Below are positions 1 through 64,000 of a stretch of DNA of 64,000 nt, in pieces (within the stretch, counting starts at the first letter, position 1; each line of letters starts with the position of its first letter). A program made the translations under genes and the position numbers. The stretch is taken from NCBI GenBank assembly GCA_964016885.1, contig OZ024745.1:90582001-90646000 (forward strand), written 5' to 3'. The notes beneath the pieces were generated by a model, which did no database searches, had not been told where the DNA came from, and worked only from the letters and a program-made list of their open reading frames with translations. Source of the DNA: Eledone cirrhosa (taxonomy: Eukaryota).

Positions 1-2149
1 TGTTAGAACGTCGGATAGCATGCTTTGTAGTATTTATTTCGGCTTTCTACTCTGTGAGTTCAAATCCCACCGAGGTCAACTTTACAGCCATTCAAGGTTG
101 ATAAAAAAAAAGTACCAGTCTAGTACTGGAGGGTGATTCTTCCTCTATATCTCTTTCTCTCTCTCTTTTTTTTTTCTCTGGAAGAAATCTGCTGTATTCA
201 GACCTGGAGAGAAGGTGGACTCCACCATGTTTTAAAAGTACCCTAGAAACGCCGTATGTTAATACAGCGCCCCCTACGACTCTCTCGGGAGTTACGGGAC
301 TATGCCTGCATGTTGTCCAATTATGTATATAGATCAGCATGATAGCTTAAAATTATGTTTACAGTGATAACATTCTGTACGTCAATAGCAAAGGTGCGCT
401 TGGCTCAGGAAGCGGATCTAATCCTCGGGATATTTCTCACTGAAAGTGGGTCCAATAGCTGTAAGCTGTCCTACAAACCTGTTCTACATATGTAATATAA
501 GCCAATAAGGTAACCTCTACGTGGTGTTGTGGACTACTAGAAATAGCATATAAATCTACCTCATACATGTATAAAAAAGAAAGGAGAACCTAGTCTCTAA
601 TAATTCATGGCATTTATAGTTCTTTCCTTTACTTTCCTATACAGCCAGATCTGCTCCCTTATTTTTCCATTACTTAATTTTGTTTTTATCCTTTTTAATA
701 TTTCTCATCATTGTATAACTTTTGTCTGTAAAATACTTTTAGAAAATACTCAAGAATTTGAAGGGGATTATTAATATAGCTAACTTACTCATTATAAGCT
801 GGTGTTTGAAACATGAAATATGACAGACTGTTTTTATATAACTATAAATACTTTAACCCTTTCGTTACCATATTTCAATGGGACTTCTGGTGTCTTTGGC
901 CCTACTCACCACCATAGGCGCTGAGCTGGCCAGCCGCAGGTGTGAGCCTCGCGAGTTGGAATGACTCTTCCAGCGCATCTTCCTTACTATCATCCGAGGA
1001 AACGCCTTCTCCATTCTGTCCGCCGAGGCTGTGGGGAGGCCAGCACGTGGGACCCCATTTGCTCACCATACGGGGAGATGGGGAGGGCGAGAGAGATAGA
1101 GGCGATGACAGTGGGAGTTAGGCTCTTCCACGTTCGGACCATATCCTTGTGGTTGTGTTCATTAAGCAGTTAATGAGTCTGTTTATGTATAGCCTCTCTA
1201 ACTAGAGACTCTGAAGTTGCCAAAGAAAGTGAACTTTTCTAATTTAAAAAAAAACAGTTTATGACAAAAAAAAGTTATTAGCTTGATAATTAACCAGTTG
1301 GGTAGTCTTAGCAGAAATAACTTTGATGAGATATCTTCTCAATCAGGACTAGTCTAGGTTTGAACAACATGAAGACAGTCTTTTGTAACTTCCCTGTAAC
1401 CTTATAACTCTATAATTATATGCACCAATGATTTAAGGGATCGTGCTCTACACACACACACATACATATTACAGGTATACTAGTAAACTTCCCACAAATA
1501 CACACAGACACACATACACACACATACACACACATACATATTACAGGTATACTCATAAACGTCTCACAAATACACAGGCACACACACATATCACAGGTAT
1601 ACTCATAAACTTCACACAAACACAAGCATACAGGCACACATACATATTACAGATATACTCATAAGCTTCTCACAAATACAAACATATATAGGCAAAGAAA
1701 AGCTGTTGATTCTACTGGACAAGTTCTCCATGGCTGCTTTGATGGGTCAACTAACTATACTTTTATATATCTGAATCTAAATACGAAATCATTTTTTCCC
1801 TTGTCCTATTATTCTCAATCATGAGGTTGCGATTTCGATTCCCAGACCGGGCGATGCGTTATGTCCTTGAGCAAGACACTTTATTTTGTGTTGCTCCTTC
1901 TGCCTGGAGTTGCGACCGACAGCTAGTACCAATGGAAACATTGTTTCCTCGGTCCGATTTGACAAGCTCCACTGCACGCGTTAAGCGAATGAGGTCTGGG
2001 ATCTTGTTGATCGATTATCGATTATTCTCAGTTTTCTAACCTGAGAGGGAAATGTCACAATACCAACTTATCTGAATTCTGCCCAAATAATTCTATAATA
2101 ATCAAGTATTTTCATTCTTGAGACATGAAATGTTTTTGTTATTATTATT

Positions 2150-2740
2150 TTGTGGATTGGTAGAGGGTCGGAAGCCATGCGTTGCAGCATAGAGTTACGC
2201 CCCTTTACGGTCTGAGTTCAAATCCCGCCGAGGTTAACTTTGCCTTTCATCCTTACAGGGTCGATAAAATAAAGTACCAGTAATGCACTGGGTAATTGCT
2301 GGCCTTGTGCCAAAAGAAGAAACAGTTATTATTGTTTTTGAATTTTTTGTTTGTTTTTTCATTTTGTTTTTTGTTTGTTTGTTTGTTTTTGTAGTTTTAT
2401 TTTGTGTGTGGGGGGGGGGGGTATCCTTCTCCAGTGTTATTAACCGGAATATTGTTATAATATTTACAATAGCGCTAGTTTTCTGTGGAACAGATACCAA
2501 AATTGACAAGTATACAATTCATTCAGTAATCGGTAGAGCGTCAGACAACATGCTTTACGGCATATAGTTACATCTCTTTACGTTATGAGTTCAAATCACC
2601 GCTGAGGTTAGCTTTACCTTTCATCCTTACGGGGGTCGATAAAATAAAGTACCAATCACGCACTGGCGTCGATTTAATCGACTTTCCTCTCCCTTCCCTT
2701 CAAATTGCTGGCCTTGTGCCAAATGTAGAAACAATTATGC
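2150..2740 (+). mobile_element. Two copies of an abundant tRNA-derived SINE
   Basis: B-box-like GAGTTCAAATCC followed by ttaactttgcctttcatcc..gggtcgataaaataaagtaccag; other copies at 1-135, 13370-13600, 13945-14050, 32415-32605, 49105-49200, 52680-52850, 54780-55050. Confidence 0.75.
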
Positions 2741-3661
2741 GAAGCCATTAAACTCGAACCTTTAATAACCATCTTTGAAACTTTGTGCCGTTCACGGGTG
2801 ATCGAATAAAAAAATTACTGGCACACTTCGGGTGGAAAATATAAAAAGAAATACAAATTTAAATAATTTTGAAAACCAAACAATGCACTAGAAAGAAAAT
2901 TAAAATTGCTAGGATAACAAAAGAATCTTACCTTAGCAAATTTAATAATCCCAAATATTTAAAAACCCATTCTCAAGGTAGTATTCCTATGAGAGACTTA
3001 AAGGATCGATCGAAGTTGACTTGCTTGGAAGGCAGATTTAAGTTAAAGAAATGCTTCAAAGTAAAACATTTAGAAAAAATATTAAAAGATTATTGTTAAT
3101 CTTTTTATAACAAAATTAAGAATAACACGGGGTTTTTTTCTTTGTTTTCTTTTTTTTTTTCAAGACATAATACGGATTTCCTAAAGTCTTAGATTTTAAT
3201 TAGTAAAATTCTGCGGCACAACTAGATAACCCTTGCGGCATGCAATTTGAGAAACACTGGACTAAATCATCAGTGACCAGGCTGGAGATGTACGACGAAA
3301 CACTTTGATAACTATTGATATATATTATTATTACAAAATATTGGTTTCCAATTATAAAATATTGATAAAGTAAAAGTGAACGTAACAGCATCTGTGTTTC
3401 TAATGACTGCAGTAATTCTACCGCAATTAGCTATCTATTTAATGATCACAACTTCTCATACCGATCAATACAACTCAAGAACGCGTGTGTGTGTGTGTGT
3501 GTGTGTATGTGTGTGTGTGTATGTGTGTGTGTGCGTTTGTGTGTGTGCGCGTGTGTGTGTGTGCGTGCGCGTCTTTGGGTGTACAAAAGGAAAGAAAGTA
3601 CTCAATATAAGCAGCGAACCTTCTGTCAGCAGCGAACTGTCTGTCTATCTGTCTGTATATA

Positions 3662-3762
3662 CAGGATGTCCCCAAAAAATGTATACAGACATTAATTACC
3701 TGTACAGGCAATATTTATTAAAATGCACAGACTTTGTGTATACATTTTTAGGGGACGCCCTG
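3662..3762. mobile_element. Tc1/mariner-type MITE
   Basis: TIR caggatgtccccaaaaaatgtataca / tgtatacatttttaggggacgccctg, TA on the left. Confidence 0.65.
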
Positions 3763-3898
3763 CATATACAGACAGACAGACTTAAAGGAAAGAGAACGAA
3801 GGGGAGGAATCGACATCAGCAAGTGTAAAATAAAAGAACAAATATAAATACGAAGGTTTGAAATAAAAAATTTAAAAAAAAAAACAATTAAATTTTAC

Positions 3899-4355
3899 CT
3901 GTTTGTTGTGATGGACTCGAGCCAGAACTGGAACAGGAAGAAGTGCTACCTTTCTCGTCGAAACTGTTATCATTGTCAGCCTTATTGCTGTTGTCGGCGT
4001 TATCAGCATTGTCAGGGTTAATCCAAGGGTGTACTTTGATATCTAATCTCTCACCAATATTTTCTATCTCACACATAACCATTTGTTCCAAGGTTGGTGA
4101 ACCTGATTTATGCAAACGATTCAATTCATCAGAGTTGCCTATCTCGCTGCTAATTCTATTTAGAAATATCGGCCCTAAATAAGACACACGACTTACACGT
4201 TTATCATATTCTGAACTGGAATCGCTATCCGAACTATTTCCAGAAGCTTTTGCATCTTTTTTCTTCCTTAAAATATCTCTGAACTCTCCACGATTCGAAC
4301 TCATTTTGATTTCTGACTCCTTTGTAATGTGATGTTTGCTATGATTGATTTCCAT
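3899..4355 (-). CDS. Orphan Ser/Asp/Asn-rich protein exon (~152 aa)
   Basis: ATG-initiated non-repetitive ORF ending at donor ACA G|GTAAAA; composition suggests disorder; no family recognised. Confidence 0.45.
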
Positions 4356-4644
4356 TCAAGGCCACAGAAATGATTTTTAAATATTATTCAGGAATGATGA
4401 AATTGCTGCAGAATGACTTGCAGAAGGGACATGGGTGTTTATGTGTGTGCTGCGTATTTTAGTGTATGTAAATGTATATCGAGAAGAAATGGAATCCTGT
4501 AACTACGTACGCATGTGTGTGTGTAAATGTGAGTGTGAGTATGAGTGTGTGAGTATGAGTGTGAGTATGTGTATGATTGGGAAGAGGAATATCGAATGTG
4601 AGAACAAGGAAAGAACGATAAGAAAGACAAAGAATAAAATTAGA

Positions 4645-4770
4645 TAGATAGATAGATCTGGTAGGTAGGTAGGTAGGTAGGTAGGTAGGTAGGTAGGTAG
4701 ATAGGTAGGTAGGTAGGTAGGTAGGTAGGTAGGTAGGTAGGTAGGTAGATAGATAGATGGATGGATAGAT
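4645..4770. repeat. (GTAG)n/(GATA)n microsatellite
   Basis: Visible. Confidence 0.95.
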
Positions 4771-6124
4771 CTGGTAAGTACGAATGTGAAATTAAACTTC
4801 TGATTCCTCTGCACTAAAAAGTAGAAATACTTTAGGTATTCGTGTTGACAAGCGCTTGTAAAACCTGAATAAATCCGCTTTAGACTAAACAGTACATGAG
4901 TTCCCGCTTGTTTTCAAGAGAAGAGAGTTAGAAACCCGAATTCATAAAATGCTTTTATAGAAGCCAGTTTCCAGTAACGGATGTTTGCTGTTCAAGATAA
5001 GAACTTAAAGCATTGAGTCCAGCTCTGTAAACGTTTTCGGAAACCTTTATCGGACAAATATGTCTCCCAACCCAGTTTTTCTTTATTAAACCCAATGGGC
5101 TTTTCTTCATTTTTCTCTTCCACTTTTTCTTTCTTATTTTTTTTTTTTTTTTTCTTAAAGTTTTGTTTAAACCTCTTCGTCCTGTGGTAAATCTTTTTCA
5201 GAATTTAAATCCGTGTCGAAGGACAAGGGGAAAATTATTGGATCTTTTGTTGTTTTCAGTTCTTCTCATAGCTCCACAAAACTGTTTCGGATAGTTCCAA
5301 AAGGTCTGAGAGGTTTTTTCTGGATGGGAAAGATTAATTTTTGCTAGTTTGTTTTACTTTTGTTAGTTAGTTATTTTCTATGTTCCTTCATAGTGACATA
5401 AATAACGTGGATACAAGCAAGTGTCAGAACCAGGATATACATTTAACTATACAAGAAACTTAATATTGTCTATATAATTGTCTCATGTTTTCTTTTTACT
5501 AATTGCATACTCTCTGTTCTCGAATAATGCCCCGCCCCTCCCTCGCTTATCAATTTTTACTAATCTATCTCAGGCGAAATTTTATTTTAAATTGTAGCAT
5601 TCCACAACAATTAATTTTCTTTAGACATAAAAAAAAATATTATACATAACAAAAAAAAGGTACATTACTAGAAATCCCATATGTTATTAAATAAATGGGA
5701 CGGGTTGGGGTCTCAATATGTAAACTAAACAACTAATTCTGTTGTGGTTTTTTTTTGTCTTTTTTTTTAAATTCCACAAACACACATACACACACACACA
5801 CATACAAACACACACATTATTAATCGCAAAAGTAAAGTGAAATAATTTTAAGCAAAAGTGGAAACCAGAAGCATGGCTAGAGGAGGGGTAGAGGTCCATC
5901 CCGGGCGGCACTCTTAGTCGATTACATAGACTTGTTGGTGGGGGTGCAACAAGCTGAAATATCGCCCACAGGTGGCACAAGGGGTGCAACAAGCTGAAAT
6001 ATCGCCCACAGGTGGCACAAACTCGAACTATATCACTGATTGAAATCGCATAAAGAATTTTGACGAGTAATGACATTACCCTCTGTCTAACCGTACTCAT
6101 CACAATTACTCTTACACTTGCTTA

Positions 6125-6570
6125 TATATATCTCCTTCGTCCACTTATTCCTGGGAGGGTAGTGGGGGCAGAGTCCTCAAACACTCCTTCCAGCGGGTCC
6201 TGTCAGAAGCAACCGTTTCCAACTGATATGGCTGGATCCCGAAGCGAGACCAGCCAAGCGCATGGATGTTATCCAACCATCTTATTCAGGGTCTACCCCT
6301 TGGGCTCTTGTCGGTTGGTTTTGCCCGTAAAATCTGTCCAGCGATTCTTTCCTAAGACAATCTAACTACGTGCCCATTGTATCGGAGCTGTGATCTCTCA
6401 ATTCGGAGAAGTAGCGACTCTACCTGGAGTAATTATCCGATCTCCAAGCTACAGTCTATCGAGTAACGTTACTCCAGAGACCCTTCGGAGGACCCCATTT
6501 CGTCCGCTTGTATTCGTGATCGCATTCTTTCTGTCATTATCTAAGATTTGTGACCATAGGTAAGGCTTGG
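6125..6570 (-). mobile_element. RTE LINE 3' fragment
   Basis: Minus strand matches the LLLRIERSQLR..GHV.R...GRP motif family also seen at 30490-30725, 31710-31855, 45030-45620, 54430-54650. Confidence 0.65.
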
Positions 6571-7175
6571 CATGAAAACCGAACCGAAGGTAGCGAATTT
6601 GGCGTTTACTCCTACCTCCCTTCTTCTGACCAATTTATTGAGAAAACAATTATTAATGGTCTTAAATTATATGAAGTGTGTCTCATAAATGGCTGTTACA
6701 ATCGAGAGAAGGAAGAAAGCTGTTTACTTTAATTTAATTTTGTTTATCTACAGTAGACGAACCTACGCACGACAATGCTTTAGGATCGCTGGCTTAGGAT
6801 GACCCCGGCCTCGTCAAGCAAGAAGAAGAAGACAGTAGACATAGCGTAGCCAAATGGTTAAGAACTTCTCTTCGCAATGATTAGGTTCCGGATTCGATCC
6901 ATTTGAGTGATACGTTGGACAAGTATCAATCGCCATAGCCTTTCATTGAAACTGGGTAGATGAAAACTGTTTGAGAGAATGTCGTATGGATGGTACCTTT
7001 AACTCAATGGGCCAGACAACTTTAATCGATGAGGGTCCAATAAAATCCAAAAATCGATTAAAGTGTTTATAATTTTTTTTTCAATTTTCAGAGAAATTCG
7101 TATTTGCTGGCATGTTTACATGCCTACATATTAGACATGTATATATGTATATATATATATATATACATATTAGAC

Positions 7176-7231
<56 letters not shown>

Positions 7232-7236
7232 TAGAC

Positions 7237-7278
<42 letters not shown>

Positions 7279-7506
7279 TAGACATGTGTATATATATATA
7301 TATATATATATAACAAAGAAGGTGTGGTAAGATACCAGGTGGACCATAACACTCCAGAGTACTCAATACTTACGGTAGTAGAGTGGGTAGTAGGGAAGAG
7401 TCAGGACCCCGACGGCTGAGGTCTGGCCGTTTCGACAGCTAGATCCGAACTAGTTAGTTTGGATCTAGCCGTCGGGGTTTTGACTCTCTTCCCTATATAT
7501 ATATAT

Positions 7507-7909
7507 AGGGAAAAAAGATGAAATCGAAAATGCAACTGGAGTCTTTTTTTTTTATATATATATATTTATTTGGTTCCTTTACCGGTTACGCAGTTATTCT
7601 GCTTTTCAAAAGTAGAATTAAGATGGAGGGTCTGTGGTTTTTCTCACATCTGGTTGGTGTTTGAATGTTACTTCTATTTTATATGGAAAAAGGTGGCTCG
7701 AAAAACCTAGCATTTCGAGCCACTTTTTTCCATATAAAATAGAAGTAACATTCAAACACCAACCAGGTGTGAGAAAAACCACAGACCCTCCATCTCAATT
7801 CTACTTTTGAAAAGCAGAAGAACTGCGAACCTGGTAAAGGAACCAAATAAATAAATATTTTTTAAAAAAAAAGACTCCAGTTGGATTTTCGATTTCATCT
7901 TTTTTCCTT
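7507..7909. mobile_element. Fold-back element (~195-bp arms) with a decayed hammerhead in each arm
   Basis: Arms meet at ggctcgaaa-aacctagca-tttcgagcc; each arm has ctt-TTGAAAA-gcag..ctgc-G(T/A)A(A/C)-c(c/t)gg-TA-aagg; (TA)n flanks. Confidence 0.7.
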
Positions 7910-7976
7910 ATACTTTCACTCGTGTGGGACACCTCGGTTTTTTTTTCATTTTGTAAAAAAACCTCACTTTCTAATA

Positions 7977-8012
<36 letters not shown>

Positions 8013-8049
8013 TGTATGTATGTATGTATGTATGTATGTATATGTATTT

Positions 8050-9995
8050 ATTTATTTAGGTTTGTTGGTTCACCACTGGATATAACTGGTCATTCCGTAT
8101 GGTCAACCTCGATGTAATATTATGGAGAGCACTCAACGTAATGCAACTCACCCATCTTCGTTTGTGTAGTTGGTGGTGCGACTACAGAGTAAATAACAGG
8201 AGGCTGGACTGGTGTAATTCCTTAAAAGGTTTATTATACTATGATCATTTCAATGACCGGGTTCAGTATGAATCCGGTGACATCATCAGGTATTCAAAAT
8301 ATAACAAAGAAATATAATAGAAAAAATCCATGGGGCTGAAAATCAGAGACATGAGGGCGACCGGACATTTAGCAGCTTCTACCCCTGGTCGGCCGCCCTC
8401 AAGTGCTGATTATTAAGCCTACTTATGTCCATCTGGTGAAGTGACGTAGGCTTATAGTGTAATTCCACCCCGTAAAAGACAGAGGCCAGCGATGAGGTCA
8501 GGTTACAATCAAGCTGGTCATGCGTGGTAGAAAGTGCCGCGAAAAATATTCTATCAAAGAACATATATTTTTAACAAATCTATATATAATAATATATAGT
8601 GGGCGTCTGCATGGTATAATGTATGGACAGAAATTACGATTAACGATTAGAAACGTTAAATTTATGTTTAGATTTGGAAGATGCCATTTAAGATGAAATT
8701 AGAAAAATAAGGTTTAGGTTTGAGGTTGTGAGATTTAGTTAAAGAATTTACAGAAGGAGGCTTTTATGAAAAAGTTTAAGTGTATTATAGATAGTCACGA
8801 TAAAGTTTCAGGGTAGAATATAGAGTAAGGATTAAACCCGTGCTTAGCGGTCAATAACCAGCGACGTTGCGGACCCCCGGCCAGCCCGGGGCCCAACGGC
8901 GCGTCAGCCGTTCCGAGTATTATCGTCTAGCTAAATAAATGGAAATTTATTTTTCCGAGCACTCCAGGAATGTTAACTGTCTTAAGCTTCGGGTGTGTTA
9001 GCGGGATGGCCGCCACCGTCCTCCGGCCATCGTATATACTAAACGATTACTAGTTATTCACACTGGTGTAGGATTTAGTTAAGTGCTAGTAGAAGGAGGC
9101 AAGATAAAGTTAAAAGTTATGATTAAGCCTAGAATTTAAAGGTACTGTTTGGCGGTCAATAACCGGTGTCGCGGCGGGTTCCAAGTCCGACAGAGCCCCA
9201 GGGCGAAGCAGCCGTTCCGAGTATTTTCGTTTACCGAAAGAAGGGGAAATTTATTTTTCCAAGAACTCGAGAAAGGCTGATCGACCCGAGTGCCTGGCGT
9301 GCAGTCGGGATAGCCGCCACATCCGTCGGATCATCGCGTGTACCAAACGATTATTAGTTATTCACACCTGCGATGTGAAGTTGAAAGTGGTAAAATCTGA
9401 TGAAATGTGCAAATAAACTATATTTAGTCTCCAGTTAGTCCGGGTTATATGTAGTGTGATTCCTGGGTGGGTAGGGGGAGTGAATAAAGATAAACGGATA
9501 TAAGGGTACATAGAGTAATATTCTAGGGTCGTGTGCTAATGAGCACAATGATAAGTGTATAATGAGAGTAAAGCGAGTAAATAAATACATAAATAAAACC
9601 GTAAGTAAAATACATAAATACATAAATAAAATGCAGTCATACCTAGTGTGGTGATGTAGGGAGTAAAAAGGAAGTATATAAGAACATATCGAAGAAATCA
9701 CAATACAGAGGAAATACAGATCAAGGTGCAGTAATGGGCAATATAGCACGGTTGGAGAATGCAAGGTTAAACATATAGATATAGAGGATGGAAGAGTTGG
9801 AATGGTATCAGATGAAACCTAGTGTATGTTCGAGTCTTAATTTTCAATGTGAATCCCAAAAGCCCTGAAATATAGGATAGGGAATTCAGTCAATACAATA
9901 CAGAGTATAGTAGAATATGTTGATTCTTTGAAGAATCTATGAGGTCTAACGGGGTCTGAATATTCCCAATGCATGGTCCTGGTGTGCGGTAGACA
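8050..9995 (-). mobile_element. Non-coding hammerhead-bearing element (probable PLE tail or non-autonomous PLE)
   Basis: Bounded by (TA)/(TATG) microsatellites; intact hammerhead at 8236-8293; two internal diverged GC-rich repeats; no recognisable ORF. Confidence 0.6.
8236..8293 (-). ncRNA. Type I hammerhead ribozyme, intact core
   Basis: atac-CTGATGA-tgtcaccgg..ccggtcatt-GAAA-tgatca-TA-gtat; palindromic minimal stem III. Confidence 0.8.
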
Positions 9996-9998
9996 AAG

Positions 9999-10034
<36 letters not shown>

Positions 10035-10035
<1 letters not shown>

Positions 10036-11821
10036 CAATATTAATAAATGGAAACTATATTTATAAAACCATATTTATTTCATTATATATATTTCAAGGA
10101 TACCAAGTTAAATCATGGTATGCCTTCATCAAACAAAATACAATATATAACAGTTTTACAAATAGATATTGACGTACCCTTTCAAAAAGGTGACCGTTGT
10201 TTTTGGAGGCCATCCGGATAGTGGTTTGTTTACTTTAGTAAGTCATAGTGTTAAGAGTAAGTAAAAAGATGGAGAGAGAGAAAAACGTGGAGAAAAGAAA
10301 GGGAAAGATAGATAAAGAAAAAGAAGAAAGCAAAAAGAAAAGAGAACAGAGAAAAAATAACGGGGAGATATCAAAACATCAGACAGAGAAAGAACTCAAG
10401 AGAGAGATATGCAGAGATAGAGAGAGGGGGGAGAGAACGAAAACCTTAAGTTATGTTATATTAAGTTGAGTTAACAATTGAGATGAAATGAATAAATAAA
10501 ATTAGAAATATTAATATTCGTGAATGGAATATAGATATATAATATGAGAAATTACACATTGTTTAATTATGATTATATATTTAGTTTAAAAATTTAGATC
10601 AATATATTAAAAATTGGAATTTAAACATTATAAAATATATATATTGCTAGATAGATTATCTATCGTATATCACATATACATAGGCAAAGTTACATAAATA
10701 TATATATATACTCACTCACTCAGAAAATACACATTATATCTACTCCCGCACATAATGTATACATATAAAGCATAAGTGATTTTTTTATTTATTGCTATAC
10801 ACTCCTTGTGTTATTAATTAAAAAAATTTAGTATATATATATAAAAATATATAGGATTAACTTTTCTGCATTTATGGCTGTTAAATTATGTATATCTGCA
10901 ATCAAAAGCTGCATGTGTAAGCCTGTACATTCACACCCATAATTCTTAGCTATACATGAATAGATATGCGTGTGCATCTTCAATTGGTATACATGCGTCA
11001 CTCATGCATATATACAGACAGACATATAATCACACAAAAAAACCCATAACACATGTATATGTATGTCAACACACACATATAGATACATAAGCCGTACATA
11101 GACATAAGTATACATCAACATATAACATAGTACAATTGAGTATATAAAATACAAAAGGATTATATTTTGGAAATATAATTATATCAATATAACTTAAAAG
11201 GCAAACGAATTCTACAAACATCAAAATACTAAAATATCCCAAAATATTATAGAATATTTCAAGTTAAAATAATATGTTTAATATATTTAGCATAGAAATT
11301 TATCTTACGTATATTTTAATCAAGACATTGAGAGGACAAACTTTTGAAAATTATGAGAAGCTATCAGGATAAAAAAATAAATCTAATAAAAATTATGAGA
11401 AGCTATCAGAATAAAAACAAATCTAATAAAAAATAAAAAATAAAAAATAAAATGAATCTAATAAAAAAATGAATCTAATAAAACAATATAAATAAAATGA
11501 ATCTAAGCTAAATAAAATAATATGTTTAGTATAGAAATTTATCTTACGTATATTTTATTCCAGATATTGAAAGGATAAACTTTTCTAGAATAGTTTATTA
11601 TATTTATAATTATATTTATGAAGAAAAATTTATACTTGGGTACTTAACCAAAGAAAATGAAAAAGGTGAAGGAATCTAATGATTTATCGACAGGTTTCTT
11701 ATATTAACTAAATTATTTAATTAATTAAACTATATTTTAAATTTATATTTAAACGTTGAGTTCAATCTATGTCTGCAGCAACTGAATAAATTATTTCTTA
11801 AATTAAGGGAATTTTTGGTCT
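10035..11821 (-). mobile_element. Penelope-like 3' fragment related to element A
   Basis: Minus strand near 11740-11821 reads TKNSLNLRNNLFSCCRH (EN C-terminus); the tail end at 10035-10230 is similar to the element A tail and contains a hammerhead. Confidence 0.7.
10076..10140 (-). ncRNA. Type I hammerhead ribozyme (C3U variant)
   Basis: tattttgt-TTGATGA-aggcatacca..tggtatcctt-GAAA-(ta)n-TA-atgaaata. Confidence 0.6.
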
Positions 11822-11824
11822 TTA

Positions 11825-11873
<49 letters not shown>

Positions 11874-12140
11874 AAATGTGTGAAATCATTGGTACAGTTA
11901 GGTATATTTGTAAAAAGGAAAAGAATGACTTCACTTGTAGTTCTAAACAATTTAATTTTATAATATTTTAATTTTACAATTTGGTTTTGTAGATCTACAG
12001 TTCGGATCTAGCTGTCAAAACGATCGGAGCTCAGCCGTCGGGTCCTGAATATTTTCATATATATATATATATATATATATAAATTAAAGTATAGAAATTG
12101 TTGTGAGCGTGAAGCCAACAGTATTTCATAATATATAAGT

Positions 12141-12189
<49 letters not shown>

Positions 12190-12195
<6 letters not shown>

Positions 12196-12689
12196 TAAGT
12201 ATGTACACGTACATACATATATGTATACAGACGTACAGTAGTATGTATATATATATACATACATGCACACATATATATATGTACGTATGGATTCACCGAA
12301 CATTTATTATAATGCTCGGTGTGTTTGTAAACAAACATCCCGTATTAAGCCGTAGAGTCCAGCAACCATCGTTGCTCGTTTGTTCAACACTGACAAAGGA
12401 ACGCTGTACTAGTTTCAAGCTTATTAGCTATCGTCAGTGTTGAAAAAACGAGCAACGATGGTTGCTAGACACTACGGCTTAATACGGGATGTTTGTTTAC
12501 AAACACACCGAGCATTATAATAAATGTTCGGTGAATCCATACGTACATATATATATGTGTGCATGTATGTATATATATATATACATACTACTGTACGTCT
12601 GTATACATATATGTATGTACGTGTACATACTTATATTTAAGTAACAGCCGTACTAAGAGTGGGGAATTAAATTTCGTTTCATTTTTTCC

Positions 12690-12692
<3 letters not shown>
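12190..12692. mobile_element. Fold-back copy of the same ~420-bp hammerhead family
   Basis: ~200-bp near-perfect inverted arms around 12395-12432, high identity to 18740-19921; hammerhead core on minus strand with stem I broken at the inversion point. Confidence 0.75.
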
Positions 12693-12724
<32 letters not shown>

Positions 12725-12728
<4 letters not shown>

Positions 12729-12922
12729 AACGAGTAGGACCCCGACGGCTGAGCTCAAGCCGTTTCGACGGCTAATTCTGGACAGTCCAGAATTAGCCGT
12801 CGAAACGGCTTGAGCTCAGCCGTCGGGGTCCTACTCGTTCCTATTACCCACTCTACTACCCTAAGTATTGAGTACTTTGGTGCGTTATGGTCCACCTGGT
12901 TCCTTACCACATTTCCTTCGTT
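12725..12922. mobile_element. Short (TA)n-associated repeat carrying the 3' half of a GUC hammerhead; perfect ~60-bp-arm palindrome
   Basis: GAAA-cggct-tgagctc-agccg-TC-ggggtcc; related copies at 7312-7495, 11990-12050, 24567-24695, 25405-25465, 40200-40250. Confidence 0.65.
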
Positions 12923-13141
12923 ATATATATATATATATATACTGAAGTAAAAGTTAAGTGGAAATATCCAAAAGTAAGAGTACTTAGTCCATAGGACGAG
13001 TTTAGTATAAATAATTACAGCAGTGACATAAACAGGTACTCAAGTACCGTTTGGTTCTGGGCCCCAATTCATTCAGCCTGTCATGTTTATGTCACTGTTG
13101 TAATTATTTATTTATATACATATATATATATGTATAAACGC

Positions 13142-13209
<68 letters not shown>

Positions 13210-13599
13210 ACCCTGACATTATAGTTTGTTCCATTCGGAATTAATATACTCAGGAAAAAAAAAAAACTTCGTCCGTTAAGGTAATTAACTCCAAATCTTT
13301 TTAAAATGGGTTGTTTCCCTTAAATTCTCCAAATTGCTGTTATTTGTTTTTAATTATATTATGTCAATCAATAGGCGGGGGTTTTAGCAATATCATTAGA
13401 GCGTCGGACAACATGCTTTGTAGCATAGAGTTACATCCCTTTACGGTCTGAGCTAAAATCTCTTCGAAATTAGCTTTGCCTTTCATCCTTACTGGATCGA
13501 TAAAATCGAAGTACCAGTAACACGAGTCGATTTAATCGACTTTTCGACTTTCCACTACCCTAAAATTGTTGGCATTGTGCCTAAATCAAAAACTATTAT

Positions 13600-13763
13600 A
13601 AAGTGAAATTCCGTTATAACGAACTTCACGGGGTATAAAAAATAATTCTTTGTCACGAAAAATTCTTTATAACGAAATCGAGCGTGTGGCCGGGGATTGA
13701 AAAAAATTTCGTTATACTGAAAAATTCGTTATAATGGTATTCGTTATAACGGAATTTTACCTG
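13600..13763. mobile_element. Tigger/pogo-like MITE
   Basis: Inverted termini aaattccgttataacgaa / ttcgttataacggaattt with internal TTCGTTATA repeats; TA flanks. Confidence 0.6.
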
Positions 13764-14414
13764 TATTATGCAAGTCAAGTAAAGATTATCACACAGAACA
13801 ACATATTAGTTAAGGTGGTTGTGTAACAGTTTTAATCTAAACCGATTTTTTCGTTGTCAATCTTTCAGCTCGGTTGGCTGTGAACTCTGAATATGGTCAA
13901 ATTTAACTACATACTGCGAAGTATGTTTATATATTGCTAAAAATAATTGTTTCTACTTTAGGCACAAGGCCAGCAATTAGCCAGTGCATTACTGGTACTT
14001 TATTTTATCGACCCCGTAAGGATGAAAGGCAAAGTCAACCTCGGCGTGATTTGCTAAAAATAATGAACATTACATTTTGATTAAAATGGTATTTTGAAAG
14101 CGTAGCAAAGCAATTTGGTTTCTCGTTTGAATCTAATACTATGAGATATGAAACTTGCATCTGATAACAACTGAATGATAGAATGAACTCTATAGATAAT
14201 GAACATAACCACAAGCATGTGGTCCGAACTCCCACTGTCATCGCCTCCATCTCTCTCACCTTCCCCATCTCTCTGTATGGTGAGCAAATGGGGTCCCACG
14301 TGCTGGCCTCCCTCCCCACAGCCCCGGCGGACAGAATGGACAAAATTTGTTGTTTTTTTTCTATAAATTTCTACAAATTTCATATTTGACGACCCAATAT
14401 AATACATACACCAC

Positions 14415-14787
14415 ATACTCTCGGATCCCAAATAACAGAGGTTTGGAATAAGCAAGGGTGGTGGAATGCGTGGGGGGGGGGGGGGGGGGGTAATTTTTCA
14501 AGGTTGTCTCCGTTGATTTTTTTAAAAACCAAAATTACTCGTTTAGTTTACATATTGAGCCCCCAACGCATTCTATTTATTTTATAACATGGGATTTCTA
14601 GTAATGTACGTTTTTGTCATGTATAATGTTTTGTAACGTATAAAGAAAATTGTCGCAGAAATGCTACCACTTAAAATATAATTTCGCCGGAGATAAATAA
14701 GCAAAATTTAATAAGCGCGGGGGGTAGGGGGGATCTAAAAAATTAATATGGGGGGGGGGGTGACGATTATTCACGAGCCGAGAGTAC
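14415..14787 (+). mobile_element. ~370-bp TIR element (MITE), dispersed family
   Basis: tactctcggatcccaaataa ... ttattcacgagccgagagta; homologous copies at 5509-5730 (inverted), 28258-28986 (split by SINEs) and a left end at 32692. Confidence 0.6.
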
Positions 14788-15337
14788 AGGCAGACACACA
14801 TACAAATTACATATGTATAGAGAGAGAAGTGGGGCGGTGGTCACTTCTACCTAGCTAGAACAGTTTCATTCATATAAAAGCATCAGGATTCCTGATGCTT
14901 TTATAGGAATGAAGTATCTTTTTTGAACTGCGATTACCCCCGACACAACTCGGGAATCTACACATAATATAATATATATATATATATATATAACATCTCT
15001 GCTATCACACTAACTTACTGTATTTTATACTATTTTTATTGTCATTTGGACTTATTTATATTTCCTTAAATGAAAATCCCATTAAAGAATTCTACCGCGT
15101 AGTGAATAGTCACATCAACAATTATAAGATTTCTGATGAAGTATGATAAATAATTAAGTATTGCATATGTTTGGTCAATATATATTGTACTCAGCATATG
15201 TAGATAATTGTAATAGACAAAGAAACATATGTTAAAGCAAATGAACTCCTAATCTCCTTTCTCGCATATGTTTATATTTTTCTTGGTGCAAAACTAGCTT
15301 ATATAAATATATATACATATCTTATATCCAAATAAAG

Positions 15338-15410
15338 ATTCCTTCTGATGAGCGATATCAGACGTTTCTGTAAGAATCGTCTAACTTCATGAAACCTTGG
15401 GTAATGGAAT
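15338..15410 (+). ncRNA. Type I hammerhead-like motif with long stem II
   Basis: attcctt-CTGATGA-...agacg/cgtct hairpin...-GAAA-cc-ttg-gg-TA-atggaat; base of stem II imperfect. Confidence 0.55.
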
Positions 15411-15434
15411 AATTATATTGTGTTGTTTATTATA

Positions 15435-15493
<59 letters not shown>

Positions 15494-15532
15494 ATATTAA
15501 ATAAATGGAAACTATATTTATAAAACCATATT

Positions 15533-15595
15533 TATTTTATTATATATATTTCAAGGGTACCAAGACACATTGGTACGCTTTCATCAGATAAAATA
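15533..15595 (-). ncRNA. Type I hammerhead ribozyme, intact core (PLE A left arm)
   Basis: tattttat-CTGATGA-aagcgtaccaa..ttggtaccctt-GAAA-(ta)n-TA-ataaaata. Confidence 0.8.
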
Positions 15596-15755
15596 CAAAG
15601 TTTGTTTTATAAATAGAGACATACCCATGAAAATCATACCTTATCGGTTGGATATTCACTGGATAGTGGAAATATATTAAGGATTTTTCAAACTTATGTG
15701 TGAATATGCAAATGAATATGTAAATAATTGAAAAACAACCGTTTATTTAAACGAC

Positions 15756-15815
<60 letters not shown>

Positions 15816-16026
15816 ATAAGATGAGAGGATAAAATAGTGCGAGAGAGAGAAGAAAGAAACAAGAGAAGATGAATAAAAACTCATATAACGTTAATTTGAG
15901 GGAAATATATTCTAAGTATATATCTTAATAGTACGTGTATTTACGATGATTAGTTGTTTAAAATTTGTTTATAATATAATATTATTTTTCTTCTGTTATA
16001 AGTAGATAAATAAATAAATACATACA

Positions 16027-16061
<35 letters not shown>

Positions 16062-16499
16062 ATGGGTATATCATGTTATAGATAATTGTTCTAATGAGTT
16101 ATGAGGGATATTGGTTTTGTATTTTATGTAAATAAATATTAAGTTAAATTAAATTAAATTAAATTAAATTAACTGAGTTAATAAGAATATTTATATTTAT
16201 ATGATTTAAAATGGGAAGATACGGAAAAACTCCGGTTTAATTTATTTATTCGTTAGTGTGAGACTATTTAGTCAAAATAAGTATAGATGTTGAAAGATAC
16301 ATTTAGCCAGAATCAGTTAGTGGTTATAAATCTATTGAAAAATATTGAAAAAATATTGATAAAGTATTGAAAAAATATTGAAACAAGTATTGAAAAAATA
16401 TTGAAAAATCTGAGAAAGTTTTTTTTTAAAGTAATTTATAAAAGATAAATAATTTTTAAAGAAATAAAAATTTAAAAAATTATTAGATAGAATCATACC

Positions 16500-18052
16500 G
16501 CAACTTAAAGAAATATCCTACCTAAAACTATGGAACGGTACTAACGAGGTTATAGAGATTGGTTCAATAACATAAAATTTAAACAACAAAAAATGTATTC
16601 AAATAGATATTGCAAACTACTACTCCTTTATTACTCCTAGTTTACTTAATAAAGCTCTTATCTACGCATCTAAACATACAGATGTATCTAGCGAAGAAAT
16701 GCATATCATTTTAACTGCACGGAAAACTTTAATTGAATTCAACAATCATCTCTGGACTGGAGCCGATAGAAAAAATAATGTTGATATCACCATGGGATCA
16801 TCTGACTCGGCGCAAATAACGGATCTATTCATTAATAATACACTGCATAGAAAAATACCAAAGATGACCGGTGGTTAATATCGTGATGATATGCTGCTTT
16901 TAATTGAAAATCATAGTAATTGTGAAATTAATAGGAAAAGAAAATCCATAATACAATTCTTCAATAGCTACCTTAAGTTAGAAATAGAGAATAACTATAA
17001 AATTGTTAACTTTTCAGACGTAACATTAAACCTTAACACAGGGCTCTACTATCCATTCCATAAAATTAATGAGAATCTAAACTATGAAAGTGTTAACTTT
17101 AATCATCCTAGATCCATCAAGAACACTATCGTCAATTCTGTCCAACAACGGATTTCACGCATCTCCGCTAATAAAAACATTTTTGACGATAAGGCAGAAT
17201 ATTATAATGAAGCTTTAAATAGAGCAGGGTATATAAATAAGATTAAATACATCGACAACGGTAATAAGGCAAATAACCCTACTATTAATTGTAATAATAA
17301 TAAAAAATTTAACTTAAACTCTAAAACTAACAGAAGAAATAGAACTAGAAATATTATTTGGTACTCATCCCCATTCTCATTAAGCGTAAAAACACCTTTA
17401 GCAAAGCTATTCTTTAAAGCACTAGATAAATGTTTTCCTAAAGCCCACAGATACCACTCAACAGACATACTATAAAACTATCATACTCTACTACTATGAA
17501 CATAGCACAAAATATTAATAGAATTAATAATAGAAATTTAAACCCTAACCAAAATAACCAAAATAGCAGTAATATCTCTAGCATTATCCAATATAATAGT
17601 ACCGTTCCGAACAACAACAATTCCGCAAAATGTAACTGTAGAATTAAATCAAACTGTCCTTTACAAAATAAGTGTTTAGATAAAAACGTGGTCTATAAAT
17701 GTACAATTAAAACTAGTGATAATATATTTAACTATGTCGGTGCAACTTCTACAGAATTTAAAAGTCGCTGGAATAACCACAAATGTTCTTTCCGAAGATT
17801 TGATAAAAAAATCTCCAACTGCTCTTTCAAACCTGATATGGAACTTAAAATGCAAGAATATGGACTATTCATTAGCTTGGGAAACAGTTTCATAAGCACC
17901 CGCGTACTGAAACACAGCTTTATCTAGATTCTGAAAATTGTGTATTGAGGAAATTTTTTTCATACTTAAATGTAAAAACTCTATTAATGTAAGAACGAAT
18001 TTATTTAATTCTTGTAGACATGGCCAGATTTCAACATTCAGAACTATATATA
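16500..18052 (+). pseudogene. PLE reverse transcriptase + GIY-YIG endonuclease, disrupted
   Basis: RT motifs QIDIANYYS, ITMGSSDSAQITDL, YRDD; CNC..CP...C linker; VVYKC...YVGAT..FKSRWNNH GIY-YIG; several stops and frameshifts. Confidence 0.88.
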
Positions 18053-18949
18053 ACTTATAATTATACTTATAATATTTCTACTTATTTCCATAACTATCTC
18101 ATCCACTTGGTTTTAATATATTGATATCTCTAAATCATATCTTTAACATTTGCTGTAATTCCACTTATTAAAGTTTCATAAAATATATACGTATATAATT
18201 CTAATCTTCTTTTTTAATTTTAATTTTAATTTTAATAATTTGTATTTCTTTATTTTTATTTCTTTAATTTGTATTTCTTCAAATATTACTTATCTCTTAT
18301 AAATTTTTTTTTTTTAAACTATCTCAAATTTTTTTATATTTTTCAATACTTTATCAATATTTTTCAATAGATTTATAGCCACTAACTGATTCTGGCTAAT
18401 GTATCTTTCAACATCTATACTTATTTTGACTAAATAGTCTCACACTAACGAATAAATAAATTAAACCGGAGTTTTTTCCGTATCTTCCCATTTTAAATCA
18501 TATAAATATTCTTATTAACTCAGTTAATTTAATTTAACTTAATATTTATTTACATTAAATACAAAACCAATATCCCTCATAACTCATTAGAACAATTATC
18601 TATAACATGATATACCCATTTTTTATGTATTTATTTATTTATTTATCTACTTATAACAGAAGAAAATATATTATAAACAAATTTTAAACAACTAATAATC
18701 GTAAATACGCGTACTATTAAGATATATACTTAGAATATAAGTATGTATACGTACATACATATATATATACAGACTACAGTAGTATGTATATATATATACA
18801 TACATGCACACATATATATATATATGTACGTATGCATTTACCGAACATTTATTATAATGCTCGGTTTGTTTGTAAACAAACATCCCGAATTAAGCCGTAC
18901 AGTGTTTAGCAACCATCGTTGCCCTTTTGTTCAAAACTGACAAAGGAAC

Positions 18950-18988
18950 GATGTACTAGTTTCAAGCTTATTAGCTATCGTCAGCACC
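18950..18988 (-). ncRNA. Minimal type I hammerhead ribozyme
   Basis: ggtg-CTGACGA-tagct-aata-agctt-GAAA-ctag-TA-catc. Confidence 0.78.
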
Positions 18989-19623
18989 GTATACCTTCCT
19001 GCCAGATGATTGAACGTCTGAAAGTATATACTTTCCTTATGCATATTAACGGCTGAGCAGCCTAATTTTCATACCGAGTGAGTTAATCGGCCGGGCGCAT
19101 CGAAAACGATAAATGGAAAAAAAATGAAACGAAATTTCATTTCTCATTCTTAGTACGGCTGTAACTTAAATATAAGTATGTATACGTACATACATATATG
19201 TATACAGACGTACAGTAGTATGTATATATATACATACATGCACACATATATATATGTACGTATGCACACATATATATATATATGTACGTACGTTAATTCG
19301 GGATGTTTGTTTACAAACAAACCGAGCATTATAATAAATGTTCGGTAAATCCATACGTACATATATGTGTGCATGTATGTATATATATATACATACTACT
19401 GTACGTGTGTATACATATATGTATGTACGTATACATACTTATATTTAAGTAACAGCTGTACTAAGAGTGAGAAATGAAATTTCGTTTCGTTTTTTTCCAT
19501 TTATCGTTTTCGGTGCGCCCGGCCGATTAACTCACTCGATATGCAAATTAGGCTGCCCATCCGTTAATATACATAAGAAAGTATATACTTTCAGACGTTC
19601 AATCATCTGGCAGGAAGGTATAC

Positions 19624-19662
19624 GGTGCTGACGATAGCTAATAAGCTTGAAACTAGTACATC
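19624..19662 (+). ncRNA. Minimal type I hammerhead ribozyme
   Basis: ggtg-CTGACGA-tagct-aata-agctt-GAAA-ctag-TA-catc; palindromic CTAG stem III. Confidence 0.78.
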
Positions 19663-20205
19663 GTTCCTTTGTCAGTGTTGAACAAAAGGGCAATGATGGT
19701 TGCTAAACAGAGTACGGCTTAATTTGGGATGTTTGTTTACAAACAAACCGAGCATTATAATGAATGTTCGGTAAATCCATACGTACATATATATATGTGT
19801 GTGTGTATATATACATACTACTGTACGTCTGTATACATATGTATGTACGTATACATACTTATATTTAAGTAACAGCCGTACTAAGAGTGAGAAATGAAAT
19901 TTCGTTTCATTTTTTTCCATTTACTTAGAATATATTTCCCTCAAATTAACGTTATGTGACTTTTATTCATCTTCTCTTGTTTCTTTCTTCTCTCTCTCGC
20001 ACTATTTTATCCTCTCATCTTATCTCTTCTCTCTCTCTCTCCATAGTCGTTTAAATAAACGGTTGTTTTTCAATTATTTACATATTCATTTGCATATTCA
20101 CACATAAGTTTGAAAAATCCCTAATATATTTCCACTATCCAGTGAATATCCAACCGATAAGGTATGATTTTCATGGGTATGTCTCTATTTATAAAACAAA
20201 CTTTG

Positions 20206-20268
20206 TATTTTATCTGATAAAAGCGTACCAATGTGTCTTGGTACCCTTGAAAAATATATAATAAAATA
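20206..20268 (+). ncRNA. Type I hammerhead with mutated core (PLE A right arm)
   Basis: Same as 15533-15595 but CTGATAA instead of CTGATGA and an altered base after GAAA; probably inactive. Confidence 0.6.
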
Positions 20269-20427
20269 AATATGGTTTTATAAATATAGTTTCCATTTAT
20301 TTAATATCATTGAATATTTATTCTAGTAATCTATTGAGTGCTCTAAATCAGTTATAAACATTTATATTCGTCGGACTTCCAACAAATTAAATACCCCTTC
20401 TACTTATATATATATATATATATATAT

Positions 20428-20771
20428 TGTTATACTTTGGGAGGGTCATGTTGCCAATAAGAAACACACGCACCAGTCGCTTTCACTTCAATTTATTATA
20501 ATAAATTTATAAATTTCCGGTTGGTTGGTTGGTTGGTTCCACAACCAGATGGTTGTTTATATATTGTCAAAGTTCTTTCGTCACACATTCTGTGACCTCT
20601 TCAGTGACTGGGGATTCTTTTCTTTGTTTTTTGTGCCTCTCCTTTGTTCTGTCCTACGCCATCTGGTTGTGGAACCAACCAACCAACCGGAAATTTATTA
20701 TAATAAATTGAAGTGAAAGCAACTGGTGCGTGTGTTTCTTATTGGCAACATGACCCTCCCAAAGTATAACA
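20428..20771. mobile_element. Fold-back element (~120-bp arms) with a hammerhead in the spacer
   Basis: tgttatactttgggagggtc...gaccctcccaaagtataaca inverted arms; (TA)n on the left. Confidence 0.7.
20566..20608 (-). ncRNA. Type I hammerhead motif in the spacer of a fold-back element
   Basis: gtca-CTGAAGA-g-gtcaca-gaatg-tgtgac-GAAA-gaac-TT-tgac. Confidence 0.6.
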
Positions 20772-20978
20772 ATATCGGTTTCAACACACGTTTTCAGATA
20801 AAGAATCTTGCTAAACAAATTCAGAAACGAAATATATATATATATATATATGTAGGAGGTGAGTTTTATTGTAGAACAATAAAGCAATGCAGATATCGGA
20901 TAAGAAGCACTCTACAGTTTGTGGGACTGGAGTATACATAATATATAAGAACAAAAGATGGTTAAAAAAGTTCCATGT

Positions 20979-21047
20979 ATTTTATTATGCGCATTTCAAA
21001 AACAAATATGATCATGCAATAATATTTGTGTTTTCATCAGATAAAAC
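20979..21047 (-). ncRNA. Type I hammerhead ribozyme, intact core (PLE B left arm)
   Basis: gttttat-CTGATGA-aaacacaaatat..atatttgttttt-GAAA-tgcgca-TA-ataaaat. Confidence 0.8.
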
Positions 21048-21557
21048 AGGAGGACATGATATGAAGGTTAAAAAACACTTGTGGATAGTTCAGTTTTAAA
21101 TCAACATATGAGAAGTAGTTTTAGATTGATGTGTGATATCGGGAAAAATATTTTATTTAGAGGGGGGGGGTTGGAAAGGATGAAAAAAAAGGAGGAGATG
21201 AGAGTGAAGGTGGAGAGGGAGGAGTATAATGAGGAAGGATGAGATAGGAGGAGAGATGGGTGATAGAGAGAGAGAGATAGCTTTTATAACTGAGAAAGAT
21301 ATATTGTTTTACATAGAGAGGTTGAAAACCGTTGGAAGATAATGTATAAATTAAAAGAATTTGAAAATTAACGAAGAGAAAAATAATGTAAAGTTAAGGT
21401 TTGTATATTGAGGGGTTTGATAATATGTGCGAAGAAAAAGAAAGAGTTAATATGTATTGAGAATAATGAGTTAGATTAATATTATTAAGAACAATATACG
21501 TAATCTCTTTAACCAACATAACCTGAATTTGATAACAGTATCAAACTAGCTAATTTC

Positions 21558-22739
21558 TTGGATGTATCTCTTAATCTTGACACTGGCCTATATTACCCTT
21601 ACCATAAAAACAATGAGAACCTAAATTATGTTAACTTTAAATCTAACCATCCTACTAATATCAAGAATGCTATAGTTAGTAATATTGGAAAAAGAATATC
21701 TAACCTATCTTCTAATAAAAACATCTTTGATGCTAACGCCAATTACTATAATAACGCGCTTTCTAAAGCCGGCTATCCTGATAAAATCAAATATAGTAAA
21801 GAAACAAATTCTAGAAGAAATTACAGTAGAATAATTAATCATGATCATTCCAATAACTTTAATAAAAGACCTAGATACAAAAACATAATCTGGTATAATG
21901 CTCCTTTCTCCATCTCTATTAATAACAATATTCCTAAATTATTCTTTAGTGCCTTAAATAAATGCTTCCCTCCCTCACATATCTATAGTAAAATATTTAA
22001 CAAACACACTATAAAATTTTCTTATTCTACATCCTCCAACATTTCCAACATTATCGCTAAACACAACAATAAAATACTAAATACTAAATCTCTTCCTTCC
22101 AACACTGAATTTCATAATAATAGTACTCCCGACGTCATTGTAAACTCTAGGCTAATTTCTACAAACCCAAATACAACGTCAAACACAACTTCGCTAAATG
22201 TTCATAATCCCATTCTAAATCAAGAAACTATTATTCCTATCGCAAACAACTTCTCCAATCCAATTCCTTCTATAGATAACACTAGGTCACTCATTAATAA
22301 TCTCTCTAATTGCAATTGCAATATTAAAAATAAATGTCCTCTCAACAACCATTGTCTTGATAAAAACTTAATTTACGAATGTAAAGTTATAACTGACACC
22401 AATTCCTTCACCTATTTTGGCTCCACTTCCACCTCTTTTAAAGCTCGTCTTTATAACCATCATTCGTCTTTTAAATACAAACTTAAAAGAACCAACACGG
22501 CTCTCTCAGAACTCATATGGTCCTTGAAAGACAAAAATATTAAATATAGCATCTTTTGGAAGAAGGTTTCTTCTGCGTCTCCATACTTGAACAGTTCTCT
22601 ATCCAAAATCTGCAATCTCTGTCTAAATGAAAAATTTACCATTATCTCTAATCTAGATTCTATAATAAATAGACGCACTGAATTGTTTTCTATCTGCTTG
22701 CATAAATTCCATAAAACATTTCACAAAGTATACAGCTAA
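21558..22739 (+). pseudogene. PLE RT thumb + Cys linker + GIY-YIG endonuclease (393 aa open, 5'-truncated)
   Basis: FLDVSLNL..G.YYPY.K, SNHP, IIWYNAPFS, CNC..CP...C, LIYECKV...YFGST..FKARLYNH, CNLCLNEK, NRRTELFSICLH. Confidence 0.9.
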
Positions 22740-24101
22740 TATTCAATTTTTATCAATTTAGAATCTTTTTCTCAAAGGCACATATATATACACTTCTTTT
22801 AAAAATATACCCATCTTTCTACCTTATTTCAAAGGTTATTATACATTCTATAATACTTGTCTACTCTTTCTACATCACCCCTATTTATCACTTCCCTTTC
22901 TTCTCTTCTAATATCTAACCCCTAATCTGTACCTTTTCTCACTCCTGCCTAACATAGAATCAATTAAACTTGTAAAAATCCTTCGTAAACATATACATTT
23001 TTTTGACGTTAGATTATTCATCCTCAATTCATTATTCTTTTCTCCCTTTCATCTAACTCATTTTTTCTTCGCACATATTATCAAACCCCTCAATATACAA
23101 ACCTTAACTTTACATTATTTTTCTCTTCGTTAATTTTCAAATTCTATAATACTTTCTACATCACCCCTATTTATCACTTCCCTTTCTTCTCTTCTTCTTC
23201 TAATATCTAACCCCTAATCTGTACCTTTTCTCACTCCTGCCTAACATAGAATCAATTATTACATAATACAACACATTCTTACTCTATATCACCTTGTAAA
23301 AATCCTTCGTAAACATATACATTTTTTTTTTTTGACGTTAGATTATTCATCCTCAATTCATTATTCTTTTCTCCCTTTCATCTAACTCATTTTTTCTTCG
23401 CACATATTATCAAACCCCTCAATATACAAACCTTAACTTTACATTATTTTTCTCTACGTTAATTTTCAAATTCTATAATACTTGTCTACTCTTTCTACAT
23501 CACCCCTATTTATCACTTCCCTTTCTTCTAATATCTAGCCCCTAATCTGTATCTTTTCTCACTCTTGCCTAACATAGAATCAATTATTACATAATACAAC
23601 ACATTCTTACTCTATATCACCTTGTAAAAATCCTTCGTAAACATATACATTTTTTTTGACATAAGATTATTCATCCTCAATTCATTATTCTTTTCTCCCT
23701 TTCATCTAACTCATTATTCTCAATACATATTAACTCTTTCTTTTTCTTCGCACATATTATCAAACCCCTCAATATACAAACCTTAACTTTACATTATTTT
23801 TCTCTTCGTTAATTTTCAAATTCTTTTAATTTATACATTATCTTCCAACGGTTTTCAACCTCTCTATGTAAAACAATATATCTTTCTCAGTTATAAAAGC
23901 TATCTCTCTCTCTCTATCACCCATCTCTCCTCCCTCTCCACCTTCACTCTCATCTCGTCCTTTTTTTTTCACCCCCCCCCCCCCCCACTCTAAATAAAAT
24001 ATTTTCCCAATATCACACGTCAATCTAAAACTACTTCTCATATGTTGATTTAAAACTGAACTATCCACAAGTGTTTTTTAACCTTCATATCATGTCCTCC
24101 T

Positions 24102-24170
24102 GTTTTATCTGATGAAAACACAAATATTATTGCATGATCATATTTGTTTTTGAAATGCGCATAATAAAAT
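24102..24170 (+). ncRNA. Type I hammerhead ribozyme, intact core (PLE B right arm)
   Basis: gttttat-CTGATGA-stem II-GAAA-tgcgca-TA-ataaaat; palindromic TGCGCA stem III. Confidence 0.8.
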
Positions 24171-24199
24171 ACATGGAACTCCTTTAACCATCTTTTGTT

Positions 24200-24246
<47 letters not shown>

Positions 24247-25019
24247 AGAGAGAGAGAGAGAGACTGATGTGCTCTCAAATTTACTTTTCTCTTTATCAAC
24301 TACTGGCCCCTGGTTTTCTGTCGTTAGGGGTATTTTTACCCAGCTTATATGCTGTTGTCATTGATGACACTCGGCTGTTTGAAAAGCTATTCCTTGCGTT
24401 TGCGTTTTCAAATTATTCCCAATTTGTCTCTTTTATCTTCAAGGCATCAATGTTTATATATTGGATTGTAACATAAATTCCCGCCGTTGTTATAAAACTT
24501 CTTAATAAAAAAAAAAGCCGGCAATTTATGTTACAACCCTATATATATATATATATATATATATAAAACGAAGGAATTGTGGTAAGGAACCAGATGGACC
24601 ATAACGCACCAAAGTACTCAATACTTAGGGTAGTAGAGTTGGTAATAGGAACAAGTATGACCCCGACGGCAGTTTCGACGGCTATTTCTGGACTAAATAA
24701 GAATTTTTAGCCTGGTAAATAAATAGCCGAACTCCTTATATGGGAAGATAGTAATTGTCAAGAGGATTGGTCAAAAATGTGTTGTAAAGACAGATAAATC
24801 TATCATGGCATTTGGTGGGAGGTATATATATATATATATATATATAAGCAAAAGGGATATTTAATTTGTTGGTAATTCAACAAATATATTTATAACAGAT
24901 TCGAAGCACTCGACAAGTTTTCTGGAATATAATATCATTGATATTAATAAATGGAAACTATTATATGAAACGTTAAAGTCTGATTCCTGGGTATGTCACT
25001 ATTTATAAAACAAACTTTG

Positions 25020-25080
25020 TATTTTATCTGATGAGAGGGTACCAAAGTTTTGGTACTCTTGAAATATATATAATAGAATA
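25020..25080 (+). ncRNA. Type I hammerhead ribozyme, intact core (PLE A family tail fragment 24846-25115)
   Basis: tattttat-CTGATGA-gagggtaccaa-agtt-ttggtactctt-GAAA-tatata-TA-atagaata. Confidence 0.8.
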
Positions 25081-25124
25081 AATATGGTTTTATAAATATA
25101 GTTTTCATTGATATATATATCTAT

Positions 25125-25382
25125 CTAAGGCGGGTAAAATTCCCGAGATCCATGGACGAGTTCTCTCCAGCGATCTCTGTCCCTCATTATCGCTGCCATA
25201 TCCTGCATCTCCAACAGACCAGTGTCTGTCCTTAGGGCATCAACATATGTTAACCTTGGTCTTCCTCTTCTAGTGTGTCCATGTAGGGACTCCCAAAGGA
25301 GAACTGAGTGCAATGTCAACTCTGGATGTCGGTGAGCATGTCCAGCCAACCTCAGTCTCCTCTGTGTCACTTTTGAGCTGAC
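25125..25382 (-). mobile_element. RTE LINE 3' fragment
   Basis: RRLRLAGHAHRH...RRGRPRLTYVDAL...DRDRWRELV. Confidence 0.75.
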
Positions 25383-25463
25383 TATATATATATATAGGAA
25401 AATGTTAGTATTGAGTACTCTGGTGCGTTATGGTCCATCTGGTTCCTTACCACACCTCCTTCG

Positions 25464-25500
<37 letters not shown>

Positions 25501-25623
25501 GGTTGTAGGCGCATGGGAGCAGATACCAATCGAATTGTTTTTGAGGCAGTCACAAAGCACTCAATGGTACGAAAAGTTAATACATTTTCGTTCAAATTTA
25601 AGAAAGTGTGACACGTGTGTGTC

Positions 25624-25708
<85 letters not shown>

Positions 25709-26444
25709 GGAAGGGCATCCAGCTGTAAACAAACCCAACCAAATTTACAATCCAGTCGGAGCAATGTACGGCGCGGCCAATTCTGGCCAGACTTGCCTCT
25801 CGACGTGGACGACCCGTCTGACCGATGCAAGAATGGAAAATGAACGTTAAACGATGATGATGGTAATATATATAATGTGTGTGTAACCGAGACTGCGCCA
25901 ATGTGTATATAAATATACGAATGTAATGTGACTGATGCCGAAATCGCTGTTGAGACTAGAAAGATATGGAAGGCAGCTGAGACAGACAGCAAACTTATGG
26001 AAGACTGAAGCGTACGTCTCTTCTTGGAATTGTAACAGAGACAGGGCTGAACTTGATAGCTCAAAATCAACCCAATTAGACATTGCAAGCAGGAAAGAGA
26101 AACGAAAGCTAATACAGAGACATATGTGGGCAACAATATCAGTGGGAATACGAATGGTGCTTGGATGAAATGGGGTAACAAGCAGTGAAGCGAAATATCA
26201 TCTGGCTGGACATCTAGGAGTGGATAAAAACAGGATCAAATTCTTGATTTCGGGAATCAATAGTGTCCTACGCAGCCCATCTAACCTGTTTCTATAGGGC
26301 AAAATACAAACACCAACAAGAACATGTGTACGTGTATGTGAATTATTACGTATCATTTCGCCAATGTTTTTCAGAACATTTCATACCAAAAAAAAAAATA
26401 TATATATATATATATACGTATACACAAAATATGTAGTCCCTTAC

Positions 26445-27321
26445 CTTTAGAAAAATGGTTGTTCACTTGTTCATTATAGTCCTCGTCTCCATTGCGGTCG
26501 GTCCAAGCCTTCTGAAGCATTTGTTTGTGATACATAGCTTCATTAGCTAAAGATTTTTGCAAAATGTGCATATCTTTTGTCAAAATCACTGGTTTTGGTT
26601 CACTTCTTGTTGAATGTTTCATTTTACTAAGATTAATTGGTATATTTCCAATTAGAGAAATAAACGTACCCGAGGACCTCATTGAAGTATTTCTATTTAT
26701 TACATATACTGGCCCAATAGCTGATACTTTCAAATGACTAGCTAAAGAAGCTGCAGATATTTCCGATGGAATTTTAGCCTTCAGTAGATTCTTTTGACCA
26801 CCGATTAGACATTTCGGAATTTGAGGCCGGCTAGAAACTTGGTTCAAGCAGCTACGTTCTTCCATTCGTACCTCATCATTGCATATCATTCTTGGGGGAT
26901 TGCCAGCATTATATCCTCTACACGGGAGCCTGCCATCCGTGCTATAACCAGAAACGACAGTCATATCTAAGTCAACCGTATCAGTATTCGGTTCAGACCA
27001 ACAAGCTGGAGCCAACGTAGCATCACATTGATTGAATTCTATTTTATCTTCCACGTTAAAAATCGCTGCCTCTTCATAAGGTTCTGGATAGTAAGTGATA
27101 TCGCGAGATTCACGGAAATGAACGAACTTTTTGGCGTCATTTGTCTTTCTACGTAGAACTGTGTTATTGACAAAATCATTGACCTCAGGAATTTCTTCAT
27201 GATATTCTGTTGTACACGGAACCGGCGTAGAAAAGTCTGTTCTCATCATACCATGGGCTGGTTTTGGTGGCGGATTTGAGGAATATTCTCTTGTAGAACT
27301 GTAATATCTATCGATATCCAT
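26445..27321 (-). CDS. Orphan protein, large coding exon (~292 aa) with a candidate PP1-docking RVxF motif
   Basis: Long non-repetitive ORF from ATG GAT ATC (27321) to donor AAA G|GTAAGG (26445); KKFVHF fits [RK]x(0,1)[VI]x[FW]; a candidate acceptor at 26291 would end the protein ...SKETG-stop; no recognisable family. Confidence 0.6.
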
Positions 27322-28279
27322 CGTAGCTGAACAAACTCCTGTTTTCTCTGTTATCACCTCTTCCAAAATTTGCGACGATCATGAAGAATGATGGCTAACA
27401 ACGACATTAAAACAACTGCTACAACAAACAACAACGGATACAGCAGTAATAACAACAATAAAATGCTGCGATCTGAAGTCTTTCAATGAATATTTTCTAA
27501 GTCTCGAAGTAAATCTTGACAATTGACTAGAGAAGTATTTTTTTAAACAGCCGAGTCCTTTGTTACATCTGTGATACGAGTATTCAAAGATATAAGGGGA
27601 TAAGATTTCAAACAAGTTAGTCTGTGATTTGGTCAGGGTCGTCGTTGTGGTGCCTGACACGATGTTAGTTCGTTGACAGATTACAGCTGTGGCCGCCGCC
27701 ATTACGGTGAGTCAGACCATTGTGTACAAACCTATACTAGACGACCGTAGAGGAAATGAAGACATTTACTATATTGTAGTTTCCTACTCTGATCAATGGA
27801 CGCAAGCAGATTGCATTTAGAGATTGGGTTACAGATTGAGATAAAGGTGAGGGAGAATGAGAAAGTGAGATTTAGAGAGAAAGCTGGTGTGCAGATTAAA
27901 GAAAAAAGAAATGGAAAGAAAGACACTTATAGATGAAAGAAAAGTAGAATTAGAACAATGTTCTAGCAAAGGAGAGAAGGAAATAATTAGACATAGACAG
28001 GGAAACTGTAAGGTACAAGAGGAAGGTGTGTGAAGAAATATAGGTGTTGTATAATTCGGGAGAGAGAATTAAACACAACGGAGAGAGACTATTTAAATTG
28101 ATACGGATGATGCAGAAAGAGAATAAAGTCAGTGTAAAATAGCCAGATAGATGTGGTGAAGAAGTGTGTGTGTTTTAAAGGAAAGAAGAAGAAAAACAAT
28201 CAATAAACGAGAATATGGAGAAAGTGCAAGAGAGAAGTTGACAGTTTTAAATAATATATAGTCTCGAGTCCCAAATAAT

Positions 28280-28594
28280 TGTTTCTACGTTAGGCACAAG
28301 GCCAGAATTACCCAGTGCATTACTGGTACTTTATTTTATCGACCCCGTAAGGATGCAATGCAAAGTTATAATGATTTCTTATATAGGCACAAGGCCAGCA
28401 ATTTTGGGAGAGGGGAAAGACGATTAAATCGACCCTAGTGCGTGCGTGACTGGTACTTTATTTTATCGACCCTGTAAGGATGAAAGGCAAAGTTAACCTC
28501 GGCGGGATTTGAACTCAAATCATAAAGGGCTGTAACTCTATGCTGCAAAGCATGGCGTGCGACCTTCTACCGATAATGCCAATCTACCGCCCTT
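28280..28594 (-). mobile_element. SINE pair inserted in a MITE
   Basis: Same SINE family; flanked by a 16-bp direct repeat TCGAGTCCCAAATAAT (28264-28279, 28595-28610). Confidence 0.75.
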
Positions 28595-29316
28595 TCGAGT
28601 CCCAAATAATAAAGCGTGTTGAAAAAAAGCGAGGTGGGAGTTGGAATAGGCAGGGGGTGGAAAATCGGTATTTTTTCTAGCTTATCTTCGTTGGGTTTTT
28701 TAAAATTAGAATTAGTCATTTAGTTTACATATTGAGACTCCAACCCATCCTGTTTATTTTATAACATATCGGATTTCTAGTAATGTAGTTTTTTGTCATG
28801 TACAATGTTTTTAATATCTAAAGAAAATTAATTGTCGCAGGAATGCTATCACTTTAAATAAAATTTCGCCTGAGATAGATTAACAAAATTTAATGAGCCG
28901 AGCGTGGGGGTGGAATAAAAGCGAGTGGGTGGAAATGTCTGAAATATTAATAAGAGAGATGGGAGATTATTCGAGACTCTAGAGTAATTGTTTATCATGG
29001 GAAGATATTCTTTTGAATTGACTCAATATACTGCTTCAAATGAAAAACGTTCGTTGCTAAAAGGAGACTAGCTGATTATATATTGATCTCTGAATTAACT
29101 GATATTGCTTTTGGTTAAAACTATGTCATCAAAGAAACATTGGGAAGTGAGACTAATTAATCAACCCTTTTGTTTGCCTAAATTGCCTTTGAAAATATTA
29201 GAAAGGACCACACGAATTTGGTCCTTTTATGAAGTTATTAAAACAAAACCTTAATAACTTCAATTAAGGAAATATTTTGTATACGAAGAGCATTTAAAAA
29301 TGTTTAACCATACAGA

Positions 29317-29622
29317 CGGGGCCAGATTTAGATCTTGGGGGAACCGGGGCACTTCAGGTTTCGGAGGCCCCTCATACAGAAAAAATTAGAATACACAGCA
29401 AACCCCCAATTTTACATATCAAAGTTAATTTGGCGCAAGTAATTGTAATTGAAGAGTTATACATACAGGTATTAAATTAAAAAAATCTAACCATCCTGAA
29501 ACTAAAAAGCCCAGCTGAGGGCACAAATAAATTGCTCTGGCCGTCACTGGTGTCCCCCCACTTACATACACACTAGGGAACCCGAGGCAAATGCCCCCCC
29601 CCCCCATTTAAATCCAGCCCTG
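29317..29622. mobile_element. hAT-like MITE
   Basis: TIRs cggggccagattta / taaatccagccctg; 8-bp TSD catacaga / tatacaga. Confidence 0.7.
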
Positions 29623-31089
29623 TATACAGAAATATATTACTTAGCAATTCACTGATAATGCTGAGGTAATTAAGACCCAAAACGATGAAACATTATAAAG
29701 CTTCATCATCATCATCATCGTTTAACGTCTATCTTCCACGCTAGCATGGGTTAGACATATTCTGAAACTGTGTCGAGCAGTTCTTCCCTCATAAAGCAAC
29801 ATTGAAGCAGTTTATATTTGATTTTGTGGTGGCTTTTCTCTCTATACTGACTAGGATGTCAATGAAAGTAACAGCAGCACCATTCCAGATATGGGAACGA
29901 TCTTGCCTAATCTTTGTAGAGGGTCAGTCATTGTTGTGGTTTGAAGTATTTTCTGATCTTGAAGAGAAGAATTAGTGGTTTGGATGCAGCTTTAGCTGTT
30001 TTATGTCAAGATATGCATTCACTACAGGAGATCCTCACTGATTGTGTGGCTTAGCATTTCTAACTATGTGCTTCCCATGCTTTAGGAAAGCTAGGTGTGA
30101 TCTCTCTGCAGAAGTACTGCCCATGGAACTATCAGAGTATTCTGTAAAGTTAATAAACGTTCTTTTTACAAAGAACCAAAAGGATCAACTGTAGTTGGCA
30201 AGGAGAGGTGTTTAGAGCTCTGCCATGCATGAAAGCATCCTTCACGGTTCAGATAGAGGTCTTACAAGAGTTGTAGTGCTGGGTAAATAGTCCACTTTGA
30301 AAGAAAGGGTGACTTACTCATGGTGTTGTCGGCCTTCTTTTGTTTTTGTTACATTATAAATAATCGGTGGCCAATTAATCAGAACTTGGCCAATTTCCTT
30401 ATCAGCGCATCTCTAAAACAGAGCAAGAGAATGAGTGAAGAGAGATCGAAAAGTATTGTTTATTCAATTTATTGTGTTATGTCATATACGAGATCACAGC
30501 TCCTATACTATGAGCATGTGGTTAGAATTTCTCAGGAAAGAATCACTGGCCAAATTTTACAGGCAAAACCAACTGGCAGGAAACCCAGAGGTGGACCCCA
30601 AGCAAGTTGGTTGGATAACATCCATGGGCTTGCTGGTCTCGCTTGGGGATCCAGAAGGATCATTTGGAGACAGTTGCTTCTGACAGGACCTGCTGGAAGA
30701 AGTGTTTGAGGACTCAGCCCCAAGTGGGCGAAGATGTATATGTATATATAATAAAGTAGTTTATTATTTGTGTGTGTCTGTCTGTGTAATTATATATAAA
30801 ACATTTTAAATGTTTTATTGATCTTTAATACTTGGAAGTTGTTTCTAATTAAACTGTGGGATTTCTCCAGGGGTCAACTCGTAAGGAGGAGGAGGAAGAA
30901 TAAATAGTGAAGTCAAGTGTTTAAACCAGCCAGACCAATTAATAATTTAAACTATTGAAATACATCAAAACACAGTGAAATATGCCAATACAAGCTTCAA
31001 AATAGTAAAATCAATATCTGAAACATGAAAGGAGGCAAAAGAGAAGTAAGTAAAGAGAAGTTTAGTTACAACAAAAGAGAAGAGAAAGA

Positions 31090-31390
31090 ACTAGAGTTTA
31101 CATTAAGACTTTCTCTACTTTCTTTAAGGAGAGGTAAATATAGAGAAGGTAAGTTATAGATATATTCTCTACAAGAAGAGAGAGAGGAAGCAAGAGAAGA
31201 CTTTCTCTACTTTCTTTAAAGAGAAGTAAATAAAGAGAAGGTATGTTATAGATATATTCCCTGAGACAAGAGAGAGGAGGAAGAGAAGTAAATAAAGAGA
31301 AGGTAAGTTATAGATATATTCTCTACGACAAGAGAGAGAGGAAGTAAGAGCTAGAGTTTACATTAAGACTGTATTTCTCTACTTTCTTTC
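31090..31390. repeat. Short tandem duplications (~60-95 bp units)
   Basis: agagaaggtaagttatagatatattc repeated three times. Confidence 0.75.
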
Positions 31391-32064
31391 AAGACTCTCT
31401 TTATATGCATAATTAGACATTAAAGAATTGCTTGAAGCATAAATATCTTGAGACATGTTAGAAGAAGGGGAAAAAAAGAAGAAAGAACTACTTTTGGTTT
31501 GTGTTCTATTAAATCTAATGTCTGCAAAAAAAAAATAATAATAGCTGCAGGCATGGTTGTGCATATAAAAAGTTTTCAACCACATGGTGTTGTATTTGAT
31601 CACACAGTGTGGCCACACGGGGAAGTGTCCTACTATGCCCTCAGGTAGACTAATGCCTTATGAGTAAAAATTGCTGGGCAAAAACTGTTTAGGAGCCCAT
31701 CATATATGTATATGCATGTAGTTAGAATGTCTCTGGAAAGAATAGTTGGACAGATTTTATGGGCAAAACCAACAGGCAGGAAACCCCCAAGGGGTAGACC
31801 CTGAGCAAGATGTTTTAATAACATCCATGAGCTTGACTGGTCACATTTGGAAGAAGAAAAACGTGTTTATGTGTGTGTGTTTTCATTTACTTTTTATGTC
31901 ATGGAACTTAGTGGTTTAACATAAAGAGATCGATAAAATAACTTCTAGACTTGGGAAAAATAAGTACTTGGGTAGATATGATTAAGTAAATCCTTTTAAG
32001 GCAGTCTAATGACTAAAACCAGTAAAAGAATAAAAGATGATATTAACTGGTGTCTAGTTTTGAA

Positions 32065-32370
32065 GAGGTGTGGCTTTGCAGTTAGGGTATTTGGCTCAAG
32101 ATCATGAGGCCATGAGTTTGATTCCCGGCAGCATGCTGTGTCCTTGAACAAGACACTTTATTTCACATTGCTCCAATTCACTCAACTGACAAAAATGTAC
32201 TTGTAATTCAAAGGTCACATTCTATGTCATGCTGAATCTCCCTGAGAACTACATTATGGGTACACATGTTTGTAGAATGCTCAGCCATATGCCCATTAAT
32301 TTCACAAGCTGGCTGTTCCATTGATCATATCAATTGGAACACTCGTCGTAGTAACCAACGGAGTACCGCT
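32065..32370 (+). mobile_element. Second tRNA-derived SINE family
   Basis: A/B-box-like head then tgtccttgaacaagacactttatttcacattgctcca; related copies at 1820-1900, 43775-44105(-), 47945-48450. Confidence 0.65.
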
Positions 32371-33855
32371 ACCTAAGTATTTGGAAGAAGTAAATGCAGA
32401 GTTAATATAATAATAATTATTTCTACTTTTGGCACAAGGCCAGCAATTATCTCAGTGCATTACTGGTACTTTATTTTTTCGACCCCATAAGAATGAAAGA
32501 CAAAGTTGACCTTAGCAGGCTTTGAACTTAGACCATAAAGGGTCGTAACTCTATGCTGCAAAGTATGGCATCCGACCCTCTACCAATACTGCCAATTCAC
32601 ACCATCAGGGAAGTGGCCCTGTTGGATCTACAGGTAAGAGGTGTAGTGGTGTTGCAGTTAGACTCACAGAAAAATCAAACTTCATTTGTGGTACTCACGG
32701 GCCCCAAATAATAGTGGGGTGAAATAAATGGGGGAGTGGGAATAATAAGTGTGTGTGGGGGGGGGGGGATTGATAAGCGTTGGTATGGACATGTGATGAC
32801 AGCTACATAAAAAGGTGCAGAGCACTAAAAGCCGATGAAAACCTTGGAGTTGGGGAGACCCAAGACCTGGGGTGAGGTGATAAAAGCAGACCTTGCCCAA
32901 TTGCACCTCTCAAAGGCAATGACACAGGACCGAGATCTCTGGCGTTACACAGTAATACAGAAGACAACTTCCCACAGATACAAGCCGAAGCTGAAGCATA
33001 AAGACAGTATGGCCCCACCACATTCCTACTGTAAAGTGATTGTGTAGGTGCCACAACAAAAAAGCATCCAGTCCACACTGTAAAGGCGCCACAGTAAAAA
33101 GGCACCCAGTACTCACTGTAAATGAGGTTGGTGTTAGGAAGGGTATCCAGCTGTAAAAACCGAGCCATAATCAGTTCTGTATGAGCAAGACATGGTCACT
33201 TGACCTGACATTGCCCACAACAGGACAAACCATCTAACCCATGTTAGAGTGGAAGAATGGACGTAAAACGGTGATGATGATGATGACGATGATGATATAT
33301 ATATATAAATCATCATATTTGGTTTCCCATTTATTTTTCTATGTTGAAATGGATTGAAGGATATATACAAAGCATATCTCTCTTAAATAATGTGTGAGTT
33401 CACAATTATTATTCAAGACAGGTTTGCAGTTTAGATTGAGATCATTTTAAAATATTCTCTATCACTTTTATACATTTACCTTATGTTTAAACGCTAAAAC
33501 TATATTCATTGTAGAAATCAAACGTAATATACTTCCGGTCCATCAGCTTTCAAGACTATTTTTCCATGACGACATGGTTTAGAGAATGTGTGTCTGTATC
33601 TGCGCACACACATGCAAGTATATAATTTTTAGTACCACCACTAATGCCAATAAAAAATAATATTAACAAATTCAGCATAGAAAAAAATTACTTCTGCACA
33701 TGATGTTATTAAAATTCATTTTATAGCAAATTATATTCCTTAGGCAGATTCACCAAGGGAATAAATTTGAAGAATTTCAGCAAAGAGCAAGGAAAGTAGC
33801 AATTCTGTTTATATTAAGAAAAATAAAATAAAACAAAGGCAAAATATGAATAGGT

Positions 33856-34087
33856 TTAACCCTTTTGTTACCATATTTCTTATGAAAGACACTGCCTATG
33901 GCTTTCAATAAATCGTTTAAATAATCATGAATTTAGGAAGGAAGATTTAGTAATATAACTTGTTTATCTGGTTTTTGATACACAACTTAACAAAAGTTCT
34001 TTAGATAAATATAAGCAGTTTAAAACAAAGTTTTGTATCATAGAACTAGAGTGTGGGGGTCAGACAGGCTAGTATCAAAAGGGTTAA
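33856..34087. mobile_element. piggyBac-like MITE
   Basis: TTAA-ccctttt ... aaaaggg-TTAA; related copy at 47653-47892 and partial near 730-880. Confidence 0.6.
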
Positions 34088-35732
34088 CCCACCAAACAAT
34101 ACTTTGAACAATCAACACTTTGCTACAATTATCATAGATTATAGCTCAAAATAAAATTAACCTTTATTATATATCCAAATTGAAAAAAAAAATAGAAGTC
34201 AGCTTTGTTAGAGAGCCACAGAGAATGAAATAAATAGTGTTGTATTGTTAAATAAAGGGTTACATGTTCATATCTCTTCATTACCACTGACTTAAACATG
34301 AATCACAAAGCTGGAAGTTGTAATCATGGAATCATGGATACATTTAGTGTAGTGGTATAAACAACAGTAGGCAGAAGCACTAAGTAAATGCTGAATTCAG
34401 ATCTTCCCATCACTGTCATTTTGAGAGATATGTAATTCTTTGAAATAACTTGATCTTTATTCATGTTCCTAGTGACCTTATGAATTTAAAATTTTCTCAC
34501 ATTCCACCTGGCCCTACCAATTAAAAGTATACCACCAATAACTGGACCTTTATTCAATTTTCAGGCAGTGTTTCCAACGACCCTAAGACTTTCTCTCACA
34601 ATCTACCTGGCCCCAACAATTAACAGATTAAAAGTATTGTACCACAATATATAATAAAAAATACAAACTGAAGCTAATTTACTATTTTTCTCAGTCAATT
34701 GCTAATTATACATCTTCAGGTTGGATAAAATAATTACCAGGAATATTATTATAATCTAATTCAAGAATTTATATAAACAAAATACTAGATATTAAAATAG
34801 ATATCTTACAATGGGGAGATTTATTAATGGCTATTAGTAAATCTTTATTGGCTATAAATAAAATCTTGGGAACAAGAGAGAGAGTACGAACATGTGTGCT
34901 CACGCTCGTGTGTGTATCTTTAATCAAATGATATTTCGTCGAAGTAAAAATAGAAAATGTTAAGGGGAAACAAGTCTACAACAACAACACCAAGAATTGT
35001 TCCCCTTAGATGCGAGGTTATTTGGTTCAAATAGATCTTCAATAAATATTTTTATTCTGTGTGATTTAATTGATGCAAGAATAAATAGATAGATATTACT
35101 AACTGAAATGGAATAAAAAGGGCTAAAAGTATACCCAAACTTTTAAGATACATCTGCTAATAACAATATTTTCTACCATAGGTGTACAGCCATAACTGGT
35201 AAATGAGTGAAACCAAAATTCAAGTAATCTTAATTTCTTTAAACTAATTTGTTTAAACTAAAACTTGTATAATAAAAACAAAGCCTCACATCTATTTGGA
35301 AAATGGTTAAACATTATCTGAAACAACTATAAAATACATAAAAATGGTATACGTGTGCATAATATATAAAAATATATGTATGTTTACACAGAAAAACATT
35401 ATTTATGTGACTTTATAAATAAGAAAATAGCTTTGTTTTTTATTTTATTTCATATTTTATTTCCTATATTGAAACTGCAGATAATTTTTCAATGATTCCA
35501 ATATACCTATTTTCTGATTGTTTTTGTTTTTTTTCTTTGTGGTAAATATCCTGTGTTGCAGTTTCTTTCACCTTATAGATACTATGGGCGGGAGTTGTCC
35601 CAATAGGACCTTGCATCTAGTAGAAAACAGCATTATACTTATCAAGATTATTATTATTATTTCTAGCTGCATACTTGCCTCCCAAGAATTCCAATAGATG
35701 GTGGGCATTCAGCATGCAAAGTCTTACAACAT

Positions 35733-35812
<80 letters not shown>

Positions 35813-36429
35813 AAGAGTATGAAAATATTAGCTATCAATGAATTGCAACATTTTAAATTTCATCAGCAGAAATATAGAATTATGGTCAAATTCTAGGGAT
35901 TAATTCCTAACTTCCAAAAATGGAAATCATTTCAAATGTTTGACTCATTCTTTTACCAAACAGAGAAAAATAATAATTAATCAGGTTTCTACAATTGTGG
36001 CTTCATTGTGAAAATTATTTGGTTCACAAAGTTAAAACTGAAAATTATTATTCATTTTATTATTAACACTGGAGTTTGTTATAAAGATTGACTTCAGGAA
36101 ACCAGCCAGATAATCAGCTAACCAGTCAGCTAATCAATCTGTCAACCAGTCAGCTAATCAATCTGTCAACCAGCCAGCTATTCACCTAGCCTGTCAACCA
36201 GCTAGCTAATTAGCCTGTCTGCTCATCAGCCAGCCAGCCATCTAATTATTTACTAATCAGACAAACATGCAACCCATAGACTTCATACTCTCTAGGAAAT
36301 TGGATAGATAGATAGAATACTAAGGAATGTATGACTTGGCATAAACTAGTGATTACTGATATCAGGCAATCTAGAGAAGAATTGTATGGGAACTGAAAGA
36401 TATTTCTGTTAGACTTTATTTTCAGAGAA

Positions 36430-38460
36430 GTGCTAGGTGACATTATGTTGAGAAAGAGGAAGAGATGGAACCTGTTAATATAGAAGACAACTGAATTTTA
36501 GTAGAAAACATTGCTCTAAGCCATAGACCAGATTGATGGATGGAGCAAGGCCTCAGCCAAACAGAAGGTGACATGGTAGATAGAGCCATAGAAAATAGGA
36601 GACAGGTTGGGAAAGAGTAGAAGAAATTAGAGATCTAGGAACAATAAGTAGTTAGACATCCGGTATACTGAGCAAAAAGAGATGAAATAAAGAGGTTTGC
36701 CAATATTGTGATATTTGAGGATTGGGGGTGAGAGGTGTTCCATATTGCAAAGCACTGTATCATTAAGAATCAGGACATTTTTAGTGAAAAGTATGTAGTG
36801 ATAAAAGTGCACTGGCCCTCACTGACACTGAGAAAAAAAGGGACTTAGAAATGTTACTGAATGAGGTGAATGTATGGAGGAAATTAAAGATATGGAAGAA
36901 AGGAAAATAGTTGAAGCATCAGGAAAACGTACTGAGATGCTGAAAATATCCAACAAAGTTAGGCATGTGCTAGTTACTCATATAGTCAATCAGCTAGTAT
37001 ATGGAGGTATCAAACCAAATGACTGGTGTGGTAATATTCTCAACTGCTACAAAGGCAAAGGAAATACTTTAGAAAGAAACATCAAAATTATGTACCAAAT
37101 TATAAAAGTAACAATGAATTTGGGGATAACTGATTAGGAAGAAAATGAGATTAGATGAAATGCAGTTGGGGGGGTTTGTGCCAGGATGTGGTACCATTAA
37201 TGCCCTCTTCAAATTGAGACAGCTACAAAAATATTCTTGGCTAAAAACAAACTATCTAGTATTCATCAACCTAGAAAAGATCTTTGGCAGGGTACCATAC
37301 TCTGTAGTCTGTGGTGGTGGCTAGGAAAACTAGATGTGAATAAATGGCCAGGGAGGGTGATCAAACCATATAAAGAGATATCATCAAAAAGGTGAGAATT
37401 AGTAATAAGTTCAGTAAATTCAGGAATTTACTGTGAAGTTATGTGTCAGGACTTGGTTCTTGGTCCCCTCATGTTTATTCTCAAGATCAGAAATTTGAGA
37501 TGGGCCCTCTATAGGAACTTCTGAATACTAACAACATCTCACAGCAAAATCTGTTGAAAATTTAGAGATGAAATTCCAAACGTAGAAGCAAAGCTTAAAA
37601 TCGATAGTACTCAAAGTAGACATAGCAAATACAAATGTTTTATTTGGTAAAAAAGAAGATAGCGCCATCTTTGAAGTGGCCATGCTTACTATACAGAAAA
37701 GGAGTTGGTAAGAATAGCATTTGGTGTACCCAATGTAAACTTTGAATGCACAAGAAGTGCAGTGGATCACAGACAGACTAACAGAAAAGGAAGACTTTAT
37801 ATGTAGCAGATGTACAGGAGTAGATTGCAGCTTACAAGGGGACTCATGAAATAAATTCTTTTCAATACTCTGAAGGCCACCTTGAAGTCTTGTTTTGTCT
37901 AAGTAATTTATTAGCAGTGGAGGTGGGTGTTCCAAAAGCAGTAAACATGGTAAGAATATGGAAGCAAAGGTTCAGGAAATTATTACCTCTGCTGGAGATA
38001 AACAGTTTCTCCTGACATTTATATATAAAACAGAATGTAGTATAGCATGGGTATTGAATGCAGAGGATGTGAAAAGGTTGGGAAGAACTGAAGTGAGCAT
38101 GCTCTACTAGAGAGGTAATGTTAATGTACATGAATGACAGAGAATGAATGAGCTAAGAGAAAAACTGGGTATAAAAAAGTGAAGCAGGTGTAATATGCAA
38201 AAGAGAAAACTGAGCTGATGAAGACATATGATGTGTATAGAAGATGACAGTTGGGTAAATAAAAGCGAAGTAATTCAAGTGGAATAAACCTGAAAACGGG
38301 GAAGACTGGCCAAGACAAGGAAAGAAGTCAAAGTCTGATCTCAAGAAGCTAAAACTAGTGAAGGAAATGACAAAAGAACCTGAAAAGCAGTAATATGTTG
38401 GACTGGAGAGGACCTGTCCACACCATACAAGTATGGAGAAGTGGACACAAAACAATGATG
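36430..38460 (+). mobile_element. Highly decayed RTE-clade LINE
   Basis: Remnant peptides such as PNDW...NCYKGKGN.LE, MQ.GFVPG.GT..A.F..RQLQ and GRPR-like 3' segment; many stops. Confidence 0.6.
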
Positions 38461-38489
38461 ATTAATAGTGTTCTAACAAAAATATCGAT

Positions 38490-39220
38490 AATGATTTCTA
38501 ACTTTGGCACAAGGTCAAACATTTTGTGTAATTAATTTTATCAACTCTAGTATATGACTGGTACTTATTTATCAACTCCATAGGAATGAAAGGCAAAGTT
38601 GATCCTGGCAGGATTTGAACTGAGAACATAAAGTGACACAACTGAATGTGTGAAGTATATAGTCCACTGCTCTACGGTTTTTATAGGAAAAGGCAAAGTT
38701 AACCTTGGTGGGATTTGAACTCAGACCATAAAGGGCCGTAATTCTATGCTGCAAAGCATGGCGTCAGACCCTCTACCGATACTGCCAATCCAATAATAAT
38801 AATAATGGTTCCTGATTTAGGCACAAGGCCAACAATTTTTGGGGAGGGGATTAAATTTACCCCAGTGTGGTACTTTATTTATCGACCCTGAAAGGATGAA
38901 AGGCAAAGCTAACCTCAGCAGGATTTGAATTCAGAATGTAAAGGACCGTAGTAGTAATAATAATAATAATGGTTTCTGATTTAGGCACAAGGCCAGCAAT
39001 TTAGGGGAAGGGGAAGTGAATTAAATTTACCCCAGTGTATTACTGGTACTTTATTTATAGACCCCATAAGGATGAAAGGCAAAGCTAACTTCGGTGGGAT
39101 TTGAACTCAGATCGTAAAGGGCCATAACTCTATGCTGCAAAGGATGGTGTCCAACGCTCTACCAATACTGCGAATCCGCAATAATAATAACAATAGTTTA
39201 TTCTATAGGCACAAAGCCAG
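38490..39220 (-). mobile_element. Tandem cluster of the same SINE (about 4 full or partial copies)
   Basis: Repeated ggcacaaggcc...gatgaaaggcaaag...ggatttgaactcag units separated by (AAT)n. Confidence 0.75.
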
Positions 39221-39497
39221 TCTAATATCAAGAACAATGATAAAATAATGGCAATTCTTTGAATCAAGCCGAAATACCACAGAAATAGCTACCAGTTTTA
39301 CACCGTGGTAAAACTATTTAAAATCTATAACAACAGTAATATTTGTAATAATAATAATAATTATAGTGCAATTGTTTAAACTACAAAACTTCAGTGAAAT
39401 GAAGATATGTAAAGATATTTAAATAACAGAACTCACATGTCCATGCTGACAAAAACAATATCATCCATAGCTATCAAGAAAAATAAATGGATACACT

Positions 39498-39529
<32 letters not shown>

Positions 39530-40342
39530 TTTATCTATTTCTGTCCAGAAAAATATTCCTTTTAAGACACTATTTCTAAGAAAGCATAGAAAATGTTCAA
39601 ATAAAAAAAGATTGATTTGCAAGTGAAAATAGTTATCAATATGGTGAAATATTGAAAAAATCTTTTATTTCTTTTCTTATTTTTTTTTTTAGAACATTAT
39701 CTTTGACACTGTTCAGTTTTATGGAAATGCTATAAGGGGGGGGGGGGGGGATACAGTGTTTGTGTTTGTAACTGTGTGTGTATGTGTATATATATAAAGT
39801 TAAGATTATTGATGCTCTGAATCAAGGTCAATTCAGCTTATTTATTGAGAAACATGATCATCATACATATTAAATATCATTAAATATGTATTGATACCTT
39901 TTTATAATATATATATAGTTGAAAGTTTATCCTTAAAGGACAAAACCGTCTGTACAAAGCTGGTGCAAAGAGTGTGAGTATTGTAAGTGTGTGAAGACAT
40001 ATACACACACACACACATATATATATAATTTATTATAGTTGTGAAACTATTCAGTTCTAAGAAAATATTCATCACTTTACCCATATATTGAGTTTATTTT
40101 TGTGTCTCCTGTTTGCACAGCCAAACCTATATATATATATATATATATGAATGATATGATTTGATTCATCATTTGTATGTTATATATATATATTATAAAG
40201 AATCTGGAACTAGCTGTTGAAACGGCAAGAGCTCAGCCGTCGGGTCCCGCTTTTTATAATATAACCATACTCTATGACACCAAGTGTCAAGTACTCTATT
40301 GAGAAATGGTTTCATCAGTTTCAAAGTAGATCCATCCTGATT

Positions 40343-40378
<36 letters not shown>

Positions 40379-40792
40379 CATACATATATATACATACACA
40401 CACATGTACACACAAGCACACACATGCATATATGAATTATTATTTTATAGCTTTCGCTATAAAATAATAAAATAAATTATGCCCCACTCTACCATGTATT
40501 GAGTTTAGTTTCTTCCATTTGTACAGTGAAACCTATATAATTTCTTTCCTAAGTTACAATTAAATTAAATGTTTTTTGCCACTAGAAAATCCAACTCTCT
40601 CTAAAACCGACAAAGAGAAGTAGTACTTCATAATGAACATCACAAATTCAAGTACATTTCAACAATTTATATAGTTATATAGATTAAAAAAGGATTTATC
40701 AATGGTGTCAACATTTTTTTCCCAAAATCATTTTCACTTTTCCCCCTAACAGACAATTGTTTTATTTTAAAGAGAAAGACATTTGACAACCA

Positions 40793-40887
<95 letters not shown>

Positions 40888-41679
40888 CATGACACATCAG
40901 ATCAAATCTTTACATAAAGTAATCAACAATTTAGTTAGCTTTTATTAAATCATACAGAACTTACTGGAAACTTTTACAGGTTAAATGTTAACAAAATATT
41001 TCTGCAAGAAATAGAAATCTTACAACAAAAATAGGTATGTAGGTAAGTAGATGTGTACATATTCAAAGTGTGTACATGTATATGTATGTGTTTATGTGTG
41101 TGTGTGTTTTGCTACGTTTTCTTTTTTCCAGTGTAACAGAACAAGAAAAACAGAAAAAAAAAAAAGAACAAACTTCAGTTTTGAAACTGGAAGCATTTAT
41201 CATGGTTAAAAATGAAAACAGCCTATAACAAAAGGTGGTGGGGTATTTAATATAACAGGCATAAGGAAGATGAGGCTTTCAAGATTGCAATCAATATGAT
41301 TTAGGGGAGATAATTAACTGATCAAGTAAACAGCCATCGATTTAATGAGGGCTCAACTTTCATTCATACAATCAAATACTTACAAACTATTACAGACTTT
41401 GTGTCCAACAGTTTATAACTGAAGAAGGACTACTTGTAGCATGTTCTTTTCTTCTTTTTGTCTTATATTTTTTATTATTATTATTATTAATATATTTATT
41501 ATTATCATTATTATTATTATATATTATTATCATTATTATTATTATTATATAATATCATTATCATTATCATTATATTATCATTACCATTATTATCAATATT
41601 ATTATTATTAAAATTATCGTTATTATTTTTTACATGGGGGAATCTCTGGTTTGAAAGTTATCAAAAGGAAGAATTCTTC

Positions 41680-41835
41680 CTATATAATTGTTGAGTGCCG
41701 GATTGAAGAAGAATCTTTCTTTCGTAGACTTCCAGGACTGAGACTCGACTCAGAATGACCATCAGCTAAGTTTAACGGGTTACCATAAAACTTCTCTTGG
41801 TCTTCTTTCTGGTGGTAAAACTCTTCTTCTAGTTT
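41680..41835 (-). CDS. SLK: SLK-like terminal coding exon
   Basis: ttgcag|AAA; KLEEEFYHQKEDQEKFYGNPLNLADGHSESSLSPGSLRKKDSSSIRHSTII then TAG; LEEEF...QE.F resembles the SLK C-terminus. Confidence 0.88.
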   Translation of the reverse strand, partial: KLEEEFYHQKEDQEKFYGNPLNLADGHSESSLSPGSLRKKDSSSIRHSTII

Positions 41836-41970
41836 CTGCAATAATAGAATACAAAATTTTAAGTTTAGAACTTCAAACAAAAAATATTTAATAAAATAAG
41901 GAAGGATAATTTAAGAAAGTATTTAGCCATTAAAAATACTATGACAGAAAGATCCAATAGATTTACTTAC

Positions 41971-42084
41971 CTGTTTTCGTGGAATCAACTCACTTTTCCA
42001 TTTACGTAGTTCACTTTGGTATTGGTCATCTAATTCTTTAATCTTTTGAGTTTCATGCTCCATCAACATCTTGCGCTTTTCAGC
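41971..42084 (-). CDS. SLK: SLK-like exon
   Basis: ttttag|GCT...CAG|GTAAGT; AEKRKMLMEHETQKIKELDDQYQSELRKWKSELIPRKQ; 114 nt. Confidence 0.92.
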
Positions 42085-42642
42085 CTAAAAACAAAGATAT
42101 TCTTATAATGGTGTGACATACGAACGAGGGTAAAACCAAATTATTCTCCAAGTGTAATTTTGAACTACCAACAAGATCACTACGAGAGTCTCACAACAGT
42201 TCACTTCAGTTTTTATTTATAGACATTTCGCCTAGTCCACTTTTAGTTATGCGGGGGTGTTTAGGGTTTTTTCCCTACAACAGATATTTATAAAGAACTC
42301 TAACTCTCATGATTCATCTCTACATATATAATAGTAATAAAAGAAAGATATATACTTTATATCATCTCTATTTATTTCATTATATATATTTCGAAGATAC
42401 AAGGTATAACATAAAACAGAACATGTCCTTGTCAGACAAAATACATACGAGATGTATGATTTTTCATGATATGCTGGTAGCCAATAAGCTGGACATATTA
42501 TATATATAACTTGGGGACTGCCTGCTACTGATATAACACCATATAAGCAGGTTGTCCCTGAATTGAATTTTATACTTTCTATCTCCTATCTTCCATTCTA
42601 TCTTTGTGTTCAACGTAATCCTGTAACATAATTCTGTAAATA

Positions 42643-42713
42643 ACAACTGATGAAATCGCCTTGTCTTGCATCATAATCGGATGATAGAGCTGGGCCATCA
42701 AAATATGTATTGT
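42643..42713 (+). ncRNA. Decayed hammerhead-like motif in an SLK intron
   Basis: acaa-CTGATGA-long stem II-cAAAA (GAAA mutated)-tatg-TA-ttgt. Confidence 0.35.
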
Positions 42714-42849
42714 AGTGCTTTCATGGGATTAAAATTCTAAAGTAAATTTTCCAGTCTGACCTTCTGTTGTTGTTTTAATGAATATATATATACATATATA
42801 TCATCTACAGCTGGGTACATTCATTCTACATTATTCTTGACTATATCAT

Positions 42850-43400
42850 AACTGTCACCAAAACAACTACTACCACCACCAACACCACAACAACCATCAA
42901 CACCACTACCACTGGCAGTACCACTACTCCCACCACCTCCACTACCATCAAAACTACTACTACTACCACCACTGCACTACCAATGGCAATACCAACACCA
43001 CCACCACCAAAACTACTAATACCACTGGCACTACCACCAGCACTACTACTACCACTACCACCACCAAAACTACTATCACTACCACCACCAACACCACCAG
43101 AACTACTACTACCACCACCAACACCACCAGCATAACCACCAATACTAACAACAGCACTATTACCACTACCAACACTACCCCCACCACTAGCACTACCACC
43201 AACACCACTACTACCAGCACTACCACCATCAACACCACCACTACCAACACCACTACTACCAGTACCACAACCAGCACAAACACAACCACTACCAGTACCA
43301 CAACCAGCACAAACACCACTACCACCACCACAACCACCACCAACACCACTACTACTACTACTACCAACACCACCACCACTACTACCACCAACCCCACCAC
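42850..43400. repeat. Degenerate (ACC/ACT)n trinucleotide repeat
   Basis: Directly abuts an SLK splice donor; explains the poly-Gly and poly-Val ORFs. Confidence 0.9.
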
Positions 43401-43404
43401 TTAC

Positions 43405-43530
43405 CTGTATCTGTTCCAATTCTTTAAGTGCAGTCTCATTGTCCAAAAGCAATTTATCCCATTGCTTTTTGTGTTTAGCTTCAAGACGTGCCGACTCGGA
43501 CTTCATCCTCTTCTTTTCATTTTCTTCAAA
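43405..43530 (-). CDS. SLK: SLK-like exon
   Basis: ttccag|TTT...CAG|GTAAGT; FEENEKKRMKSESARLEAKHKKQWDKLLLDNETALKELEQIQ; 126 nt. Confidence 0.9.
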
Positions 43531-44508
43531 CTGGAAACCAAAGGAAAATATAATAATAATATATAAAGCAAGACACGGTGTGTGATAAAGTTAGCTAGCT
43601 GCTTGAATTACAGCTACAGTCCATCTCACAGGCTTCCAAACAGTTTCTGTCTACCCAATTTCACACACATGGTTTGGGTCGACCTGCTGTGGTGAGATTG
43701 AACCAAGGACTGTAACTGTATGATTGTGTTCACAATATCCCCCTAATGGTTGTTTAATAACATCTAAAGTCTATCTCAAGTCAGGAGGCTCGTCAGGCCA
43801 GTGCTTATCCCGGTTTTGTGGCATGAAGTGACTGAGAGTACAAGCCTCCCCAGGGTTAAACCCCCAGTTATTGTTGGTACTCATTTTCAGCAGAGTATAC
43901 TGAAGCAACATCAAATAATAATGAAATTATTGTGTACAGTGCTCAGGTGCACTACAACTCATCAAAGGTGCATGTATAGTACATAGAATAATGTACAAAT
44001 GTAGTGTTTTGCTCAAGAACACAACACACAATACAGTCCAGTAATCAAACCCACAACATTATGATCGTAAGTCTAACACCCTTACCACTAGGCCACGTGC
44101 CTCCATGGTTTTAAGCTCTTCAGTACCGTAGACAAGATAACTCGTCCTAACATGTATGCATTCCAGTGCCACGGATGTGATAACTCGTCCTAACATGTTT
44201 GAACTTGTTTCCAAAGTTATGAACTCGTTTCCAACAGTTCATAACTTCAAAGCTAGATGGGGTTACTTGTTTATTGATGTGATGTTTGTCAATCAAAATA
44301 ATCATTTTACTGAAAAAAACACCCGGTACAGCAACTGTAGCTGTGTAAAATATATGTGGCAGTAAACAGGTTAATAATCAAGGACTGTATGATTATGTTC
44401 ACAATACCACCTAATGGTTGTTTAATAACATAAACTAATGAGTTAAAAAAGCAATTCAAGTTAGCATCTAAAAAGAAGACTAGATATATAAAAAGCCAAT
44501 TATCATAC

Positions 44509-44697
44509 CTGTTTCATCTTGGCTCTATCTTCTTCAGGTGTTCCAACAGTACTTAGCCGCAAACTTTGTTTGAACATTTGGGCACGGATTTTTGATTGGC
44601 TCTTAATCACTTTGGGATGGCGCCTCTTGTCAAGAAGTTGGTAGCGCTGAACCTCTTCTTCTTTTGCTGAATTACTTCGTTTCATTTGTTCAATTTC
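44509..44697 (-). CDS. SLK: SLK-like exon
   Basis: tcacag|GAA...CAG|GTATGA; EIEQMKRSNSAKEEEVQRYQLLDKRRHPKVIKSQSKIRAQMFKQSLRLSTVGTPEEDRAKMKQ; 189 nt. Confidence 0.92.
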
Positions 44698-44751
44698 CTG
44701 TGAGAGACAAACAGACAGACACATCAGACCACAGAGTAGATTATGACATAT

Positions 44752-44799
<48 letters not shown>

Positions 44800-45029
44800 T
44801 AAAGAAAATAATAGGAAAAACTTAGAGACTGAACACTAAGGCGGAAAAGTGGTAAGATGAAGGTGGTAGTGATATGGTGAAGGTAGTGAAAATGAAGGTG
44901 TTCTTTATGAAGCTGAAGAAAATGGTTATGATAAGGTTGAAGACTATTATTATAAAGACTTGTGTCTCATAAAAAAATATTTAAATGAAAAATCTACATA
45001 AATTACTGATATTATTGGAAAGGTCTTTG

Positions 45030-45620
45030 GAATAATGCTACTCGATAGATTGTGTAGCTTGGAGATCAGAGAGTCACCCCAGGTAAACTACTTCTCCAAA
45101 TTGAGAGATCACAGCTCTGATACTATAGGCATGTGGTTAGAATGTTTAAGGAAAGAATAGCTGGACAGATTTTACGAGCAAAACCAACCGACAGGAGACC
45201 CAGGGGTAGACCCCGAGCAAGATGGCTGGATAACATCCATGTGCTCAGCTGGTCTCGCTGGGAAATCCAGCGAGACCAATTGGAGACGGTTGCTTCTAAC
45301 AGGACATTTTTTCACGCTCAGAGTTGCTGAAGCATGGGACAAACTACCTGCATCAGTTGTTAGCTGTCGAGACACTGCATCCTTTAAGGCCTCCATGCTT
45401 CCTGAGATCCGCCAACACTACAGCTAACACATACACACATGTACTTCCCTGACATTTGTGTATTATTCTATGTACTATATTGACGAGTTGTAGTGCACCT
45501 GAGCACTTTACACAATAATTTCTTTCATTATTATTATTATAGGACCCACTGAAAGGAGTGTTTGAGAACTCTGCTCCTACAACCCTCTCAGGAATAAGTG
45601 GATGAAGAAGAAGAAGAAGA
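45030..45620 (+). mobile_element. RTE 3' fragment interrupted by a CR1/L2-type 3' fragment
   Basis: RRPRGRPRARWLDNI (RTE) then FFTLRVAEAWDKLPASVV..FK (CR1-like, ~45305-45540 with (ATT)n tail); the RTE resumes at AGGAC 45541. Confidence 0.65.
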
Positions 45621-45633
45621 CTGATATTATTAC

Positions 45634-45758
45634 CTTTACATGCCGATTGAGCATTTGATGTCTTTTAAGGAAGAACAAATCTTTCAGTTGGCCCTTTTCT
45701 TGTTGGTGTTTATCATGAAGTTGGTTCTTTTCCATTTCCCATAAGGCAGCTTCTCGAG
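45634..45758 (-). CDS. SLK: SLK-like exon
   Basis: ttatag|CT CGA...AAG|GTAAT; AREAALWEMEKNQLHDKHQQEKGQLKDLFFLKRHQMLNRHVK, characteristic SLK/LOK REAxxWE...RHQ..RH segment; 125 nt. Confidence 0.92.
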
Positions 45759-46007
45759 CTATAAGGCAACAGTTTGGAAATTAACAGCAATTCAACAGGC
45801 AACTTTTCAAGATTTTATTTGTTTAATGATTAGTGGGTAGCTGTGTATATACATATATCTTTGGATATGTCTGTGTGTGAATGTATATATATTTGGATAT
45901 GTGTGTGTGCGTGTGTGTATATATATATATTTGGATATGTGTGTGTGTGTATATATATATATTTGGATATGTGTGTGTGTGTATATCTTTGAATATATGT
46001 GTATGTA

Positions 46008-46880
46008 TCATTATCTATAAAAAGCAGATTGTTGTTGTGTGTGTGTGTGTGCATGTTCCATGTTTATACATTTGCACAATTTCAAACCGATTCGACTCAA
46101 AGTCTGTAAGAATGTTGTAAATGGTCTAACTTAGGTTAACGATTATTTATTTATTTCAAACTCACCCAGAATTGCGGAAATAATCGATTAAACTAAATAC
46201 ATGACACTTTACCCCCCTAATACAATCTGATATCCTCTCTCTACTCCCCTCAAAATTTGATAAAACTACATACATGCTGCAACTTTCTTTTATATACGCT
46301 TAAACTTACAAACTTCCTTTAGGAACGTCGAAGAGAGAGAGAGAGAGAGAATGTTTGTTTTTGAGCCGAAACAACAATTACTCAAAAGCAACAGATAAAT
46401 TTATTCAACAACAAAAAAAATAGCGATAAATCTTTTTTAAAACATCTCTCAACGAACTTGGAAGAAAGAAGTATCAGTTTATTTACTATACACAATAATA
46501 TCCTCTATGTGGTCACTAAACCTGCTAGAAACAGCAGCTAACTCTCCCCCCTATCACACTCCTCTCTAGTGTCTTAAATTTAGAAAACACACATTAGACA
46601 CCATGCAGAACAACACAGCTCTGTTGTTCGGCTGGCATCGTCTACGCGCGTGTTGCGCAAGTACTGTGAAACAATAAATTTCAACACTTCTTTGCACTGA
46701 GATAATATCCATAGGCGAAACTACAATTGTCACTGCTGGTGCAGCTCCTGCTTCGGCAGTCCAAGTCTGAAATTCATTCACCCAGTGCCTGGCAGACAAA
46801 AAAGTGCTGCCATAAAATGGGTGGTGCAACCTAACTTTGGAAACTTACTGACCCCGAGCAACGCCGGGCTTTAATGCTAG
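46008..46880 (+). mobile_element. Non-autonomous Helitron
   Basis: A|TC start, 3' hairpin CCCGAGCAACGCCGGG followed by CTAG|T; splits a minisatellite, no TSD. Confidence 0.7.
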
Positions 46881-47108
46881 TGTATATATATTTGGATATA
46901 TGTGTGTGTGTGTATGTATATATATATATATATATTTGGATATATGTGTGTATGTATATATATATATATATATATTTGGATATATGTGTGTATGTATATA
47001 TATATATATATATATTTGGATATATGTGTGTATGTATATATATATATATATATATATTTGGATATATGTGTATATGTGTATATATATATATGGATATATG
47101 TGTGTGTG

Positions 47109-47158
<50 letters not shown>

Positions 47159-47400
47159 GATATATGTGTGTATGTATATATATATATATATATATCTTTG
47201 GATATATGTGTGTGTGTATATTATATATATATATCTTTGGATATTATGTGTGAGTGTACAAGTCCTTGGATATGTGTGTATGCATATATCTTTGGATATG
47301 TGTTTGTGTGTGAACATGTACTTGGATATGTGTGTGTATGAAGATATCTTTGAATATGTATGTGTGCATGTATATATCTTTGGATATGTGTATGTCCAAA
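46881..47400. repeat. TTTGGATATATGTGTG/(TA)n minisatellite (continues at 45850-46007)
   Basis: Visible tandem units, interrupted by a Helitron. Confidence 0.9.
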
Positions 47401-47435
47401 CACATACACACTCTTAGAAAACTGATTAGAATTAC

Positions 47436-47565
47436 CTCGAAGAAGCTGTTGTTTCTGTTGAAGGTATTGACTCTCCAGTAATGCAATCTTCTGTCGGTGT
47501 TGGTCAGTTAATTGTTTCATGTGTTTTTCCATTCGTTCTCTTTGGTTTTCTAAAAATTGGCGCTC
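47436..47565 (-). CDS. SLK: SLK-like exon
   Basis: tcatag|GAG...CGA G|GTAAT; ERQFLENQRERMEKHMKQLTDQHRQKIALLESQYLQQKQQLLR; 130 nt, ends phase 1. Confidence 0.9.
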
Positions 47566-47652
47566 CTATGAAATCAAACATTGGCAATATATGTAATAAA
47601 CATAACTGACAATATATGACTAATGACAAAACACAACTTACAAACATTATTT

Positions 47653-47892
47653 TTAACCCTTTCATGACCACATTTCTAGTGAAATACACTGTATTTTAAT
47701 TAGTTAATGAAGAATTTTGAGGGATTTACTAAAATTATTAATTATTTCATCATTAAGAGAGTAACTTAATCTAAGGTTCTTATATAAAAATATATTGGAA
47801 GATTTTAATTTAAGTTGGAAACCTTTAAAATAGGTGGTTTTATTTCATAGAACCAGAGCTAGTTTTGGCTGGGTTGGTAACTAAAAGGTTAA
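47653..47892. mobile_element. piggyBac-like MITE
   Basis: TTAA-ccctttcatgacca ... tggtaactaaaagg-TTAA. Confidence 0.55.
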
Positions 47893-48581
47893 TACACACA
47901 AGAACCAAGAGTAACTTCTAATAAACTTTCAAATAAACATGAGTGTAGGCATAGCTGTGGTGTTAAGAATTTCACTTTACTATTATGTGATTCCAAGCTC
48001 AATCCTACGGCACATCACCATAACCAAGTGTTTAAACTAATATCTAAGTCTAAGTGTAAAGTCTGTCTCAAGCCAGGAGGCTCGTCAGGTTGGTGCTTAT
48101 CTCGGTTTTGTGGCAGAAAGCGAGTGAGAGTACAAGACTCCCTCCTGGACAGGACACCAGTCCATTACAGGGTTAAATTCCATCTCAAACCAGGAGGCTT
48201 GTCAGGCCAGTGCTTATCCCGGTTTTGCAGTGTAAAGTGACTGAGAGTACAAGACCGACCCCCCCTTAGACAGGATGCCAATACATCGCAGAGTTAAATC
48301 CCCAGCTATTGCTGGTACTCATTTTCAGGTGAGTATACTGGAGCAATGTGAAATGAAGTGTTTTGTTCAAGAACACAACATGAAACCCAGCACAGCAATC
48401 GAACCCACAACATTATGATTGTAAGTCCAACACAACCGTGTTGGACTTATGCCTCCACAAACTAATATCTACTGGGTGGAATTTGGTGGTTGGAAATTGG
48501 GGAGGGGATGGGGCTGCATGTGTAAATCCATGTGTGAATACATTGATAGATATGTGTGTGTCTGTGTCTTTCATCAATATA

Positions 48582-48708
48582 CAGGGGGCTGCAAAAGTAA
48601 GTATACAGTTAGGATTATACCAGTCATGATATGTTTGTATATTCAGTAAAATGTTTTGTGCACATATTTTGTATTTAATTACTGCATACCTACATTTGTA
48701 GCCCCCTG
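48582..48708. mobile_element. Tc1/mariner-type MITE
   Basis: TA|cagggggctgcaaaagta ... tacatttgtagccccctg|TA. Confidence 0.7.
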
Positions 48709-49277
48709 TACATCAGCAAGGAGTTTGATAAATCAGTGGATTTCAACAAAATTAAAATACCTTTCATACCATTATAAATATAATCAGATTCAATACAAAT
48801 TTAAAAACAAAATTAGTTTCGCTCTAACATAGCGGATATGTAAATGGATTCGTAAGTTTTATATCGAATAATAATAATATTCAATTCGTTTGCAAGCAAA
48901 CAGCCTCATTACGCTATGTGTTTTAGATGACTACCGTCATCCCTTTGTTCGAGCGGTGACAGAGAGAAACAATCGACAATAATATTGTTTCTGGGTTATT
49001 GCCCTTTGTCAAGATTGTATATCTCTCCTCTCTGCCACTGCTTGAACAAAAGGATGACGATAGTCATCTAAAACATATAGTGTAATGAGGCTGTTTGTTT
49101 GCAAACGACTTTGCCTTTCATCCTTACGGGGTCGATAAAATAAAGTACCAGTAATGCACTGGGTAATTGCTGGCCTTGTGCCTAAAGTAGAAACAATTAT
49201 TATTCGATATGACACTCACAAATGCAATACAAATTTATTTTTCTTTAAATAGATTTTAATAAAAATGCAAGAACTAC

Positions 49278-49421
49278 CTTATTTCCCAGTTCAATTTCCT
49301 TTTCTTCTTTACGCTTCCGTAAAGATTCCTTTTTAGTATCTTTTGGTAGAAGGTCTAGTTCTTGTTTTAAGAGCTTCATGTCCTGCTTTTGTTGTTCTTT
49401 GAAAATCTTCAACTCCTTCTC
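49278..49421 (-). CDS. SLK: SLK-like exon
   Basis: cttcag|GAG...AAG|GTAGTT; EKELKIFKEQQKQDMKLLKQELDLLPKDTKKESLRKRKEEKEIELGNK; 144 nt. Confidence 0.9.
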
Positions 49422-49659
49422 CTGAAGACCAACAAAAAAGTGAGTTAATTAGAACACGATAAAATAGGTAAAACCCAGAGTCAACTAATAAACAACAATA
49501 ACGTAAAGTGATGTTGCCAGCAATACAATGTTGTCAAAAACTGATCTGTGGTTCAATGTGCACATCTATAGGGGAAGAAGTTGTTGATTTGTGGTCGGTG
49601 GTGAGAACTAGAAGCTTGGGTTGTCTACTGTTCTTAACAGCCTTAGAAGACATCAATGG

Positions 49660-49820
49660 ACTTAGAATTAGGTTCCAGATAAACTATGTAATACTAGTAA
49701 TCCTCACTATAAGACTAGACTTGGAATTAGGTTCCACATAAACTATGTAATACTAGTAAACACAAATATAAGACTGGACTTGGAATTGGGTTCCACATAA
49801 ACTATGTAATACTAGTAAAC
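49660..49820. repeat. ~59-bp tandem repeat x3
   Basis: gacttggaattaggttccacataaactatgtaatactagtaa units. Confidence 0.8.
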
Positions 49821-50189
49821 AGCAAAAAAATGATAAAAAGAAACAATAGGGAACAAAAGTTGATTACTGGTATATTTTATTGAACAGCAGAACAATGAAA
49901 AGCAATGTGAATATTCAACAAAGAGGAAAATTAACCACAAGCTATAATGTAATCTGTTGTATCATCTTGACCATACAAAATCAACAGTTTGACCATACAA
50001 AATTAACAGTAAGGATTTCTTTTTCAGCAAAGTTGATAGCTTTTACTAAGGAGATTGAGAACGGTCAATACATTATAGGTACTTATATTTCTTTATAAAC
50101 CAGCTAAATATAAACTAGTTGTTGTAAAGTATCAACTCTAGTGTCATACTGTCTTTGCCATTTCTGTAACACATATTATTACGACTAAT

Positions 50190-51080
50190 AATAATTGTTT
50201 CTACTTTAGGCACAAGGCCAGCAATTTTGGAGGAGGAGAAAGTCGATTAAATCGACCTCAGTGTGTGACTGGTACTTTATTTTATCAACCCCATAAGGAT
50301 GAAAAGCAAAGCTAACCTCGACGGGATTTGAACTCAGAACTTAACGGGTCATAACTCTGTGCTGCGAAGCATGGTGTCCGATGCTCTACCGAAACTGCCA
50401 ATCCACCACCCTCAGTAATAGTTGTTTCTACTTTTGGCACAAGGCCAGTAATTACCCAGTACATTACTGGTACTTTATTTTATCGACTCCGCAAGGATGA
50501 AAGGCAAAGTTAACCTCGACGGGATTTGAACTCAGACCGTAAAGGGACGTAACTATGCTAGAAAGCATGACGTCCAACCCTCTACCGATACTGCCAATTC
50601 ACGCCCAGTAATAATAATATAGAGTTTGAGAGACGCAAAAGTTCCAATCTAGATATCTTGTCATACTGAGTTATGTCCCTTGACATTCTAAATTCAAATC
50701 TCATAACCAAGTCAGTAATAATTGTTTCCCCGGCAATGGGGGGGGGGGGGGGGGGGTCAATTAAATCAACCTCGTTACAGGTACTTTATTTTACCGACCT
50801 CGAAAAGAAAAGCCAATCTTGGAGGGATATGGAGCCAATACTGCCAATCCACTGCCTTAATTGTTTCTATTTTAGGCACAAGGCCAGCAATTTTGGGGGA
50901 GAGGAATGTCAATTAAATTGACTCCAGTGCATTACTGGTGCTTTATTTTATCGACCGCATAAGAAAGGGAGGCAAAGCTAACCTCAGCAGGATTTGAACT
51001 AGGAACGTAAAGGGTCGTTACTCTATGTCCCAAACATGGTGTCCGATGCTCTACCAATGCTGCTAATCCACTGCCTTAAT
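50190..51080 (-). mobile_element. Tandem cluster of the same SINE
   Basis: Three to four head-to-tail copies with (AAT)n spacers. Confidence 0.75.
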
Positions 51081-51791
51081 AATAATAATAACATAATTAG
51101 CCAACAATGAGTTACTTTAAACAAAGTTACTAAGTAACAATGATATCAACTCTTGTTGCTGTGAATATTATTGATGTTGTTGTTGTTACCATTGTTGCTG
51201 GGAAGTCAAATTCATCTAAACCAAACGTTTAAAGATGACTAACATGATTGGTAGGCGAGAGGACACAAGTAATTTATCACTAATTAATTATAATTAGACC
51301 ACAATAGACCAATTATTAAGATTATATGCCAATGGCAATACATTCAACATAATCTGAGACAATTAAACACAATTTTCGATTACTATGTTATTTATGTTTT
51401 CAAATAGATAAATGAATAAAAAGATAAAGTTATTTATATTCATCAAAAATTATTAATTTTCAAAGCCAAATTATTTTAAAAAATTACTGATCCACAAATT
51501 GTAAATTCAAACCTAGTTAGAAGTAGTGAGACATTTTTTTTTTTTTTTTTTTTGTGCAAACATTTGGATTTATATTAAAAATAGGGGAATCACAGTTTTT
51601 AGTATAGGTATACAATATCCCTACATATCATAAGAGGTGACTAAAAGTGTTCACAGTAGGAAGGGCATCCAGTTGTAAAACACCATCTCAAAACATCTCA
51701 TCCAGCCCATGCCAGCATGGAAAAAGTCGATGTAAAAGTGATGATGGTGATAGTAAAAAACAAAATATATATATATATATATATATCGCAC

Positions 51792-51920
51792 CTGTTCTAT
51801 CTTAATTTTCTTGGCTGCTGTCTTTGACTCCATTCCTTGGTTTGATTCTACCTTTTCAGCTTGCTGTTTTTGTTGCCGTGTTAGTCCCTCCAGGTCTTGT
51901 TCATAGGTTTTCAAAAGACC
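51792..51920 (-). CDS. SLK: SLK-like exon
   Basis: ttgtag|GGT...CAG|GTGCGA; GLLKTYEQDLEGLTRQQKQQAEKVESNQGMESKTAAKKIKIEQ; 129 nt, frame kept. Confidence 0.9.
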
Positions 51921-53049
51921 CTACAAAATAGACCAAATTAAATATATTAAGAGTAAAAGGCAACATTTATGCGCATGCACACACATACGCACACTAACAC
52001 ACTCATACATGCAAATAGGCATAAAACTAACACAAACACAAAAATGTATACTCTGCACATGCCTAAGACAGCATCCAAAAGGTTTGGCTTCTTCATCTTC
52101 AAGGCAACAAGATAATTCAGCCCCATCATATAGAGAAAATTAAACAAAAAGCAAAGAGTACATTTGCCCTTCATTTTTATGCTGTTTTACACACACATTA
52201 CACCACAATACTGTTTACACAACACATTACACCACAATACAGCTTACACAACACATTACACCACAATACAGCTTACACACCACATTTTACACTATAACAG
52301 AGCCCACACATCACATGTTACACTATAGCACAGCTCACACATCACATTACATTACAACACAGCTCACACATCACATTACACTACAACATAGCTCACACAT
52401 CATGCTATATTACAATATTTCACACAACATATTGCACTACTACACGGCTCACACATCATGCTATATAACAACACAGCTCACACATTTTACGCTACCTCAC
52501 AGCTCAAACAACACATTACACTACAACACAGCTTACACATCAAGTTACTCAACAATACTACTTATACATATAACTATACTCAGATGCTATGACAAAACTA
52601 ATCTAAAACCTTATAGTATTTAGGCTTATGATCATCAACTGAAAAAGCTCATTTGCATACAGAGCAAAAGCTAGCAGGCACAAGGCCAGCAATTACCCCA
52701 ATACATTACTGGCGCTTTATTTTATTGAGCTCCGTAAGGATGAAAGGCAAAGCTAACTTCAGTGGAATCTTAACCCAGAACGTAAAGGGACATAACTCTA
52801 TGCTGCAAAGCATGGTGTCTGATGCTCTACCAATACTGCCAATCCACTGGCAGGCTCTAATTAATGAGAGATAGTAATGTGTTCATGTAAATAAACATTT
52901 TACTTAGTAATAAAGTAATAATGCTGGTGACATGATGAAATACACCCAGGATTCTCATATGAAACAAATAAGTAAGAAGTGGTTATCTGACCATATTTTG
53001 CCTAACTATGACAACCTGTCCAACCCATGCTAATATGGAAAACAGGTGG

Positions 53050-53137
53050 GTGATGGTGGTGATGATTATGATAATGACGATGATGATGATGATGATGATG
53101 ATGACAGTGATGGTGACAATGATGATGATGGTGATGG

Positions 53138-53205
<68 letters not shown>

Positions 53206-53210
53206 GTGCG
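53050..53210. repeat. (GAT)n microsatellite
   Basis: Visible; source of the poly-His/Ile/Met ORFs. Confidence 0.95.
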
Positions 53211-54062
53211 AGGCAAACATAAAATTGATGATTGACCTCATCATTACAATCATCCCAGTGGTGGTGGTCGTGGTGGCAGCAGTCATGATGATGATGATGA
53301 TGATATATACAAATATATGATATGAAAGTGCTAAAAATAAATCAAGGGGAAAGGTTGCGAAAAGGTCATATGTTTACAATTTTTGGTTTTGGTAGTAATA
53401 TGAAAAGAAACCCAATTCATTTGCCAAGAGACTGCCAAAGAGTGAAGAGGTGTTAAGTAGAGACTATCTAATTTCATTGAAAGAGCCTCCAATAACAGTG
53501 CAATATTTATAGAGCTGACCATGACTGGACTCTTAAATCAATACTGGTTTTCCTTCAGAAAGCTTCAATTTGCATAAACTATTGCTTACACTAAATATTT
53601 GTCTTCTTCCGTTAACAGAAGCTAATTACTTTGAAAGCAATCAAATTTAGTATATTAAGGAAAAACATACAATCAAATGAAGCAATTTATTTCCAGATTA
53701 ATTCACACAAATGCATGCCTGTACACACACATAAATGCATGCCTGTACACACACACACACACATACACACACACACAATTCTCTATTACTACTTCCCACA
53801 GTTGTTTCAATAGTTCCAGCCGATCTGAAACTGCCAGCATTATACTACTACTACCATTGAAGGCATGTATCTATCTATCGATCTATCTATCTATCGCCTC
53901 TCTGTTGCTCCTGCAGTGTTTTATTTTCCAGTCCCTTGTACTAAACACTTTGCTTTAAAAAAAAAACCTGTCTGTACCAGAAGATTGTGATTAACTCAGA
54001 ATACAAGAAAATACAAAAAGAGTATTAAGAGTATACATAAAAAGAGAGGTTTCTTGACATAC

Positions 54063-54186
54063 TTGCATCTCCATTTCAAATTTCTTCTCCTGAATATCTT
54101 TTGCAACTTGGGTCTTAACAATAAGAGCTTGATATTGCTTATTTTCAGACTTCTGTAAACGTTTCATTTCACGGAGATCTTGCTTC
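54063..54186 (-). CDS. SLK: SLK/STK10-like STE20 kinase, coiled-coil exon (first visible exon)
   Basis: ttttag|G AAG CAA..., encodes (R)KQDLREMKRLQKSENKQYQALIVKTQVAKDIQEKKFEMEMQ, donor |GTATGT; resembles the RQELRELRLLQKEE start of the SLK/LOK coiled-coil region; 124 nt, phase 2 to 0. Confidence 0.9.
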
Positions 54187-55135
54187 CTAAAATAGAGAAA
54201 ATAGAATATTGAAAGACACTCATTAAATAGATTCAGCTGAAATTCATTCAAAAGTAAATACAGTTTCATAAAATATGAACCAGACAGAGATAATGGTTTC
54301 ACAAGTCCCTTCATTGGACTGCTTTAGTGAGAAGTACAGTGGAATAGAATACCAGTCTTCAGATAAGAAATGAACACTAAAAAACAATGATATACATTTA
54401 AAGCAGTTATTATTTCTAACATTAAGTAGTTTTCTTCTTTGCCCACAGAGGGTCAGGGGACAGAATCCTCAAACTCTCCTTTCAGCAGGTCTTTCAGAAG
54501 CAAGCGTCTCCAACTGATCCGCTTGGATCCTCAAGCAAGACCAGCCAAGCTCGTAATATTGGAGCTGTGATCTTTCAATTCAGGGAAGTAGTGGCTCTAC
54601 CTTGAGTGACACCTGCGATTCTTTCCTGAGACATTCTAACCACATGCCCATTAAATTAAGTAGTAGGATAGAAAAGAAAATAATAACAATAATGATTTCT
54701 AATTTAGGCACAAATTGGAAGATGGGAAAGTCAATTAAATTCATACCAGTATTTTACTGGTACTATATTTTATCATATCAACTCAGACCCCTTTACGATC
54801 TGAGTTCAAATCCCGCTGAGGTTAACTTTGCCTTTCATCCTTACGGGGTCGATAAAATAAAGTACCAGTAATGTACTGGAATAATTGCTGGCCTTGTGCC
54901 AAAAGTAGAAACAACTATATTTTATCATATCAACCTCCAAAAGGATAAAAGGTAAAGTTAATTTAGGCAGGATTTGAACACGGATTGTAAAAAGTTAGAC
55001 CAAACACTGCAAAGCATTTTGTCCAAAATTCTAATGATTCTGCCAATCCCCCTCCTCCCCCTCATAATACTAATAATAATGATGATGATAAATCTAAACA
55101 GAGTTGAAAAAAGTAGCCCTGTAATGTATGCTTAA

Positions 55136-57449
55136 TCTATCTCCTTATAATATATAACCAGCAATTTCTCTGTCTGTCCGACGCGTAGAGAGAGAGTGAG
55201 AGTGAAAGAAAGAGACAGACTACAAGAGAGGGATAGCAGGAGGGAGGGAGAGAGACGCTGGAAGAGGGGAAGGAAAGCTATGTCTTGCTGTCTGCATTAC
55301 GATACATATATATATATACACACACACACTGAGCGCGTCATAATGACGTAATGCAGACAGCCAGACATACAGACAGATATTATAAGGGCGCAACGTTATA
55401 TCTATGTATCTATCTAAAAAGAAAGACTAAGAATTATATAGAGAGAACGCTAAATCGCCTAATGCGGTCCCTAGGGCATTGAAAATTTGAAATAATTTTT
55501 GCTCAAAACACTCACAGGACCATACGTATTACATGTCTAAAGTTTGAAAACAATCGGTTGGATGGTTCTCAAGTTTTAGTGAGCTGACAGACAGACAGAC
55601 ATTCTCTGTTTTAGATATATAGACTAGCAGAAAACCGCCCCCCCCCCCGAGTGGTTTTCTGCTAGTCTATATATATAAAACAGAGAATGTCTGTCTGTGT
55701 GTCTGTTTCCCTAAAACTCGAGAAGTACCCAACCGTTTTTTTTCAAACTTTACACATGTAACCCGGAAGTGTTTTGAGCAAAAAAAAATTTCAAATTATT
55801 CTGACCTAGGGATCGAATTAGTGAAGTGGCCAATGTCTGTACATAATGAGGGAGTGAGAGGGGAGAGAAAGAAACGGAGAGGCGAAGTGAAGAAGTGGCT
55901 CTCTACCCCTCCTCCTCCCCATTCGTCACAGCGTTTTTCGATAGAGGGGAGAAATGTGAACGAGTTACAGAGAGAAAGAGTGAGAGTGAAAGAAAAAGAC
56001 AGACTAAAAGAGGGGGATAGCGGGAGAGAGAGAGAGAGAGTGACAGACGCCGTCTTTTGAGAGTTGTATGCGTCAAAGATACATGACAGTGGAATAACTA
56101 TTGCGTGTGTGTGTATGTGCGCGCGCGCGTGTGTGTGAGTTTGTGTGTGTTTGCATGCGTGAGTGTGTATGTGTGCGTGAGTGATTATAAACTCTCTCAC
56201 ATGGTCTGATGGAATTAACCCTTTAGCATTTACATTACTCTATATATACTATATTATTTTCATGGTAAAGGCTTTATCTCACATAATATAAAAATCTCAT
56301 AGATTTAATATTATTTATTTTGTATTAATGTGAGTGAGTTATAAAGAGAAAGAGTGAGAGTGAAAGAAACAGACAGACTAAAAGAGGGGGATAGCGGGAG
56401 AGAGAGAGAGAGAGAGAGAGACGCTGGAAGAGGGCAAGGAAAGCGATATGTCTTGCTGTCTGCATTACAATACATATATATACACTGATCGCGTCATAAT
56501 AACGTAATGCAGACAGCCAGACATACAGACAGATATTATAATGGCGCAACGTTATATCTATGTATCTATCTAAAAAGAAAGACTAAGAATTATAGAGAGA
56601 GATCGCTAAATCGCCTAATGCGGTCCCTAGGGCATTGAAAATTCCAATTTTTAATGCCATACGGACCGCATTAGGTGATATTTCTCTATAATTCTTAGTC
56701 TTTCTCTTTTTAGATAGATACATACATATAACGTCGCGCCATTATAATATCTGTCCGTATGTCTGGCTGTCTGCATTACGTCACTTCCCTGAGAATGTCT
56801 GTGTGTGTGTGTGTGTGCGCGTGTGCGTGTTTGAATCCCTAAAACTCGAAAAGTACCCAACCGATTTTTTTCAAACTTTAAATGTGTATTACTTATGTTT
56901 CAGGGAGTGTTATGCACATAAAAAATTCAACTTTTTGATCTCCTAGTGCCCGCATTATTCACCTAATGCGGGCACTAGGAGATCAAAAAGTTGAATTTAG
57001 ATCAAACTGCGTTTTTTAAGCTTTTTAGGGGTTTATTTGAGTTGTTACGTCAGACTGATTTCCTTGAAATTGTAACTATCTATTAATCACTCTTTTCATA
57101 TCGTGAGCAAAGAAAATCCAACTTTTTTATGGCCTAGGGCCCGCATTAGGTGAAAAACTTCATTTTTTCAGCTTTTTAGGGCTTTTTGGAGGCGTTACGT
57201 CTAGCTGATTTTCCCGAAATTTCAGGGCATATTATGCACATAAAAAAAAATTATTTTATGATCCTCTAGGTGAAAAACTGCATTTTTCCTGCTTCATCGA
57301 GGAAAATCTTAAAGATTATCCAGCCATCAGAGTATTCGGTTTATTTTCTTTATATATTGTCCAGGCATGCAGTTTTTCCACGATTAAGTTTGTTGGCGGC
57401 CCACGTTCCAAAATACCTTATCCCGTGCAACGCCGGGTACCACTGCTAG
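55136..57449 (+). mobile_element. Composite non-autonomous Helitron cluster
   Basis: A|TC start; ends CCCGTGCAACGCCGGG...CTAG|T; internal direct repeat (55186-55490 vs 56350-56645), inverted copies and palindromes (55623-55666, 56924-56997). Confidence 0.65.
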
Positions 57450-57479
57450 TATCCTATAAATGACACTTTCTATCCAATA

Positions 57480-57735
57480 GCACAACATATATTCCATAAA
57501 TAACTTGCACAACATATATTCCGTAAGTAACTTGCACAACACACATTCTACAACTCAAATCACACAACATACATTCTACAAATAACCCAAATCACACAAC
57601 AGACATTCTACAAGTAACTTAAATCACACAACACACATTCTACAAATAACTCAAATCACATAACACACACATTCTACAAATAACCCAAATTACACAACAC
57701 ACATTCTACAAATAACTCAAATCACACAACACATA
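57480..57735. repeat. ~30-bp minisatellite
   Basis: acacattctacaaataactcaaatcacaca-like units. Confidence 0.85.
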
Positions 57736-59860
57736 TTTTATACAATCAACACACAGTGGCACATAGAAATTTGTATGAAACTTAAAAATATAATAATCTA
57801 AACTATAATAAAGTAAGAAGCGCGGGACTGCATACAGTTTATAATTTTTTATCCCATTAGTAAAATAAGTTGGATTACTTTGAATAAATAATGAATGAAT
57901 ATTACATAATTTTATCTACTAAATTTTGTAGCTGTTCATTAAATATATTTTATTATTTATTTAAAGATTCACTTTAAAATTTTCAACTGTCAACACTTCC
58001 GGTGGCGATCGCTTAAATAAACAATTTTCAGTCACTCATTTTCTCCTAATGCAGTTTATATATAATATTGTCTTTTTTTTTTTAATGTATCATGGATAAG
58101 ACAGTGTAACACAGACTTCGTTCAATTTCTGTGGATATTGTCAATTACGATTTTATTTGATGTATCATATCTACATGTATATATACTTGCGTATAATATC
58201 AATATACACACTACACATGCTAGCAGAAAACCACCTGAAGGGTGGTTTTTCTGCTAGTAACACTAATGAAGAGAATATATGTATGTTCTTCAATTGGTGA
58301 ATATGACTACAATGATGTAACAGTTTGATGAGTGTTCTCAATATAAGGTTTGAAAGATCAAATACAGACAAATTAACTCGAATATTGAGTTTTGAAATGC
58401 AAGTGTATTAGAATTTGTAGGAAAATGGAAAAACTCGGCGTAAGGAAGCTATTAAAACAGCAAAATGCTGTTGAAACAGCATTGGGTAAAACATTACGTT
58501 GAAGGATAGATGCCGAGTTTTTCCATTTTCTTATGAATTAAATATAGAGTAAGATTACTAAAAGAACATGTAGGAGATAAAAGACCAAAAATAAAACCAG
58601 TAAAAGTTCAATGTTTATAAAAGCAGGAATAAAGATAATACAAACATCAACCTATTTTGACAAATAATTTCACAGGACTCTATATAACTAAAAGCAGTTT
58701 ACCACAAACATACCACAGTCACAGTCTTCGATTTAGAATCCAACATCACACACTGAATAATTCCAAGGTTTTAATCAGTAATTCATTTTTTTAAATGCAA
58801 CAACAAAAAAAAAGAAAAATAGAACTTCAGAGTAAGCCTTAATGATGGAGCTTTTAGAATACCACTTGTATGTTTTAAAGAATTTATTTGGTCAACTAGT
58901 TATTTATTCATTGCACATCCCATCCTCACCATATGTCCTACTTAGCAAGCCATTTATTTCTATAATCCAGTTAAGACTAGAACCAGACATCAGGCTCAAA
59001 TCAAGAGCTATTGATTGCTCTACTGAAAAAGAAGCAGCAGCAGAACAAACATCAAAACCTATTGCATTTTTTATAAGCAGTTCTAATAGCTTAAAACGCC
59101 ATGTATTTTTGCCAAATACTATGAGCCACAGATGTAGTGAGCAGACCTTTTAGATTGCATAATTGGCTGCCATAAATAATAAAGTTATTGGAGTGGTTGG
59201 TAGTGATGATGGTGGTGGTGATGTTAGTGGTGAATGATGATGAAAGGAAAATACAAAAGGGCGCACATTGAATTAGATATGGCTATTCCACACTAAAGAG
59301 CTGAGTTAGTCAGAAATTAACCTAATTAATCTGCTTAATTTGTGTGTTTGAAAGTGTGTTTATGTGTCTGTTAGTATATGTTAGGTGCAATTGAAGAAGA
59401 GTGTGTGTGAAAGAGGGTGCAGTTGAGAGTGGGTTTATGTGTCTGTCAGTGTGTGTGTTTGGTGTGAAGGAGGATGAGAATGTGTGAAAGATAGTGCAAT
59501 TGTGGGTGTTTTCATGTATCTGTTAGTGTGTATGTTGGGTGGGAATAAGGAAGAGTGTGTGTGAAAGAGGGTGCAATTGAGGGTGTGTTTATGTGTCTGT
59601 TAGTATGTGTTGGGTGTGAATGAAGAAGAGCGTGTGTGAATGAAAGAGGGTGCAAGAAAGGAAAAGAGAGAAACAAGTCTCTAAATCTAATGGAGAGAAA
59701 GTGTGAGGTTTATGCATAAGAAAAGGGATATATATATATATATACACACACACAGATTTCCTATAGAAATTTTGTGTACGTATCAGAAAGATAAATCTTG
59801 CACCTATATATACATGAAAGAAAAACTCTCTCCCTCTCTTTGTGTATGTATGTACATGTG

Positions 59861-59902
<42 letters not shown>

Positions 59903-60527
59903 GGAGAGAGAAAGAGAAAGAGGAACTGCTGCTTATATGTGAATTTATATGAGGAAGTATGAACATAAGAGATAAATATAACCAAACCAATTTAGCATAA
60001 GCTTACATGATCAACCAGAAAACAAAATGTGAAAGAAAGAAAAAAAACGGTTGTAGAATAATGAAAACAGCAGTCATTATTCTGAGAATTCTAACAAATA
60101 GTTGATAATGGACAGCTTAGTTCAGTCAGAATTTATTCATGACTAACCGATTCTTTAGAAGTGAAGTGGCATTCAGTTGCCAATATCATTTTGATCTCGG
60201 AAGTATATTTCCACTATCACAATACACTCCCAGCTCTGCACACACACCACACACAGACCTAGCCAAACCCACACTCACATACCCTCACATAATTCTTCTG
60301 CAACATCAATGCCACCAGCTCAATCCTTTCAACTTTTTGAGACTTTGAAGGACATGATTACATCCAAAGAGAAACAACATAAAATTGTTTTATAATGCAA
60401 GGTAAGCTTGTGTGATTTTTGTAAACTTGTTTGATTTCATATATATATATGAAGTATTTCCGTCAGAAAGGTACAGAAAAAAAGAGTGCTCTATGTAAGC
60501 TACAGAGGTTATTAGCCCTCAATAACA

Positions 60528-61988
60528 GTGGCTTCACCGAACAAATTAAATAGTTATCTACTCCTCTTTCTAACACTAAACACAATAACAGGAAAAGAAA
60601 AAATTATTTGGTTTACACCCCTTTTCTCTCTAACTGTTAAAACTAACGTAGGAAGAAAATTCCTTGACCTCCTTGACAAACATTTTCCCCCTAATCATAG
60701 ATATAATAAGATATTCAATAGAAATCTAGTTAAAATCAGTTACTCTTGCTGCCCATCAATGAAAACTAAAATTACCAACTCTAATGGTGCTAGAGTAAAT
60801 CCAGGATGCAGTTGCAGGAAGCCGAAAGAATGCCCATTACAGGGTAAATGTAATACCAAATCTATTGTGTATGAGGCCAAATTGACACCAATGATTAATA
60901 ACCAGCCAGCAAGGAGTGAACGATATGTTGGCATGATTCAGGACAGATTTAAAACCAGGTATTATGCACATGTCGCTTCTTTCAAACACCCTGAAAAAAG
61001 AACAGCAACGACGCTGGAAAATAAAGTGTGGGAGTTCAAAGACAAAAACATTCCGTACACTATTGATTGGTCTATTTTAGACCATTCAAGAGAATACCAA
61101 AGGGGCACAAAGAAATGTTTTTTGTGTACTACGGAAAAATTTAGAATTCTCCAAAACTTGAAAACCCCTACCACTTGTCTCAACTCTAAGACCGAGATCT
61201 TTAGATGTTGTCCACACCTAAAATCGCATCTACTTTTTAACTGGATTAACATACCAACGATTACTCAACCACCTTGAGCTTCTTCTTTACTTATCACGCC
61301 TTCCACTCACTACCAATTCCATTACCTTATGAACACATATTTTCTACCAATATATACTTTTTCTCCCTCATCTCTTTCTATATATCATTTGACTTATATT
61401 CCCCCGCTAACTATCTACCATACCTTTAATACATACACACCCACCACCTTTCTCCTTTACCCAGATCACTATATACCCTTTTCCACATCTCATCACAAAC
61501 ACTTCTCTCTACTACAACTTTCACACCCCTTTTCTCCCTTACCTGTTCTTAATAATTGTTTTTATTATTTTATTTTAGTTTTACTCCCCTTTGTCCTTAC
61601 TTATCCACTAGGTTTTTAAGTGTACTCACATAAGGTTATATGTGGGTGCATATGCAAACAGGCTTATGCGTACTTACAAATATATGTGTGTGTGTGTATG
61701 TGTGTGTGTTTGTGTATATATATATATATATATATATGTATGTACATATTTGTTTATATGTATTTGTATTTATGTATGCATGTGTTTGTAAATATGTTTT
61801 GTATATGTGTATGTTTTTGTTTATATGTATATATATATGTGTGTATGGATTTACGTATATGTTTATTTGTATCCGTGTGTTGATTTCTTATTGTGTGTGC
61901 GCACGCGTATGTGGGTTATGTACCTTTGAGATTCATTTTTCTATTTTATTGTAGTATTTTTTTGTATGTGTATGCATGTCTATGTGTG

Positions 61989-62082
<94 letters not shown>

Positions 62083-62750
62083 CGTGTATGTGTACGTATA
62101 TTTATTTTATATATACACATATATACGTGTTTGCATGTGTGTATAGGTATGTATGCTTGTATATGTGTATGTATATATATATGGTTTTGCATATATTGTG
62201 TATTTGTTTATATTTAAGTTGTTTTTTATTTATTTGCCCCACACATTTACACCTTTTTTTTACTTTATTTTGATTTTGATTTTTACTTTCTTATAAATAT
62301 ATATACATATATTTTTTGTATCTTTTGTTCTTATTTATTTATTCAGTTATTCCTGCTTCCTAACTACTGTCCGTATTCGTGTGTACATTTTTGAGTGCAT
62401 ATATATCTGTGTATATGTATGTGTATGTATTTATGTTCCTGTCCGTATTGCTAATACGCTTATGTGAGAAAGTATACGTCTACGTACTTTTTAGTATATG
62501 CGCGTAGTTGAGTGTGTGTATGTTTACATTCTGGATATTTATATTTTTATATACATATTTTTTTTTTCTTTTTCCCTATTTCGATTTCGCCCGTTTTTTT
62601 CAGCCTCACTTTCATATTTCCTAAATTTTGTTTTCAAATCCATATTTAATAAATACACCATGTTTTTTATTCATTCTGACAACTGAAGACAGACACACAA
62701 CATCTGTCTTCAAGAAATCACTGGTAAATGAAATAATTATCTTATGTTGT
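60528..62750 (+). mobile_element. Penelope-like element C, 3' fragment with GIY-YIG ORF (to 61277) and long tail
   Basis: IIWFTPLFS, CSC...CP..C, IVYEAKL...YVGM...FKTRYYAH, CFLCTTEK, LNSKTEIFRCCPH; decayed hammerhead at 62670-62732; lies in an SLK intron, antisense. Confidence 0.88.
62670..62732 (+). ncRNA. Decayed type I hammerhead at the end of PLE C
   Basis: ttcatt-CTGACAA-ctgaagacaga..tctgtcttcaa-GAAA-tc-act-gg-TA-aatgaa. Confidence 0.55.
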
Positions 62751-62751
62751 T

Positions 62752-62806
<55 letters not shown>

Positions 62807-64000
62807 CAGGGTGTGGACGATATTTGTTCGCAATTTTCAACTGCTAATTTTATGCAAATTTTTTTTACTTCCGTTGTCACTCTAGTCTTCATAAAAACAG
62901 TGACTATATTTCCATTATTTATTTTCAGAATAATTGATTATGAATAATTTTGAACCTCCAAATTTGTGGAAGAGACACAGAGTTCTTCTTGGATTCTGCG
63001 CCGGGAGGACAAATAAGGAAATTTCATACTTTCTCAGCATCAGCAGGAGAATGGTGGAAAAGGTCAGAAAGGAATTGGAAGATTCAGGATTCGACTAAGA
63101 AGCAATATCAGAAAGGAAAACACATGATCGACGATCTGACGCCTTCAGAACGACGGGGTTCGTCGCTGAAGTTCAGAATATCATCAACAATGAACCTAGC
63201 AAGTCGATGCGTGCTATTGCAAGGGAGAAAGGCTGGTGGTACATGAAGACATTCGCTACGTTTCATACAAGATGAGGAAAGGACAATTTCTGTCAAAGGC
63301 GATGCAAGAAAAGCGACTGAAGCACGCAAAGAAGCTGATCAACAAGTTGAAACACCCACTGGAGCCAGACATGCTGTGGTTTTTCTCCGACGAGAAAAAC
63401 TTCTGCCAAGACCAAAAGATCAACTCCCAGAACAACAGGTGGCTTGCTGTCTCATCCAAAGATGTGCCCAGAGTTATGCAGACAAAGTTTCCAGTGACAA
63501 CATTGGTCTTAGGTGTCGTCAGCAGTCAAGGTGATGTCATGCCACCTCACTTCTTCCCTGGGGGTCTCAAGCTGAACACCGATGGCTACATCTGCGTTCT
63601 GAGCGAGGTAGTAAAGCCCTAGATCGACCAGGTAGCTGCAGATAGGCCGTACATGTGGCAGTAAGACTCAGTGCCCTGCCATACCAGCCGAAAGACCCAA
63701 GCCTGGCTGTCAGAGAACTTCGTCGTCCACACTTCACCTGACATCTGGCTTCCCAGCTCGCCTGACTACAACCCCCTCGACTTCTTTGTGTGGGGCGCAG
63801 TGGAACGAGACACCAACAGATCTAGCTGCAATACGAAAGATGATCTGAAGGCCAGGATCACAAGTGCCTTTAGGGGCCTAAGTCGGGGGACAGTAACGAA
63901 GGCCTGTAGCCGGTTCCGAGGCCGCATTGAGGTCATCATCAAAGCCAATGGTGGGTTTATCGAGTGAGATCGAAAGAACAAGTCATGAAGACAAACTGAT
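62807..64000 (+). mobile_element. Tc1/mariner DD37D (maT) transposon, transposase pseudogene, runs off window end
   Basis: TA|CAGGGTG terminus; WFFSDEKNF ... WQ*DSVPCH ... SPDYNPLD with 37 residues between the second and third Asp; two in-frame stops and 5' frameshifts. Confidence 0.88.

Follow-up and report, generated by a model that had tools for sequence, protein, structure and literature searches.

An ORF-less, hammerhead-ended element at the locus

The 64,000-nt window of the Eledone cirrhosa genome (the whole stretch of DNA that was analysed) carries on its minus strand a copy of a dispersed element with two structured modules (Table 1). When module B was compared with the 3.0-Gb genome, at least 70 matches were obtained from the 40 of 1,455 candidates that were scored. 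The full unit is about 2.07 kb long, and head-to-tail junctions were seen in the flanks. Across families the unit ranges from 2.0 to 2.9 kb, and inverted truncated copies are common among the loci. The exact hammerhead pattern occurs at no fewer than 4,299 genome sites (control pattern, 1), and the exact tip pattern gave 614 genome matches (control, 0).

Table 1. Features of the element in the window (positions of the window)
Feature	Positions	Strand	Basis and remarks
ORF-less, hammerhead-ended, Penelope-dependent element, 5′-truncated copy	8048..10001	-	parts common to all 30 fetched loci; flanks, junction, ends
Module B, predicted irregular rod of about 200 nt	9147..9348	-	MFE of the stretch is rod plus junction; covariation
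Tip of module B, predicted three-way junction	9219..9268	-	hairpin 1 at 9260-9245 (loop AAUAAA); hairpin 2 at 9239-9225 (loop GUAAA)
Module A, predicted same rod	8842..9044	-	private changes in the window copy, whose MFE structure is not the family fold
Tip of module A	8915..8964	-	hairpin 1 at 8956-8941; hairpin 2 at 8935-8921 (loop CUAGA), one pair broken here
G-poor linker and leader, within the duplicated unit	9045..9146	-	G 13% outside the rods, 27% inside
GC-rich hairpin, both sides co-change between subfamilies	8353..8400	-	read off the alignment and family H, no formal count
Minimal type I hammerhead	8236..8293	-	CUGAUGA, GAAA, palindromic helix III; predicted cut after A8240
Tail between the two preferred 3′ ends (8191, 8048)	8048..8191	-	each end joins (TA)n

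No conserved ORF, RT and EN ORFs included, was found across the copies of the element or in family H (described below), and the 57-aa frame at 9837-10010 was negative in a Pfam scan. The initial annotation had named decayed protein-coding sequence as the finding that would overturn a structured RNA; a coding origin of the modules was rejected on the absence of a conserved ORF. This absence also makes unlikely the IRES-like role that had been suggested.

The hammerhead noted downstream on the minus strand is present, with its core at 8289 and stem I at 8293, 549 nt beyond the second module. Behind it, 38 alignments stop at 8191 and 50 at 8048-8049, some of them continuing into the next unit. 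These 3′ ends, 143 nt apart, are likely two reverse-transcription start sites, by analogy with the two internal start sites that account for Penelope tails in the available part of PMC11167929. According to excerpts of two further papers, Penelope pLTRs carry minimal hammerheads with the features seen here (PMC4209133), and tandems, inversions and tails are marks of Penelope elements (PMC8557442). Thus, the element is dispersed, non-coding and partly tandem, has two fixed (TA)n ends, and was passed through RNA of the hammerhead strand. Dependence on Penelope, as the initial annotation had proposed, is supported by the ends, the tandems and the (TA)n targets.

Several observations concern the surroundings of the modules. 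The GC-rich hairpin lies about 60 nt upstream of the hammerhead, its strands co-change across A/B, C, E and H, and behind it come a pyrimidine run and CAG resembling a 3′ splice site. At the TAATAA where units join head to tail, another repeat has inserted repeatedly (L009, L026, L049, L051). A long MITE-like inverted repeat at 7504-7861 adjoins the element and is the source of weak miRNA-like Rfam scores.

Folding of the twin modules

Two diverged tandem copies had been described at this locus, and they were found at 8841-9063 (A) and 9146-9367 (B), about 71% alike; all six sequence blocks listed for them occur in both. The structured unit within each is predicted to span 9348-9147 and 9044-8842 of the minus strand. 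In the search with Rfam 15, no family reached its gathering score anywhere in the window, and the sole match over the modules was a chance-level one on the plus strand (E 3.2).

For the folding analysis, 135 modules of at least 190 nt were taken from 70 loci. The majority letters of 11 clusters fold into a long irregular rod that ends in a three-way junction. The folding z was -1.6 to -5.6 in eight of these clusters and near 0 in three, and -3.07 (B) and -1.95 (A) for the window copies. In the same eight clusters the reverse strand folds more weakly. The minus strand assigned earlier is borne out by the sense A>G copies. As sampled from 12 or more subfamilies, the predicted fold is a rod of about 200 nt with a three-way junction of two short hairpins as its tip.

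The helices drawn in the initial annotation were scored on 24 natural copies, namely subfamily representatives and the window pair, with the GATG helix cut to 5 pairs where it overlaps the proposed long-range pair. As a set of 29 pairs they showed no pair with two-sided change and a score below the shuffles. The GATG..ATC hairpin needs letters present only in the two copies of the window (2/24), and 4 of the 7 pairs of the AATAACT/GGTTATT closing stem are broken in 4-6 of the 24 copies. Neither the TCGTTT helix nor the TGGCGG/CCGCYA pair was retained; TCGTTT and CCGCYA have other partners within the rod. Only the GGAAA/TTTCC hairpin survives. In a tree test of this older model, internal branches kept 6 and broke 17 pairs (p=0.84). 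Early ideas of a pseudoknot (5′ GUGUG pairings) were also dropped, as the pairs are broken in subfamilies.

Covariation in the rod

The rod model was scored on the same 24 copies. Paired cells amounted to 85.9%, and 18 of 76 pairs had two-sided change, a number of pairs reached by 20 of 500 shuffles. Cells with two-sided change numbered 65, as against 32±5 in the shuffles, none of which (0/500) reached this value, in a comparison that ignores kinship. Further pair types were not in excess over shuffles (432/500). RNAalifold recovered the base of the rod and the tip, not the middle.

Since covariation counts ignore relatedness, pair-keeping was followed on a tree of 132 distinct modules, from which the lineage used to draw the rod model was excluded; internal branches were those with at least three leaves. 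Rod pairs were kept and broken 62 and 50 times on internal branches, versus 187 and 368 times on terminal ones (55% vs 34% kept, p=1.6e-5). When the pairing partners were re-dealt, the observed score was matched in 1 of 400 trials. Compensation on internal branches was always stepwise, mostly via G-U, with no two-sided change on a single internal branch. A naive co-substitution screen gave scattered, unstacked pairs and was set aside.

The two arms of a module pair better than shuffled arms in all 18 representatives (z -1.1 to -5.8). The cognate arm does better than the average foreign arm in 17 of 18 rows and is the best partner of all in only 3 of 18. Comparison of the copies supports selection on the pairing of the rod, and the claim of selection on RNA structure made at the outset is borne out by the rod covariation and the tree-aware excess of kept pairs.

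Conservation and sequence of the tip

The identity of the tip between lineages is 0.66-0.94 and that of the arms 0.42-0.77; in all 12 lineage pairs the tip scores above either arm. Between subfamily E (5 copies) and 7 others, the alignment windows over the tips score 0.90 and 0.85, and those over the hammerhead 0.84-0.89. Thus, the 50-nt tip is about as conserved as the hammerhead. The linker window 9801-9762 (0.88) is as conserved as the tip, and the remaining windows score 0.18-0.78. Because the tip is nearly invariant, with one two-sided cell in its two hairpins together, its fold rests on prediction. The comparison supports a constrained tip, modelled as a three-way junction with two hairpins.

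A covariance model of the tip gave 136 matches in 86 sources, of which just two lie in the window; there was no match in 25 loci of one autonomous Penelope family. Loop 1 is AAUAAA in most B and H modules, and AAUUAA or AAUUGA in several A-type subfamilies. Loop 2 is GUAAA in B and H, and 65 of the 134 loops listed, A-type ones, fit NUNGN; its stem has 3-5 bp. Loci L047, L196 and L327 hold chimeric modules, in which a B-type 5′ arm is joined to an A-type tip or 3′ arm; these show recombination between modules A and B.

Deeper lineages and family H

Subfamily E is 65-70% alike to the window copy. Both arms of both of its modules have deletions, yet they re-pair to a rod. The junction stem is closed in the MFE of 6 of the 10 copies folded, and one of those copies is from another subfamily.

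Family H, also ORF-less, consists of copies that are 98-100% identical with a unit of 2.92 kb (40 scored of 1,441 candidates), and was likely active recently. It possesses two B-type modules in units that are 92% alike, the product of its own recent duplication. Since this duplication is separate from that of A and B, two tips have been kept in different arrangements. The hammerhead and tail of family H (L244:4610-7100, L301, L263-L312) are the same, and there are several internal tandem duplications.

Further diverged modules were detected in 4 of 20 additional loci. An older lineage, K (L328:4931-5320, L333-L352; 2,126 candidates), is 65% alike in the hammerhead and tail. No module was found in 20 of its loci, though these were recovered as short 3′ fragments only.

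Genomic copies of edited RNA

Among 245 copies screened (74 of H, 77 of E and 94 of A/B), two of family H have a large sense-strand A>G excess. In L359 (313-1738; G000:C1 near 27.334 Mb), 117 of 146 changes in 1,465 bases are sense A>G; in L291 (502-2906), 35 of 58 in 1,704 bases. In L359, A was changed at 50 of 69 sites with U as the 5′ neighbour, 55 of 95 with A, 9 of 30 with C and 3 of 33 with G. The order U>A>C>G is the preference of ADAR. L359 and L291 are thus edited RNA that was reverse-transcribed into the genome. No A>G excess was found in the older A/B family. Of 28 H loci chosen by the hammerhead, only 5 matched the module motif; thus, the editing counts rest mostly on copies selected for their similarity to module 1. 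In run X1, which may be the assembly's own sample, a 400-nt contig is identical to the edited stretch of L359. The sequencing runs listed with the element (three runs of one study) included no RNA run.

The A>G copies establish which strand is the RNA and that there was an RNA step; they do not establish the rod. Since the edited span covers the linkers too, the hyper-editing likely arose from an inverted copy rather than from the rods; an inverted repeat with hyper-edited retroviral sequences has been described (PMC12925331, in part). As for the rod itself, three of its adenosines recur as G among 94 H modules: the one in UAG in 14, that in CAG opposite C in 23, and that in AAU in 15. On a noisy 39-copy tree, these changes took 3-6 independent steps each, versus 1-2 for four linker A>G changes. 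Rod singletons included 0 A>G at 59 A sites (39 H copies). The recurrent G at the three adenosines gives modest support to the rod in vivo.

In such ADAR-patterned copies a retroelement has carried RNA editing back into DNA, and they offer a means to date and orient retroelements without RNA data. In the non-subscription papers searched, at abstract level, neither ADAR-edited Penelope copies nor the tip motif was described.

Search for a partner and for other occurrences

The autonomous family mentioned above (L197-L221), presumably of 'Hydra-type' from its motifs, is young, with copies 97-98% alike, and encodes about 720 aa with a C-terminal nuclease. Its hammerhead has a long stem II, and its 3′ UTR is long and G-poor. 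The element showed no similarity to the 25 loci of this family, and no RT ORF was found in the 40 continuing loci that were followed. Penelope ORFs beside some copies were considered as partners; they appear to be adjacent only because both occupy (TA)n targets. No autonomous partner was thus found among these loci. A published survey calls, in the passage available, only the Naiads of cephalopods inactive.

In other collections, the tip pattern had no match in viral contigs and one chance match in a bacterial genome. Five viral-contig matches to a 17-mer and 121 metagenome matches to a loose pattern were also attributed to chance (best E 0.036 over the 126 loci). An octopus repeat annotation lists, in the part available, Penelope and unknown families without ribozymes (PMC13282606). 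The element may be present without classification in the library of that annotation, in Dfam or in Repbase. From sequence comparison within one genome, the modules appear to be a real RNA domain, under selection and not catalogued, in an element of known type; a function is assigned to it here by inference.

Possible function of the tip

A stalk of free sequence with a fixed tip looks like a docking site, and an RNA without an ORF must capture the enzyme of another element. We consider the chance to be about even that the tip is such a site for a protein, helping the RNA to capture a borrowed Penelope enzyme. As the docked protein, the Penelope enzyme and a host factor that leads to it are about equally likely. 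The element would likely be copied by a borrowed Penelope reverse transcriptase as follows. The tandem transcript would fold so that each module forms a long stalk presenting the conserved three-way junction. One or both tips would bind their partner, whether the Penelope enzyme or the host factor, and two tips would raise avidity. Reverse transcription would then begin in the tail behind the hammerhead. The predicted dimer of the Penelope protein (PMC11167929, in part) was counted in favour of docking, and the absence of modules from the 25 loci of one autonomous family against it. The main objection is that the tail alone may suffice: in the only Penelope element studied in vitro, according to the same partial source, the smallest template required consists of the initial 172 nt of the ORF, a region at and behind the hammerhead. 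All data are from one genome. This young, abundant parasite, with its defined, conserved 50-nt junction and natural variants, offers a handle on RNA recognition by Penelope-type reverse transcriptases, the closest relatives of telomerase.

It is less probable, and on balance unlikely, that the rods only protect or route the RNA, through stability of the hammerhead-cut or circular form, export or escape from dsRNA surveillance, without enzyme capture. A long irregular duplex under selection and the encounter of the element RNA with ADAR would suit this, as would the small retrozyme circles that are predicted to be highly self-paired (PMC7229834, in part). By itself, however, it does not account for a 50-nt tip that is nearly invariant while the arms vary freely.

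That the rod is a functionless relic of an old reverse-transcription fold-back, with a tip shared through recombination between copies, seems quite improbable. Inversions and chimeras are frequent in these elements, modules and linkers are equally conserved among close subfamilies, and many rod pairs are broken, 50 of them by changes on internal branches. Against this stand the excess of kept pairs on those branches, the re-pairing after deletions in subfamily E, and the retention of the tip between families that are 60-70% alike elsewhere.

We also regard as very unlikely a catalytic tip, either a new self-cleaving or ligating ribozyme, to which nothing in the analysis points, or a decayed type III hammerhead. 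The comparison used what we take to be the type III consensus (CUGANGA and GAAA core). The order stem-NUH-hairpin-7 nt-hairpin-GAAA-stem of the B and H junction resembles it, and the tip is conserved like a real hammerhead. However, CUGANGA is absent, with a CCUUCUU-like pyrimidine linker in its place, GAAA is missing in several A-type subfamilies, and there is no Rfam match. Two cuts inside the unit would sever the template, and no preferred copy ends at the tips were apparent by eye, without a count.

Least probable of these, the conserved 50 letters could be a DNA element or processing signal (an internal promoter or a sequestered poly(A) signal) with an incidental rod, as the tip is invariant rather than covarying and carries AAUAAA in most B and H modules, but several A-type subfamilies have AAUUAA or AAUUGA instead, a working poly(A) site would remove the reverse-transcription start, and the covarying rod has the tip precisely at its apex.

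Likeness to known systems

As modelled, the tip resembles telomerase CR4/5 (PMC3592445, in part) in layout, with a linked pair of short hairpins at a three-way junction that is carried by a variable stalk, and the Penelope RT is the sister group of TERT. Compared with P6.1 in the same source (4-bp stem, NUNGN loop), the A-type loop 2 fits, whereas the GUAAA of B and H does not; the youngest family has GUAAA loops only, and the stems have 3-5 bp. Hairpin 1 has 5 bp in the tip versus at least 9 in CR4/5. Unlike telomerase RNA, the element is multi-copy and mobile, and no telomerase family matched in Rfam. We therefore regard the likeness as architectural only, and do not class the modelled tip there. 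It is doubtful, and rather a long shot, that the tip is the Penelope counterpart of the telomerase stem-terminus junction, binding and activating a telomerase-related RT in trans and duplicated by the parasite. If so, it would be the first RNA-structural link from Penelope elements to telomerase RNA, and a natural handle to load cargo RNA onto the Penelope RT.

In Alu, the 7SL domain, folded and duplicated, is a ribosome-targeting aid of a non-autonomous element and is proposed to help to capture the RT of another. The modules have a different fold and no SRP match in Rfam; both domains are folded, duplicated and proposed for the capture of another element's RT.

With non-autonomous Penelope-like elements (e.g. 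MRC1, Chlamys clade; PMC8557442 and PMC4209133, both in part), the element shares the lack of an ORF, partial head-to-tail tandems, inverted truncated copies, an optional tail and (TA)n targets. The hammerhead of Penelope pLTRs is likewise minimal type I with a palindromic helix III (excerpt of PMC4209133), as predicted from sequence for Eledone. The tail is 143 nt here versus 30-40 there, and the available parts of the two papers mention no twin structured modules. With animal non-LTR retrozymes (PMC7229834; bioRxiv 10.64898/2026.07.22.740005; both in part), it shares non-coding tandem units with a type I hammerhead, and these retrozymes are thought to be mobilised by Penelope elements. However, the units are about 2.07 and 2.92 kb here and about 300 bp there, and the partial tandems here are mostly dispersed, unlike those of retrozymes. 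The retrozyme pipeline, as described in the accessible text of the preprint, was limited to tandem periods of at most 1000 bp, so that this element would escape it. By analogy, the element may work like both a non-autonomous Penelope element and an oversized retrozyme.

Other minimal hammerhead motifs in the window, at about 19622 (+) and 24103 (+) and at three minus-strand sites near 18990, 20610 and 21045, belong to different Penelope families.
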